Source: Candidatus Bathyarchaeota archaeon (GTDB lineage: Archaea; Thermoproteota; Bathyarchaeia; Bathyarchaeales; Bathycorpusculaceae). Taken from it: a DNA stretch of 64,000 nt. The stretch is taken from NCBI GenBank assembly GCA_963782525.1, contig CAWAKC010000003.1:1-64000 (forward strand), written 5' to 3'. Below the pieces are notes generated by a model, which worked only from the letters and a program-made list of their open reading frames with translations, ran no database searches and was not told the origin of the DNA. Position numbers and translations under genes: made by a program. Of this stretch, positions 1-64,000 are shown one piece after another (position 1 is the stretch's first letter; each line of letters starts with the position of its first letter).

Positions 1-60
1 TGAAGTTAAAAATCTTTAATATCCCAAAACATATAAACAACCGTAAGGAACAAGCCTCAT

Positions 61-987
61 ATGACCTTCACTGAAACCTTCCAGCTTAAAGCATTGGCGC
101 CCTTTAACTTTGATTTATGTGCTCAAATTTTTTCGAATGGCGGTAGCCCCGAAATCCGAAGCTACGCAAATGGTGAGTTCCATCAAGTTCTACGGCTCAA
201 CGGAAATCTTGTATTAATCAATGTTAGCTCTGTTGGAACTATTGAAAAACCAAAATTGTGGGTAGCGCTAAAATCAAACAATGCGCTAACATTGCAGGAT
301 AAAAAGGCGGCAAAGAAAATGGTCGAGTTTGTCTTCAACTTGAATTTCGACCTCAAATCTTTCTACCAAGAAGTTAAAAAAGACCCTGCGATGCATCAGA
401 TAACTCAGCAATTGTACGGCTTAAAGAACCCCACAACCCCAACGGTCTTTGAATCGCTGGTTGATTCGATTGTGGAGCAGCAAATCTCAATAAAAGTTGC
501 AATAACAATTGAGCACAGATTGACAAAAAAATTCGGTGATCACTTAGTCATCGATGGCAAAACCTACTTTGAGTTTCCAACATCACAAAACATCGCAGCT
601 GCCAGCATAAATGAAATCCAGCAGGTGGGGTTAAGTCTGCGCAAGACAGAGTACATTCAGAACGCTGCAAAGTTGATTGTGAATGGAAAGTTGGACCTTG
701 AACAACTAAAAACCAATCTTAACCCTGAGCAAATCATCTTTGAACTCGATGAGGTCCGAGGCATAGGTATCTGGACGGCGGAACTCACCATGCTTAGGGG
801 AATGCAGAAGTTCGATGCTTTTCCCGCCGACGATTTTGGTATAAGACGCGTTATTTCAAGGTATTATTGCGACGGCAAACCAGTCAAAACCCCGGAGGCA
901 CGAGAAATCGCCAAAGCTTGGGGTAGATGGAAAGGCTTAGCTGCTTACTACCTCATCATCGCAGAAGCTAAAGGCATAACGCTTTAG
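61..987 (+). CDS. alkA: DNA-3-methyladenine glycosylase II (AlkA/HhH-GPD family)
   Basis: SIVEQQIS, HhH motif VRGIGIWTAE, FPADDFGIRR and C-terminal W.RWKGLAAYY. Confidence 0.9.
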   Translation: MTFTETFQLKALAPFNFDLCAQIFSNGGSPEIRSYANGEFHQVLRLNGNLVLINVSSVGTIEKPKLWVALKSNNALTLQDKKAAKKMVEFVFNLNFDLKSFYQEVKKDPAMHQITQQLYGLKNPTTPTVFESLVDSIVEQQISIKVAITIEHRLTKKFGDHLVIDGKTYFEFPTSQNIAAASINEIQQVGLSLRKTEYIQNAAKLIVNGKLDLEQLKTNLNPEQIIFELDEVRGIGIWTAELTMLRGMQKFDAFPADDFGIRRVISRYYCDGKPVKTPEAREIAKAWGRWKGLAAYYLIIAEAKGITL

Positions 988-1823
988 CTTGTTAAGCGCT
1001 TTTTCATCAGGTTGATGCTAAGAATGAAGAAGAATATTGTAACTGCAATTACCCAAATTGAACTTATCAGTATTAAAATAGCTGGGTTCAATCCGAGAAT
1101 TGGTTCAGGGTTACCTGAAACAACTCCTCTAGTTATATTAACAATGTGTGTTAGCGGCAGAATTGCCATTGCAATGCCTTGTATGCTTGAGGGCAAAGAG
1201 GGTGAAGTTAGAGGGAAGAAAGTGCCGGCTAGAAAAAGCATCGGTGTTAAGAAGAGAAATGAAGGGTAGTTAAAGAAATCGATGTTTGGCGCAATTGCTG
1301 TGAAGCACATGGCGATGGCCGCAAACATCAATCCGCCAAAAAACGCAATTATCGGTAACAAGAAAAATAGTGGACTAGTGACTAATCCAAAGACTGCAAT
1401 CACTGCCAAAACGATTGTCGCATTAATCATCGATCTTGTTGCCCCCCAAAGAAGCTCGCCAGCAATGACTTCTTCAACACTTACAGGTGTGGCTACGATT
1501 GCGTCAAAGGTCTTTTGGAAATACATGCGCACAAACGAAGCGAAAGTGCATTCGAAAAAAGAGCCGTTCATAATGGCAATCGCTACTAGAGCTGGTCCAA
1601 GGAAGTAGATGTATGGTTGACCATTAATGCTTGGGATAAATCCACCTAGTCCAAAGCCGAAAGCAACCAGATAGATAATTGGCTCTATTAGGGATGGGAG
1701 AAAGTTGACTTTTATAGTTTTAGTGAAAACATCTAGGTTGCGGCGCCAAACATACCAAACCCGGTAGCTTAGTTTAGGTATGCTGAAGCGTGCGGGCGAT
1801 TTGCGCAGGTTAACTTCACTCAT
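984..1823 (-). CDS. ABC-2 type exporter permease (NodJ-like)
   Basis: Six hydrophobic segments, YFQKTFDAIVATP and FLAGTFFP; overlaps the ATPase gene. Confidence 0.85.
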   Translation of the reverse strand: MSEVNLRKSPARFSIPKLSYRVWYVWRRNLDVFTKTIKVNFLPSLIEPIIYLVAFGFGLGGFIPSINGQPYIYFLGPALVAIAIMNGSFFECTFASFVRMYFQKTFDAIVATPVSVEEVIAGELLWGATRSMINATIVLAVIAVFGLVTSPLFFLLPIIAFFGGLMFAAIAMCFTAIAPNIDFFNYPSFLFLTPMLFLAGTFFPLTSPSLPSSIQGIAMAILPLTHIVNITRGVVSGNPEPILGLNPAILILISSIWVIAVTIFFFILSINLMKKRLTS

Positions 1824-2752
1824 TCTTCCCTTAACCCTCTTCCTGTCAGTTTTAGGAAAACATCTTCAAGATTAGCTGAGCGTATGGCTACGTTTTGCAT
1901 TGGATGCTCTTTTAGGTAGCCTTCAAACACGCCGTGGGGTTTGTCAGTGAAGATTTGCAGTCGGTCACCTAAATGCTCAAAATCTGCATCTGGAAATGCT
2001 TCTTTCAAACTTGGCAGCAGCTTCTCGTCGTAGTCAACTTCTAAAACCTCTTCGCCAACATGCTTCTTCACCAATTCAGCGGGTTTGCCCTCCTCAATGA
2101 TTTTTCCCTTATCAACGATAAGGATGCGGTCACATAGGAAAGCGGCTTCATCCATGTAGTGTGTAGTTAAAATAATCGTCACTTGTTTTTTCTTTAAGTT
2201 GCGTACTTCATCCCATGCCAGATGCCTTGCCTGCGGGTCTAACCCTGTGGTTGGCTCATCTAAAAGAAGAATTTGAGGCTGATTTATCAGTGCCCTAGCA
2301 AAAATCAGGCGTCGCTTCATTCCTCCTGATAGGGCAGCTATGGAAGAATCTTTTTTTTCTTCAAGTTGAAAAAACTTTAGCTGCTCATTTGCGCGTTTGA
2401 GGGCTTCATCTTTTGGGATGCTAAAGTAACGGCAATACACTGTTAAGTTCTTTATAACAGTGAAATCCGGGTCTAAATTGTCTTCTTGAGGCGCCACACC
2501 AACAAGGGCTTTTATTTCTCTGCAATGCGAGTTGACGCTTAAGCCGGCAACGTTGAGTTCACCATGTGTAGGAGGCAGAAAACAGTAAATCATCCGCACT
2601 GTGGTGGTTTTTCCTGCGCCGTTAGGTCCCAAAAACCCGACGCATTCACCCTTGAAAACCCTAAAATCTATGTTGTCGACTGCAATGAAATCCTCAAATT
2701 TCTTCGTTAAGCCTTTGGCTTCGATGACAACTTCAGTGGAACCCATATGCAA
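1820..2752 (-). CDS. ABC transporter ATP-binding protein (NodI-like)
   Basis: Walker A GPNGAGKT, signature LSGGMKRR, Walker B LLLDEPT, TTHY switch. Confidence 0.92.
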   Translation of the reverse strand: MHMGSTEVVIEAKGLTKKFEDFIAVDNIDFRVFKGECVGFLGPNGAGKTTTVRMIYCFLPPTHGELNVAGLSVNSHCREIKALVGVAPQEDNLDPDFTVIKNLTVYCRYFSIPKDEALKRANEQLKFFQLEEKKDSSIAALSGGMKRRLIFARALINQPQILLLDEPTTGLDPQARHLAWDEVRNLKKKQVTIILTTHYMDEAAFLCDRILIVDKGKIIEEGKPAELVKKHVGEEVLEVDYDEKLLPSLKEAFPDADFEHLGDRLQIFTDKPHGVFEGYLKEHPMQNVAIRSANLEDVFLKLTGRGLREE

Positions 2753-2790
2753 TCACATTTAGATTTGCCGCGGCAAACTTAAAACTAACG

Positions 2791-3027
2791 TTAAGGCTTC
2801 CCCGAAATATATTGACAGTATCCGTAGCTTATGGGCCCTTGCTTGGTGGTTTCGCAGGGGAACTCTTGGCATTCGAAACAGAGTTTTACGCCTTTGTTGT
2901 GGGCGCAGTTGCAGATTTGGCAGAATTTGTTCTCTCTTGCTACGCAGCCAACGCTTCCGTTAGGGCAGGTGCCTTTCATCATTTTTGGGCATTTCTCACA
3001 TGCGATTCCGCAAACACCAATCCTCAA
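2791..3027 (-). CDS. Small Cys-rich protein (DUF3795-like)
   Basis: CGIACEKC...C...CQICNCA...CFECQEFPC pattern. Confidence 0.7.
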   Translation of the reverse strand: MRIGVCGIACEKCPKMMKGTCPNGSVGCVARENKFCQICNCAHNKGVKLCFECQEFPCETTKQGPISYGYCQYISGKP

Positions 3028-3144
3028 ATCAAACCCTCCCCCTCAAAAAAGAATACTCTGCCTAATATTCATAATCCATAGAAATTTTGTGGTCTGGGTA
3101 AACTTTATTTGCCCTTACTTGCTCTTAATGTGCTGGAGAAAGCT

Positions 3145-3408
3145 ATGTTTTGTCCCTCTTGCGGCAGACTGAATAAGGATGGAGCCGCTTTTTGCGAGTA
3201 TTGCGGAAAAGCGTTGCCCCAAAAAACAACAGCACCTCAAATTGAAGTTAAACCGATGGCCCGAATAAATCCAAACCCCAACGTAAACGATTCTCAAAAA
3301 CCTAGATTATCGTTCAACGCAAAAAGAGGGATAGTCACTGGTTTATTGATAGTTGTCGTAGTTCTTGTGGTGCTTGCGATTTATTACCCGAGTATATTTC
3401 ACCTGTAA
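3145..3408 (+). CDS. Zinc-ribbon protein with C-terminal TM helix
   Basis: MFCPSCG...FCEYCG, then a hydrophobic C-terminus; ATG at 3145 preferred over the TTG at 3109. Confidence 0.75.
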   Translation: MFCPSCGRLNKDGAAFCEYCGKALPQKTTAPQIEVKPMARINPNPNVNDSQKPRLSFNAKRGIVTGLLIVVVVLVVLAIYYPSIFHL

Positions 3409-3568
3409 TCAGATAGTCGCTAAAATAATTGTTTTCCAACATGATATTGAGCTTGAAAATCTCCATTCTACATACTGCAAACTGAGCTTTTATCATCTAT
3501 CTGAGCCAGAATAACAAGCAGGAGGCTGCGGAGAAGGCGATTAGCTCATTCCTGTCAATTTTATCCTC

Positions 3569-4572
3569 TTATATAGGAGGTTTTTCAATTTTTTTATTAT
3601 TCAATGTTTTGGTCCACTGCTTGAATTCTGCGGATGGCGGTTTGTCGCGGTAGAGTTGTTTGCGTTTGGATTCCAGGAACATGTTTTCTTTGCCTGCGTA
3701 CTCTGCGGCGGTTAGGATGCTGTGCCCTGACTTGGCGGCTTTTTGGAAAACCGTATCCATTTTGGGTCTCCATGCTTCATCCCTAAGTGCATGATGCTCC
3801 AAAATAACCAAAGGCACTACCTCAACGATGCGTTCCAGATTCTTTAGTCCCTGCTCTAACTGCGTCAACTCAACGCGGAAGCCCCCCAGATAAAAAGGCG
3901 GGCCACCCAGCATAATTGCGGTAGGCTTAGTTGCTAAAATTAAATCAAGTGTGTGGGTGGACATCGGTCCTTGGATGTCGGGTGCAAACATGAAATCGCT
4001 CCTCGCCAATGCTCAACCACCGCCATTATGACCCAACCCAACATCGAATCTTCAGAGCCATGAGCAACTGCCTCAGAAAACCGCAAAGACGTTTTTCCAT
4101 AATTGAATGTTTTGCCGTCTGCCGCTTCGACTGCTTTAGCTTGTTTGCCAGCTGTTTTCTGAAACATCCAGGCGCGTTGCCGCTGGCTAGCGTTGATTTT
4201 TTCTTTTGGATTTTTGGCAAGGACGGTTTTGTTTTGGTAGATTTGACGCGCGGTTTCTCCATCTTCAGTCCAATTTACGACCCAGTCCTCGAAGGATGGG
4301 GTATGGTGGTCGAAATGGTAATGGCTGATAGTGGTTACTTGGGCTTTGTCGGCTGCTTCTGCTATGTTTTCTCGAAGTCGACTAATAGTTTGGAATTCGA
4401 GGGGATGCGGCGGCAAACTAAAACGGTAGGGCGCCAGCGAGATTCCAGCATCCAACAGAACCGCAACATCGGGCGTTTCCACAAGCGTACACATAGAGCG
4501 GACACCGAAGCTTTCCGCTGCCAAAGGTGTTACCTTAATTGATTTTAATGGATTCGCTTCAATTTTTTCCAA
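3569..4572 (-). CDS. Metallo-beta-lactamase-fold hydrolase (UPF0282-like), split by one frameshift near 4005
   Basis: LAAESFGVRSM and SHYHFDH in the 5' ORF; FAPDIQGP and EHHALRD in the overlapping 3' ORF. Confidence 0.8.
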
Positions 4573-4727
4573 GTTGCAGCATCACTGGGAAATTCTTGCA
4601 AGTTAACTAAGCCGCAGAAAGTAAAATGGGTTCCGTTGCTATTCAAGCCCTTAGAAAGTGTGTTTGGGCTTAGATGTTGGTCAATACGTTTAAATATGCA
4701 CTTTAACCAGCTTTTTTAGGTATACTT

Positions 4728-5171
4728 ATGATTGGTAAATCTGTTTTTGATGCTTCTAAATGCGATGACAATAAGTCTCGCAAAGATATTGCTGTTGAAT
4801 TTTTGAATCTAGTTGCTTCAGGTCGCCCACTAGATGGTTTGCTTTTCTTTGATCCAGACTGCAAAACCCATAATCCCTACACGGTTGGTGGCATAAAAGA
4901 ATTGGTTGATGCCATGATTGCAGTGCAAAAACAAGGCTCAGACGGAATAATTAAAGGGTCAAAAGCTGACTTTAAGCTTACAATCAGACTGGTTCTTGCT
5001 GATGGAGATTTTGTCGCAGTACATACTCAACTCGTAGGGTCCAACCCTAGTGAAGGAGGTTTAAGGCAAGTACACCTCTTTCGTTTTAGGGAAGACAAAA
5101 TTGTTGAGTATTGGGACGTTACCCAGTTTGTACCTGAGAATGCGCCTAACGCTACGGGAGCCTTCTCCTAA
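4728..5171 (+). CDS. SnoaL/NTF2-like protein
   Basis: KTHNP, LADGDFVAVH, HLFRFREDKIVEYWDV. Confidence 0.8.
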   Translation: MIGKSVFDASKCDDNKSRKDIAVEFLNLVASGRPLDGLLFFDPDCKTHNPYTVGGIKELVDAMIAVQKQGSDGIIKGSKADFKLTIRLVLADGDFVAVHTQLVGSNPSEGGLRQVHLFRFREDKIVEYWDVTQFVPENAPNATGAFS

Positions 5172-5251
5172 GTGTAGTTAGTTACAGCGTCTTGACAGTC
5201 ACAAACAATTAAGTCCAAGCAGTCCAGCAATAGATCAAAGGATGATTCTTT

Positions 5252-5818
5252 ATGAGCCAACAACCCAGCGAAAGCAAAAATTTGGAAGTAGCAACCCTTG
5301 CCGGAGGATGCTTCTGGTGCACTGAAGCTGCCTTCAGCATCATTAAAGGTGTAGATCGCATTGAACCAGGCTATACTGGCGGGGTCGTGCCTAACCCCAC
5401 TTATGAACAAGTTTCCACAGGCACCACGGGACATGCTGAGGCTGCGCAGATTTTCTTTGACCCAAAAGTTATCAGTTACCGCGAAATCTTGGAGATTTTC
5501 TTTACAATGCATGACCCCACATCGCTGAACCGCCAAGGCGCAGATGTAGGCACACAGTATCGTTCAGCCATATTTTTCCATACCCCATCACAGAAAGAAA
5601 TTGCTGAAAAACTAATCGCTGAGCTAAACCAAGAGGAAATCTGGAACCGACCAATCGTTACGGCAGTGGAACCGCTGAAGGTTTTCTACAACGCTGAAAC
5701 CTACCATAAAGATTACTACAAAAAACACCCCAAAGAACCCTATTGCCAAACAGTAATCGCTCCCAAAATCGCTAAGTTGCAGGCGCATTTTATTGATAAG
5801 ATCAAGGTGCCCCTATGA
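5252..5818 (+). CDS. msrA: Peptide-methionine (S)-S-oxide reductase
   Basis: GGCFWC active site, TGHAE, HDPT, QGADVGTQYRS, AETYHKDY. Confidence 0.96.
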   Translation: MSQQPSESKNLEVATLAGGCFWCTEAAFSIIKGVDRIEPGYTGGVVPNPTYEQVSTGTTGHAEAAQIFFDPKVISYREILEIFFTMHDPTSLNRQGADVGTQYRSAIFFHTPSQKEIAEKLIAELNQEEIWNRPIVTAVEPLKVFYNAETYHKDYYKKHPKEPYCQTVIAPKIAKLQAHFIDKIKVPL

Positions 5819-6386
5819 CTGCTCGAGCAACTGTTAATAGCGCAGATGAGATTTTAGCGGCTGATTGAGAAGGCGTCGGAGAAGAATTTCCTACCAATAA
5901 TAGGTCCAAACAAGGGCAAATATTTAGCCGAAGAGATTCGCAAGGCAAAACCACATCGAGTTCTGGAAATTGGAACACTCATTGGTTACTCCGCAATTCT
6001 AATGGGCAAAGAACTTGACTCCAGAGCCGAGATTATTACCGTCGAAATTCATCGGGATGAAGCTGAGTTAGCAGGTAAAAACATCGTTCGAGCAAACATC
6101 CCTGCTAAAGTCAAGATTATTACTCGGTGACGCATTGCAAGTGATTCCCACTTTAAAGGGTCCTTTTGACTTTGCTTTCATTGATGCTGAGAAAAGCGAG
6201 TATCTTCGGTATCTCAAGTTGGCGGAGGATAAATTGTGTAAAGGTGCGGTTGTTTTTGCAGATAACGCTGGGGTGTTTGCTGATCAGATGGGTGATTATC
6301 TGGATTATGTTCGTAATTCTGGGTTGTACCAAAGTAGATACATTCAAGTTGGCGGAGATGGAGTTGAAATAAGCGTTAAACTTTAG
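5815..6386 (+). CDS. Class I SAM-dependent O-methyltransferase, two frameshifts (~5857, ~6125)
   Basis: ATG overlaps the msrA stop; reading across frames gives LPIIGPNKG...VLEIGTLIGYSA...FDFAFIDAEK...ADN. Confidence 0.75.
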
Positions 6387-6485
6387 CTCAACCAATTATT
6401 CTCTTCTTTTTCACTTTTCTCCATGGTTTGTTGTGGAAAAAAGTAATATTTATTAGTTGATTGGTATTGAATATACGCGTTAACG

Positions 6486-6524
6486 ACTAAAAGTTCAACC
6501 AAAGTTAGCAACTAAAAGTTCAAC
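6486..6524. promoter_or_regulatory. 14-bp direct repeat ACTAAAAGTTCAAC x2, candidate operator
   Basis: Identical copies at 6486-6499 and 6511-6524, upstream of the large surface-protein gene. Confidence 0.45.
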
Positions 6525-6639
6525 TGTTAGTTGTTAACAAGTTTGTTGGGCGCAAAGCTAGCTTAACTAGTCAATGCTATGTTAAGCCTTAGTTTAGAAG
6601 CTCAAAAAACAAAAAAAAAAAAATAAGGAAGAAAAAAAA

Positions 6640-9352
6640 ATGAATAAAAAAAAAAATAAATTCGCAGCAGTAATAATAGCTACGTTCTTTATCCTTTCCA
6701 TTATCGCTTCAACAACCTTAACAGCAGACGCCCATACACCTCCATGGACAATACAAACATACGCATACGTTACAGCCTCACCAAGCTCTTGGGGACTCGG
6801 CTCAGCAGAACCAATGATAATTGTCTTCTGGATTAATAGCATTCCGCCAACTGCAGCAGGAACAACCGGCGACAGGTGGCTAGACATGACAATAGACGTC
6901 ACCGACCCATCAAACACGACTACACATTTCGGGCCATTCCAATCTGACCCTGTAGGGGGAGCCTATATGTCATATACCCCAACAGAAATTGGCGCGTACT
7001 CCGTTCTATTCACATTCCCAACACAAAATGCAACAGCATATGGTGGCACTAACGTTCCCAGCTCGAGCTCGTTCACCAACGCACTCGTTAACGACACTTA
7101 TTTAGGAAGCACTGCAACCACAACCTTCGAAGTAACCAACACACCAACATCATACTTCCAAGAAGCACCTCTGCCAGTAAGTTACTGGACACGACCCATA
7201 AACGAAAACAACCAATACTGGTATGCAATCGGCTCATCTTGGTTAGGTCAAGGTGAATACGGTGCTACTTACTTAAAGTACAACCCCAACGGCAACTATC
7301 TAAGCGCACCAAACACAGCACACGTCTCAGTCACCTACCCACTCACATGGGGAGGCATAGTCGGCGGAGACAACGCAGTAAACACTGCAATGAGCTTCTA
7401 TTCAGGATCACAATACCAACTCAAATTCCCCAACCCAATCATAATGTACGGCACACTATTCTTCAGCGAACCACAGAACAACGCACCCACAGGCAATGGA
7501 ATTGCAGCAATGGACCTTCGCACTGGAGAGATACTCTGGAGAAACCCAAATATCAACAGCATAATGGTTGGTCAACTTTATGACTTCGAATCTCCTAACC
7601 AACACGGTACCACAGGCAGTTACCTTTGGGCTTCAAGTACAATCGTTGGCACCTCAATCACTAACGTAACCGCAGCCGCTGTTAACGCCACAAAATACCC
7701 AATTGCACCAGGAACAGACCTAGGCGCAATCGCATCAACAACTAAGCAACGGCGCATTCAGCCAATCGGGTTGGATGGCAATTGATCCTCAAACAGGCAA
7801 CCTTCTATTCAACGAAACAAACGTACCAAGCGGCACACGCGCATACGGATCACAAGGCGAATGGCTAATCTACAACCTCGGCGGACCAAGCGCTACAAAC
7901 ATCACATACTTGACCTGTTGGAACAACACTATGCTCCCAGGCAACGACATTGCAGGTGGCATCACAGGATGGACACCAGGAGCACGCAACTATAACATGA
8001 GCACAGCATACAGCTTCAACGTAACACTCTCACAAAGCTTAACCAATACGAGCAGCCCATTCGGAGCAGCTAACCCACAAATCATGAGAGTTTTCCCAGA
8101 CGATCTCATCTTCGGACAAAGCTCAGGCTTACTACAGACACCCGGCACAGGCGTTAACGTACAAGGAACCCCTGATCCATTCGAATTTTGGGCAATCAAC
8201 CTAAACGCAACTAGAGGACCAATCGGTCAAATAATGTGGGACACAAAATATACAGCTCCAGCAGGCAACATCACCGTAACAATCGGAGTCGCAGATTCAG
8301 ACACTAACGTTGCAGTATACTACTACAAAGAGACCATGCAATGGACTGGCATCGACATGCTCACAGGCAAAGTAATCTGGGGTCCAACAGCAATGGAAAC
8401 TCCCGCATGGAACTTCTACACAGGTACCACCGGTCTAACTAGCCCGATCGGTATGGGTTACGGACACATGTACGTCGCAGGTTACGGCGGAGTACTCAGA
8501 GCGTACGACCTCAAGACAGGCAACATTGACTTTACCTTCGGCAATAACCCCAATGACCCAATGAACAGCACATACACAGCAGAAACAGCATACGGTGACT
8601 ACCCAACACAAGTAGGCGCAATAGCAGGCGGAAAAGTCTACCTAACCGAAGAAGAACACTCACTAAACGCTCCAGCATACCACGGTGCAAAGACACGATG
8701 CGTCAACGCAACAACAGGACAACTCTTATGGGATATCTACGGCATGTGCTCATGGCAAGAACAAGCAGCAGCAGACGGCTACTACACATGGTTCAACTTC
8801 AATGACCAACAAGTCTACGTCATGGGTCCAGGACCAAGCGCAACCTCAGTGACAGCTTCATCTCAAGGCACCGGCGCGTTAATTACCGGCACAGTAACCG
8901 ACCAAACACCCAATGCAGCTCTCAAAGGTACACCAGCAGTCTCAGACGCAGACCAAGGCATATGGATGGAATACATGATCCAACACAACGTTGTCAAACC
9001 AACCGACGTGAAAGGTGTTCCAGTCTCAATAGACGGAATTGACCCCAACGGCAACAGCATTCACATAGCAGACGTCACAAGCGACGAAAACGGCGTCTTC
9101 AGCTACTTGTACACATCAAACGTTCCAGGAGCCTACCAGATCACAGCAACCTTCACAGGATCACAAGCATATGGTCCATCATCAGCAGGAACAGCCTTAG
9201 CAATCGGCGCAGCAGCACCAACACAAGCACCAACACCAACACCAGCACAATCAGTTGCAGACCAATACTTCGTTCCAGCAATCGCAGGTCTATTCGTCCT
9301 CATCATCATTGTAGCCATCGTTTTGGCTCTATTGATGCTCAGAAAGAAATAA
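6640..9352 (+). CDS. Large secreted, membrane-anchored PQQ-like beta-propeller protein (~900 aa), split by a frameshift near 7745
   Basis: Signal peptide, repeated A.D..TG..LW propeller motifs, YWTRPI, EEHS, C-terminal Ig-like domain, PT linker, TM helix ending in RKK. Confidence 0.8.
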
Positions 9353-9378
9353 GCCAAACCACAAAAACAAAACAACAA

Positions 9379-9399
9379 CCCTTTTTCTTTTTTTATTTG
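9379..9399 (+). terminator. Oligo-T archaeal terminator
   Basis: CCTTTTTCTTTTTTATTTG just downstream of the stop at 9352. Confidence 0.5.
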
Positions 9400-9689
9400 T
9401 AAACAATTTTAGAGATAACAAGACCCCGAAAATTTTCTTGACACCTTTAGCCTTTTCAGACATGTTAAACTGCAAATAAGCTTAATCATGATTTAGAATA
9501 TTTTTTAAAAAAGTGAATGGCGCCAAATATAATGGCTAATTAATTATTTGTATTTGAAAATGAATGTTTTTATTGAGTAATCTTGGTTCCGGTTTCTATT
9601 TAATTATGGAACAATTAAGTTTTGTATGATCGACTTGCTTAGTACATATCTTACCCAAAGTTTTAATGATTGGGTTGTTTGTGTTTGGT

Positions 9690-9790
9690 TTCGGGTGGGC
9701 GATGACGAGTCTGGCCCCGAAGACGTAAGGATGATAGGGATCTTGAGTGCGAACGACGGTAATGATGACAACACTCAGGCTTGACTTGAA
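9690..9790 (+). ncRNA. Candidate box C/D-like (K-turn) small RNA
   Basis: GC-richer non-coding patch with ATGACGA (9702), CCGA (9717), ATGATAG (9731), ATGATGA (9762) and TTGA (9781); TTTTAAT TATA-like box at 9661. Confidence 0.35.
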
Positions 9791-9945
9791 TGTTTAGTTA
9801 ACGTCTAAGAGCTCACCTAATTTTTGTCCTCCATTCTATCTGAGAGAGAAGAAGTCAGCTATGAGAAACATAGAGATTCCAACAATGCCTAAACTCGCCT
9901 ACATATGAGAGGTTATAGATTTTTCGAGCATCAAACCAATGAATA

Positions 9946-11333
9946 TTATTGCTCTTTTAGCAAGTTTTTGCGGCTGAAAATCTTCTCAATTTCCTCAGGT
10001 CTCAGCAGTCCTTTTTCAAGCGCCACTTCTTTCACTGTGCGGTTTTCCGCTTGGGCTTGCTTGGCGATTTTTGCTGCTTCCAAATAGCCAATTTTTGGGG
10101 CTAAAAGTGTGGCTAAGGAAGGGTTTTTTTCTAAGGTATTGTTCGCAGCGTTTCTCGTCAACCGATATGCCTTTAACGCATTTGGCTGTGAAGACTGGAA
10201 TGTAGTTTGCGAGGATTTGAATGGAGAAGAGCATGTTGTAAGCGATTGTGGGTGTCATGACGTTAAGTTCCATTTGCCCCGCCTGCACCGCAAGGGAAGT
10301 TGTTAAGTCGTTGCCGACTACTTGGAACGCTACCATGTTGAGGCATTCAGCCATCACGGGGTTCACTTTTCCAGGCATAATCGAAGAACCCGGTTGCACA
10401 GGTGGCAAAGTGATTTCGTTGATTCCTGTAGTTGGTCCCGATGCGAGCAACCTCAAGTCGTTTGCGATGCGTATGAGTTCTAATGCCAAATCTTTAAGCC
10501 CACTGGAAACAGTTTGGGCTGCACGGTGGCTTTGTAGGGCTTCGAAATTGTTTTTTGCTGGCTTAAGGGGGAAACCTGTAAGTTTTGCCAGCTCGGCAAT
10601 AGCGATTTTTTTGTAGTTTGGATGTGTGTTTGCGCCTGTTCCCGTGGCCGTGCCACCTAAAGCAACTGAATAGAGATTCTCTTGTCTACGTCGCAGTTCA
10701 TTACAAGCGTTGGCGATTGCAGAGCCGTAAGCACTGAACTCTTGCCCAACCGTAACAGGTACAGCATCTTGAAGGTGAGTTCTGCCTGATTTTAGTACAT
10801 GAGCGTTCTTTTTGCCCAATTCCTCAAAAGCTACAGATAGTCCATCAAGCGCCAAAAGCAAAGGCTGAAGCGCCATCAAAACAGAGACATGTAGAGCTGT
10901 AGGGAAGGTGTCATTTGTGGATTGAGCCATGTTCACGTGGTCATTGGGACTGACAATTTTGTATTCGCCTTTCTGTCTTCCCAGAATTTCTAGAGCTCTG
11001 TTTGCTAAAACCTCGTTAACATTCATATTGAAGGATGTGCCTGCACCTGCTTGGAAAACGTCAACGACGAATTGGTCGATGAGTTTGCCACCAAGAATCT
11101 CGTCGCATGCGGCAATTATTGCTTTTGCGAGTTTTTCATCAAGCCACCCAACCTGCTAGATTTGCGGTGGCAGCGGCTTTTTTTATGAGAACATATGCTT
11201 TGATAAATTTCGCTGGTTCTTTAAGTCCGCTGACTGGAAAATTCTCGGTTGCCCTCAACGTTTGAATGCCAAAGTAAGCGTTTTTTGGGATTGCCCGCTC
11301 GCCCAACGGATCGATTTCTTTTCTGGTTTCCAC
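9946..11333 (-). CDS. aspA: Aspartate ammonia-lyase / class II fumarase family lyase, two frameshifts
   Basis: YFGIQTLRATENF, QSTNDTFPT, GRTHLQDAVP, GSSIMPGKVNP and IGYLEAAKIAK spread over three overlapping ORFs. Confidence 0.8.
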
Positions 11334-12080
11334 TTAACTATCTCCTGCTTGCTGTTCCCTTTTAGGTTGTTGCTCTTGAATTATTTTCTTTTTGGTCCTA
11401 AGTATGGCTTCTGTGACTTTAATGTGCTTTGGACAAACAACCGTGCATATGTAGTAGCTTTTGCAGCCCCATATACCGTGGGGTTTTTTGAGGATTTGCA
11501 AGCGTGGCGATACATCCGTGAACCTGGAATCGAAGATGTAGCGTTGCTCCCGCAGAATCGCACGCTGGACCCACAAATTCTTGGTCCTGCTCCGTCATGA
11601 CTGGGCAAGCGCCGTAACAGCAACCGCACAATATGCATTTTAGGGCGTCGTCGAATTGGCTGCGTTCTTGCGGGGTTTGGATTCTTTCCTTTTCCAGGTC
11701 TGCAATCGATGTACTTTGTGGACGTTTGTGGAGTTAATTGATTTGATCCGATCAAAAAATGGTGTCAAATCAACAATCAAATCCTTAACTACGCCAAAAT
11801 ATTTTAGGGGTTCAATCAGGATTTCTTTGGTGTAATCGTAGTCTTTGACGAGTTTTTGGCATGCCAGTGCGGATTGGTTGTTGATAGTTAAGCCGTCGGA
11901 ACCGCAGATCCCATGGGCGCATGACATTCGAAATGTTAGTGTGCTGTCTTGTTGCCACCTTACCTTATTTAGGCAGTCGAGGATGCGGTCGTTAGGCTCA
12001 GCTTCAACCGTGAAGGAATCGTAGTGAGGTTGTGTGTCAGTTTGGGGGTTGAAACGGTAGACTTTCAAAGTGACCTTTAT
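11334..12080 (-). CDS. sdhB: Succinate dehydrogenase/fumarate reductase Fe-S subunit, frameshifted
   Basis: SCAHGICGSD...LAC (2Fe-2S), C..CGCCYGACP and GCKSYYICTVVCP in successive frames; the start is uncertain (ATA after GGAGGT, or a downstream TTG). Confidence 0.82.
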
Positions 12081-12081
12081 G

Positions 12082-13818
12082 TTAGTACCTCCGTTTCTGC
12101 AGTTCAAACCTGCCAGCTGCAAGGGGCTTGTAGCTTTCTTTTAAGCCGGTAGGCGTCTCATTAACGAAGGTGTGCTTGAGCCATTCTTCATCGTTCCTCT
12201 CGGGATAATCACTGCGGAAATGTGCTCCCCGGCTTTCTGTACGCATAAGGGCTGAATAAACAATGATTTCAGCTACCCTGAGCATGTTGTTTAATTCTAA
12301 GGCTTCCTGTAACTCGTAATTGAAAACTCTAGATTTGTTAGTCAATCCCACGGTTAAGTATCGTTTTTTTAGCTGTCGAATCTGAGCTAAAGCTTGCAAA
12401 ATGGCTGGCCCGTTCCTGAACACGCTGCATTGCTGTGTCATCAACTGTTGCATGTTTTCACGTATGGCTGGGATGCCTTCGATACATTTGGATTCGAGTA
12501 AACCGTTAATTTTGTCTACAACGATGCTTTCAGCTTGCAGGGGTAGCGGCTGAAAGGTTCTGGCTTTAATCTCTTTTAGAATGCTCAAACCTGCTTTTCG
12601 ACCAAATACAACAAGATCGATTAGGGAGTTGCAGCCAAGGCGGTTTGCTCCATGAACGCTAACGCATGCGCATTCTCCTACAGCGTACAACCCTGGCAAA
12701 ATGGTTCCTGTCCTATCTGCTAAAACGTGCCCATCAACGTCGGTTGGGATTCCACCCATCATGTAGTGGCAGGTGGGTGCAATCGGAATCGGCATTTCAG
12801 CAGGGTCGATTCCCACGTAAGTTTTTACAAATGTAGTGATTTCTGGCAGTTTCTGGTTCAGGCGTTCTTTGCCAAGGTGGCGTAAATCCAAGTAAACGTA
12901 GTCCTTGCCGTCTACTCCTTTGCCCTCTCTGATTTCGTTGAGGATTGCCCTTGAAACGATGTCTCTTGGCGCCAAATCCTTGAGCGTCGGCGCATAACGC
13001 TCCATAAAACGTTCACCCAGACCATTGCGCAAAACGCCACCTTCAGCTCTTGCCGCTTCACTTAGGAGAATGCCAAGTCCATAGATGCCTGTTGGGTGAA
13101 ACTGGACAAACTCCATATCCTTCAACGGCAAGAGCGCATCAAGTGCTAATGCGAAGCCGTCGCCTGTAGACGCGAAACCGTTGCTGGTGGTTTTGTAGAT
13201 TTTTCCGCATCCGCCTGTGGCTAAAACAACTGCTTTGGCATGGAAAACCTGGGGGGTTGTGGTTGCTAGGTCGTATCCTGCGGTGCCGCAACAGTTGTTT
13301 AATGCAAAAAGCAGGTGTTGAATGAATACTTCGTTATGGAATACTACGCCTTTTTGGAGACAGCGGTCGTAGAGCGTATCCATGATTGCTCTTCCAGTAC
13401 GATCTGAAACGTAGCAGGCACGTTTGATTGGGGCTTCACCAAAGTTTTTGGTGTGTCCTCCAAATCGGCGCTGCTCAATCTTGCCCTCCGAATTTCGGCT
13501 GAATGGAACACCCATATGCTCAAGTGAATAGATTGCGTTTGGGGCTTCTTTAGATAAAACTTCAACGGCGCTCTGGTCTGCGAGGAAGTCGCTGCCTTTT
13601 ACAGTGTCATACATGTGCCATTCCCAATGGTCTTCCTCCTCGTTTCCAATGCTCGCTGCGATTCCGCCCTGCGCAGCAACCGAATGTGAACGTGTCACGT
13701 GTACTTTGCTGATGACGGCGATTTTGGCGTTTTCTGATGCGGTCAAAGCAGTGTATAATCCTGCGATTCCGCCGCCGATAACTACAACGTCGTATTCGTG
13801 AATCATAGTTTCGCCCAA
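12082..13818 (-). CDS. sdhA: Succinate dehydrogenase/fumarate reductase flavoprotein
   Basis: GGGIAG, RSHSVAAQGG (FAD-binding His), QFHPT, HYMMGG, HGANRLGCNSL, ESRGAH. Confidence 0.93.
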   Translation of the reverse strand: MGETMIHEYDVVVIGGGIAGLYTALTASENAKIAVISKVHVTRSHSVAAQGGIAASIGNEEEDHWEWHMYDTVKGSDFLADQSAVEVLSKEAPNAIYSLEHMGVPFSRNSEGKIEQRRFGGHTKNFGEAPIKRACYVSDRTGRAIMDTLYDRCLQKGVVFHNEVFIQHLLFALNNCCGTAGYDLATTTPQVFHAKAVVLATGGCGKIYKTTSNGFASTGDGFALALDALLPLKDMEFVQFHPTGIYGLGILLSEAARAEGGVLRNGLGERFMERYAPTLKDLAPRDIVSRAILNEIREGKGVDGKDYVYLDLRHLGKERLNQKLPEITTFVKTYVGIDPAEMPIPIAPTCHYMMGGIPTDVDGHVLADRTGTILPGLYAVGECACVSVHGANRLGCNSLIDLVVFGRKAGLSILKEIKARTFQPLPLQAESIVVDKINGLLESKCIEGIPAIRENMQQLMTQQCSVFRNGPAILQALAQIRQLKKRYLTVGLTNKSRVFNYELQEALELNNMLRVAEIIVYSALMRTESRGAHFRSDYPERNDEEWLKHTFVNETPTGLKESYKPLAAGRFELQKRRY

Positions 13819-13830
13819 AAATAAGTGGTT

Positions 13831-14637
13831 TTAAATTTCGAATTTTTCTATTATCCGCCTTTCTTTTTCGCCAGTAATTTCCGCAATGACGTGGAAGAAC
13901 TGTTCCAGCCCAGAATTAACGATTCTTGGTTTCAATAGTTCGTCAATTTGGAAGACGCCTGCGGAATTGGACATTTTAATTTTTATGTTGATGGGTTTTC
14001 CGCCGCCTTCAGCAACTTCTATGTCTACCTTTTCGATGGATAAAGCCGAAACGGCGTGGATGTCTACTTTTCCAGATTGGAAGGGAATTCGTGCTCTTCC
14101 AGCTTCCATATCCAACGCATCAGCGATACCAACGATGCCAGCTTCTTTGGTCAAAATTTTGCATGTTGGTTCGTTGCTTGGCGGTTCCTGATGAGTAACA
14201 ATAGCATGGAGAACTTCTGAGGTGATAATTGCCTTTTCCTCCTCGCTATAGGTAGGCATTAAGAATTTGTCAAAGAATTCCAAAGCTAAAAAAGCACTAT
14301 ATTTTTCGTGCTCTCTTCGCTGTACAATCATGCCTAGATCATGAAAAATGGAGCCTAAAACCACAACAACTTCAGCGTCCTCGTTTTGCATGCCATAGTT
14401 TTCGACTATGCTTGGAGTGATGAGATTTTTTTCGACCAGAATACGTAGGAGTTTTAGCGATAGGTTGGCAACGATTTTAACGTGGGTTGGTCCGTGGTCG
14501 GTATAGCCCATGCGTTCAATAGCCATGACGTTAGCACATCGCCAGTAAGTTTTGAGTTTTTTGTCGTCCTTCACTTTTTCCATTACAGCTTTGAGCTTAG
14601 GATTGCTCCGATAGGGTATGTTGAAGACGTATGACAC
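13831..14637 (-). CDS. HD-domain metal-dependent phosphohydrolase
   Basis: DHGPTH, FHDLG, ADALDM. Confidence 0.85.
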   Translation of the reverse strand: MSYVFNIPYRSNPKLKAVMEKVKDDKKLKTYWRCANVMAIERMGYTDHGPTHVKIVANLSLKLLRILVEKNLITPSIVENYGMQNEDAEVVVVLGSIFHDLGMIVQRREHEKYSAFLALEFFDKFLMPTYSEEEKAIITSEVLHAIVTHQEPPSNEPTCKILTKEAGIVGIADALDMEAGRARIPFQSGKVDIHAVSALSIEKVDIEVAEGGGKPINIKIKMSNSAGVFQIDELLKPRIVNSGLEQFFHVIAEITGEKERRIIEKFEI

Positions 14638-14871
14638 TTACGGATGCTCCATCAATAGGTATAATTAGAGTCAAGATTTAAACTTACATTCCTCGCAACC
14701 TCCAACTAAGCTGGCGTTGTGTTGATAGCTGTGACTTTTTTCCGCAGCATTTAATATTAAGCCGGTTTAAAGGTAGAAGATTGTTTTTTGCCTGTTGAAG
14801 CTACCTTGTTGGATGAACACGCTTAAAAGCAAGCTACACATATTTTTTTCAAGTCGAACGAGGTTTAGTGT

Positions 14872-15177
14872 TTGGGAAAGAAAAAAGTGTTAAGTGAAGG
14901 CGCAATCGGCGAGTTAGTCTATCCTGGACAAGGCGAAGTCTTAGGCGTCGTAACAAAACTGCTTGGTTTCGACCGCATACAAGTCAAATGCCAGGATGGC
15001 CACGAACGTTTATGCCGAATTCGAGGCAAAATGAAGCGCCGAGTCTGGATACGCGAAGGCGACATCGTCATTGTTTCACCCTGGGATTTCCAAACCGAAA
15101 CCCGCGGCGACGTAACCTGGCGTTACACCCACTCGCAGGCGGATACGCTCAGACGCAAAGGTATCTTAACCCTTTAA
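14872..15177 (+). CDS. eif1a: Translation initiation factor aIF-1A
   Basis: RLCRIRGKMKRRVWIREGDIVIVSPWDFQ. Confidence 0.96.
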   Translation: MGKKKVLSEGAIGELVYPGQGEVLGVVTKLLGFDRIQVKCQDGHERLCRIRGKMKRRVWIREGDIVIVSPWDFQTETRGDVTWRYTHSQADTLRRKGILTL

Positions 15178-15406
15178 TATTCAATTTTTTGCAATTACTG
15201 CTGATTCTTAACATTCCGATGACTTGAAAATCATCTATTCGAGTCAAAAATTATCCGTTTGAACAAATTGTCAAGGCTCTCGGATAAATAGAGACAGAAC
15301 AAAAAGAGAAAATGAAGTCATAGCGGAAACATCGATTTTCAAATAATGCTTAAATTTAGTATAAGCTGTTCGACTGGTTTTAATAACCCGAAAGCTGTTA
15401 ACATGC

Positions 15407-16201
15407 TTGAAGTTTATGTCTGGAAAAGCTCAAGAACGAATCGCACATACTGAACGTAGAATAGAACGCCGAGATAAAATGCTAAACCACGACAGATCTA
15501 AAGAACGCGCAACTGTTGAGGAAGTCTTTGACCAAACCACCCGCATGGTAGTCTTTGACATGCTCAACAGCGGCATTTTGTATGAGTTAAACGGTGCTGT
15601 GAGTTCGGGCAAAGAAGCGAAAGTGTACTGGGGTACAAACAAGGAAGGCGTCGATTTAGCAGTAAAGATTTACTTGACATCTTCTGCTGAGTTCAAGAAG
15701 GGTATGCACAAGTACATCGAAGGTGATCCTCGTTTCAAAGATGTTAAGCATGATACCCGCTCGTTGATGGCAGTTTGGGCTCAGAAGGAGTTTCGCAATT
15801 TAGGAGAAGCGTTCGCGGCAAAAGTACGTGTACCAAAACCAATTGCCGTCAAAAGTAACGTTGTAGTTATGGAGTTTATTGGCGAAAAAGGTGTTAGTGC
15901 ACCGTCTTTGAAGGAGCAGCCGCCGGCTAACCCAGAACGAGTCTACAAAACAATCGTAACTTACCTCAAACGGCTCTACCAAAAAGCCAAAATCGTCCAC
16001 GGCGACCTAAGCGAATACAACATCATGATGTGGAAGAGCCGACCCGTGGTTTTTGATGTTTCGCAGTCGGTTTCGATTCAGCATCCCTTAGCGGACTTTA
16101 TGATCAAACGTGATATTGCGAACGTGAATAGGTTCTTTAATCGGTTAGATGTTAAGATTATTCCAGACGAAGAATTGTATAAGAAGGTTGTTGATAAATA
16201 A
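15407..16201 (+). CDS. rio1: RIO1 Ser/Thr kinase
   Basis: SSGKEAKVY, AVKIY, VHGDLSEYNI, FDVSQ; conserved aIF1A-RIO1-KH gene order. Confidence 0.93.
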   Translation: MKFMSGKAQERIAHTERRIERRDKMLNHDRSKERATVEEVFDQTTRMVVFDMLNSGILYELNGAVSSGKEAKVYWGTNKEGVDLAVKIYLTSSAEFKKGMHKYIEGDPRFKDVKHDTRSLMAVWAQKEFRNLGEAFAAKVRVPKPIAVKSNVVVMEFIGEKGVSAPSLKEQPPANPERVYKTIVTYLKRLYQKAKIVHGDLSEYNIMMWKSRPVVFDVSQSVSIQHPLADFMIKRDIANVNRFFNRLDVKIIPDEELYKKVVDK

Positions 16202-16773
16202 TGCCTGGTCCAGATACTTTTGTAAAGATACCTAAAGAGCGCGTCGGCATACTAATCGGTCTCGAAGGCAAGGTAAAGCAGGAAATCGAAACCAAACTAA
16301 ACGTTAAACTCGATATCGACAAAGAAGGAAGCGTCACGATAACCCTTCCCGAAAACATTCCTGACCCATCAGTTTTCCTGCGCGCCAAAGATTTGGTAAC
16401 AGCCATCGGTAGAGGTTTCACACCGGAAACTGCGTTCCGTCTTATCCGCAACGAAGACGACATATTCGACATGATAGACTTACGCTTAATTTTTGGGCGC
16501 TCAGAATCCGACATTAAACGCGTAAAGGGCAGAATCATTGGATCAGATGGAAAAACCAGAAAACTAATCGAAGAATTAACCGAAGCGGACGTAGTTGTTT
16601 ATGGTCACACCGTTGGAATTATCGGCAGTTTTGAAGAAGCTGACGCTGCACGGAACGCAGTCCAGATGATTGTTGAAGGCTGTCAACACCATACAGTGTA
16701 TAGTTACCTGCAGAAGAAACGCACAGAACTGAAGAAACAGAAGCTTGAGTTATGGGAAAAGCCGCCAGAATAA
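16201..16773 (+). CDS. KH-domain rRNA processing protein (Dim2/Pno1-like)
   Basis: IPKERVGILIG, AIGRGF, KGRIIGSDGKTR, HHTVY. Confidence 0.9.
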   Translation: MPGPDTFVKIPKERVGILIGLEGKVKQEIETKLNVKLDIDKEGSVTITLPENIPDPSVFLRAKDLVTAIGRGFTPETAFRLIRNEDDIFDMIDLRLIFGRSESDIKRVKGRIIGSDGKTRKLIEELTEADVVVYGHTVGIIGSFEEADAARNAVQMIVEGCQHHTVYSYLQKKRTELKKQKLELWEKPPE

Positions 16774-16940
16774 AAACCAAGTTTCCTTCATTTTATCTGA
16801 CTGAATGTTTTCGGTTTAAACTCTAGTAAGTAAAATTGAATAGCTGTAATTAGCTCACCTATAGATCCCGCTTGTAACGGTTGTTTGGTTGGTAGCTGTT
16901 AACGTTATGAGTATGATTAATGATGTTACGCAAGGGTTTA

Positions 16941-17274
16941 CTATGCCCAGCGAAATGGCCATTCTGAACGCTGGAAAAGCTCTGTTGAGAAGACGCAGTA
17001 ATTTTTAACCTGTGGTGGACCCATCAATTGAATCTTGGACTCTTTTGAGAGCTTGAGAAAACACTTCTTTTTCGGACCTGTCTAATGCTTCTTTGTCTAA
17101 CCATAGAGTAAGGATTGTGACAGCGTTGGGTTCATCATCTGAAAGCAGAGAGATTGCTCCACGGAACCCGTCGGTTTGATGTGCCAAAGTGTTTAGTACA
17201 ATATCAAGCTCGGAGAAGCCTTTTTCACCTTTTCCTTCTTTAAAATGCCAAATAGACATTCTTGCTAAAACCAA
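16941..17274 (-). CDS. ABM-like dimeric alpha+beta barrel protein; C-terminus frameshifted
   Basis: GFRGAISL...TLWLDKEAL; the alternative frame continues PQVKNYCVFSTELF to a stop at 16941. Confidence 0.55.
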
Positions 17275-17411
17275 AAAAACACCTTAATAAATAATTGAGA
17301 TTTCTTGCTTATAAGCTTAAAATTAATGGGTATTTGGAAACGATATGGCCCAAACCTGACCAAGCTGGTAACAAACCCCTTCCCCTTTATTTAAAGGGTA
17401 GAATCGAAAGG

Positions 17412-18806
17412 TTATCCTGCTGTGCCGTAGACGCTTACGGTCACGGTAGCATCTGTGGAGCTTACACTTGTTTTTGCATCAATCAGAATATCCCAAACTA
17501 TGCTCTGGGATGGGAACAGCTGCATCATGTCATCATCGGATAACCAGACTGCTCCGCTGCTCGTGAACGTCTTGACGACGGGGTTTGAGATTACGTTGTC
17601 GATGTATTCTATGCGGACTCTGACTGTTACGGTTTGGTTGTTGAGGAAACTGCCGTCCACCGCAATATTGGGTTTGAAGGAGGAAATCGTTAAGGGGCGA
17701 ACCTGAATAGTTCGATTTTCGCTATACTGGTCGTTGGTGCCCACTGGAATGTTTATGTTTTCTTGCTTGAACAGTGATTCGCCCCCGGATAACCATACAC
17801 CTTGGGAATCATGGATTTTTGCTGTCCAATTGCCCAGGAAACTGACGCCGCTATCAAGGATAGGTGCTGGGTCACAGTTGTTGCCTATGTCTATTCCGAA
17901 CAAATAAATTGGGTCAGGCGTAAAGGACTCAAATACTACCCCAAACAATAATGTTTGATACATGGATCCATCAACATAAAGCCCTGTTTGGTTAGCTCTT
18001 CCGTTTTCACCAATCCAAAACCTGACATCTTGAATTTGACTATCTGATAGCTCAGCTAATTTTTCGACTTTAATTCCGACAGAAAAATCCTTCAGGTTAA
18101 AGGAGCAGCGTTCAATTATCGAGCTAGCATACGAGCCTGTGGCATTGATTGCGGAAGCTTGCGATGTCGTATTTTCTGCGACATTAAAGACGGGGGTTCG
18201 GAAAACTATGCCTTCGGTGGCGTTTATGAATTGGCAGTCTTCCACCTTGTTGTATTCGCTCCAAGTATTAGTATTGGCAAACTCGATGCCCTTTGAAGTG
18301 TTTTCAAAAATCATGTTTTGAATTGTTGTACCAAAGGAGTTCTCCACCCTTAGAGTGGCATTGATTATGGTTAACCCTGAAATCTGAGCGTTCTGAGAAG
18401 TCGTATAGTTGTCGCCGTAAACGATTATTTTATGGCCATTACCGATTATTGTTGCATCGTTGCCGCCTATGATTTTGGCGTTCACCTTGTTAGATATGAC
18501 TATGTTGTCGGTTAAGACGTAGGTTCCCGGGTTTAGGTAAACAGATTTTCCCGAAGCTAATGCAGAATTAATCGCTGAAGACGCACTTTCCGATTGTTCA
18601 GCCACATAGCCGGTTAACATGTTCTTTAACTTGTAATTGTTGCCATCACGTGATAGCACATACTCATAGTTCACAGCGTTTGTGCTCATAGAAGATTGTG
18701 TTCCTACAAAAATCATGTAAGTGTTGAATGCCGACAAAACAAGCAACGCTGCAAGAATTATGACTATGATGCGTTTAGAAGCGAGTTTCTTTAGGGAATC
18801 TTTCAT
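17412..18806 (-). CDS. Membrane-anchored right-handed beta-helix (pectate-lyase-like) protein
   Basis: N-terminal TM, AINSAL...VYLNPGTY cap, Asn/Ile-rich beta-helix repeats. Confidence 0.6.
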   Translation of the reverse strand: MKDSLKKLASKRIIVIILAALLVLSAFNTYMIFVGTQSSMSTNAVNYEYVLSRDGNNYKLKNMLTGYVAEQSESASSAINSALASGKSVYLNPGTYVLTDNIVISNKVNAKIIGGNDATIIGNGHKIIVYGDNYTTSQNAQISGLTIINATLRVENSFGTTIQNMIFENTSKGIEFANTNTWSEYNKVEDCQFINATEGIVFRTPVFNVAENTTSQASAINATGSYASSIIERCSFNLKDFSVGIKVEKLAELSDSQIQDVRFWIGENGRANQTGLYVDGSMYQTLLFGVVFESFTPDPIYLFGIDIGNNCDPAPILDSGVSFLGNWTAKIHDSQGVWLSGGESLFKQENINIPVGTNDQYSENRTIQVRPLTISSFKPNIAVDGSFLNNQTVTVRVRIEYIDNVISNPVVKTFTSSGAVWLSDDDMMQLFPSQSIVWDILIDAKTSVSSTDATVTVSVYGTAG

Positions 18807-18872
18807 CTTGAAGGCCCAAGGTTTTAAGTTACCATGTACAAGCCATCGTTAATTAAATTTATTGATAAACTG

Positions 18873-19988
18873 GGCATTGGGACAAAACTATTTTTGGTTG
18901 ACTCTTATAGCATAGAGATCGTGAAGGAACGCGTTTGAGAAAAGCGCGGTCTCCTGCCGATCTGATCTTCTCTGCCGGATAATTCTGCCAAACCTGCCCT
19001 TATCTGAAGAAAAGCCGCTCTCACATAAGTTTCGACGAAAATACTCTGAAAGGAAATCAACTGGCGAAGCCATCATTCGACCTAAAATGTCTGCCCAAGC
19101 ACCAATTCTGGCGATGTTCTTTTTAGGGATTAAAAACAAAGAAACGGTCTTACTAAACAGTTTGATGACTGTTCTTGTACTAAAATACTTGTCAAGCCGA
19201 ACCGACCTCACTACTGCGCCTACCCGCTTGAGCATAGCAATTGCCTTGGAAAAAGCATCCCACTCAGACTGCCCAGATGTGCCACAGCCAACGTACATTC
19301 CAGTGGCAAGGTCAATTAGCGAAAAGAAATGAACAAACTTTTTCCCATACTTTTTGGGGTCGCTGCGGTAATGGCTCTCTACGCTAACAGAGTAGCCTGT
19401 TCCGTCTCCAGCTAAATCGCCACTTGAGCCCTCTTCTTTGAGCAACAAAACAAACACGTTATGAAGCGCAAGCTTCACTTCTGGGTCGCTGTAGAGGCGC
19501 TCTATGTACTTATAGCTCACGTCGACCCCGAAAAGGGGCTGAAAACACTGTAGAGTCTCCTCCACGCCTCGATTGGATTTGGCCAAAAACCGTGCTAGTA
19601 TGAACAGATTTACTTTCTTTTCTAAGTCCAGTTTTGGGGGTCTGCCCATTTTCTGCTCTTCTATGTTTATGGTTTCTACGGCGTGGTGGATGTATTGTGG
19701 GAGGCGGTGAAGCCTTTGCTTGACTTGGGCTCGTTTGTGTTCCCATTCTGTGTAGGGGTAGGTGCATTTTCGGTCTTTGAAGATGTTTTCTCTGGTTTCG
19801 TCAAGAACCTGAAGCAGTTCCTTGGCGCTTTTAACCATCAGCTTCATAGAGAAAGTTTTGGCTTAAGCTAGTTATAAGGATATCATAGTCCTTCTTCGTG
19901 CGATTCTAGATTCCAAAAAAGACATATTTTGGCTAATCTGTGGTTAGCTTAATAATCAAACAAAACGCAGGACTTTTGTCCCAAAGCC
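18873..19988 (-). mobile_element. Complete IS element, 1116 bp (archaeal ISNCY-like DDE)
   Basis: Terminal IRs GGCATTGGGACAAAA / TTTTGTCCCAAAGCC (14/15 match); 9-bp target duplication GATAAACTG at 18864-18872 and 19989-19997. Confidence 0.9.
18888..19847 (-). CDS. DDE transposase
   Basis: GDGTGY, RLDKYFS and RNLCESGFS give the D-D-E triad; lies inside the IRs. Confidence 0.88.
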   Translation of the reverse strand: MKLMVKSAKELLQVLDETRENIFKDRKCTYPYTEWEHKRAQVKQRLHRLPQYIHHAVETINIEEQKMGRPPKLDLEKKVNLFILARFLAKSNRGVEETLQCFQPLFGVDVSYKYIERLYSDPEVKLALHNVFVLLLKEEGSSGDLAGDGTGYSVSVESHYRSDPKKYGKKFVHFFSLIDLATGMYVGCGTSGQSEWDAFSKAIAMLKRVGAVVRSVRLDKYFSTRTVIKLFSKTVSLFLIPKKNIARIGAWADILGRMMASPVDFLSEYFRRNLCESGFSSDKGRFGRIIRQRRSDRQETALFSNAFLHDLYAIRVNQK

Positions 19989-20250
19989 GATAAACTGCTT
20001 GCAATGCAAATTGCTATACCGTGAGATATCTTTTCCGTAATAACGTGACAGTAAACGCCTTAGAAGTTGCCTTGATTGCAATAGCCATTATCGCCGTTGC
20101 GGTGGCAGCATTCTTTGTCGTAAAACGTTACCAAGAGTCAAACAGGAAAATAGCCCACTTTTTGGTAGTCCCGCCTGCTCTTGTAGGTGTTGCTCTTCAG
20201 TCACATAGGTTTAAAGGAAAGAGAAATTTCATAATTAATGGTGAAAATTT

Positions 20251-20616
20251 AAGTTTTTAGTCATCGGTAGAGCTATTGAATATGGTGGTCCAGTTGACCC
20301 AGCGCAATTTGTAATGTTTTCTGAAAATGTGATTTTACCCAGCATCGAAATGCTGAAGGACTGGGAAGAAAAAAAGATGATTGTTGGAGGATTGTTTGCG
20401 GGACAAAGAGCCGGAGTAATGGTTGTTGAGGCTGCTTCGGGTGAGGAATTGAGCGCTTGGATGCAGCGTTTGCCGTTTTGGGCTCAGAATACTTGGGAAG
20501 TGATTCCGCTTCAATCATTCACGTCTGGAGTCGAAGACGTAAAGCGCAACATTGTAAACGTAAAGAAAATGGTTGAAATGGCGCCCAAACCAAAGTATGA
20601 GTCTGCGCCAATTTAG
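20251..20616 (+). CDS. Muconolactone delta-isomerase-like small protein
   Basis: EAASGEELSAWMQRLPFW...WEVIPL; the open frame extends 5' to KFLVIG at 20251, where no start codon is present. Confidence 0.55.
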   Translation, partial: KFLVIGRAIEYGGPVDPAQFVMFSENVILPSIEMLKDWEEKKMIVGGLFAGQRAGVMVVEAASGEELSAWMQRLPFWAQNTWEVIPLQSFTSGVEDVKRNIVNVKKMVEMAPKPKYESAPI

Positions 20617-20626
20617 CTACTTCAAA

Positions 20627-20968
20627 CTATAGCTTGACAATTTGGGCGTGAGGAATGCCTTCTATTTTTATTACTGCTTCAGGATGAACGTACCCCTGGG
20701 CGATTGCTTCTTCAACGCAGCATTTGCCCACAAGGTTCACAATCGTTGAATTACTAATCAAACCGACCGCTTCGTCAACGGTTGTTTTTCGTCCATTGTA
20801 GAAATCATCTTTTATTTTAAAGACTATTTTGCCTTCCCGAAGCGTTTTACCCAGCAAATCGCAGTCGCAAACGGCTAAGAGAACGTTTTGCCCCATCTTT
20901 TTTATGTTAAGGTAAACTTCCAAGTTTAGCTCTCTCAGAGTTGCTTTATGGAGGATTTTGCTCCGCAT
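20627..20968 (-). CDS. DUF424 family protein
   Basis: LLAVCDCDLLGKT, FYNG, NLVG, GIPHAQ; adjacent to aIF-2beta. Confidence 0.85.
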   Translation of the reverse strand: MRSKILHKATLRELNLEVYLNIKKMGQNVLLAVCDCDLLGKTLREGKIVFKIKDDFYNGRKTTVDEAVGLISNSTIVNLVGKCCVEEAIAQGYVHPEAVIKIEGIPHAQIVKL

Positions 20969-21345
20969 GCGTTGCAGACCAGAAAAGCCAAGCGTTTTTC
21001 CTTAACAATTCTTGTATCTGGACGTTTACATACTGGGCAGGTAACATATCCTTCTAAGTACCTTTGCAGTAGTCGGTCGAAGCTGTCTCGCTGGAATTTG
21101 CCCTGGAAGATGGCGCGTGTATCCGCAAAGGTGGCTGCTGTTGCCATTTCCCTTGTTAAGAATTTTAGGATGTGTTGGGGGTCACGGTCTAAGGCGTCGG
21201 CTACTTCTTTAAAGTTAGAAATTATCGTGCGCATACCTACAGTGTTTATGTATAGTCTGGGAAGCTCTAAGCGTTCCACTTTTTCGGATACTTGAGGCAT
21301 TTGAGCGCAAGCGCGTTTCAGCAGGTCATCGTAGTTGAACGTCAT
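20935..21345 (-). CDS. eif2b: Translation initiation factor aIF-2 beta
   Basis: YDDLLKRA, TIISNF, C-terminal CPVC...CNACG Zn ribbon. Confidence 0.95.
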   Translation of the reverse strand: MTFNYDDLLKRACAQMPQVSEKVERLELPRLYINTVGMRTIISNFKEVADALDRDPQHILKFLTREMATAATFADTRAIFQGKFQRDSFDRLLQRYLEGYVTCPVCKRPDTRIVKEKRLAFLVCNACGAKSSIKQL

Positions 21346-21529
21346 GATTCCATCTCACCCAAACATGGTGACAGCCCATATTTAAAATTATAACGTTCAA
21401 AACACGGTTCCAACGGACTTGCGTAGCCTTTTTAACATAAATCAATATATAATGTAAAGTAAATCAATATAAATTCCGAGAGCACAGCTAAGGTAACAAC
21501 TCTCAACTATACAACCCAGAGGCTAACGT

Positions 21530-22501
21530 GTGTCAGAGAACCAAAAAACAAGCCAAGAAGGAAACATCAACCTACAAATTGACAAGATAAAAAAGCAAAT
21601 TGGTGAAGCAAACAACCAAATTAAAAAGTTTGTTGAGAAGAGAAACCAATTGCATGAGCAAGTACGCAAGACCCGCGACGGTATTAACCAGATAAAAACA
21701 GAGAGAGATGCCCTCAACGAAAAAGTCAAGTTACTCAAAGAGCAAAGAGATGTAATCCGGGCGAAAATTACTCCAATTATGGAAGCTGTAAATTCGGTAG
21801 ACGTAAAAATCGCTGAACTTAGAAAGAATGTGCCGCGTGTTAGTCAACGCGAATTACAAGAAGAGCTTGACGCTATTGAATGGAAAATTTCTACAACTTC
21901 GCTGGACATGCAGGAAGAGAAACGTCTTGTAGGTGAAGTGAAAGAGCTTGAATTGCAGCTTAAAGGCTACAAAAAAATTGACAAACAACATCTAAAAATC
22001 AAGGAGCTGCTTGCCCAGCGTAAAGTGCTGGATGAACAAGCAGATGTTTTCCACAAAGAATTAACTGATTTAGCCAAGAAAAGCCAAGAATTGCATGCTA
22101 CTATGATAGATAAAGTGAATGCTGTCAAAAAAGACAGGGCTGAAGCCGATAGCCTACATCAAGCATTTATTTTAGCTAAGACGCAGAACACTCTTTGGTA
22201 TGAACAAGTTAGGGAGTTGATTGACCAAAATAGAGGTTTGAGGGCTGCATCTAGAGGAATTGACCTTGCTAGGCGGAAGGAAGAAGAAGATAGATGGAAA
22301 GAAGAGCAAGGTAGGCGAAAAGAAGATCAAGCTAAACGAAAAGAGGAACAAGCTCTCAGAGCAGTTAAAGAAAAAGAGATAAAAGATAAAATTGGTTCCG
22401 AAGCTAAAGAGAAACTGCAACGAGGCGAAAAAGTGAACTGGGAAGAGTTCCAGCTGATGCTCGGCGACGACAAAGAGGATGGCTCAGAAACACAAGATTA
22501 A
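21530..22501 (+). CDS. Archaeal coiled-coil protein (COG1340-like)
   Basis: Long heptad pattern, IEWKISTTSL..EEKRLV, C-terminal EKLQRGEKVNWEEF; upstream of DUF373. Confidence 0.75.
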   Translation: MSENQKTSQEGNINLQIDKIKKQIGEANNQIKKFVEKRNQLHEQVRKTRDGINQIKTERDALNEKVKLLKEQRDVIRAKITPIMEAVNSVDVKIAELRKNVPRVSQRELQEELDAIEWKISTTSLDMQEEKRLVGEVKELELQLKGYKKIDKQHLKIKELLAQRKVLDEQADVFHKELTDLAKKSQELHATMIDKVNAVKKDRAEADSLHQAFILAKTQNTLWYEQVRELIDQNRGLRAASRGIDLARRKEEEDRWKEEQGRRKEDQAKRKEEQALRAVKEKEIKDKIGSEAKEKLQRGEKVNWEEFQLMLGDDKEDGSETQD

Positions 22502-22539
22502 AGTTAAGTACCTATATTAATGAAGATAGAGATTTCGCG

Positions 22540-23766
22540 ATGGCTAAAAAGGAAACGCATCCCCAGGCGCAAAAGCGTATCCTAATTTTATGTGTTGATA
22601 GAGATGGCGATCTGGAAGTTAAAGCAGGCATAAAAACACCTCTTCTAGGAAGAACCTCTAACCTGGACGGCGCTGTAGCTTTAGCCTTAAATGATCCCGA
22701 AGAACCAGACGCCAACGCCATGTTTGAAGCCGTTAGACTCTACGATCGTTTACATGATGAAAAGCAGCCTGAAGAAATCTTTGAAGTTGCAACCATCTCC
22801 GGTAACGAGTTAGGCGGCGTAAGTGCTGACCGAAAACTGGTTGCTGAACTAAACACCTTGCAAGAATCCTTTAACGCCAACGAGGTTATTTTGGTTACGG
22901 ATGGCTACTCGGATGAGGCAGTTTTGCCGTTGGTGGAATCCAGAGTCCCTGTCTCCTCAGTCAGACGCATAGTTATCAAACATAGCGAATCCATCGAAGA
23001 AACCGCTGCAGTCTTCACCAAATACGTTCGTTTACTTGTTGATAATCCAAGGTATGCTCGTGTGGCTTTGGGTTTGCCAGGTATCTTGGTTCTAATTTTT
23101 GGAATCTTTTGGGGAATCAACCTATTTTACCCAAACACAATTTACTATTATGGAATTGCCTTTGTTTTGGTCCTTGGTGGGTTTTTGCTGCTTAAGGGCT
23201 TTGGTGTGGACAAAGCAACTAAAGACGCCTACAAATGGGTAAGAGACTATTCGCCGCCCCCGCTTCCTATGCAAATCTCAAACTACGCAGTTATTGCGGG
23301 AATACTCTGCATTGCCGTAAGTGTCTATTTGGGTATAGCCAGCGTCAGCATTAACGTTGCTCCGTTTCCCAGCGATCTCGGCGGATGGTTCGCTATTTCC
23401 CCGAAGATAGCCTCTTTCTTCATTAAAGGCGTCCAAGACTTGCTAGTAGTTGGTGTAAGTATCATTCTTTTAGGCAGAAGCGTTCGATTGTATTTTGAGC
23501 GGGATTCAAGGTTACTGCGGAACGCAGCCTTGATTGTTTCTGTGGCTTGGTCACGATGGGTCTTAGAAGGAACAGCCAACGTAATCATATACTACTACAA
23601 CAAGTCTTCACCAGTCATCGGCATAAATGACCCGATATTCTCAAGCTTCCTATTCACCATAATAGTTGGCATCTTAATCGGCGTGGCTTCGGTCCTGCTG
23701 ATTTACATAGTTAACAGGTCAGCAAAAGACTTCTTTAAGAAGAAAGAAAAAGCTGAAGATCTCTAA
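22540..23766 (+). CDS. DUF373 family membrane protein
   Basis: LCVDRDGDL, DPEEPDANAMF, VTDGYSDE, then several TM helices. Confidence 0.88.
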   Translation: MAKKETHPQAQKRILILCVDRDGDLEVKAGIKTPLLGRTSNLDGAVALALNDPEEPDANAMFEAVRLYDRLHDEKQPEEIFEVATISGNELGGVSADRKLVAELNTLQESFNANEVILVTDGYSDEAVLPLVESRVPVSSVRRIVIKHSESIEETAAVFTKYVRLLVDNPRYARVALGLPGILVLIFGIFWGINLFYPNTIYYYGIAFVLVLGGFLLLKGFGVDKATKDAYKWVRDYSPPPLPMQISNYAVIAGILCIAVSVYLGIASVSINVAPFPSDLGGWFAISPKIASFFIKGVQDLLVVGVSIILLGRSVRLYFERDSRLLRNAALIVSVAWSRWVLEGTANVIIYYYNKSSPVIGINDPIFSSFLFTIIVGILIGVASVLLIYIVNRSAKDFFKKKEKAEDL

Positions 23767-23884
23767 TTTTTTTCGGGTTTATTTTTCTCTTATTTAGAGG
23801 AAACTTTAATTGAACCCATCAAGGTTTTAGCTATTATGCAAGCTAAGATGCATGTGCTAATTCCTTCACACATGAGAGGTCCAA

Positions 23885-24685
23885 GTGGTGCTTGAGAGGT
23901 TTCTATCAGTCATCGGCGCTTACAAGGTTTACGAGAAATGGCTATGGCAACAGGTTAAAAACGGCGTTAAACCCGAACATGTAGCGATAATTCTGGATGG
24001 GAACCGGCGTTGGGCCAATGAGAATGAAACGCACCCCATGCTGACAAGGGACAAATGGGGTCATGGTGGCGGCGCCGACACAGTTGAGCAGCTTTTAGAT
24101 TGGAGCCATATGATAGGTGTAAAATACGTTACTCTCTACACTTTCTCCACCGAAAACTTTGGTAGGCACTCAGATGAAGTTGCGCAGATTATGCATATTG
24201 CTGAAGAGCGTTTCCGTAAACTCTTGAAAGATGAACGTCTTCATCGGGACAAAATCCATGTCAAAGTTATCGGTAGAACAAATATGCTGCCTGATAGCTT
24301 GCAAAAAACCATTGCAGAACTTGAAAAAGCAACAGAAAACTATGATTGTTTCTTTTGGAACTTTGCCTTTGCTTATGGTGGCAGAGCAGAAATTGTGGAT
24401 GCAGCCAAAACCATTGCCCAGAAAGTGCAGAACAAAGAACTGGAAATCGACGACATCACAGAGGGAACCTTTGAAAAGTACCTATACACCTCCCACATGA
24501 CTAAACAAGACCCCGATATGATTATACGAACGTCCGGGGAAGAACGCTTAAGCGGATTCCTACTTTGGCAAGCAGCTTATAGTGAACTGTTGTTCTTGGA
24601 CGTTTACTGGCCCGACTTCCGTCTCATCGACCTTTTGAGAGCTATTCGAGTGTTCCAGCATCGCAAACGCCGTTTCGGCTCTTAA
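23885..24685 (+). CDS. uppS: cis-prenyltransferase (polyprenyl diphosphate synthase)
   Basis: HVAIILDGNRRW, FSTENF, YGGRAEI, RTSGEERLSGFLLWQ. Confidence 0.95.
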   Translation: MVLERFLSVIGAYKVYEKWLWQQVKNGVKPEHVAIILDGNRRWANENETHPMLTRDKWGHGGGADTVEQLLDWSHMIGVKYVTLYTFSTENFGRHSDEVAQIMHIAEERFRKLLKDERLHRDKIHVKVIGRTNMLPDSLQKTIAELEKATENYDCFFWNFAFAYGGRAEIVDAAKTIAQKVQNKELEIDDITEGTFEKYLYTSHMTKQDPDMIIRTSGEERLSGFLLWQAAYSELLFLDVYWPDFRLIDLLRAIRVFQHRKRRFGS

Positions 24686-24693
24686 GAAAAAGA

Positions 24694-25923
24694 TTAAGAA
24701 CGTTTTTTGGCGCTTACAATCGATATGACATCGCGGTCTTTTAGGATGGCATCTTCACCGATTCTTCTTTTGTCTCTGGCATCGATGGCGTAGAGGAAGT
24801 TTTCTCCCAGTTCAGTGTGGATTACGTAGGCGAATAGGTGGGCAGTTGTGCCTTTGGGAACAAGGTAGGCGTCGGGTAGGATGCGTCCGTTGTGGTCTGA
24901 GAGGTGCTCTAAGTCTTCAACTGGGTAAACGGTTATCATGTCGAGGAGCTTGAAATAAGCAATGTTTATGGCTTCTTGCACACCCGTGGAACCGTTGGTT
25001 TTGAGGATTTTTTCTTTAACCTGTTCCAGAGCCCTTATCTGACCAGCAGATAACTTTTCAGGATGAATGATTTTGAAGTCTTTGTCGCCTGGCTTATAAT
25101 CAATCAACTGCTTCTCCGAAGCGCGTCTTAGCACCAACTCTGCTTCTGCCGAGGCGGGGATAACGATGTAATCAAGTTTTTTCATTCGTTCAACGTTTGC
25201 TTGAGCAGTTGGCAAATCTATCTTATTGGCAACAATAAGAAGCGGTTTAGATATTCGCCGTAAGTTGTCTATGAAACGGTAAAAGTCCTCATCTGTCCAG
25301 GAGGCGGGACTGTCAATGTTCAAGTTTGCTCGCCGAGCAGCCTCGCTGATGAATTGGCGTTTTATGCTCAATCCTGATAAGCGATCCTCAAGATGATGCG
25401 CTATGCCCTTTTTGTCGGCTTCCGCCGTTCGGGCGATTTTTGACCAATCTTTCTTAAGTATGTTGACCATCCACATGGTTATTTCGCGTTCCAAAAACTG
25501 CACATCTTCAAGAGGGTCATGTTCGCCAGGTTTGCAGCTTTTTCCTTCACAGTCTGTTCCACCTGACGCATCAACGACGTGGATGAGAGCATCTGCGCGG
25601 CGGATTTCATCTAGAAACTGGTTTCCCAAACCCTTCCCTTCCCAAGCGCCAGGAACGATGCCTGCTATATCAATTAATTCTACGGGGACCAGCCGAGTGC
25701 CGTCGAGGCAGAGGCTGTTTCGTGGGTTGTCTTGGACTTGAAATTCGCCATGGACGCAGGGTGTTCGGACGTAGCCGACGCCTCGGTTGGGTTTAATGGT
25801 TGTGAAAGGGTAATTGGCTATTTCAGCCGCAACCAACGTGGCCGCGCTAAAGAACGTGGATTTTCCCGTGTTAGGTTTCCCAACGACTCCAAGTAAACGT
25901 GAATACGACTTTTGCATTGACAA
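24694..25923 (-). CDS. ychF: OBG-family ATPase/GTPase YchF with TGS domain
   Basis: GKPNTGKST, NYPFTT, DIAG, GLGNQFL, NKID. Confidence 0.92.
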   Translation of the reverse strand: MSMQKSYSRLLGVVGKPNTGKSTFFSAATLVAAEIANYPFTTIKPNRGVGYVRTPCVHGEFQVQDNPRNSLCLDGTRLVPVELIDIAGIVPGAWEGKGLGNQFLDEIRRADALIHVVDASGGTDCEGKSCKPGEHDPLEDVQFLEREITMWMVNILKKDWSKIARTAEADKKGIAHHLEDRLSGLSIKRQFISEAARRANLNIDSPASWTDEDFYRFIDNLRRISKPLLIVANKIDLPTAQANVERMKKLDYIVIPASAEAELVLRRASEKQLIDYKPGDKDFKIIHPEKLSAGQIRALEQVKEKILKTNGSTGVQEAINIAYFKLLDMITVYPVEDLEHLSDHNGRILPDAYLVPKGTTAHLFAYVIHTELGENFLYAIDARDKRRIGEDAILKDRDVISIVSAKKRS

Positions 25924-26143
25924 TTTCTTTTCACTTACTGTAATGTTGCAGTGCGTTGGGCTATATCATTTGCGCTTACAACAAAGAAAAACAGCACTTC
26001 AAATTAGATTTCAACATGCTAGTGGGCTGGTTTTTAACCAATACCGACCGCCCCTATAAGTTTCTGTAATCATATCCCGATAGGACCAAATATGAGCCAA
26101 ATACAGCAGTTTCGGCAACGTAAAAATGTCAGCAATTTTTATG

Positions 26144-26168
26144 AGTACTACCTTACAATAGTACTACC
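26144..26168. promoter_or_regulatory. Candidate vapBC operator: AGTACTACC x2
   Basis: Copies at 26144 and 26160 with a palindromic AGTACT core, between a TTTTTATG box and the antitoxin start. Confidence 0.5.
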
Positions 26169-26178
26169 GTTATTTAAG

Positions 26179-26408
26179 TTGGAAAATGAAGTTGTGGTAA
26201 CAAGAAAAGGGCAAACAACAATCCCCGTCAAGCTTCGACGCAAATACAATATTGAAGAGGGAACAAGGCTTGAGGTTGTTGACACAAATGACGTATCCTT
26301 CTTAAAAGAAAATTAACCACGTTTGACCTTGCGGGTTCCGGCGTTAAATATGCTACGGTCGAGGAAATGAAGAAGTTACTTGATGAACTCAGGGCTGAAA
26401 ATGAGTAA
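26179..26408 (+). CDS. vapB: AbrB/MazE-type antitoxin (frameshift ~26292)
   Basis: VTRKGQTTIPVKLRRKYNIEEG; the shifted frame continues ILLKRK...FDLAGSG...LDELRAENE. Confidence 0.75.
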
Positions 26409-26785
26409 AGCAGTTTACGACACAAGGTTTTTTAGAAAATTATTATTCTCCAAACTCTAAAATTATAAAAAAACTACGAGAACACGCAAAAAACACGCAA
26501 GAACGATTCATTTCAGCGATTGTTATACATGAATTATATCAGTTAACATTAAAAAGGGAAGGTAGGGAAGCTGCAGAGCTTAGGACAACGCTTCTGGAAG
26601 AAGATTTTCGAATCGTTAATGTTGATGCCGAAATAGCAAAGTTATCGGCTGAAATCAGGTTGAAACATGACATGTCGATGGCTGATAGCATAATAGCCGC
26701 TACAGCGTTATCGCTGAAGGCAACCTGCATCTCGGATGACCTACATTTTAAGGCTGTAGACGAAATCAAAACCCAATGGATTTAA
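26401..26785 (+). CDS. vapC: PIN-domain toxin (frameshift in the T-run at ~26430)
   Basis: VYDTRFF...ISAIVIHEL...MSMADSIIAATA...SDDLHF; absent from the ORF track because of the frameshift. Confidence 0.8.
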
Positions 26786-26929
26786 CCAAGTAACGAACCT
26801 ACCTCTATAGGTGCAGTGCAAGGGTTGGATATTAGGATCGGATCCAAATAACTTTTGGCTTCTGAGAAACAGGGTGACATCTAAAGCTTTAAGGGCAATA
26901 TGGGTTTATGTTTTATTGGCGGTTGTTCT

Positions 26930-29311
26930 GTGAAAGTTGTTTTTTGGCTCTTAGACATTAACCCCAAAATCGACGAAGACAAAGGCACACTCGAGTTGTG
27001 GCTTTGGGGTATTGATTCAGCTGGCAATCGAGTGCTCATCGTTGACTGCAACTTTACTGCTTACTTCTACGCTGTGGTGGCTGAGGGTTTTGATGCGTCG
27101 AAAACTGCCCAGGCAACAATGTCGGCTTATGGCGAGTCAATTGTGAAGGTGGAAATTGCTGACCGCCGTTTCTTTGGCAAACCCGTGCAGGCAATTAAGG
27201 TCTGTTGCAGGGTTGCAACTGAAACTGGAAAGCTTGCCAAGCAACTTCGAAGCGTCGAAGGGGTAGCTGATTGCCTCGAAGACGACGTTCGCGCTTCCAT
27301 GCGCTACCTCATCGACAATAACTTGGCGCCTTGCACATGGCAAGAGGTAGATGCAACTGAAGGAGAGAACACGGAGGGCGTAAGAGTAGCCAAGGTCTAT
27401 TATGCAAAGGCGCCTCCCAAGCAGCTGGATGACGTGGCTGTCCCATCACTGAGGATTCTGGGATTCTCAATGATTTGCTACAGTCGCGAAGGCTCACCCA
27501 AACCAGACCGCAACCCCATCCTAATCATTTCAACCACCACCAGCAAGGGTGAAACACGACAGTTCATCGCAGACGAAGACAAAAATGACAAACCCGTCAT
27601 CCAAGACTTCATCGCCTACCTCTGCGAGTTTGACCCTGACATCATCGCAAGTTACGGCGCCAACACTGTGGACTGGACTTACCTGAAAGGTAGAACCCGA
27701 AAACTCAAGTTGAAACTTGACTTTGACAGAGCACACCTTGAACCTCACACCAGTATCTACGGACACGTTTCAACCACGGGCACAGTGAACGTTGATTTAG
27801 CGGATTTTATGGATGTGTTTCCTGAGGTTAAGGTTAAGACGCTTTGGAATTTTGCGGACCACTTGGGTATGTTGAAGGATCGGCAAACTGTTGTTGAGGA
27901 TGTTGCGTTTGCGGATTTTTGGGATGACAAGCAAAAACGCGAAGAACTAAAGCGCTTCGGTTTAGATAGCGCCTGCAAAGTCCAGGGGACGGCAGCATTG
28001 CTTTTGGACTTTGCCATGCAACTCGCCAGTCTGACAAGCCTGCCTCTGGACCACGTAATGACTGCTGCGGTGGGTTTCCGTGTCGAATGGTTTTTAATTA
28101 AGCGGGCGCAGAAAATCGGCGAACTTATTCCCAATCGTATCGAACAACCCTACCGACCCTACGCTGGCGGCTTGGTGCTTTCACCGAAGCCCGGGTTGCA
28201 CGAAAACATTGCCGTTTTAGATTTTAAGTCGATGTACCCCAATATCATGATAACCTACAACCTCAGTCCCGATACCTATATTGCACCCAACGAGCCTGAA
28301 CCAGAAAGCGGCGTCTACGTAGCTCCTGAGGTTGGGTACCGTTTCCGTAAGGCACCGCCTGGATTCTACAAAGAAGCTCTCACCTACCTAATCAAGGTAA
28401 GAGGCAGCATCCGCCAAAAAATGAAGCCCCTAAACCCAAAAACCATCGAATACCACGTTTTGGATGCACGGCAAAAAGCAGTTAAAATCATAACGAATGC
28501 TGCTTACGGCTACGCTGGTTGGGTGGGTGCGCGATGGTACATTAAACCTGTCGCTGAAGCGGCGTCAGCCTGGGGGAGACACATAATTTTAACGGCGTCA
28601 CAGATGGCTGAAAAAGCCGAAATCCAAGTTGTGTACGGAGACACTGACAGTTTATTCCTCAGCTACGACAAAATCAAAGTTCAGAAACTCGAAGAAGAAA
28701 TCAAACGCGACCTCAAATTGGATGTGGATGTTGGAGAGGTTTACAAACGCATTTTCTTTACTGAAGCCAAAAAACGATATGCGGGTTTGCGGCAGGATGG
28801 TAGCTTGGACATTGTGGGTTTGGAGGTTATTCGAGGCGACTGGGCAGAAGTAGCTAAAAAAGTGCAGGAGCACGTACTCAAAATAATTCTTAATGAGCCT
28901 TCGCCTAAGAGGGCAATTGATTACGTGCGTTCTGTGATTGAGGATTTAAGACATCGCAAAGTTCCCTTGCATGACCTTATTATCTGGAAAACCCTCACTA
29001 AACCACCCGAAAACTACGCCATCAAAGCGCCCCATGTTGAAGCTGCAAAAATGCTCAAAGAAAAGGGTTGGCGATTAACGGGCGGCGACAAAGTAGGCTA
29101 CGTAATTTTAACCGGACAGGGGCGCCTCTACAACCGAGTAAAACCCTACGTTTTCACCAAACTCGAAGAAATAGACGTTGAATACTACATAACTAATCAG
29201 GTTTTACCGGCAGCCTCAAGAATCCTATCATTTTTCAACGTTACAGAAGCTGAATTGCTAAAAGAAACGAAAGAAACACAAGAAATTAGAAGCCTAATGG
29301 ATTATGTTTAG
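26930..29311 (+). CDS. polB: Family B DNA polymerase (PolB3-like) with degenerate 3'-5' exonuclease motifs
   Basis: DFKSMYP, KIITNAAYGY, YGDTDS, KKRY; GTG at 26930 is the likely start. Confidence 0.93.
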   Translation: MKVVFWLLDINPKIDEDKGTLELWLWGIDSAGNRVLIVDCNFTAYFYAVVAEGFDASKTAQATMSAYGESIVKVEIADRRFFGKPVQAIKVCCRVATETGKLAKQLRSVEGVADCLEDDVRASMRYLIDNNLAPCTWQEVDATEGENTEGVRVAKVYYAKAPPKQLDDVAVPSLRILGFSMICYSREGSPKPDRNPILIISTTTSKGETRQFIADEDKNDKPVIQDFIAYLCEFDPDIIASYGANTVDWTYLKGRTRKLKLKLDFDRAHLEPHTSIYGHVSTTGTVNVDLADFMDVFPEVKVKTLWNFADHLGMLKDRQTVVEDVAFADFWDDKQKREELKRFGLDSACKVQGTAALLLDFAMQLASLTSLPLDHVMTAAVGFRVEWFLIKRAQKIGELIPNRIEQPYRPYAGGLVLSPKPGLHENIAVLDFKSMYPNIMITYNLSPDTYIAPNEPEPESGVYVAPEVGYRFRKAPPGFYKEALTYLIKVRGSIRQKMKPLNPKTIEYHVLDARQKAVKIITNAAYGYAGWVGARWYIKPVAEAASAWGRHIILTASQMAEKAEIQVVYGDTDSLFLSYDKIKVQKLEEEIKRDLKLDVDVGEVYKRIFFTEAKKRYAGLRQDGSLDIVGLEVIRGDWAEVAKKVQEHVLKIILNEPSPKRAIDYVRSVIEDLRHRKVPLHDLIIWKTLTKPPENYAIKAPHVEAAKMLKEKGWRLTGGDKVGYVILTGQGRLYNRVKPYVFTKLEEIDVEYYITNQVLPAASRILSFFNVTEAELLKETKETQEIRSLMDYV

Positions 29312-30495
29312 GCTGGGGGGATAACGCTTTGGAACGTTATCAAGTCAACGTTTAACGCTGGTTTAACTGCTTCAGATACGCGTGAGGCAACGATGCGTTT
29401 GATGTTTTTGTCTGCTGAGATGTCAACGATTCTCTGGGTGATGATGCCGTCGAACACTATTGTGTCTACGCCTGTTACCTGTGTGAGTTTTTCTGCAAGC
29501 TGGCTTACCGGTAGGCGCTCGATTAATTCGAGTTTTTCGTTTAAGAGGACTGCTTCAAGTGTGCCAACTAATGCTTTTGCCGCTTGAACTATAGTGTCTG
29601 GAACTTCAACTTTGACGCGTTCGGGAACAACAACCTTCTTTGGTGCTGGTGGCGGTGGGGTTGGTTTGGCTGCGCCTGCAGCTTCAGCAATTGGCAACTT
29701 GTTTTCTATGGCTTCAGCGATTTCTTTGCAGTTGCATTCTTCGATTTCTTTGCCTCGTGGAGCACGACCGACAAACTTTACGTTTGTTACTTGCATGAGT
29801 TCTTTTAGGATTAAGTCGCCGCCTCGGTCGCCGTCAAGTAGCGCTGTGGCTGGTCTTTCTTTGGTTATCTTTTTGATTGAATCTGGGACTTTTGCGCCTT
29901 CAAGGGCTACGGTGTTAAAGATTCCGCATCGCATCAGGTTGATGACGTCTGCGCGGCCTTCAACTACATAGATTTCTTTGGCGCCTTCTAAGCCTGGTCC
30001 AGCGGGTAGGTCTTCTGGTCCGTATTTCTCAACTTTGCCGACTTTCATGGTGTCGCTGATTTCTTTGTAGACTTCGTCGACGCTTGGCATTGATTCGATG
30101 TTCCATCGGTGAAGGATTTCTTTGGCGCGGTCGATGATTATTTTTCGGCGTGCTTCGCGGATGTCTTCGATTTTGTCCAGTGTTACTTTGGCTGAGCAGG
30201 GTCCGACGCGGTTTATGCTTTCGACGCTTGCGGCGATGAGGGCTGTAGAAACCCGGTCTAGGCTTGTGGGTATGGTTATGTTTCCTGTGGTTCGGTCGTT
30301 TTTAGAGTGTAGGTCTATTTCGATTCTGCCGATGCGCCCGGTTTTTTGGAGTTCCCGCAAATCAAGTTCTGGACCGAAAAGTCCTTCTGTTTGCCCAAAA
30401 ACTGCTCCAATAACGTCGGGTTTTTCAACTACACCTTCAATTTCAAATCTAGCATGTACAACGTACTTTATCGTAAATGTTTGGGATGTTCCCGT
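29308..30495 (-). CDS. dnaG: Archaeal DnaG (TOPRIM; exosome-associated)
   Basis: VVEGRADV and DGDRGG; the frame stays open 45 codons upstream of the tracked TTG (KYVVHARFEIEGVVEKPDVIGAVFGQTEG). Confidence 0.92.
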   Translation of the reverse strand, partial: TGTSQTFTIKYVVHARFEIEGVVEKPDVIGAVFGQTEGLFGPELDLRELQKTGRIGRIEIDLHSKNDRTTGNITIPTSLDRVSTALIAASVESINRVGPCSAKVTLDKIEDIREARRKIIIDRAKEILHRWNIESMPSVDEVYKEISDTMKVGKVEKYGPEDLPAGPGLEGAKEIYVVEGRADVINLMRCGIFNTVALEGAKVPDSIKKITKERPATALLDGDRGGDLILKELMQVTNVKFVGRAPRGKEIEECNCKEIAEAIENKLPIAEAAGAAKPTPPPPAPKKVVVPERVKVEVPDTIVQAAKALVGTLEAVLLNEKLELIERLPVSQLAEKLTQVTGVDTIVFDGIITQRIVDISADKNIKRIVASRVSEAVKPALNVDLITFQSVIPPA

Positions 30496-31239
30496 AAATA
30501 TGCAACTCCAATGTAAGTTATATTTTATTTGATTATGTTAATCGCACATATGCGAGTTCTTCTCGCAACGATGAGATTTTAATTTATTACTAATGCAGAA
30601 TTTAGGTGCATTCTGTTTAATATAACTTGCGCAATGCTTCTTCACGTCCTTGAGACCGTTTATTTTTCTGTAGTAACTTTAAATTGGTTGATTAATGGAA
30701 AACCTCTTAAACAGAAATACTCAATAAAATATTAGATGGCTGGGGGGCTGCACGAATCATAAACAAAAGGAAAGAGTTTTTGTGAAATGAACACATTGCA
30801 ACCCCTCATCCAAAAAAATACCCTTCTTTTGTCATAAATACATTTTCCCAAATCAATCCCTACCCCTCTTTGAGTAGGTCATTTACTAAAGAAATCATTC
30901 TAGGGGACAGCTCAAACGTCGTTAAAGAAATAAATGTTGAAAATTAATATCTTGGGAATTTTACCGAAAAGTAGAGTTTGACGAAGCAACATCGTTAACT
31001 GATGCGGCACTAAAAACTTTTGTGAGAAGAGAGAGGAGAGAATCGAACCGCATTTTGGTTAGCTGTTGCTTCGCCAAACGTTTGCTACGTGGGTTACGTA
31101 TGCATAACATATCAACTTCAAATAAAAATAAAAGAATATGTGACTTCACATTGAAGCCAACATTCCGAAAAAACGCTAAAATAAACTTGCAACCCCCTCA
31201 ACTTAAATAACAAATCCTACAAAGAAGAATGCGGTATCC

Positions 31240-32034
31240 ATGAGCTTACGCTTAAACCCCGAATACGATAAACTGTTGCCAAAAATGAGTGAAGAAGAAT
31301 TTGCTGAACTTAAAAAATCCATACAAACTGACGGACAACATTACCCAATAATCGTGAACGAAGACTTAGAAGTGCTTGATGGGCACCACCGTTTCCGCGC
31401 CTGTACCGAACTCGGGATTGAGCCGGATTTTGAAGTACGGAAATTCGACGATAAACTCATGGAAAAAAAATTCGTTATCGAAGCAAACCTAAGACGCCGC
31501 CACCTAAACAACTTCCAACTTGTAGAATTAGCGGTGCCACTGCTTGAAATTGAGAAGGTACTTGCAAAGAAAAGGCAATCCATGGGCGGCAAAAACGAAC
31601 TTAACAAGCAATTGGGGGTAGCGTCAGAAGACGCTGAGTTTGAACAGGAACCCAAAGGGAAAGCGGTTGAGGTTGTGGCGAAGAAAGCAGGGGTGTCTCC
31701 TCGCACTTTGGAGCGGGGCAAAAAAATATTGGAGGAAGCCAGCGAAGATGAGAAGCAGAAGTTGCGGGAAGGAAAAACCAGCATATCTAAAGTCTACCAG
31801 GAAATCGTTGATAGCCAAAAACCGCCCCAACCCATCGTGGAACGGGAGCTTGAGTTTCCATCAGCCTACGAACTGCAAAACCTTGCAAACCTGCAGGCTC
31901 TCTTAGAGCAGCTTCAACGTCACCAAGTGTTCTGCCCAGAATGTGGAAACGCAATGCTTGAATGTAGCAAATGCCATACACTGCTGACAAAGATGATTCA
32001 ACAACCCAAAGATTCAGACAGAACTCAACAGTAA
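31240..32034 (+). CDS. ParB/Srx-like N-terminal domain + HTH + C-terminal Zn ribbon
   Basis: ELKKSI..DG...PIIV...LDGHHRFRAC, NLRRRHL, AKKAGVSPRT, CPEC...CSKC. Confidence 0.8.
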   Translation: MSLRLNPEYDKLLPKMSEEEFAELKKSIQTDGQHYPIIVNEDLEVLDGHHRFRACTELGIEPDFEVRKFDDKLMEKKFVIEANLRRRHLNNFQLVELAVPLLEIEKVLAKKRQSMGGKNELNKQLGVASEDAEFEQEPKGKAVEVVAKKAGVSPRTLERGKKILEEASEDEKQKLREGKTSISKVYQEIVDSQKPPQPIVERELEFPSAYELQNLANLQALLEQLQRHQVFCPECGNAMLECSKCHTLLTKMIQQPKDSDRTQQ

Positions 32035-32085
32035 CCACTTACTGGTTTAAAGAATTTGAGCCATTAAGAGACGCTGATGCTTCCA

Positions 32086-32264
32086 CAAATATGCTCCTCA
32101 AAGAGATGGGTTTTGCCTTTTGTTATAGCATCCTAATCGACGCCTTAGTCGTGCGAACCTATCTGGTGCCTGCTGTGATGTCGACGTTTGGAAAATGGAA
32201 TTGGTACAACCTCATAAAACGCCCTCAAAGACTCAAAGAAATAGGAGGCTCAAAAACCGCATAA
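32086..32264 (+). pseudogene. C-terminal remnant of an MMPL/RND transporter
   Basis: LLKEMGFAF...ILIDALVVRTYLVPAVMSTFGKWNWY is the typical MMPL C-terminus; the rest of the gene is missing. Confidence 0.7.
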
Positions 32265-32352
32265 GCAACTTGGGAAAGGCAAACCTCCCAAGCAACATTT
32301 TAATAATCCACCCAACCTTTTGCGATAAAAAAGCTCAGTCAGATGTTGATTT

Positions 32353-34056
32353 ATGGTACAGTACAAATGGGTTGCATTATCGAACACGACTCTTGGCATG
32401 CTGATGGCTTCCATCGACATGACCATCGTTTTAATTGCGATGCCATCGATTTTTAGAGGCATAAACATTGACCCCTTCACATCTTTCCAGTACCTGCTCT
32501 GGATAATGTTCGGCTACAGCATCGTCACAGCGACCCTGCTGGTTACTTTCGGCAGGTTATCTGACATGTTTGGTCGAGTTAAACTCTACAACTTAGGCTT
32601 CCTCATCTTTACTATAGGTTCAATCCTGCTATTCCTGACGCCCAGCACAGGCGACGCTGGAGCCATCGAGCTGATAGCTTTCAGAATCGTCCAAGGCGTA
32701 GGTGCTGCGTTTCTTTTCTCCAACAGCGGAGCAATCATAACTGATGCGTTCCCAGCAAACGAACGAGGCAAAGCCCTAGGAATCAACCAACTAGCTTTCC
32801 TCGCAGGCTCACTCATTGGCTTAGTCTTAGGCGGCGTCTTAGCGGTTTTCGATTGGAGACTGGTCTTTTTAGTCAGCGTTCCCGTCGGAATCATCGGCAC
32901 AATCTGGTCTTACTGGAAACTTAAAGAACAAAACATTGTACGCAAAAAACAAAAGATGGATGTTTGGGGCAACATAAGCTTCGGCGCAGGCTTAACACTG
33001 ATCCTTATAGGCATAACATATGGGTTGACGCCTTATGGTTCATCTCCGATGGGCTGGGGCAATCCATGGGTAGTTGGTTCACTTCTCAGTGGAGCCGCCT
33101 TACTGTTTGCGTTTCCCTTCATCGAAAAACACGTGGAGCAGCCATTGTTCAACTTGGACCTGTTCAAGAACAGGGAGTTCGCAACCGCAAACATTGCAAC
33201 TTTCCTAAGCTCCATCTCAAGAGGGGGCGTCATGGTTATGCTTGTCGTGCTCCTTCAGGGCATCTGGCTTCCTCTTCATGGCTACAGTTACGATTCTACA
33301 CCTTTCTGGGCGGGCATCTTCATGCTTCCAATGTCAATAGGCATAGCGCTCACTGGTCCTTTGAGCGGCTGGTTATCTGACAAACATGGTGCAAGGGTTC
33401 TTGCGACCGCTGGCATGGTAATTACAGGCGTAGGGTTTCTGGTTTTCACGTTATTGCCTTCGAACTTTGAATACTTGCCCTTTGCTCTAATTCTCCTTGT
33501 CTTAGGCATTGGCAACGGCATCTTCATGTCACCTAACATGGCTTCAGTTATGAATTCTTGTCCGCCAGAACATAGAGGCGCAGCCTCAGGAATGCGCTCA
33601 ACCCTGCAGAACTGCGGCCAAACCATCAGCCAAGCAATCTTCTTTGCCATAATTATAATTTCTCTCAACGCCACGCTACCTGTTGCGCTTTCTACTGCAG
33701 TATCTAACACTGGCGCTTCACCACAGATTGCATCAGCATTCAGCCATACCCCCGCGGCTGGGGCACTCTTCGGCGCTTTCTTAGGATACAACCCCATTGA
33801 AACAATGCTGCATGGCATGGGTTCAATAACTGCAGCGCTGCCTCAAAGTACACTAACTACTCTGACAAGCCAAACCTTCTTTCCCAACGCTATTGCATCG
33901 CCGTTCATGACAGCTCTAACAACAGCTTTCATATTTGCTGCAATCTTGTGTTTCTTAGCGGCTGCGTTTTCAGGGTTAAGAGGCAAAAAAACCGCTTGTT
34001 TCGAGACTGGAAAGGTTGAGGAAAAAGCTGTAATTGAGTCCACTGTGGAAGTATAG
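32353..34056 (+). CDS. MFS drug:H+ antiporter (DHA2, 14 TM)
   Basis: DMTIV.IA.P, GRLSDMFGR, RIVQGVG, ERGKALG, GWLSDKHG. Confidence 0.9.
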   Translation: MVQYKWVALSNTTLGMLMASIDMTIVLIAMPSIFRGINIDPFTSFQYLLWIMFGYSIVTATLLVTFGRLSDMFGRVKLYNLGFLIFTIGSILLFLTPSTGDAGAIELIAFRIVQGVGAAFLFSNSGAIITDAFPANERGKALGINQLAFLAGSLIGLVLGGVLAVFDWRLVFLVSVPVGIIGTIWSYWKLKEQNIVRKKQKMDVWGNISFGAGLTLILIGITYGLTPYGSSPMGWGNPWVVGSLLSGAALLFAFPFIEKHVEQPLFNLDLFKNREFATANIATFLSSISRGGVMVMLVVLLQGIWLPLHGYSYDSTPFWAGIFMLPMSIGIALTGPLSGWLSDKHGARVLATAGMVITGVGFLVFTLLPSNFEYLPFALILLVLGIGNGIFMSPNMASVMNSCPPEHRGAASGMRSTLQNCGQTISQAIFFAIIIISLNATLPVALSTAVSNTGASPQIASAFSHTPAAGALFGAFLGYNPIETMLHGMGSITAALPQSTLTTLTSQTFFPNAIASPFMTALTTAFIFAAILCFLAAAFSGLRGKKTACFETGKVEEKAVIESTVEV

Positions 34057-34133
34057 GCAGACAGCGCGTTTCTTTGAGCCTATTTTTCTTTTAATAACTT
34101 CTGAACTCTGCTTTTAGCCGCTTGCATTCTAAT

Positions 34134-34335
34134 AGAAGAAGAAAAACACATTTCCTACAGAATTGTCGTCCTTCTTTTTTCAAACAACTACAAAGTCAAT
34201 TCTTAACTAATAGAAGAAGACAGTGACCTGCAAACAACGCTGTCTTCTTCTTTCAAACTTAAATCAAATTTCCCCCGAGACATCAGTTAACTTGTAGAAG
34301 AAGAAATAGGGTAAATTTTCCAACTTTCTTCTTCT
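34134..34335. repeat. Three ~40-bp inverted-repeat units AGAAGAAGA-N22-TCTTCTTCT
   Basis: Units start at 34134 (degenerate right arm), 34212 and 34296. Confidence 0.65.
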
Positions 34336-34452
34336 TTTAGTTCAGATTCTGGTCGATGGGACACTAACAATTGAGGAAATGCACGTGTTTTTCTGCCAAT
34401 TATCAGTTATGTCTAAAGTGCCTCTGAATATTTTCCAAAGGAACGTAGATTG

Positions 34453-36975
34453 TTATTTGCGTTTTTTTATTAGGACAACGACCAAAAATAGTACCGCTAA
34501 CATAATCAAAATCATGACTGCTTCCAGATTTTCAGGAATTGCTGAAGGGTTAGTATATGGTAAACTTGTGGGGGTTGGAGAAGAGGGTGGTGAAGATGGA
34601 GCTGAAAATGGGGAAATGGTCGTTGCAGGTGAGAGAGTTGGGTTTGTGGGTTCGGGTGATGGAGACGGCGTGGGGGTTTGTGTGGGAGTTGGAGAAGAGA
34701 TTGATGTTGGCGTTTGGGTTGCTGTAGGTTGTAGCGCTTCAAGAGTCAACGTGTAATTGAATGTTGATGTTAAACCTGCATTGTTCATGAATTGGACAAA
34801 CACTGTTTTTTGGCCATCTCCGCCTTGTAGAGTCCACGTTTTCGATGATGAATATGGCTCCCAATTTGACCAGGATGAGTTATCGTTTGAGAACCGCATT
34901 TGTGCAATTCCTGTGGTGGCATCGGTTGCTGATAAAGTCAGCGTAATTATTGGAGTTTCAGTGACTGAAGGTGTTGTTATGTTTCCTGTTGGGGGAGTCT
35001 TGTCTATCTGAATTCCTGTTATGGTCACGTGTGGAAGTTCATTGAGACCTGACCCGTAAATGTTCCATGTACACCAGTATTCGAGCGTGTTATTGCTGCC
35101 CTCTGTTGTTATCGTTGGTTCCCCGTTAGCTGTAACATTGAAAATTGGTCCCCCATTTATACTGTAAAAGGTTTCATTCACAGCAAAGTCAGGAGTAAGG
35201 TTTATGGTAATGTCGGATGCGTGCCATCCGTTCACGTAATCGTTGGCAACCGTTGGCAAGCGGGTCAAATTAACGCAGAAATTACTGTTTCCATCGTTTA
35301 TTGTAATTGTGTGTTGACCTGCAGTTGTAGTAGGCACAATGAAGGTTGTGTTGAAAAACCCGTTGTTGTCGGTGGGTATTATCCCCAAGTTAGTTGTGTT
35401 GTCCCATAACAGTGAAACGCTGCCAGGATCGAACCATTCACCAGAAAAAAGTAGAGCATCGCCGTTTTGGACAAATACGCTGGTTGCCAAATTAGTGCTG
35501 TTTCCGAATAGTCCTTGCGCAGTTACGTTTCCTACCAGCGATAGGCCGCGTCTCCATTCCGCAAATGGAACAACGGTATTGTAAGTGCGACCATTGCTGT
35601 TATCTTGAACTCTGAAAACAATGTTGTCGAAGGCTGCCTGGTGATCGCCTGCAGTGTTGTTTTGGGCTAAATCCGGTGCGTTCATGCTGTAAGTAAAGTT
35701 TTCGGATGTAAGATTGTAGTTGTTGATTATAGGGGTCCAGCCGTTGGTTACTGGGTTTAGGTACGAAATGTTTACTGAGCCCCCAGAAGTGAAGCCGACT
35801 CCGTTGAGAATTATTGCCCCGTTAGGTGGACCGGAAGAGGGAAACACATCAAGAGAGGTCCCAAACCTATACGTAAGAGGGCTACCAAGCCCTGTTACCA
35901 AATCGTAGCCTTGGTTTGCAGAGTTAACTTTGTTGGATCCTTGGGTTATATCTCGGAAGTAAGTTTGATAGGATGAGTTTGCTTTACTATAAAGGTTAAT
36001 GTTTGTGGCGGATTGTCCGAGCGCTTGAATGGCTGCCCACTGAGGTGCCCCAGCGCTTGTGCCGCCAACAATCCACCATGTGCCGTTATAAACTGAGACA
36101 CCTGTTGAAGGGTTTGCGTTATAAGAGACATCGGGAACTACCCGATTTGGATAGTTTAATCCAAAGTTTGTTTGATAATTAGGCCTGGCAATGTAGTGAC
36201 TCACTCCTCCACTACTGCCAACCCAAGCAGTTTCAGAAGATACTGAGCCGTTTGGGTAAAAATATAGCGATGTTCCTCCTACACTAACAACGTTCGCTGA
36301 AGAAGCCGGCCACATTACACTTGAGCCATCATCACCTGATGAAGCGAAAAAGGTGATGCCGGGTTTGTTGAAATGACTTTCATAGAAGGTTTGGAATGAT
36401 GATTCGTTTCCTCCCCAACTCATCGAAACTGCAACTACGCCTGGCTGACTTGCCGCGTAATCAACAGCTGATAGAAGCGCAAAATTGGACGCGGAAGTAG
36501 CTTCAACTAGAAGTATCATTGCGTTGGGAGCTATGGCATGAGCCCATTCTACATCTAAACAAGTTTCCAATGACCAACCATTATCGACTTGTAAATTTGG
36601 AGCCATCTTATGGACAAAAAAGTTGCTTGTCGAGTTGTCTGGAAGCCCATATTGACTTGAAAAAGTGTTGTAGTAATCTAGTATGTTTGGCGTGTCAAAT
36701 GCGTCAACTATGGCGATTGTAGTGTTGGCGCCTCCTGATGAGGGCAAGTTATAAGCTGATCTCATCTGTTCAGGCGAATATCCATGCGGACTAGATGAAC
36801 CTGCAAATGGAGAAATATACATGGGGTGAGCCACCCAATCGTTCTGATCTTTTTGTGTAGCCAAAAAGGCTCCAGATGGAACAAAGTAAGCAATCATAAA
36901 CATTGAACATGTAACGAATACTAGAATTCGAGCTACTTGTATTCGATTCACTTTAGCTGGTTTCCCTTTTTTCAT
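34453..36975 (-). CDS. Surface-anchored S53 (sedolisin) peptidase
   Basis: ETCLDVE (E-x3-D), SSGDDG, GGTSAGAP, GYDLVTGLGSP; Ig-like domains, PT linker, IPE + TM + KKRK tail. Confidence 0.85.
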   Translation of the reverse strand: MKKGKPAKVNRIQVARILVFVTCSMFMIAYFVPSGAFLATQKDQNDWVAHPMYISPFAGSSSPHGYSPEQMRSAYNLPSSGGANTTIAIVDAFDTPNILDYYNTFSSQYGLPDNSTSNFFVHKMAPNLQVDNGWSLETCLDVEWAHAIAPNAMILLVEATSASNFALLSAVDYAASQPGVVAVSMSWGGNESSFQTFYESHFNKPGITFFASSGDDGSSVMWPASSANVVSVGGTSLYFYPNGSVSSETAWVGSSGGVSHYIARPNYQTNFGLNYPNRVVPDVSYNANPSTGVSVYNGTWWIVGGTSAGAPQWAAIQALGQSATNINLYSKANSSYQTYFRDITQGSNKVNSANQGYDLVTGLGSPLTYRFGTSLDVFPSSGPPNGAIILNGVGFTSGGSVNISYLNPVTNGWTPIINNYNLTSENFTYSMNAPDLAQNNTAGDHQAAFDNIVFRVQDNSNGRTYNTVVPFAEWRRGLSLVGNVTAQGLFGNSTNLATSVFVQNGDALLFSGEWFDPGSVSLLWDNTTNLGIIPTDNNGFFNTTFIVPTTTAGQHTITINDGNSNFCVNLTRLPTVANDYVNGWHASDITINLTPDFAVNETFYSINGGPIFNVTANGEPTITTEGSNNTLEYWCTWNIYGSGLNELPHVTITGIQIDKTPPTGNITTPSVTETPIITLTLSATDATTGIAQMRFSNDNSSWSNWEPYSSSKTWTLQGGDGQKTVFVQFMNNAGLTSTFNYTLTLEALQPTATQTPTSISSPTPTQTPTPSPSPEPTNPTLSPATTISPFSAPSSPPSSPTPTSLPYTNPSAIPENLEAVMILIMLAVLFLVVVLIKKRK

Positions 36976-37153
36976 TCACAGAGGATACGTTAGTAACTGA
37001 TATTGGCTTATGTGGTTGGTTATTTCATTTATGGTTTGTCAATCAAACTTATCAAGCATTGTGAGAGCATTTGGGATCTAAAAATCCATCAATTGCACCG
37101 CAGCCATAGTGGGATGAAAAAAGCTTCAAAAGAGTAATCCAAGTTTTTAGATT

Positions 37154-38377
37154 TCAAACTTTCATTTTTGTTTTAATAGGCAGTTTTACTTTAAACGTTG
37201 TTCCCTTATTCACAGCTGTTTTCGCCGTTATCGCGCCCCCATGTGCCTCCACGATGCGTTTGCATATGGCTAAGCCTAAGCCTATTCCTTTGGTTTTTGT
37301 AGTGACAAGCGGTGTAAAAATTTTAGAAAGCAATTCTTCCGTCATTCCAATTCCTGTATCTGTAAAAGTGAATTCCAAATACTGTCCTTCTTGAGAACTT
37401 GCTATTTTGAGTTCTCCACCGTTGGGCATTGCTTCAAGAGCATTATTTACAAGATTAATGAACACTCTCTCGATTTTGTTAACATCAACGGAGATTAAAG
37501 GAAATGCTTGAACTCTCTCTGATACTTTAACATTCTTTGGCAATGCAATCGTATACAACAAGTTTACTATTAGTGATTTAGGAGAGTACTCTTCAAGATC
37601 CAAATGCATCTCTCTGCTAAAATCAAGTAAATCATTAACAATTTTATTTGCTTTTTCTACCGATTTTTCAATAACCGTCAGCATTTCTTTGCCGGTATCA
37701 TCCATTACAATATCTTGCTTCTTTCTAAGATAATATGTTGCATTGTTGATACCTGTGAGAGGACTGCGGAGATCGTGACCAACCATTCCTGCCATTTCAC
37801 CGATAGCTGCTAAACGCTCAGTTTTCAGGAGACGCTCTTGGGCTTCAACTAACTCCTTTGTTCTTTCTTGAACGGTAAACTCCAATCCTTGCGAATACTC
37901 CTCAATTTTTTTGCTAAGTTCTTTTTGTTCAGTAATATTTTCAAATACGGCCGCAAAATAACCCTTTTGAGGACTATATACCGAAATAGACAGCCAAATG
38001 CCCAAAGGCTTAAACTCCATTTCAAAACGTTGATTCTTTCCCGATAAAGCTACGCTACCATATATTTCAAAGAGTTCTGGATGAGCTTCCTTTGTTCCTG
38101 GTATTGCTTGACTGACAAGCTTTCCGAGAACATTTGACCTTTTTAGCCCCGTTAATTTTTCAAAAGCATCATTAATCTCCAGGTAAACAAAATCTTTTGG
38201 CTTGTTTTCGTCGTCAAAAGACATCTTACAGTATGCAAAGCCTTCTGTCATGTTTTCAAATAACAATCGATTTTTTTCTTCACTTTGTCTTAATGCTTCT
38301 TCAACTTGACTATGATTGGCTCTTAATTTGGAATTGAAAATGATTATAGTGTCCTTTTGTTTTTGCCAATCCTCCAA
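37154..38377 (-). CDS. PAS sensor histidine kinase
   Basis: One PAS domain, H-box GHDLRSPL, NLVNNA, DTGIG, GIGLGL. Confidence 0.92.
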   Translation of the reverse strand: MEDWQKQKDTIIIFNSKLRANHSQVEEALRQSEEKNRLLFENMTEGFAYCKMSFDDENKPKDFVYLEINDAFEKLTGLKRSNVLGKLVSQAIPGTKEAHPELFEIYGSVALSGKNQRFEMEFKPLGIWLSISVYSPQKGYFAAVFENITEQKELSKKIEEYSQGLEFTVQERTKELVEAQERLLKTERLAAIGEMAGMVGHDLRSPLTGINNATYYLRKKQDIVMDDTGKEMLTVIEKSVEKANKIVNDLLDFSREMHLDLEEYSPKSLIVNLLYTIALPKNVKVSERVQAFPLISVDVNKIERVFINLVNNALEAMPNGGELKIASSQEGQYLEFTFTDTGIGMTEELLSKIFTPLVTTKTKGIGLGLAICKRIVEAHGGAITAKTAVNKGTTFKVKLPIKTKMKV

Positions 38378-38581
38378 TCTAAGACCCCTTGTAATTTAGA
38401 CGATTTTTTTATTGATGGAAAATCGAAAATAAAGCCTTTGTGAATCTTAAATAATCATTTTACAAGCTAAGATAGAAAAGTCTTGCGTTGAAAACAGGGA
38501 TAACATTCAAGTTCGAATTTGAAAAACCTTGGTTATTTAAATATGAAAAATAAAAAAACATGTGTTAATGCTTAATTCATA

Positions 38582-39022
38582 TTAACTTAGAGCTCTAGCT
38601 CTTGATTCTATAAATTCTGCGACTTTCTTCTCACCAAAAGTCTTTTCTTGTTTTTGCAATGATAGTTGTTCTCGAATGGTATCTAAGAGTTTTTCGATGT
38701 CTACGGGTTTGATGAGATAAGCATCTGCTTTCTGGTTTAGAGCTAAAATGGCGTTTTGCTGTGAAGGGAAACCAGTTACCATTATCTTCCGGATCTTAGG
38801 AACTGTATCACGCATTTTGGACAGCAGTTCTATACCTTCCATATCTGGAAGCTTGATGTCTAGTAACGCAACGTTGTAGGTGGAATCTTGTGTTTTTCTA
38901 ATAGCCTCACGTCCACTTGCCGCCAAATCGACCTCAAAGCCTTCATCGAGAAGTATGGCAAGAACAGTTTTTCGGATGTTCTCATCGTCGTCAACAACTA
39001 AAATTCTAACTGGATTATCCAA
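38582..39022 (-). CDS. Response regulator (receiver domain + short helical tail)
   Basis: ILVVDDD, LLDIKLPD, MVTG, YLIKP. Confidence 0.92.
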   Translation of the reverse strand: MDNPVRILVVDDDENIRKTVLAILLDEGFEVDLAASGREAIRKTQDSTYNVALLDIKLPDMEGIELLSKMRDTVPKIRKIMVTGFPSQQNAILALNQKADAYLIKPVDIEKLLDTIREQLSLQKQEKTFGEKKVAEFIESRARALS

Positions 39023-40952
39023 TCTTATTCACCTCCCGTACAAAATCTTGATTAATTGGCAATGTAACCTTGAAAGTTGTTCCTTCACCTAACTTACTTG
39101 TAACCTTGATTTTTCCGCAATGTGCTTCAACCAACCGTTTGCAAATCGCCAATCCAAATCCCATACCTTGCGCTTTTGTTGTAACTAATGGTGTGAAGAG
39201 TTTTGCTTTGGTTTCTTCAGAAATACCTACACCTGAGTCGATAAAAGAAAATTCCACGAAGGACTCAGTTTGTAGGCTTTTTATTTCCAAGGTTCCTTTT
39301 TCTGGAATTGCATCAATTCCATTTTTGATAAGATTCATAAAAACTCTTTTGATTGAACCTACATCAGCTCTGAATGAAGGTGTGCTTTGTGTATTATCGA
39401 CAATTATTATACGATTTGGGACTTCAAGCGTAGACAAGGCGTCCAACAAGGCTGCTTTAGGGGTGGTCTCCGAAATTTCTAACTTTATGTTCTTTGAATA
39501 ATCTAGGAGATCGCCGATGATCTTGTTTGCATGTTCAATTGATGACTCGATTATGCTAAACATTTCATTTTTAGATTCGCTGGGGCAATCGGCTTCTTTC
39601 TTTTTCAAATAATAAACAGCGTTTTTTATTCCAGAAAGTGGGTTCCGAAGATCATGTCCTACCATTCCAGCCATTTCGCCTATGGCGGCAAGTCTTTCAG
39701 TCTTGACAAGTTGGTTTTGGGCTTCTTTAAGTTCGCCTGTTCTCATAGCAACCGTTTCTTCTAAGCTTTTGGAATAATCTTGAAGCTTCTGTTGAATTTG
39801 TTTTTTCTCGGTGACATCGCGGACAATACTTACCCCAAAAAATGTCCCATTCATTTGAAGTTGCGCATAAGAGATTTCTACAGGGAATGCTGTACCATCT
39901 TTTTTGATGGCGGTTCTTTCAATAATTCTAGTAGATTCAGTCTTGGGTTGATTCTCGATGAACTCTTTCATCATAGGCATTACCGCAGACACATTCTCTT
40001 GAGGTAGTAGGCAGGAAATGGGTTTGCCAATTATTTGGTTGTGAGTGTATCCGAATAGTCTTTGGGCAGCCGGGTTCCAAAAGGATACGTTAAGTTTATT
40101 ATCTATTACAATTATGGCATCCATTGCAGCCTCCATCGTTGCTCGGAATCTTTCTTCACTCTCACTCAAAGTCTGTTCCATTTTCTTACGTTCTGTTATG
40201 GGAACCGCAAGTTCTAAGGCGGCAATAATTCGACCGGTCTTATCTTTTATTGGAGTTGCTGTCAACTCTATCCAAATCAGGTCATTTTCGTTTCTTCTTT
40301 GACAGTATTCGTGGGAATCAGTTTCAACCCCATCTTCAAAAACTTTCCGAACGCCACAATCGCTGCAAAGCGTGTTAGAATGGTTAAAAACGGAAAAGCA
40401 ATACTCGTTTTCCAAGCGGTATTTTGAATTGAGAGTTTTATTGGCCCACAAAACATGGTAATCTCGGCTAATAAGTATGAGACCTGCGTCCAAGTTTTCA
40501 GTCACAGCCTCAAGCATATCTCTTTCCTGTCGGAGTGCGTCCTCGATTTGCTTGCTTTCGGTGATGTCTCTGAAAATACCTTGGACAAGTCTTTTACCAT
40601 TTATCTCGAACACGCTGGATTTAATTGAAACATCTCGAAGATTTCCTTCCTTGGTTATGATTTGGGTTTGCCGAACGCTACTGCCTATGTTTTGGCTGAG
40701 CCTTTTGAAGGCTTTGTTTACTCCTGCTTCGTTTTCTTTTTCGGGATACAGAATTCCATTGTGTTTGCCAATTATTTCTTGACGTGGTCTATTTACCAGT
40801 TGTTGTGCTTTTTTGTTGCAATCGATTATTTTTCCGGTTTTAGCTTCACTTACAAAAATAGCCTCAACTGCTTCTTCGAATAGTGTTTTGTATTTTTCTC
40901 CCGGTTCAATAAGTGCATCAGGTATAGACTTTCTTTTGTTCTGTATCAGCAA
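39015..40952 (-). CDS. Triple-PAS sensor histidine kinase
   Basis: Three PAS/PAC units, GHDLRNPL, NLIKNG, DSGVG, GMGFGL. Confidence 0.92.
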   Translation of the reverse strand: MLIQNKRKSIPDALIEPGEKYKTLFEEAVEAIFVSEAKTGKIIDCNKKAQQLVNRPRQEIIGKHNGILYPEKENEAGVNKAFKRLSQNIGSSVRQTQIITKEGNLRDVSIKSSVFEINGKRLVQGIFRDITESKQIEDALRQERDMLEAVTENLDAGLILISRDYHVLWANKTLNSKYRLENEYCFSVFNHSNTLCSDCGVRKVFEDGVETDSHEYCQRRNENDLIWIELTATPIKDKTGRIIAALELAVPITERKKMEQTLSESEERFRATMEAAMDAIIVIDNKLNVSFWNPAAQRLFGYTHNQIIGKPISCLLPQENVSAVMPMMKEFIENQPKTESTRIIERTAIKKDGTAFPVEISYAQLQMNGTFFGVSIVRDVTEKKQIQQKLQDYSKSLEETVAMRTGELKEAQNQLVKTERLAAIGEMAGMVGHDLRNPLSGIKNAVYYLKKKEADCPSESKNEMFSIIESSIEHANKIIGDLLDYSKNIKLEISETTPKAALLDALSTLEVPNRIIIVDNTQSTPSFRADVGSIKRVFMNLIKNGIDAIPEKGTLEIKSLQTESFVEFSFIDSGVGISEETKAKLFTPLVTTKAQGMGFGLAICKRLVEAHCGKIKVTSKLGEGTTFKVTLPINQDFVREVNKIG

Positions 40953-41328
40953 ATAAGACCCCCATTTTGCAGATTTCTCCAGCTTTTTGAATACTTTGCC
41001 TTTTCAACCTAACATAGGACTCGAATGTTAATTCAGGAACTATCCAATCAGGTTCATTCCACTCATGTATTGTTTTAGTTTTTGTTTGAAGTTTTTTCAT
41101 AAAACTTATTTCGAGAAGCTTGGCCCCCTCGCCAAGAAGTTTTCCGAGCGCATCTGAAAAGCCAGAAAGATTATCAGGAATTTTTTTTCTACTAATTCCA
41201 AAGTCCTTCCATAGATGAAAATAGATTTCATCCTTTGGAGTTTCACCTAAAAAAGAAAGAACTTCATCAATCGTTTCAAGTACAATGGCATCTAAATCTT
41301 GACTTGTTTCAGCTTTTTTTTGTTTCAA
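40918..41328 (-). CDS. DUF3227/NitrOD5-like small helical signalling protein
   Basis: LETIDEVLSFLGE...IYFHL...IPDNL..FSDAL.KLLGEGA; overlaps the kinase start. Confidence 0.6.
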   Translation of the reverse strand: MKQKKAETSQDLDAIVLETIDEVLSFLGETPKDEIYFHLWKDFGISRKKIPDNLSGFSDALGKLLGEGAKLLEISFMKKLQTKTKTIHEWNEPDWIVPELTFESYVRLKRQSIQKAGEICKMGVLFADTEQKKVYT

Positions 41329-41730
41329 GATTTTTAACTCCGTAATCGGTATGATTTCAATATTGAGATGGGTAACCTGGAGGAAGGTCTAAAGTAATTA
41401 ACTTTATGAACTCATAGCAGAGCGAAATTAGTCAGTTGACATTTCAGAAATGTTTTCTCTTTTGTTTTGTAAGTTACGTTTGTGACAAAAAAGGGACTTA
41501 AATTGGGCTTTCGCGCCAAAGGCGTTAATGATTACGCCACTGAAATGATCCTGTTCCTCAACAGGTTTGATGAGGAATAAGCTTACTTAACCGAAAACAA
41601 TGGGAGAAGTATTGGCTGTCGCTTACGCAGTTTGGGTATATTAGTCAATTGCCGATAAAACGGGATTAGAAGCTGTCCAAATCATAATCAAACTTGCAAG
41701 GGAAAGTTCGCATTCTACAAAAAAGAAAAA

Positions 41731-41802
41731 GATCTATTTTAGATATTGTAGGAAAATTTGCAGCGGACAAAAATCTCCGGTACTTTGGTTTGATTGATTT
41801 GA
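41731..41802 (+). pseudogene. Remnant paralogue of the C-terminus of the 53484 mini-TFB
   Basis: Reads DLF-DIVGKFAADKNLRYFGLIDL versus DLFMDVIGKFANDEKLRYFVRIDL in 53484..53870. Confidence 0.65.
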
Positions 41803-42100
41803 CGAAAAAATGCTTAAACCTGAAGTGGAAAAAACCAGCAATCTGTTTGGTGTTTTGACGATTCTTTTTTTAAGGAAACTGAGGGTTTTCGCTCAATTGA
41901 TTTTCAATTGCCCATTTTATGGGAATGCAGAAGGGGCAAAATTGCGCTGTCTATCACCAAAATTTTGCGCCTCTTGATTTCCATTATTATATGAACCTAT
42001 CATCTCTATTTCAAAATTACTATATTTGTTAATAAAATGTTGTGTTTGTATCGAGAGATAAGTATATGGTAAAGTTAGCTTCATTATGGGCCAGGGGTAG

Positions 42101-42424
42101 ATGCTTCAAATGAAATCAACATCGCTGGAGAGAGAATTCAATTTCCGGAAAGATGAACCTAGAAAGAGCCACTCCAAATCTAAGCTTGAACAATATTTTG
42201 ATATTCTTGATGTTTTGGCTGACAGTGGTCCGCTTAAACTCGTGGTGATTATGCAACAAATTGAATTCAACTGTGCGATGGTGATAGAAGATTTGAGTTT
42301 TTTGGTTAAGCAGAATTTGGTTGATGAAATGAGCAACAATCGACAATCAATTTATTCTATAACTGCGCAAGGTGAAAGGGTTGTAAGGTTTTTTAAAAAA
42401 CCCTCTTTACATCCACGATTTTAA
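42101..42424 (+). CDS. Winged-helix transcription regulator (archaeal HTH_45-like)
   Basis: SKLEQYFDILDVL...LSFLVKQNLV...YSITAQG. Confidence 0.8.
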   Translation: MLQMKSTSLEREFNFRKDEPRKSHSKSKLEQYFDILDVLADSGPLKLVVIMQQIEFNCAMVIEDLSFLVKQNLVDEMSNNRQSIYSITAQGERVVRFFKKPSLHPRF

Positions 42425-42472
42425 ATTAACTGTCTTTAGATTCTTCAATTGTTGGCTTGCGTCTAAATTGCG

Positions 42473-42973
42473 TCAGTACCTAGTTTTTATTATCTGCGTT
42501 ATTTTCTCTTCAATTTTCGTTTGGTCCTCAAAGGGTGAATAATTCATTTTTTCCCAAGCAAAACCCACGGATACATGGATGGCTTCTGCGTTTAATTCTT
42601 CAAGGCAAGCTCTTATGTCTTGGATTATTTCGCCTTCTTTGCCTCTAGCGCAAAAAATTACAAGTATCAGGTTGTGTTCTCCATATGTTCGCCAAAGAAA
42701 TCTGACATGACTGTTACTCGCTAATATTTTGATGGCTTTGTCCATTATTGTTTGTGGGATTGTGACTCCAATTGTTATTGGTGTGATATCCATTTGTTCC
42801 AAGTTTACAACGCAATTAAGTACGTTTTTGATAATCCCTCTGTTTTCAAGAGCAGATATTCTTCGGTAAACAGTATTTCGGGTGACGTTACAGGTATTCG
42901 CTAATTCTTCATAGGAACTTGTTCCAGCGCTTAGTTGTTGCAGTATTCTTTTGTCTAACTCGTCAAGAGCCAT
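42473..42973 (-). CDS. Lrp/AsnC family regulator
   Basis: LDELDKRIL...SYEELA...TVYRRI..LE..GII, plus a RAM domain (TYGEHNL). Confidence 0.88.
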   Translation of the reverse strand: MALDELDKRILQQLSAGTSSYEELANTCNVTRNTVYRRISALENRGIIKNVLNCVVNLEQMDITPITIGVTIPQTIMDKAIKILASNSHVRFLWRTYGEHNLILVIFCARGKEGEIIQDIRACLEELNAEAIHVSVGFAWEKMNYSPFEDQTKIEEKITQIIKTRY

Positions 42974-43132
42974 ACATGATTACCTATCTGTGTTATCGGT
43001 AGATTTAAGTTATAAGACGTTGTTGGTGGAAGTTCTACCCAACAGCAGAACAATCTAACAGTACAACATCAATGGATTATGACAATACTTAAATTACGAA
43101 TAAAGTACAATCAGTCTGTTCTGAATGGTTGA

Positions 43133-46100
43133 ATGAAAGGGCGACGGCTATTGAGTGATAATGACGAGAACATCAGAACATTAATTAATCTTGGGCTCAC
43201 AGGGGCACAGGCGAAAATTTTCCTTTCTCTACTCAGAATTGGACAAGCGTCAACAAAGGAAATTGCACAAGTTTCCAAAGTTGCTCGCCCAGACACCTAC
43301 AGAGAACTTACAGAATTGCAAGACATGGGAATTGTTAAAAAAATTGTATCAATCCCAATCAAGTTTACTTCTTTGTCCATTGAAGATGCCATTGAAATTT
43401 TGATGGCGCGGAGAAATCAAGAAACCTTAGACTTGAACAAAAAAACAACTGAGTTAATTGAAAGATTCAAAAAATTAAATTGTGAACCACAAGTAAATGA
43501 CGACAAACTCATTTTAATTCCAGAAGAAGCATTAGACCTTGAATTGCGAAAACTGCTTGAAAAAGCGGAAGACAGCGTTTGTATTATGGTTTCTAGCCAA
43601 AAAATGTATGGTTGGGCTTGTGAAAGCTTCGAACTAATTGAGGAAGCTTTGAAAAGAAAAGTTTCGTTTCGGGTTGTAACTGAAAAGCTTCCAAAACCAG
43701 CATCTTCAAAAGAAATAAATGCGCTAAACAAAAACCCAAATTTTGAAATCAGACATATTTCTGCCCCTCTTGGTGCTTGGTTTACGATATACGACGGCAA
43801 AATAGTTGTACTTGCAATCGGTCCAGATTCCGCAGTTAGGTCAAATAATAAAATCTTAATAGAATTAGCAAAAGACTATTTTGACTCCACATGGTCCTCA
43901 GCGATAGAACCAATAGACCAAATCTTCAAAAAAGATAGCCAACAATTTGATAAACTTTTTGCAAACATGATTAACGGTTTCGCCTACTGTCAAATGATAT
44001 TTGACAAAGAAGGAAAGCCTTCAGATTTTATTTATCTCCAAGTGAACGATGCTTTCTCAAAAATAACTGGATTTGAAAAAAATGAAATAATTGGTAAAAA
44101 GGTCTCTCAAGCAATACCTGGAATAAAAGAAGCTAACCCCGAACTTTTCGAAATTTACGGTCGAGTATCTCTCAGTAGGAAGAGCGAAGAGGTTGAAACT
44201 TTTTTCAAACCTTTGAACATTTGGTTATTTATTTCTGTTTACAGTCCTAAAAGAGGCTATTTTGCCGCCTTATTTGAAGATATTTCGGAATATAAGAAAA
44301 CCGAACAGAAGTTAAAGGAAAGCGAGTTAAAATACCGCAACATTTTCAACAATTCGGCAGCCGGAATGTTTAGGACTGTCTTGGACGGTTCTAAAATCCT
44401 TGACTGCAACGCCCATTTCCTTGCGATTTTTGGTAGGTCCTACGATGAAGTCGTAGGTAGACCATCAATTATTCATTGGTTTGATCCGAGTGATAGGCAA
44501 GAAATGGTTCGCTTACTTCAAGCCAAGGGACAAATTGAAGATTTTGAATGTCGGATGTTAACCAAACAAGGTGAAATTAAAACATGTCTGACATCCTTGA
44601 AGCTCGACTCTGAACAGAAAATATTAGAAGGCTCAATAATCGACATTTCCGAACGCAAACGAGTAGAAAATGCTCTGAAGGAAAATCAATATTTTGTTGA
44701 AAAAATTCTTAACACCACACCCACCCTTATCTACATTTATGACCTCATAGAGCACCGCAATGTTTACGCTAATCAAGAAATAGTTGAATTTTTGGGTTAT
44801 GAACCTGAGCAAATCGAAATGATGGGGCCAAACTTGTTTTCCACTATATTGCATCCTGACGATTTCGATCTTGTGACTAATCATCATTCAAAAATCCGCA
44901 ACGCCTCAGGAAATGACCAGTTTGAGGTTGAATATCGCATGAAACATGCCGATGAAAGTTGGCATTGGTTGCATAGCATAGACGTTCCTTTTAGTTTCAA
45001 TCAGGAAGGCACAGTTAAGCAGATTTTAGGATCGGCTGAAGACATAACAGAGCGCAAGAATAATGAATTGGAATTGAAGCGGTTAAATGAGGTTCTTGAG
45101 CGGGTGGGGCAAAGTGTTGATGCGGGGTTGGCTGTTATTGGTAAGGATTATCATGTCATTTGGGCCAATCAACGTCTAAAAGATTTGGGTGTTGCTCCAA
45201 ACAAAAAATGTTACCAAATCTTCAACAAATCCCATTCAGTTTGTATTAATTGTGGTGTAAAAAAAATTTTTGAACAAAACCGACCATTTGATGTTCATGA
45301 ATTCAAGACAATTAACTCAAAGGGTGAAACAACATGGATAGAATTAAGAGTAACTCCCTTGAAAGACAAAAACGGTGCTACCATGGCTGCTCTTGAGCTT
45401 GCAGTTCCAATCACCGAACGCAAAAAAACTGAAGAGGACTTGCAGAAAAGCCTAAAAAGAGAACGTTTTCTGGCAAATCTCATAAGAAATGCTTCGATTG
45501 CGATCGCCGTTGCATATCCTGGTGGTAGATTGATGATGATTAATGAGGCGTTTCAGCGACTCACCGGCTACAAAGAGAACGAATTGAAAAATCTTACTTG
45601 GAATGTAGATCTAACTCCAATAGAATGGCGCGAATACGAGACGAAAAAATTGGGGGAAATTATTCAATCTAAGAAATCTGGCGTTTATGAGAAAGAGTAC
45701 ATTCGAAAGGATGGGTCTATAGTTTCAGTCGAAATTGTTGTCCACCCATTCTTTGATGAAAATGAAAACATCTCTTATTATTTTGGGTTTATAACTGATA
45801 TTACAGAACGCAAAAAAGCTGAACATGAACTTTTGGAGCAGAAAGAAAAAGCCGAGCGTTATCTCAATGTTATTAGGCATGTTGTTCTGGCATTGGACCT
45901 TAAAGGAAATATTACTCTGCTCAATAAGAGAGGGTGTGAAATTCTCGGTTACGAAGAAGGAGAGCTAGATGGAAAAAATTGGGTTGAGAATTGTCTTCCA
46001 ATGGATGTAAGAGAAGAGTTAAGAATGGTTCATGAAAATTTTGTTCACATAGCGAATGGGCTTCCCGAATACTACGAGAATGCTATTTTAACAAAAAAGG

Positions 46101-46573
46101 GCGAGAGAAAAATAATTAGATGGTATAATACGGTTGTGACCGACGAGAGTGGACGAATTATTGGCTCATTGAGTTCAGGAGAGGATATTACTGAAAGGAA
46201 GAAAGCTAATGAGGCGCTGGAAACGAGCGAGAAGAAGTTCCGCTCTCTTTTTGAGAATTCTCTTGACGGATTGATAATTGCTAAGCGAGATGGGAGAATA
46301 CTTTGGGCGAATACTGCAATTTGTGAAATGCTGGGCATGACTAAAAAAGAAGTCTTGGCGGCTGGTCGCCAAGGAATAGTAGTTAATGACAAAAGAAATA
46401 TTGCTGCACTCAAAGAACATGATGCCAAAGACAAAGTTGTAGCTCAATTAGCTTTTAAACGCAACGACAAGTCTGTTTTTGAAGCTGAAATTTCAAGCAG
46501 AAACTTCGAAGATGTCGATGGGTCAACAAGCATTTTTCTTACAATCCGCGATCTCAAAAACAGATTTCGCTAA
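43133..46573 (+). CDS. TrmB-family HTH + TrmB effector domain + 7 PAS domains (no kinase domain)
   Basis: LGLT..QAKIF..LL..G.....EIA..SKVARPDTYR; seven PAS/PAC units ending in DI.ERK-like motifs; no H, N or G boxes. Confidence 0.88.
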   Translation: MKGRRLLSDNDENIRTLINLGLTGAQAKIFLSLLRIGQASTKEIAQVSKVARPDTYRELTELQDMGIVKKIVSIPIKFTSLSIEDAIEILMARRNQETLDLNKKTTELIERFKKLNCEPQVNDDKLILIPEEALDLELRKLLEKAEDSVCIMVSSQKMYGWACESFELIEEALKRKVSFRVVTEKLPKPASSKEINALNKNPNFEIRHISAPLGAWFTIYDGKIVVLAIGPDSAVRSNNKILIELAKDYFDSTWSSAIEPIDQIFKKDSQQFDKLFANMINGFAYCQMIFDKEGKPSDFIYLQVNDAFSKITGFEKNEIIGKKVSQAIPGIKEANPELFEIYGRVSLSRKSEEVETFFKPLNIWLFISVYSPKRGYFAALFEDISEYKKTEQKLKESELKYRNIFNNSAAGMFRTVLDGSKILDCNAHFLAIFGRSYDEVVGRPSIIHWFDPSDRQEMVRLLQAKGQIEDFECRMLTKQGEIKTCLTSLKLDSEQKILEGSIIDISERKRVENALKENQYFVEKILNTTPTLIYIYDLIEHRNVYANQEIVEFLGYEPEQIEMMGPNLFSTILHPDDFDLVTNHHSKIRNASGNDQFEVEYRMKHADESWHWLHSIDVPFSFNQEGTVKQILGSAEDITERKNNELELKRLNEVLERVGQSVDAGLAVIGKDYHVIWANQRLKDLGVAPNKKCYQIFNKSHSVCINCGVKKIFEQNRPFDVHEFKTINSKGETTWIELRVTPLKDKNGATMAALELAVPITERKKTEEDLQKSLKRERFLANLIRNASIAIAVAYPGGRLMMINEAFQRLTGYKENELKNLTWNVDLTPIEWREYETKKLGEIIQSKKSGVYEKEYIRKDGSIVSVEIVVHPFFDENENISYYFGFITDITERKKAEHELLEQKEKAERYLNVIRHVVLALDLKGNITLLNKRGCEILGYEEGELDGKNWVENCLPMDVREELRMVHENFVHIANGLPEYYENAILTKKGERKIIRWYNTVVTDESGRIIGSLSSGEDITERKKANEALETSEKKFRSLFENSLDGLIIAKRDGRILWANTAICEMLGMTKKEVLAAGRQGIVVNDKRNIAALKEHDAKDKVVAQLAFKRNDKSVFEAEISSRNFEDVDGSTSIFLTIRDLKNRFR

Positions 46574-47170
46574 ACACAAAAAACCCACGATAAAATTGTC
46601 AAAGAACCGGATTTTGCCATAACTATTATGAACGTAATCTATGTTATGCTCCGCAGGTAAGCTGATTCATTAACTCTAACTCTGAAATAATGATGACATT
46701 TTTTACACGAATAGTCTTGAATGATAAAACTATAGTTTTTTCATTTCCCTTAAAGGCTTTTCAACTTCTCTACCGCAACTAGGACATAGCACCATTTAGC
46801 ATCAATCCTTGTCTTTGAAATCAGAATATGAATATTATGAAGGCCAAATGTAGCAAAAATTTGCATACATTGTTACAGGGATTCAAAACAGAAAAAATCT
46901 GTACATGTTTCTAAATAATTTTAACCATGCGAATTATTTTTTTATGGACAGATGGATAATAAAAAATACGAATAAACAATGAGGATAACAAGAGAAAAAC
47001 TCGTTCACTTTAGGGTTAAAAACATTATCAACTAAAAATATAACAGAGTTTATCTTCAGGCCTACTGCAAAACATCTGTGGATTTTTTCCCGCAAAAGAA
47101 CGAGGCTTATTATATCTTATGTATGATTAATCAATAAATTATATATTCGGGCAATCCTCATCTCTCCAAC

Positions 47171-47671
47171 ATGAACATATTAAACACTATAAAAAAATCG
47201 ACGCCGCTAAAGATAATTATTCCAATCCTAATAATCTCAATAGTCTCCATCGCTTCTTTCGCAGCAAGTGTAGCAGTTAATTCCTCAACTTCTCAGACTG
47301 TCCAAGGTGTCATGTACACAGTAACTGGAGGTTTTACAGCAGCCAGCAACGGATTTGTGGTCACTCAAAGTGCAGCTACCGCAACAACACTACCAGCCAC
47401 ATGGACAAGTAACGGCACCGTGACGACTTCAACTTTTGCAGGAAATTGGCAATACTCTTTAACAGTTACATTAAACGCAGCAGCATCAACAAGCACAACC
47501 TACACAGTAAGCGTACAATGGAACACTGGAACTGGATACGCAGCACTAGGCGCTCCACTTACCTTTACAACACCAGCCACAATAACTGCTGGGCAAACGA
47601 TGACATTCGTCTTAAACACCGGCGTAACCACCTTCAACGCACCAGCAGGTATCCTAATTACAATCGCTTAG
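47171..47671 (+). CDS. Secreted beta-rich putative major fibre subunit (TasA-like/bundling-pilin-like)
   Basis: 31-aa signal peptide (..SFA|A); the 135-aa mature part has no D/E/K/R/H/C, is 34% Ser+Thr and has no anchor; same operon as a SipW-type peptidase. Confidence 0.6.
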   Translation: MNILNTIKKSTPLKIIIPILIISIVSIASFAASVAVNSSTSQTVQGVMYTVTGGFTAASNGFVVTQSAATATTLPATWTSNGTVTTSTFAGNWQYSLTVTLNAAASTSTTYTVSVQWNTGTGYAALGAPLTFTTPATITAGQTMTFVLNTGVTTFNAPAGILITIA

Positions 47672-47713
47672 GCGGCACCAACTTTGTTCAACTGGAAACG
47701 AGTCTACAAAAAA

Positions 47714-48952
47714 ATGGCTCGGATTCCTTTTTTTAATAACTTAAAAGCCCCCGGGCTCCTCATTTTCGGGTTGATCGCTCTAATTATATTTTCAATCGGA
47801 ATGATTTCGCTTTCCGCAGCTCCAGTCAACATAACTTCTTCAAGCAGTCAAGCGAAACTCGGAATCTTTATGCTGAGCTATTTTGAAAACGCAAATGCAC
47901 CCTCAAGCGGAACCTCAGTGACAGTAAATACTCAAACATCCATACCTACATCATCAGGATCTTATTTAATTCCACGCGGAACATCCGTTTACATCTGGAC
48001 AACCCAATTTGCATCTTCAATCACAGTTCCTTCAGGAAAAATGATCCTTGATTTATGGGCGGGGTCGACGACGCCTGCTCCCAGTTTGGATGGGCAAGCA
48101 TCAGCAAGCACCAATGGAGCCTCTGGATCAGTTTCCCTCACCACCACTCAAACAAGCGATCTAATTTACGTAGTCGTTTCAACATCCTCCACTCCAAGCG
48201 TGTCAATTTCTGGAGCAGGATTATCATGGAACTTAAGAGGGTCCATAGTTAACGGGAGAACTGGTGCGGTTTGGACTTTTTATTCAATTTCTCCTAGCAC
48301 TCTATCTTCAGCAACAATTACAGCAACTTTAGATTCAAAACAAAAATTCGTGATTTTAGCATTCGCTGTAAGTGGAGTAAACACTTCCGCACCATTTGAT
48401 CCAAATCTTGGAACTGTGGCAATGTCTACAGGTAGCTATTCACAGCCTTCAGTCTCGTTTACAACTAACTTTGCAAATGACTTTCTGATAGGCGCATTAT
48501 ATCTAAATAACAACCCTACGGTTACCCCCAGCCTGGGTTTTTCGACCATTGCGGTGTCTAATTTCGCTAATCAGGTAACAGGCGTCGCAGAAAGCGAAAA
48601 CTCGGAATCCGCAGGAGTTCAAATTGCAGCTTTTTCACTCAGTTCAAGCAATTCGTGGGCAATAATCGGCGATGCTCTGGTTCCATCAACCGTAGGATCA
48701 ACACTTTCAGTGTCGGCTTATACAACCGCATCTTCTGGGGCAAATTCAAACACTCTATTCAGTAGTTTCAACACAAATACGCTTTCCCCTAATGGTGGGC
48801 AAGTGGCAACAGTGTTTCCAGTAACCTCCGGCGTCATACCTGCTCAGGGATATGTAAAGATTATATTAACTGCTCCATCCACTTCTGACATTGTTATTCA
48901 ATGGGGAGCCGGAAAACCAACTAATGTACAAATTGCTTTAACGTATGGATAG
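47714..48952 (+). CDS. Secreted Ser/Thr-rich putative minor fibre subunit/adhesin
   Basis: Signal peptide ..SLSA|APVNITSSSSQ matches the major subunit N-terminus; beta-rich with no TM anchor; ATG 47714 or TTG 47684. Confidence 0.55.
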   Translation: MARIPFFNNLKAPGLLIFGLIALIIFSIGMISLSAAPVNITSSSSQAKLGIFMLSYFENANAPSSGTSVTVNTQTSIPTSSGSYLIPRGTSVYIWTTQFASSITVPSGKMILDLWAGSTTPAPSLDGQASASTNGASGSVSLTTTQTSDLIYVVVSTSSTPSVSISGAGLSWNLRGSIVNGRTGAVWTFYSISPSTLSSATITATLDSKQKFVILAFAVSGVNTSAPFDPNLGTVAMSTGSYSQPSVSFTTNFANDFLIGALYLNNNPTVTPSLGFSTIAVSNFANQVTGVAESENSESAGVQIAAFSLSSSNSWAIIGDALVPSTVGSTLSVSAYTTASSGANSNTLFSSFNTNTLSPNGGQVATVFPVTSGVIPAQGYVKIILTAPSTSDIVIQWGAGKPTNVQIALTYG

Positions 48953-50204
48953 AGCTACGATGAAGTTTACTAAGAAAAAACTGGAATTGTTGCTGTTGGT
49001 GGTCGTTGGCTTAATTATAATTTTGCTTCCAGTTTATGCAAGAACGGGGTCTTATCCGTTAGTTATAGTTGATGGAAATAGTATGTATCCTACCCTGCAA
49101 AACGGAGATGTTGTCTACTATCATGCTGCAACTAACAATGCAAACATTCCTAACGGAACCATAATAGTGTTTGTTCAAGGTGAGACCGGAATATCAATAC
49201 TAGATGGGATGGTTCGACCTGTTGTAATACATAGAATCGTTGGTCAGATTACCCAAAGTGACGGACAGGTTTGTTACACGACTAAAGGCGATAATAATAA
49301 TGTTAATGACCCTTTTCTTACGAGATCTGATCACGTTCTCGGGGCTGGTGGTCTAAATATTCCTAAAATTGGTTTATTGGTCCTTTTTTTGAAGTCCCCC
49401 CAAGGGTTGATAGCCACAATCGGAATTATTTGTTTATCTTACCTAAGCATATATGACATTAAGCGAAGAAAGGACAAGAACAAGGACAAGCTATTAGGAG
49501 CGTTAGCTAAAAAAACCCTCAACGGATACTTATCTGAGCAGCAATTCAAGAAATTGGAATTAGCAGTAAAATATTCTGATGAAATTGAAACTTCAAGTCT
49601 TAGGGATCGAAGTGTTTTTGCTTTAGTTGACTGGTTTAAGAATGGCACTAATGAAACAGATTGGAAAATGCGAATGGTGGCTTGCCCTAAATGCTTCCAT
49701 ATTGCAGTTGGACTTGAGGGGCATGAAGATTCAGTAACTATTTGTTCGAACTGCAACGATGTAAAGACCTGGAATACAACGTTGGTTTTGAATGAAAAGA
49801 ACCTTAATCGCTTATTGTTAGAGTCAATTGATGAAGCTTTGTCAGTTATAGGTAACGAAGCTAAAGCTTCATTATTTCATATACTTGAACACCAATTTCT
49901 CCTTAAAAGAGAGGAAATCCCCAAAAGAATAGATGACTTTTCAGTGGCAATGCAAAAGATATTCGGGAATGGATCTGTGAATATAGATTTACTTCTTGCA
50001 AAAACATTTAAGAAGAATCTGTTTTTGATTTGTAGGGTGGACCCTGAAAGTTTTCCTTTTCAAGAATTTGTAAAACAGATTAGGAATAATATAGACAAAA
50101 TGGGCAATGAAAAAGAGATAAGTAAAATGCTACCTGGCAAGGTTGTGGAAGTTCCCTGCGTTTTATGCAAGGAAAAACAAGATGAAAAAATAGTGGAAGA
50201 CTAA
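48945..50204 (+). CDS. sipW: SipW/Sec11-type (S26B) signal peptidase fused to a Zn ribbon and a DUF3227-like domain
   Basis: TM, GNSMYP (Ser), VIHRIV (His), TKGDNN..ND, second TM, CPKC-x16-CSNC, LLESIDEALSVIG...IPKRIDDFS.AMQKIFG. Confidence 0.85.
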   Translation: MDRATMKFTKKKLELLLLVVVGLIIILLPVYARTGSYPLVIVDGNSMYPTLQNGDVVYYHAATNNANIPNGTIIVFVQGETGISILDGMVRPVVIHRIVGQITQSDGQVCYTTKGDNNNVNDPFLTRSDHVLGAGGLNIPKIGLLVLFLKSPQGLIATIGIICLSYLSIYDIKRRKDKNKDKLLGALAKKTLNGYLSEQQFKKLELAVKYSDEIETSSLRDRSVFALVDWFKNGTNETDWKMRMVACPKCFHIAVGLEGHEDSVTICSNCNDVKTWNTTLVLNEKNLNRLLLESIDEALSVIGNEAKASLFHILEHQFLLKREEIPKRIDDFSVAMQKIFGNGSVNIDLLLAKTFKKNLFLICRVDPESFPFQEFVKQIRNNIDKMGNEKEISKMLPGKVVEVPCVLCKEKQDEKIVED

Positions 50205-50366
50205 AACTTTTAACTTGTAAGTATTCATTCTAATTTACGAATATTTAAGGGATTTAGTTCAAATGTTAAAGAATTGAGAAGATTGCGCATTAAAGCAAAT
50301 AAAGCTCTTGAACAAAATTAAGAACTAATTATTAGCAGAGAATCCATGAGACTTGGGTAACACTCT

Positions 50367-53108
50367 TTAAGACTTCAGTTCTGAGGTATTCTCAGTATTT
50401 TGGCAACAATTTTCAATTCCTTTTTTGTTTACTTTAGGTATTATTATTTCGAATTTTGCGCCCTCAGAACTGCCTGTTTCCTGAATTTTCCAACCGTAAA
50501 TATCCAGCATTCTTTTAATGAAAAAAAGACCTAACCCTGTGCTGCCCCCCGTGCTATAGCCTTCTTTGAAAAGGAAAGGTTTATCTTTCAAAGAGATGCC
50601 CACACCATTGTCTTCGTAGATTAATGTTATATTTTCGTCATAGTTTTTATTATAACTGATTTTAACTTCTGAGGCTTTTTGCCCGTATTTGCGTGTATTA
50701 TCTAAAAGATTATAGAAGAGTTGTACTAAAAATGAATCTGCCAATAAGCATAATCCATGGCATCTATTGATTATTCTGAAGCTTTGATTGCTGGAAAATA
50801 ATTTAATCGCATCGTCGACCGCTACACCTGCATCGATTGGGCTTAGACTTTCTAGTCCTAGTTGCTCGTACATTTTAGCAAAATTGAAAATTCTATTTAT
50901 ATTTTGGATAGCCCGGTCTATTTGATCTAAAGCCTCAACTATTACTGGCTGCTCTTTATGCTTTTTTCTTAGGATGTAAGAGTAACCTGCTATTCCGCTT
51001 AGTTTGTTGCGAACATCGTGTCTAGTTAATCCGCCGACCACTCTTAGCTTCTCATTAAGCAATTCGGAGTTTTCAATTGTGCAACTTAATGCTTCAAGTG
51101 CTATTGTTAAATCGCGCTGAGTTTGTTTCAATTCAGAAATGTTGGTAACAACACTAACTGCACCAGAATATTTGCCTTTTTCATCGAAAAGCGGGGAATG
51201 ATTTACGATTACTGGAACTGGAACACCTTCTTTATTGATAACTTTCGCTTCAGTATCCCAGCTCACTCCAGACTTTAACCTTTTTATGACAGTTTTTGGG
51301 TTAGCATTTTCTTCGGCGCCCGTTATTTCAATTATGTCCTTACCTGCAACTTCTGTTTCGGTCCAGCCATAGAGATTTTCAGCACCTTTATTCCAGAAAC
51401 GAATTTTTCGATTTTCATCAACCATGATTACGGATTGACCAACACTGTTTAAAAGGTTCACTTGGAACGCTACCCTTCTCTCGTTCTCTTTGCGCTCGAC
51501 AACTCTTCCTAAACGCTCTGCGACAGCATCAATTAAAAATCTTTCTTCCTTCAGAAATGGTCCATCAAAATAGATTATATCTTTCTTTTCAAGATAGTAA
51601 ACTTCAATGCAACCAACATTTTTTTCAAAAGATGAAATATTGGCTTGATATCTCCAAGAACTTTGTTGGAAATTATGAGTCAGATATTGTTGATTTTCAA
51701 ACGTAATCTTGGAGCATGCACTCTCTGGGTACTGCAAAGTTTTGGGAAGTAATTCGTTGGTTCTCTTCATTACATCTTCTAATGAAGTGTTTGGCTTTTC
51801 AATCATTAGTGAAATATCGTAAAGACAACTAAGCGCTTTATTGGCCTGCTGATACCTCTGCAAAAGCTGCTCGAACTCCAATTCCGCTTTTTTATGCTCG
51901 GTTATTGGTACTGCAAGTTCGAGTACAGATGTGATCTTGCCTTCTGAATCTTTTAGAGGGGTGGCTCTAATTTCAACCCAGTTCTTTTTACCCTCTGAAT
52001 TAATGGTCATGTATTCATGGGTGTCTAAAGGAATATTTTCTTCAAAAACTTTTTTGACACCACAACCCGGACAAACTTCGTTTAATTTAGCAATCGTATT
52101 AAAACATTTTTGATTAGGAATAGCTCCTGCATTTGCCAGGACTTTATTGCACCAAATAATATCGTAGTTTTTGTCAATTATTGCTAGTCCAGCGTCGATG
52201 TTTTCTCCGACACTTTCAAGAAGCTGGAACTTTTCGGTGAGCTTTAATGCCGCGTTCTTCTCTTTCGTTATGTCTTGGCATGTTCCCAAAATTTGTTTAC
52301 CCGTCCCTCGAGCAGTTCTACTAAATAATATGTCATAGCTCCGGAACCAATGCCATTCTCCATCGGCATGTCTTATCCGATATTCCACTTCAAAAACCTC
52401 GTTCTCTAAGGCGTTCGTAAACCGGGCATAATGAGCGGTTATTATTTTAACATCTTCTGGGTGCAAAAGACTTATGAACGATTCAGAACCCATTTCTGAA
52501 ATCTGCTCTGGAGAATAACCGAGAAATTTAGCTGCTTCCTTGTTCGAATAAATATATTTATTTTCAAATAAATCATAGATGTAGACTATATTTGGTGTCG
52601 AATCGATTATTTTATGAGTAAAAAGTCGTGCTTCAGCTAATTTCTTTTTTGACTCAGTTTTCTCAATAGAATTTTCTATAACGTGTTCAAGTTCGCCATA
52701 AACCGTTTCTGGGTTGCCTTGTTTGTTTACGTAGCCGTCTGCGCCTAGATTCAATGCTTTGACAGCAAGTTCTTCTCGACCTTTTCCAGTAAACAAAACA
52801 AAAGCAATATCGTTTTTTTGCTCTCTAAGGTTGAGAAGTAAATCCAGTCCATTTTTAATAGGCATTTCATAATCAGAAATTACGGCGACATAATTACCTG
52901 TGGATAGTTTATTTAATGCTTCATCTACGTTTGATGCACAATCAATTAGGTATTCGCCATCTGATTCTAAAATTGTCTTTGTAAGATTTAGAAAACAAAG
53001 GTCATCGTCAACATATAATATGTTCTTTTTACATATTGGTTGTTCTTTTTCTGCCCCAATTTTAAATGTAATAAGGTTGTTTTCATTGGAATTACAATTC
53101 ATCTGCAA
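50367..53108 (-). CDS. Hybrid kinase REC-PAS-PAS-GAF-like-PAS-HisKA-HATPase
   Basis: ILYVDDD, SDYEMP, FTGKGREE; RHDVRNKL; NLLDN; DNGVG; GLGL. Confidence 0.9.
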   Translation of the reverse strand: MQMNCNSNENNLITFKIGAEKEQPICKKNILYVDDDLCFLNLTKTILESDGEYLIDCASNVDEALNKLSTGNYVAVISDYEMPIKNGLDLLLNLREQKNDIAFVLFTGKGREELAVKALNLGADGYVNKQGNPETVYGELEHVIENSIEKTESKKKLAEARLFTHKIIDSTPNIVYIYDLFENKYIYSNKEAAKFLGYSPEQISEMGSESFISLLHPEDVKIITAHYARFTNALENEVFEVEYRIRHADGEWHWFRSYDILFSRTARGTGKQILGTCQDITKEKNAALKLTEKFQLLESVGENIDAGLAIIDKNYDIIWCNKVLANAGAIPNQKCFNTIAKLNEVCPGCGVKKVFEENIPLDTHEYMTINSEGKKNWVEIRATPLKDSEGKITSVLELAVPITEHKKAELEFEQLLQRYQQANKALSCLYDISLMIEKPNTSLEDVMKRTNELLPKTLQYPESACSKITFENQQYLTHNFQQSSWRYQANISSFEKNVGCIEVYYLEKKDIIYFDGPFLKEERFLIDAVAERLGRVVERKENERRVAFQVNLLNSVGQSVIMVDENRKIRFWNKGAENLYGWTETEVAGKDIIEITGAEENANPKTVIKRLKSGVSWDTEAKVINKEGVPVPVIVNHSPLFDEKGKYSGAVSVVTNISELKQTQRDLTIALEALSCTIENSELLNEKLRVVGGLTRHDVRNKLSGIAGYSYILRKKHKEQPVIVEALDQIDRAIQNINRIFNFAKMYEQLGLESLSPIDAGVAVDDAIKLFSSNQSFRIINRCHGLCLLADSFLVQLFYNLLDNTRKYGQKASEVKISYNKNYDENITLIYEDNGVGISLKDKPFLFKEGYSTGGSTGLGLFFIKRMLDIYGWKIQETGSSEGAKFEIIIPKVNKKGIENCCQNTENTSELKS

Positions 53109-53483
53109 TGAAAATCATCCTGATTCAATTTTGAAATATTCATGAAGTTGTCAAAGGCTGCATTAATTGGGTCAAGCGACTTATCATGGTCTCTAAAGGT
53201 TTGAGATTTGGTGCGGTTTTTCATTTTTAGCTAAGCCTCAGCCTTCAAATAACGATTGTCGACGATTAATTGCTATTATCCCAAGGGGAGTGAACAGTTA
53301 ATAAGTTTATGAATTTCGAGTGTAACATGCTCTGCCAATTCTTTGGTGAAATTCACGTTTAGTTTCATAATTAGAGACAGTTGTCCCAAAAAATGGGCCT
53401 AAAACGAGTTTGTTGTATCAGCCGTTAATGATAACCCTGCCAAAAACTGTTCTATTTTTAGTCTTTCGTGAAAGGAATCCAAA

Positions 53484-53870
53484 ATGGATACGTTAAAACG
53501 AATACCATTCGAAGAAGTATTAGCAGCATCTCATATTCTATGGACAAGTAAATCATTGGCTGATCAGATCGCTTTAGACTCACTTGAAATTATTAACAAG
53601 TCATATAGGCGGAAATTTTCGTTCTTTAGTGGAAGAAGGTCAACATGGATTGTTGGAGGCTTACTGTATCTTTTAAGCTACAGATACGATTCAGTCAAAA
53701 AACAAAAAGAACTAGCAGACGTTTTAGGTACAACAGATGGAACAATTAGGGATTCTTATAGACTCTGGCTTAAAACATTCCCGGATCTGTTTATGGATGT
53801 AATCGGCAAGTTTGCTAACGACGAAAAGCTTCGTTACTTTGTCCGAATAGATTTAATAAAAGAAGCATGA
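53484..53870 (+). CDS. Single cyclin-repeat TFB/TFIIB-like protein
   Basis: SGRR....GGLLYL...QKELADVLGTTDGTIRDSY resembles the second TFB cyclin repeat and its HTH. Confidence 0.6.
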   Translation: MDTLKRIPFEEVLAASHILWTSKSLADQIALDSLEIINKSYRRKFSFFSGRRSTWIVGGLLYLLSYRYDSVKKQKELADVLGTTDGTIRDSYRLWLKTFPDLFMDVIGKFANDEKLRYFVRIDLIKEA

Positions 53871-54262
53871 CTAACAAACTAAATTGTGGTAAAACAACAA
53901 CACGATGAATTTTTGTTGGGCCAATCTTATCAGTTTTTAACGTAGGGCTTCTTCAAACTGAAAACTAAAACTCTAAAGGCAGTGGTTTCTGAAAAGAACC
54001 AATCTCTAACCTTCCGCTCAACCTCAACTAGCCATGGTTTGCCTTTCGTCATGTTTTCTGCAAAACAATACCTAACTCTTTGGATATAAGTTCAACAGGC
54101 TGAAAAATAGTTTTGGTTGGTCCCGGAAAAATGCAGCCGCAATTTATTTTTTTGACCAAACCACAAAACAACGGCGACGCGACACCAAGGATTGAATAAC
54201 GCCAAGACGAAAACCATAGTTTATTAGGAAGTATTTAGAATTGTTGCGGTAAGCTGCCACAT

Positions 54263-54339
54263 GCGGTAATAGTACAGCTTGGTCAGTACATAGGCTTGCC
54301 AAGTCTAGGACCCGGGTTCAAATCCCGGTTACCGCACCA
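54263..54339 (+). tRNA. tRNA-Gly(GCC) with encoded CCA
   Basis: Acceptor GCGGTAA/TTACCGC, anticodon arm TAGGC-TTGCCAA-GTCTA, T arm CCGGG-TTCAAAT-CCCGG. Confidence 0.95.
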
Positions 54340-54929
54340 CTGTTATAATTCCAGTTTATTCCAATTCAATCCTTTTTCAAGCATTATAATGCCATCTGAA
54401 TAAAACTCATAGTAGCCCAATTAAGATAACAAATCTTTTATGCAGAAAGAACAGAGTCCATTTGATGCCAATGAAGAAATTAATAATATCAGAAATTCTC
54501 ACAGGATTGTTGGCGTTAACAATGGCCATAATTACGTTGTACCATTTTAAGTTAGGCGCAATTGGCACATACATATTTGCTTTTGGAACAATTATTATAG
54601 CTTCAACAATGCTTGTCGTGGGAATTTTTAGGTTGGCTAACGTTTTCTCGTTTGAGCCTTTAAGCTTAGCTAAAAAAATTGACGTTGGTACAAGTGTATT
54701 AACGATTGCGATGGCTGTTATAATTTTGTATTTACAAATTGTTGCGGGCAGAGAGTTTTTACAAGTTATTGGAGGAGGCGCACGTTGGCTTCATGTCTTG
54801 TTTGGTTTAGGATTGTTAGGTTATGCCGTTGGTTTGGTCGCTATGGGGGTGCTATCACGCGAGTACCGCTATGGTCTAAGAGCCTATTATTCAGCGATAG
54901 GCATCGCAATTGGAGTTTTATCATTTATT

Positions 54930-55952
54930 TAGGGGTGTGCAGAATTTAAGCTGCTTCCCAATTATGTTCTAGTATGGAAGCCTGTGAAGTTGTCAGGCTT
55001 TTCGTCAACAAAGCAATCGTTTCTGTAGAACCCAAAAGACGCGGAAATCCAGGCTACGGACGCCTAAGAGCACTAAGAGTTCTCGTTTATGCCAGACTGA
55101 AAGGATTAGAGAACGACACACGTGTAATTGAACATCTAAAGAAGCATACGGACGTTGCTAGAACACTTGGCTTATTCAAAGTACCCAATAGAACCACTGT
55201 TGGAAGATGGTGGAGACGCTATCTTGACGTTCTTGAAGAAACTTTTAAGAAGATATCGGCTATGCTTCAACTAGTGACACCGACCACTATTCTAATTGTT
55301 GACTCAACGCCGTTAGTGGATCTCTACGATATGGAAGCGGGCTGGGGTCACACGAGCCGTGGAAAATTCAGAGGTTTCAAGCTTCATGCAGCGGTAAATC
55401 AGCTGGGGTTGCCGTTGAGAGCAGTTGTTACGCCTGGTAATCGTTATGACTCGCCTTTTCTTCCCGGTCTCATTGAGGATTTGGAAGCAGAATACGTTTT
55501 GGCCGATGCGGGTTATGACTCGAAAACAAACAAAAGAGCAGCCAAGGGCATTGAAGCTGAGCCTGTTATTGCTCCTAATCCTAGAAGGGGAAAACGCAAA
55601 AGAATCAAACATGCTAGACTCTTGGAGACTAAGCGTTATGTGGTTGAGCAGTTTAATGGGCATCTTAAAGCTAACGTTTTGAGGAATTGCTGGGTGAGGC
55701 CTAAGGGTTTGGTGAAGAAGGCGGCTATGGTGATGGCTGGCTTGATTAGTTATGATGCTGAAGCAATACGATCGCTTATTGTTGGCGAGCAAAGTCTAAA
55801 AACGGTAAGCAAGTACTGGGCTTGACCCAACAACAAATGATCATGGAGCCCTCAAAGACACCAAATCAATGGTATTTACGGGTACGATCCCAGACTTGCT
55901 CAAAGATAACTTACCTATCGGAACTATAAAAAATGAATTGCGCACACGTCTA
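54930..55952 (+). mobile_element. IS5-like element, 1023 bp
   Basis: Imperfect IRs TAGGGGTGTGCAGAATT / AATTGCGCACACGTCTA; 7-bp TSD ATTTATT at 54923-54929 and 55953-55959. Confidence 0.9.
54974..55825 (+). CDS. DDE transposase (IS4/IS5-type)
   Basis: IVDSTP, GFKLH, LADAGYD, RYVVEQFNGHLK. Confidence 0.9.
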   Translation: MEACEVVRLFVNKAIVSVEPKRRGNPGYGRLRALRVLVYARLKGLENDTRVIEHLKKHTDVARTLGLFKVPNRTTVGRWWRRYLDVLEETFKKISAMLQLVTPTTILIVDSTPLVDLYDMEAGWGHTSRGKFRGFKLHAAVNQLGLPLRAVVTPGNRYDSPFLPGLIEDLEAEYVLADAGYDSKTNKRAAKGIEAEPVIAPNPRRGKRKRIKHARLLETKRYVVEQFNGHLKANVLRNCWVRPKGLVKKAAMVMAGLISYDAEAIRSLIVGEQSLKTVSKYWA

Positions 55953-56446
55953 ATTTATTGTATTGTCATCTCAAATGGTCCTGACTTCACCGGTAGTTAA
56001 TGGTGGCAAATTCTATCTTACATATGGGTATTTTGTAAGGATAGCGCTCATCTTGATAGGCGTTAATTGTTTAATATCAGCAATTATTGCTGTGCTTTTT
56101 TTGAAAAAACAAAAACAAAGTCCCATAGGGGTGGCAAATCCTCCCTCACTAGAATAATTTGGGGAAGGTCCCTTTTTCCGACATGAAAAATGAATCGTCG
56201 GGTATAAAAAAATTTCAAGCGCATTGGAGCTCAGCCTCGAAGTTCAACGTCAAACCAGTCAGGAAAAAATGCATCATAATAGAAGTAGCTTCATTTTCTT
56301 TCTGATTCATCAAAAAGCCTCCTAATTAACAAAGATCAAAGAAAAATGGTGCGGGCAAACAGGTGAATTTCCTTTTGGAAATGCAAATAAGTGCGAATGC
56401 AGATTAGCCATCGACAAAGCTCAGGGCAGTCCCGGTGTAGTGTCGG

Positions 56447-56471
56447 GCGGTCGTAGTCTAGTTTGGTCTAG
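56447..56471 (+). other. Isolated 5' fragment of a tRNA (Gly-like acceptor strand + D arm)
   Basis: GCGGTCG-TA-GTCT-AGTTTGGTCTA-G with no anticodon or T arm following. Confidence 0.6.
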
Positions 56472-56756
56472 TTCTTAGATGCCGATATCGACATTAGGAG
56501 TTTCGTGTTTTTGCGTTTCTTTTTTTATCAACGAATTTGAAAAGGAAACGCGGATATAGGGTTCTGTAAAATCCAAAATGAAGATTGTGAATAAAAACCC
56601 CGAAGCTGAAGCGTGTGCTTTCTGGTATGCATAATCTTCTAAAGAAATATTGATATACGAATCACGCAATAAGAAAAATAAAGGAGAAAAAAAGAAAATG
56701 ATGGCAGATAAAAACTTATAATTTGTTCTAAAAATTGAAATTTAGAGAAAGTCAAA

Positions 56757-56987
56757 CTAATTTTTCTTCTTCACAAACATCGCAAACAAGTAAAAAACAT
56801 AGATAAAGCTGAAGCCAACGAGCCCAAACTCAGTGTATCTAATGATGAGGTTGTTTTCGCCTAGGATGAAGTATCCCTGTGTTGATATGTCGTAGAATAT
56901 CCAGCTCATCATCAGTACGGAGCCTATTAGTGTTGAAATTCCGACGACGTGGAAAGCGTCTCGATAAACTTCGGACATACTATGCAC
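56757..56987 (-). CDS. Small two-TM hypothetical protein
   Basis: Two hydrophobic segments around GYFILGENN..IRYTE, then a basic C-terminus. Confidence 0.55.
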   Translation of the reverse strand: MHSMSEVYRDAFHVVGISTLIGSVLMMSWIFYDISTQGYFILGENNLIIRYTEFGLVGFSFIYVFYLFAMFVKKKN

Positions 56988-57060
56988 TTCAGACGTTGTT
57001 GCGTCAGGTTATCATTCTTTAGCGTTCAAGTTAGTATGGTTTATGACTTTTGAATCTGAA

Positions 57061-58662
57061 TTAAAAATAAGCTGAATTGACGGTACCTACTGATTTTTTC
57101 CTCAACCTCAGAAATAACACAACTGAGGCGGTTACTGCAACGAATGCTACGACTATTATTCCATATGTTACGCCTTGGGGTATGCCTGTCGGATTGATTG
57201 TTTCTGTTGTTGAGGTGGGAGGCACCGGGGTTGGAATGAGTGTTGATGTTGGCGACACGGTAGCGGCCGGTTCTTGATTAGTCGTTGATGTTACGGTCGG
57301 CGTAGGACTACCAGAGGGAGTTGGAGAAGGAGTTGGTGTGGTTATAGGTGTTGGCGTTGGAGTTGGAGAGACTGTTGGAGTAGGACTTGGTGAAAGTGTA
57401 GGTGTAGGGGTTGGTGACGGAGAAGGTGTTGGCGTTGGAGTTGGAGAGACTGTTGGAGTAGGACTTGGTGAAAGTGTAGGTGTAGGGGTTGGTGACGGAG
57501 AAGGTGTTGGCGTTGGAGTTGGACTGGGAGTGGGTGTGGGAGTAGGCGTCAAAGAAATCTTTGATAGCCATGAGTAAGTGTTTGCTCCAATTGAGTAGGT
57601 TCCTGCGATTGCGTAACTTCCATCATTGCATCTAATTATGCCTGAAAGGTTTGTGCCTGTAAATGTGTATGACCATTGATTGTTTCCTGAAGAATCCAGC
57701 TTCAATAAAGTGTTACCCCCTATTACAAGATAGCCATCATCATCAGTCTGAATAAATGAAGAAATATTGATTCCAAAGGTTTGGTTCCATTGAATGTTTC
57801 CAGAAGAATCTAACTTTACAAGCCCCTGTAGTCCGTATAGGCCTGGTCCGTTGGAAACTAAGAAACCGTCATCACTGGTGGTAATAGATGAGCCGAAAGT
57901 CTCGAAAATTGTGTATATTTTATGCCAGAGTTCATCCCCATTGGAATCTATTTTTATTAGTAAACCATTCAGCCCAGCACTTGCACCAAATAAAGCGTAT
58001 CCTCCGTCGTTAAATTGAGATATGCCATTAAGATATGAACCATCTGATGAGGTATTGTAACTTATGTATGTTTTTGCCCAAACTGGATTACCCGAAGAAT
58101 CAATCTTGTTTAGCCAAGGATAACGCAACGCGCGCGCTAAATCACCGGTACCTCCAAAGATTAATCCGTCGTCACTTGATTGGAGTAGCAAGGTTCCACT
58201 GTGGTAGACCTGCAACTTTTCCCAAATCTGATTGCCGTTGCCATCTGTTTTTATGACGTGGGTAACAGTTTCTTGTCCGGATTGGCCGTTATTGTAGCCG
58301 AGGGCAAGCCCACCATCGGTTGTCTGAATTAATCCATAGCCCCATACGCCACGATAGGTACTGATAGGGTAACTTTTGGTCCAAAGTAGATTTCCGGCAG
58401 AATCTGTTTTGAGAATTAATGCTTGGGGAGTGGGTAATGGAATATTAAATATATTATATGATTGATTTGTTGATTGTAATGCATAGCCTCCATCGCTAGT
58501 TTGAACGAGATGGTAGCATGTTTGATTTACTGGTGTGCCATAAATGTTGGTCCATAAAATTGTATATTGGGTTGCTGCCTTTCCAGTCTGTGAAGTTAAT
58601 GTGAACGCTAAAGAGCTAAACAAAAGAGCAATCAGACAAATCGTCGTCCATATTCTCTTCAA
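57061..58662 (-). CDS. Secreted beta-propeller surface protein with Pro/Thr stalk and C-terminal TM
   Basis: Signal peptide, repeated QT.DGGY / K.DS.GN..W motifs, PT linker, TM + RLRKK. Confidence 0.8.
57346..57523. repeat. Perfect 78-bp tandem repeat (x2.3) encoding the Pro/Thr/Ser linker
   Basis: Unit starts at 57346, 57424 and 57502. Confidence 0.9.
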
Positions 58663-59271
58663 AACTGCAAACCTTCTCCAATGTAAATTAACAGTTCACG
58701 CTTAAAAGCTAGCACTGGAAAAACATTTCAACTTTCTACAGATGTGTAGTGGCAATTTGGCGCAAATCTTATTTCTCTGTTCGGCACAATTAATAATCGT
58801 TGTCTTGTTTTTTGGTGTCTTGAGGGTTAACTCTCTGTTTTGTTGTCTGCTCAAGCTGTTCCCGGAAGCAAAATATGTTTGAAGATTTCAAGGAAAAAGT
58901 GGGAAGATTCCAAAATAAGAATGAACGAGAAATCCCTTCAATGTCAAGTGTCTTACCGCCTGAGATTACAGAGAAACTGAGAAAAAACGGAATTGACCCC
59001 GATAACGTTACTATTTAGCAACTATTTCCAGCAACCTTAGATGGAGATGGCAACGACTTATCGTTGATGTCTGGCGCTGAAAGGGAAATCTTGATAACTT
59101 ATTGCAAAACTCGCAAGTACTTGCTTGAGAAGTATCCGCAGTCGCAAGAAGAAGCAAGAACACAAGAATAAACAATGAGATTAGAAAAAGCTTTAGCAGA
59201 AACAGATTAACCATTTCGATAAGGTATGCAGATAGCATACTCTAAGAAAAAAGAAAAGGGAAATTATTTTT

Positions 59272-59643
59272 TCAAATGAATGGAAGCCCTAAACCTATTA
59301 CCGCGATGCCTATCAAAGCCAGTATGAAAACTATCACTACGAAAACTATCACTGCTATTACCGCTATCGCAAACGCCATTAGCCAGCCACAGTCAAAGAA
59401 GTGCTTAATCAATGCGAGCCAAACTACAAACATTATTAGAGCCGCGATTAAGCCGCCGATTAAAGCTCCAACAATTGCGCCGATGACGACTCCAAGAACA
59501 ACTATCCAGATGGCATCGGTGAACTTTGCTTTCTGTTTGCCAACGAGTGCTCTTCCAACAAGCCAGAGTACGGGTGCAACTATGATTATGCTTACGACTA
59601 TGCTTATCAATAGTCCAACAAAATCCATAAAACTCATTTCCAA
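59272..59643 (-). CDS. Hydrophobic 4-TM membrane protein
   Basis: APVLWLVGR...KAKFTDA...LIKHFFDCGW. Confidence 0.7.
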   Translation of the reverse strand: MEMSFMDFVGLLISIVVSIIIVAPVLWLVGRALVGKQKAKFTDAIWIVVLGVVIGAIVGALIGGLIAALIMFVVWLALIKHFFDCGWLMAFAIAVIAVIVFVVIVFILALIGIAVIGLGLPFI

Positions 59644-60078
59644 TAAGTTTTATGGAAGCCTTTACTAATAAATTAAGCGGTTTTTTGGTTAATGCAAAAG
59701 CCAAACTATGTAAAAATGCTACAAAGTTTTTTGTCAAGAATTTAGTTGTTGATTGTGAATTCGTTAGTTTCTTTTCTATTCTCACGCGCTTAAACATAGG
59801 CGTTCTTAAACTATTGTCTTAGTTACCGATTGGTATGATACCTCGCAAACTAATAATGACTTAACCAAGTAACCTTGCCCTTCAATCTTGATAGGGAAAA
59901 AATCCAGTAAAGATTCAAGTATTTCTTGACTAAGAAAAGACGAAGCATTACAAGTATAAACAAATTCCTTTTGTTCATCGTGGAGTCCGACGAGAAGAGA
60001 TCCAAAAGTTGAAGCCCTGACTCCCTCACCTTTAGTGTAGCCTAAGATACCGAAGTCAAGTGGCCGCAACGGTTTTAT

Positions 60079-60647
60079 TAAAATTCGACGAGAATACTGC
60101 AGCCGTAGGCTGCAGATGAATCGTCCGTAAGCTCTTTTTGCCAACTTGCTATTTTGGGTTTCCTAGACGGCAGTTTGCGTCTACCGTCTAGGAGGTGTCA
60201 CAAAATGGGTTTGGAGTCTTTAAGCCATGGCTATGGGCAATGTGCGTTCCATATTGTGCTTGTGCCTAAGTATAGGCATAGGATATTTGTGGATCTTGGC
60301 ATTAAAAGCTGTTGCGAGAGGGCTTTGAGGGAGACTGCTTCTAGAATTGGCTGTCAAGTGTATGCTTTGCAGGTTGGTGCTGATCACGTGCATATCTTCG
60401 TCGGGTTGCATCCGGATTGTTCGGTGTCTGAAATGATTTGCCTCTTAAAGTGTAACAGTGCAAGGAGGTTGTTTTTGGAGCATCCTGAGCTTAAGAGTAA
60501 GCTTTGGAAGGGGCATCTTTGGTCTAGGGGTAAATTCTATCGTTCAATTGGCCAAGTTAACGCTGAAACAATCAAACGCTATATAGAACAGTCTAAGCAT
60601 CAATAGTTTTTTTGAGATACCGCAACCGTAAGGTTGCGGTCATTCAT
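60079..60647 (+). mobile_element. IS200-type element (tnpA only), 569 bp
   Basis: Subterminal hairpins CTGCAGCC-GTA-GGCTGCAG (60097-60115) and ACCGCAACC-GTAA-GGTTGCGGT (60619-60640); inserted after TTTAT, ends in TTCAT, no TSD. Confidence 0.85.
60205..60606 (+). CDS. tnpA: IS200/IS605 Y1 (HUH) transposase
   Basis: HIVLVPKYR, DHVH (HUH), LWSRG.F, IKRYIEQ; SD GGAGGTG before ATG 60205. Confidence 0.93.
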   Translation: MGLESLSHGYGQCAFHIVLVPKYRHRIFVDLGIKSCCERALRETASRIGCQVYALQVGADHVHIFVGLHPDCSVSEMICLLKCNSARRLFLEHPELKSKLWKGHLWSRGKFYRSIGQVNAETIKRYIEQSKHQ

Positions 60648-60963
60648 TTTTAGCTAGGAGTCGCCCTTGTACCCTGCTCGTAAACACTGTCCTTTCTTTT
60701 TGCCACAACGCCTCCAACATATTGGCAACCACAACTCTGTAGTTATTACTGGTTTTTTTTTATCATAGTATGTTCGCCTTCGGAATGTTTTAGTAAAAGA
60801 GGGATGGCGTGTTTGAGACGACCGTTATGATTAAGGTCTTCGCATTTTTTTACCTAAGCACTTACGTTCTGGCAACTCGTCAGCTTTCCACTTTTAACTA
60901 TCTCTCCATTAAGGGTGTTAGTCGTTTCAGCGCCTTGCTTTTTAAGTCATTTCGGAAATAGCA

Positions 60964-61464
60964 ATGTGCGTTTTATGGTTGATTTGTATAGATCTTGTGA
61001 CGCTTGCGGAAAAAGGATTGGCGGAGGCTTCTATTAACGAAAACAGTGAAAATGGCGTTTTAATGCATAATGTACCCTTTGAATCAGGATCAAACGACAG
61101 AATTAGGCCAAGAGCGCTTATTTTTAAGGCGCGGGATAAGGAGCTTTCTAAAATTAAGAAGATAATTGAGACAGATTTTCCAGAGGTTAAAATATTATAT
61201 ATTACGACTGGTCCTCCGTTGAGCATTCTTCGGGTTATTAAGTCAACGCCTTTAGAAAACCAGAACTCTTCTGTCAACTACTTTATACTATTGAGTAACG
61301 GACCGAAGAGATTTTTCAATAAATTGGATAACTCATTTGGGTTCGCATGCGGAAATAGAGAAGGTATAAAAATAATTGATGAAATCCGCGGTAGCCTTAG
61401 CAGAAAATGCATTACGGTTTCTTTTGCAATATGTGCCTTGACAAATCATTTGCCAATTAAGTAA
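60964..61464 (+). CDS. Hypothetical protein (boundaries uncertain)
   Basis: The core RPRALIFKARD...FPEVKILYITTGP looks protein-like; the flanks do not. Confidence 0.3.
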   Translation: MCVLWLICIDLVTLAEKGLAEASINENSENGVLMHNVPFESGSNDRIRPRALIFKARDKELSKIKKIIETDFPEVKILYITTGPPLSILRVIKSTPLENQNSSVNYFILLSNGPKRFFNKLDNSFGFACGNREGIKIIDEIRGSLSRKCITVSFAICALTNHLPIK

Positions 61465-61492
61465 GGCCAAAACAAATTGTTTAAAAAAATTG

Positions 61493-61933
61493 TTAACGAA
61501 ATTTTCTTGATTTGCTTTCGGAACAGTGAGGGTTAAAGCAATTAAGACATCCTTTAGGGAAGGTTTGGCAGAGTTGTTTTTTCTTGAAACCCCATTTCTT
61601 TCTTAATTCGTCGGCTTCAGCTTCTTGATCGTCTACCTTGTTTTGTGTCTTAGTATAGTTGAGGTAGGCATGGGCGATTTCATGTGCAATTAAGGATTCT
61701 GAGTCGGTTCTTTTTAGAATTATCATATAAGACTTTTTTATTTCTTTTACTTGTATGGTTTGACTTTGGCCTGCATGAAATGAGATTTTCTGTAAGGTAA
61801 ATTGGTAAACTTCTTCAGGTAACCTCGCCAAAGTATTCAGTAATCTTTTATGGAGGGTGCTCCATCGTTGAGCAAGATGAATAAACTCGTCAATATCACT
61901 TTCAAAATCTATTTCAGATTTATCTTTTCTCAT
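61493..61933 (-). CDS. Hypothetical HExxH (zincin-like) protein with C-terminal Cys cluster
   Basis: LIAHEIAHAYL...EAEAD...WGF, then C-x5-CxxC-x4-C. Confidence 0.55.
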   Translation of the reverse strand: MRKDKSEIDFESDIDEFIHLAQRWSTLHKRLLNTLARLPEEVYQFTLQKISFHAGQSQTIQVKEIKKSYMIILKRTDSESLIAHEIAHAYLNYTKTQNKVDDQEAEADELRKKWGFKKKQLCQTFPKGCLNCFNPHCSESKSRKFR

Positions 61934-62050
61934 ATTTTTTCTCCATAATCTTGTTGTGCACTAAATATAACTTGCTTGATGCCTTCTTGATAGAATTACG
62001 TCGTTTAATTAATTTATTAATGCGCTCAAGTTACAATTTCTTGATACTTC

Positions 62051-63004
62051 ATGAATTATTATTAGCCTATGCTTGCAAAGTCAATTTCTAAGTCTTTTTC
62101 TTGCAAGGATTGGTTTTTTTGAAGTCAAGTGGGATGGTTTTCAAGCAATAGCTTACGTTGACGACTTCTTTACAGTTCAGAGCCGCAACTCAAAGGAACT
62201 GAAACATTTTTTTCCTGAATTTGAAGAACTTAGGCAGTAGGCTAAGAATGTGGTCGTTGATGGCGAAATCGTTACAATGAAGGCGGGAAAAGTGGATTTT
62301 CACTCCCTCCAGGAAAGAGGCCACCAGATTTCAACCAAAGATATATAGCGATTACGACTCCAGTCGCCGGCAACCTACGTTGTTTTTGGTATTTTAGAGA
62401 AGATGGAGAGCCACTTGTTGGACTTCCCTTGATTGAAAGAAAAGGGATTCTGAAAAAATCGGTTAAGGAAAGCTCGCATGTAATAATCAACGATTACGTC
62501 GAAGAGAAAGGCGTAAAATTCTACCAAGCGGTTTTGATCTTGAAGGCATGGTCGCCAAACGCTAGGACAGCAGCTATGAACAAGGGTTTAGAACGGGCAG
62601 CTGGCTGAAAGTTAAGAATCTAAAAACATGCGACTTCGTTATTTTTGGCTATTCAAAAGGTGTCGGCGCAAAAGAATCAAAGTTTGGCGCTTTAATCGTG
62701 GGTCTGTATAATGAAGAAAGAAAACCAGTCTACATCGCTCACGTTGGCACGGGCTTTGCTCAGAAGATGCTCGATTCTCTGATGATTGAGTTTAGAAAAA
62801 TCAAAATTGTCCTAGCACCTTTCAGCGTTCGAAGCATGGACGGGTGATGTGGCTTAAGCCTAAGATTGTTTGCGAAGTTATTTATCAAGTAATCACCAGG
62901 GATTGCAGATTAAGGATGCCCGTCTCCAAATGCTAAGGACTGATAAAGACCCCAGCGAATGCACCATCGACCAAATAGACGGCAAGGGAAAAGATTTTTC
63001 CTAA
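62051..63004 (+). pseudogene. ligD: Second degraded LigD-type ATP-dependent ligase
   Basis: PMLA, EVKWDG, VVDGEIV, EGMVAKR*DS.YEQG.R.GSWLKVK, HVGTGF, LRTDKDP; several in-frame stops and frameshifts. Confidence 0.85.
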
Positions 63005-64000
63005 ATTATGTAATTCAAGGATTAACGACAAACTAAGATAGAGTCTTAGCTGAAGACGCATAACCGTCTCATTACAGTATATTCAAGCTACGTATTAAAA
63101 TTTAATTTAGACGTATAATACTGTTTTACTTCTTTGAATTATCGGCTTGGGTCTGTCTCGAACGATTATCGTTGGCTTGCTTTTGTCTCGAACTATTGGC
63201 AGCATTTGCTTTTCTTGCTACGCTGCTCCTGTTTGGGGCGGAGGTTGCCGATCCTTCTGGTCTGTGTTGTTTACGCAAAAATATTCACCTAAATACTATA
63301 GCACTTTGTTCTTAATTTGTCTTACATTGAGTGCCCGAAACATGTACTTTTGAGTTTTGATTTATAGAATAACTGCCAAAATATTTAACTAAAAATAGCT
63401 GCTCTTGGAAAGCCTTAAGCGTTTACCTTAGTCAAATTACGTTAAAATCGCCAAAGTAAACAAAGTTAATCATGCCTCAGGCACTAAGTTTTCTATTAAA
63501 GTGCGTACAAAAGAAAACAAAGAAATATTCGCGGGATTTTGAACTTTTGTGCCTTGATAAAATCAAAGGCAAGTTAGTTATCTATAGCCAGAATTAATGG
63601 AGCTAGAGGCTGGGAGTTTCACCCAGCGTCTATGACTTTGCAAGTCATCGTCTGCTCTCGACCACCCTAGCATTAATGGAGCCGTACAAGAACCGTTTTG
63701 GCAACACATGATATTAAGGATTATTCCGAAATAAGATATTGAAAAAAAGGAGTTTATCTTATACCAGCTATCCAGGAAAAGATAGACGGAATACAAGAAT
63801 AACCTATGAATTAAAAAGTACATAAACATGGAACGCGCAACAGTTTTTTATGAAGTATTTGGCAAACTAAGGCACCCTTGATTAGATGAAGCTTATATTT
63901 GGAGATCATTATCAGTGATATGGTTGCAAATGTGTGCATTTCAAATAGAAAAGTGCCAAGTAGTTTGGTCAAAAGATGCTTCATCCGAAAACGATAGACA

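Follow-up and report, generated by a model that had tools for sequence, protein, structure and literature searches.

In Bacillus subtilis, matrix genes are switched on by the cytoplasmic C-terminal 20 residues of the signal peptidase SipW, an effect that does not require its peptidase activity (Terra et al. 2012, as cited in PMC8767453), and the catalytic triad of this enzyme is Ser47/His87/Asp106 (PMC8767453). In the AbpA/AbpB bundling pilus of Pyrobaculum calidifontis, a small secreted beta-rich subunit is followed by a secreted protein of ~410 aa, and the system is processed by signal peptidase I (PMC9245690, whose SI Data 1 is a list of archaeal TasA-like proteins). For archaeal signal transduction, NitrOD5 (PF11537) has been described as a thaumarchaeal response-regulator output domain occurring in REC-NitrOD5 and in stand-alone proteins present in multiple copies, and protein-protein contacts are considered the main mode of action of archaeal receivers (Galperin et al. 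2018, PMC5847659). PMC5847659 also names an archaeal "Death domain-like" family, with reference to Makarova et al. 2017 (mBio).

The window, which is the whole stretch of 64,000 nucleotides analysed in the present study, contains an operon that ends with a signal peptidase gene fused to a long, predicted cytoplasmic tail, and the last domain of this tail (DOM) recurs as a stand-alone protein in a nearby two-component operon (Table 1). On the basis of gene neighbourhood and domain homology, it is plausible that this peptidase couples secretion to two-component signalling.

Table 1. Positions of the peptidase operon, the parts of the fused peptidase and the two-component genes in the window.
Feature	Position	Strand	Basis or remark
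Receiver-only response regulator, 146 aa, DOM-linked REC subfamily	38582..39022	-	Pfam Response_reg 90.5 bits
PAS histidine kinase, 645 aa	39015..40952	-	overlaps DOM gene 40918..41328 by 35 nt
Stand-alone DOM paralogue, 136 aa, first gene of DOM-kinase-receiver operon	40918..41328	-	
Small secreted protein, 166 aa, operon gene 1	47171..47671	+	sequence
Larger secreted S/T-rich protein, 422 aa, operon gene 2	47684..48952	+	N-terminal hydrophobic signal or anchor
Whole fused gene: predicted signal peptidase I with cytoplasmic tail, 419 aa	48945..50204	+	ATG start
TM1, ~residues 13-33, K-rich N-terminus before it	48981..49043	+	hydropathy, K/R counts
Predicted extracytoplasmic catalytic domain	49044..49394	+	TIGR02228 match, invariant columns
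TM2, ~residues 154-170, then DIKRRKDKNKDK	49404..49454	+	hydropathy
Three-helix module (modelled), residues 177-234	49473..49646	+	AF2 models, invariant columns
Predicted four-stranded zinc ribbon, residues 241-276; C247, C250, C267, C270	49665..49772	+	AF2 models, alignment
DOM, predicted five-helix PH0832-like / NitrOD5-related domain, residues 284-393	49794..50123	+	BLASTP, profile, AF2 model
C-terminal stretch including CVLC (C405, C408), low-confidence, not conserved	50124..50201	+	pLDDT ~50
REC-PAS-PAS-PAS histidine kinase hybrid, 913 aa	50367..53108	-	convergent with peptidase gene, 162 nt gap

First, by its sequence the fused protein is an ER/archaeal-type signal peptidase I (MEROPS S26B), predicted to cleave signal peptides. 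The match to the archaeal signal peptidase I model TIGR02228 reached 88.1 bits against a cut-off of 51.85, with residues 11-169 covering positions 2-153 of the 158 in the model; for the 419-aa protein, Pfam S24 gave 20 bits and S26 gave 19.8 bits, both under their cut-offs. S46 (GNSM), H96 (VIHR) and D116/D122 (GDNN..ND) are invariant in all 18 aligned sequences and, judged by motif position and not by alignment, probably correspond to the SipW triad. Two hydrophobic stretches were observed at approximately residues 13-33 and 140-170, with five lysine or arginine residues within residues 1-14 and seven within residues 171-185, and the topology predicted from hydropathy comprises an N-in TM1, an external catalytic domain and a C-terminal TM2, after which ~249 residues follow. 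The first-pass annotation had proposed a signal peptidase with a long extension past TM2 and a cytoplasmic location for this extension, and both proposals are supported by the profile match and the charge distribution. The genome encodes another, ordinary peptidase with an 18-residue tail on contig 1, and the enzyme of the window represents its second, operon-dedicated signal peptidase I.

The peptidase gene, whose first 8 nt are shared with the end of the ORF before it, is the last gene of a conserved three-gene operon, preceded by genes for a small and a larger secreted protein. Homologues of both secreted proteins were located upstream on the same strand in all 45 loci for which 700 nt or more of upstream sequence were available. 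The small protein, presumed to be a substrate of the peptidase, has an N-terminal signal peptide ending in ..SFAAS and a T/S-rich mature part of ~135 aa, and its homologues upstream of the peptidase are present in at least two copies in 10 of 45 loci; the relatives of the second gene vary in length from 189 to 725 aa. Searches of Pfam, NCBIfam and PDB sequences revealed no family for either secreted protein, Pfam gave none for 41 homologues of the small one, TasA/Peptidase_M73 (camelysin) being absent, and an Atlas search returned just unnamed archaeal clusters and a lead to DUF1102 at 0.76. Because no similarity to TasA, pilins, AbpA or any other family was detected in the upstream proteins, the term "fibre" is unproven and could be applied to the operon products by analogy only.

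Second, the tail behind TM2 appears to consist of a widely distributed part and a more restricted part. The three-helix module is the best-conserved segment (..LLGALAKK.LNG.LS..QFKKLELAVKYSD..). It is followed by CPKC, 16 residues and CSNC, a cysteine pattern that the first-pass annotation had recognised and whose four residues are invariant in all 18 aligned homologues; in a wider set of 39, three of the cysteines are invariant and the fourth is present in at least 90%. In the AF2 models, this segment is predicted to form a zinc ribbon, with a pair of CxxC knuckles carried by a small beta-sheet, and weak Zn_Ribbon_TF matches were obtained with Pfam in 9 of 122 relatives. Modelled by itself (pLDDT 81.4), the helix and zinc-ribbon module gave no recognisable fold match (best E of 0.26 with Foldseek, best Z of 3.9 with VIA-align), which for such a composite module does not make the fold new. 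Two further readings of this segment were rejected: SHOCT, considered for the helices after TM2, had no hmmscan match at E<=1 in the window protein and is absent among the 25 families listed for 122 tails, and for a TFB-like combination of zinc ribbon and helical repeat the Zn_Ribbon_TF matches are merely weak, and the 50 structural matches listed include neither a cyclin nor a TFIIB chain. Helices and zinc ribbon together form the ancestral tail, which is widespread, being observed in 59 of 74 related loci and in many Nitrososphaeria-type MAGs and contigs of this peptidase lineage, and DOM is a clade-specific addition, a distinction that the first-pass annotation had not been in a position to draw. 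In one locus (L075), another C-terminal domain takes the place of the ribbon, so that the tail evidently swaps modules. At the other end, the CVLC motif that the first-pass annotation had listed is indeed present but not conserved, occurring in 2 of the 12 full-length sequences, namely the window protein and P0001, which are 93% identical overall.

Third, the ribbon is followed by DOM, a helical domain of ~110 residues. BLASTP aligned residues 285-395 of the peptidase with the stand-alone ORF 40918..41328 with 35/117 identities (50.1 bits, E 1e-12), consistent with the homology that the first-pass annotation had claimed. The label DUF3227/NitrOD5 given to the tail is not directly supported, since PF11537 matched neither the peptidase tail nor the 136-aa protein at E<=1 and had no match in the whole genome. 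With the PF11537 cut-off taken as 27 bits, the comparison with proteins related to this model gave a mixed picture: 29 of 122 relatives of the window's DOM match PF11537 at E<=0.05, the tail matches an ORF with 27.4 bits on PF11537 (L027) at 24.2 bits (E 2.7e-7, in a small database) and two ORFs with 26.3 and 23.3 bits (L029 and L034) at 58-60 bits, and there was no match between the tail and the strongest NitrOD5 ORF (L026). DOM might best be called a sister family of NitrOD5, with membership borderline. A search with the DOM profile retrieved 3248 cluster representatives at E<=0.001, mostly of 100-200 aa, and judged by these matches the DOM family is a large family of small archaeal proteins bordering NitrOD5.

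The AF2 model of the tail has a pLDDT of 85.6 overall and above 90 over most of DOM. Residues 110-210 of this model superpose on 2p9x with a Z of 11.7 and an rmsd of 2.1 A over 97 of 98 residues (22% identity), the runner-up structural match having a Z of 5.4; Foldseek gave a TM of 0.81-0.82 on the target, and the DOM profile matched the 2p9x sequence with an E of 4.3e-5. DOM is modelled to share, across the whole domain, the fold of the uncharacterised Pyrococcus horikoshii protein PH0832 (2p9x, structural genomics), of which the whole 98-residue chain is covered; PH0832 is a stand-alone euryarchaeal protein, whereas DOM is here fused to a peptidase. In the literature searched, no function was reported for PH0832 and the mentions found were unrelated. 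Compared with the six-helix death fold, the DOM model has five helices, and 2p9x is its single clear structural match.

Fourth, DOM is genuinely tied to two-component genes, to a degree that the first-pass annotation could not have known. That annotation had placed the same domain both beside a kinase-receiver pair and on the peptidase, and had noted the overlap of the stand-alone DOM gene with a PAS kinase gene; both observations hold, the kinase gene in turn overlaps the receiver ORF by 8 nt, and a second DOM-kinase-REC operon with the same arrangement is found on contig 7 of this genome. The genome has four copies of DOM, of which three are stand-alone, and copies are present in 42 of 46 genomes of the order. 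For 39 of the 45 best matches to the REC subfamily of the window's receiver in the 46 genomes, a DOM gene lies no more than 4.5 kb away on the same strand (no more than 300 nt away for 15 of the 39), and this link of DOM to one REC subfamily is new in the present analysis. The stand-alone genes are arranged as DOM-REC, REC-DOM or DOM-kinase-REC, and in P0094 DOM is fused to five PAS domains, HisKA and HATPase as part of a PAS histidine kinase. On the peptidase side, an orphan REC that is 56% identical to the receiver at 38582 lies 6 nt downstream of a DOM-bearing peptidase (L042/L043), and among non-redundant peptidase operon groups with flanks of 1.5 kb or more, a REC gene was observed no more than 1 kb away for 3 of the 4 that bear DOM and for 0 of the 25 that lack it, the DOM-bearing side comprising three related lineages that differ in REC arrangement. 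The adjacent REC of the window and that of L013 both fall outside the DOM-linked subfamily (34% identity). Of the 143 DOM genes, only 40 show linkage to this REC subfamily, which indicates that the DOM family has other contexts. Moreover, the peptidase operon sits in a kinase-rich, lower-GC stretch, and its closeness to kinases could be partly incidental.

Post-translational control of fibre maturation by the two-component module, as suggested in the first-pass annotation, is a hypothesis, and so is the direction in which the signal would flow. Herein, we propose that DOM may serve as a docking or output partner of the DOM-linked receiver subfamily. If so, the peptidase tail would offer a two-component receiver a place to dock at the membrane. 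Binding to the tail, by the receiver in its phosphorylated form or by a complex of DOM and kinase, would alter the activity, the oligomeric state or the translocon placement of the peptidase, so that the maturation of the secreted proteins of the operon would follow a cytoplasmic signal sensed by a PAS kinase. The helix and zinc-ribbon module might relay the change through TM2 or keep the enzyme in an assembly. Taken as a whole, the modulation of an operon-dedicated peptidase by receiver docking is the reading we prefer, and we hold it tentatively. Its strictest form, in which the signal peptidase is a two-component effector and a phosphorylated receiver on DOM switches cleavage on or off via the module and TM2, seems improbable. 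A complex prediction for the tail DOM with the receiver at 38582 scored 0.00 and is uninformative either way.

Information might also flow in the opposite direction, as in SipW. The peptidase would then be constitutive, and its tail would report on or titrate a signalling component, for example by tethering to the membrane a receiver for which the stand-alone DOM proteins compete, such that the export or assembly of the operon products feeds back on two-component output and gene expression. The SipW tail provides a precedent, as its activation of matrix genes does not need peptidase activity (PMC8767453), the three stand-alone DOM paralogues of this genome are potential competitors, and the linkage of DOM and REC fits this direction equally well. 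However, no homology of the present tail to that of SipW is expected, and the loss of DOM in sister lineages argues merely for an optional function. We regard this reversal as rather unlikely.

A further explanation requires no coupling. The helix and zinc-ribbon module would be a structural device for oligomerisation, for docking to the Sec translocon or ribosome, or for anchoring in an assembly platform for secreted proteins, and DOM would be a promiscuous helical domain that was fused by chance and is being lost. The module is far more widely distributed than DOM, which was found in ~11 of the 74 related peptidase loci; in L041, a DOM remnant carries an in-frame TAG followed by a frameshift, in L048 the remains of DOM are scrambled, and in L014 DOM is absent. 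This loss or degradation in sister lineages suggests that DOM is dispensable for the peptidase. The exchange of modules in L075 and the 103 of 143 DOM genes unlinked to the REC subfamily are also in line with chance fusion. On the other hand, 11 intact full-length homologues of 403-438 aa, with 58-93% overall identity, have kept the conserved positions of DOM, REC genes are enriched beside the DOM-bearing operons, and the orphan REC of the DOM-linked subfamily lies 6 nt from a DOM-bearing peptidase. The absence of any coupling is accordingly judged doubtful.

Finally, the reading of the long ORF as an assembly or frameshift artefact, or of the tail as extracellular, is effectively refuted, because the same unbroken architecture recurs in independent contigs at this range of identity, including one further genome (L013) and several metagenome contig groups, and because a single hydrophobic span, followed by the lysine- and arginine-rich segment and the four-cysteine ribbon, separates the tail from a catalytic domain that is necessarily external. 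In public reads, 6-14% of the sampled words were present in four DNA runs of one study, the contigs derived from them (151-239 nt) are mostly identical to the window with none spanning the whole junction of TM2 and tail, and no RNA runs carrying the sequence were listed.

Most archaeal response regulators lack a DNA-binding output, and for the most part it is not known what they act on. If receiver docking on DOM were correct, a membrane protease would be a concrete target of a response regulator, and signal-peptide processing would for the first time be seen under post-translational two-component control. More than 3000 clusters of small archaeal proteins, PH0832 among them, would gain receiver docking as a biochemical function, and the function of this very large family would become testable. 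Even without regulation, two findings appear to be undescribed: the conserved operon, in soil and peat Nitrososphaeria, that combines secreted subunits with a zinc-ribbon peptidase of their own, and the DOM-(kinase)-REC gene module. The literature searched contained nothing on a signal peptidase with a zinc ribbon in Thaumarchaeota.

Several features of this locus resemble described systems. Like the NitrOD5 proteins, the DOM proteins are small and helical, have ~100 residues, occur in Nitrososphaeria, are mostly stand-alone and multi-copy, and are associated with receivers; however, Table 3 of PMC5847659 gives just NitrOD5 and REC-NitrOD5, with neither a peptidase fusion nor a DOM-PAS-kinase fusion. 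With the AbpA/AbpB system, the operon shares the succession of a small and a larger secreted protein and the (here presumed) processing by signal peptidase I, but no dedicated peptidase is reported near the ABP operon (PMC9245690). The closest parallel is SipW, which, like the peptidase of the window, is of the ER/archaeal type with Ser, His and Asp, has a C-terminal TM, and is encoded in an operon with secreted substrates (presumed here) beside one or more housekeeping peptidases. The substrates of SipW-type enzymes are TasA/Peptidase_M73 proteins, whereas the upstream proteins here have no such match, and the SipW equivalog NF046067 scores 55.1 bits against a cut-off of 190, far too low for the window's peptidase to be a SipW orthologue. 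The cytoplasmic C-terminal tail of SipW has a signalling role apart from catalysis (PMC8767453), and it is ~20 residues long compared with ~250 residues in three folded modules here. If the proposed docking were true, the peptidase described herein would parallel, in archaea, the bifunctional SipW known from Bacillus biofilms.

The principal new result of the present study is the link of genes for DOM, the PH0832-like, NitrOD5-related helical domain that ends the peptidase tail, to two-component signalling. Four copies of DOM are present in this genome, and two of the stand-alone genes start operons in which DOM, a PAS kinase and a receiver (REC) are encoded in overlapping reading frames. The receivers adjoining DOM form one tight subfamily with 56-70% identity and a conserved C-terminal helix. 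DOM genes were observed in 42 of 46 genomes of the order (143 matches), and when their positions were compared with those of 54 REC-subfamily matches in the same genomes (E≤1e-35), a same-strand DOM gene lay within 4.5 kb of 40 of the 54. The gap is at most 300 nt in 16 of the 40 linked pairs and 1.2-3.9 kb in 24, the latter of which would fit an intervening kinase, confirmed in this genome only. Of the 45 best REC matches, 39 are DOM-linked, and the other six come from contigs without any DOM match. Seen from the DOM side, linkage to this subfamily is confined to 40 of 143 genes. The DOM-PAS kinase-REC arrangement seems to be a three-part two-component module that has not been described before. 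In protein P0094, DOM is fused to 5xPAS-HisKA-HATPase. The third stand-alone DOM gene stands directly before a large CheB/CheR-like gene running off the locus (motifs read by eye). In one sampled genome (G008, contig 44, 48188-48795), same-strand DOM and REC-subfamily matches share 7 nt, and the REC match contains one TGA; this may be a fused DOM-REC gene or a gene pair that is broken. The peptidase family and NitrOD5-like domains are already known, and the source annotation of the tailed peptidases is plain 'signal peptidase I'. Neither a DOM-(kinase)-REC module tied to one REC subfamily nor a zinc-ribbon-tailed peptidase, with or without DOM, was found in the literature searched, of which supplementary tables may mention them.

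Coordinates of the features discussed
Feature	Position	Strand	Remark
Signal peptidase fusion ORF	window 48945-50204	+	419 residues
Small secreted protein	window 47171-47671	+	166 aa
Secreted protein	window 47684-48952	+	422 aa
DOM-PAS kinase-REC operon, copy 1	window 38582-41328	-	
Stand-alone DOM protein of copy 1	window 40918-41328		136 aa
DOM-PAS kinase-REC operon, copy 2	genome contig 7 (L002 1423-3317)		
Third stand-alone DOM gene and neighbour	contig 4 (L004 1483-3217)		
ORF at G+C boundary	window 34453-36975	-	840 aa
HTH-PAS protein	window 43133-46573	+	1146 aa
TFIIB-repeat fragment	window 53484-53870		128 aa, low-GC part
tRNA-Gly	window 54263-54339		low-GC part
DDE transposase	window 54974-55825		low-GC part

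The tail domain and the 136-aa stand-alone protein are homologous (30% identity, E 1e-12), as the first-pass annotation had claimed. A 13-sequence DOM profile retrieved 3248 cluster representatives from 1.84 billion proteins at E≤0.001 and 1675 at E≤1e-10, and nearly all of the 150 matches listed are stand-alone proteins of 100-200 aa. When the tail was modelled with AlphaFold2 from a 122-row alignment (mean pLDDT 85.6), three helices were followed by a four-stranded ribbon and then a five-helix domain. This last domain superposes on PH0832 (2p9x) with Z 11.7 and an rmsd of 2.1 A over 97 of 98 residues, the runner-up reaching Z 5.4; 2p9x was also matched with Foldseek (E 0.0096, target TM-score 0.81) and with the DOM sequence profile (E 4.3e-5). 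No function for PH0832 was found in the literature searched, and a separate model of the helix and ribbon module (pLDDT 81.4) gave no clear structural neighbour. The earlier label 'NitrOD5-like' is best read as kinship rather than membership. PF11537 has no match in this whole genome, window copies included; across the class, it matches small ORFs (E≤0.01) in 27 of 151 genomes, four exceeding the cut-off. In phmmer searches onto the PF11537-matching ORFs of 12 fetched loci, the tail matched 9 and the 136-aa protein 8, with up to 60-65 bits, and 29 of 122 scanned family members touch NitrOD5 at E≤0.05, 8 of the 29 having been selected via the NitrOD5 model itself. Because the window copies miss PF11537 yet match most of these ORFs, and family members touch NitrOD5, DOM would be best called a sister of NitrOD5, which Galperin et al. 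2018 (PMC5847659) describe as a stand-alone or REC-fused domain and place in an archaeal 'Death domain-like' family.

The signal peptidase assignment is supported by the archaeal signal peptidase I model TIGR02228 (residues 11-169, 88.1 bits vs a cut-off of 51.85) and not by the Pfam S24 and S26 models first suggested (20 and 19.8 bits, below their own cut-offs); the Bacillus SipW equivalog model scored 55.1 bits, under its cut-off of 190. Residues S46, H96, D116 and D122 are invariant in 18/18 aligned homologues, as is the proposed CxxC-x16-CxxC of the tail (C247, C250, C267, C270; n=18). The terminal CVLC, also noted in the first-pass annotation, is common only to the window protein and its 93%-identical homologue P0001. 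Hydropathy indicates spans at ~13-33 and ~140-170, with five K/R in 14 residues at the N-terminus and seven in 15 residues past the second span. Since the catalytic domain is necessarily external and followed by a single span, the 249-residue tail is predicted to be cytoplasmic, in agreement with the first-pass annotation. With the tail as query, 17 of 1118 candidate proteins were matched at E≤0.001, including 11 of 403-438 aa with 84-100% of the tail covered, which are full-length homologues, and six of 283-297 aa with about half covered. Scans of genome and metagenome contigs yielded 13 and 61 loci, respectively, from hosts annotated as Nitrososphaerales, Nitrososphaerota or 'Bathyarchaeia' MAGs. 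The helix and zinc-ribbon tail is present in 59 of the 74 loci and DOM in 11 (L013, L038-L040, L042-L045, L049, L051 and the broken copy L041; eight groups at 95% identity); therefore, the three-helix and zinc-ribbon module is a general feature of the peptidase lineage, and DOM was added in one sub-clade. An assembly or frameshift artefact as the origin of the fusion is effectively excluded. DOM is undergoing loss within its own sub-clade: L041 has an in-frame TAG past '..EALSS', followed by recognisable DOM sequence and a frameshift (3323-3660), L048 has scrambled remnants downstream of 6870, and the '..EALSS' vestige is all that remains in L014. The broken sequence behind the short-form peptidases of L041 and L048 points to recent domain loss or assembly errors. 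A peptidase relative at L075 (1824-2930) keeps the helices after the second span and has an unrelated C-terminal domain of ~130 residues replacing the zinc ribbon.

The fused peptidase is the dedicated enzyme of a conserved secreted-protein operon. Its start overlaps the stop of the 422-aa protein ORF by 8 nt, and homologues of the 166-aa protein, the 422-aa protein or both precede it on the same strand in every one of the 45 loci for which 700 nt or more of upstream sequence is available (both in 35, the small protein in at least two copies in 10). Elsewhere, this genome encodes another archaeal signal peptidase of the ordinary kind, with a tail of 18 residues. In the 166-aa protein, a signal peptide that ends ..SFAAS precedes a T/S-rich mature part. 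The operon is rare and its distribution patchy: with the window query, it was found in this genome alone among 46 sampled from the order and in 4 of 301 from the class, the three others being without DOM because their matches stop at query residues 272-290. Within the same genus, 13 of the 14 genomes sampled lack the operon. Near 36 kb, the G+C of the window drops from 0.42-0.46 to 0.37-0.40, and the low-GC part (36000-64000), which contains the operon, is packed with PAS kinases and regulators. This drop, the gene content (kinases, TFIIB fragment, tRNA-Gly, transposase) and the absence from genus-mates suggest an accessory island. No Pfam family matched the 840-aa ORF at the boundary (E≤1e-4). 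The 1146-aa protein, with a TrmB-type HTH at its N-terminus and at least five PAS domains, is encoded 600 nt upstream of the operon in the same orientation and is a candidate transcriptional regulator of that operon. In L013 (1-3543, 11771-17062), which is from another genome, and L049 (3530-4159), type IV pilus-like genes flank the DOM-bearing operon (an ATPase fragment, polytopic membrane proteins and pilin-like ORFs with class III-type N-termini, read by eye from N-terminal sequences only), and a KaiC-like ATPase gene, also read by eye, lies 2.5 kb past the peptidase.

Receiver genes were also observed beside the operon itself. For this comparison, loci were clustered at 95% peptidase identity and kept when a flank of 1.5 kb or more was available on one side. 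Three of the four DOM-bearing groups (window; L013/L040/L049; L042/L043; not L038) have a REC gene no more than 1 kb from the operon, vs none of 25 groups without DOM, one of which (L056) has REC at 3.6 kb; the contrast is only suggestive because the lineages are few and related. The L042/L043 receiver, convergent and 6 nt past the peptidase, is 56% identical to the receiver-only protein of operon copy 1 (REC 38582), and these loci gave no match to a stand-alone DOM or kinase. The receivers adjoining the operon in the window and L013 belong to a different subfamily. Herein, we propose that DOM may serve as a receiver-docking or output module and that its presence on the peptidase would couple the enzyme to the PAS-kinase pathway. 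The reading we tentatively favour, short of calling it probable, is that a receiver controls processing by the peptidase, as the first-pass annotation had suggested. The reverse direction, in which the tail acts on signalling, ranks next and is rather doubtful; it would be modelled on SipW of B. subtilis, whose cytoplasmic C-terminus acts on signalling according to the review PMC8767453. A purely structural tail, with DOM incidental and decaying, is just as doubtful. 'Fibre' can be applied to the operon products by analogy only, since neither secreted protein has a detectable family or solved relative in family and structure-database searches. The gene order resembles tapA-sipW-tasA and AbpA/AbpB (PMC9245690).
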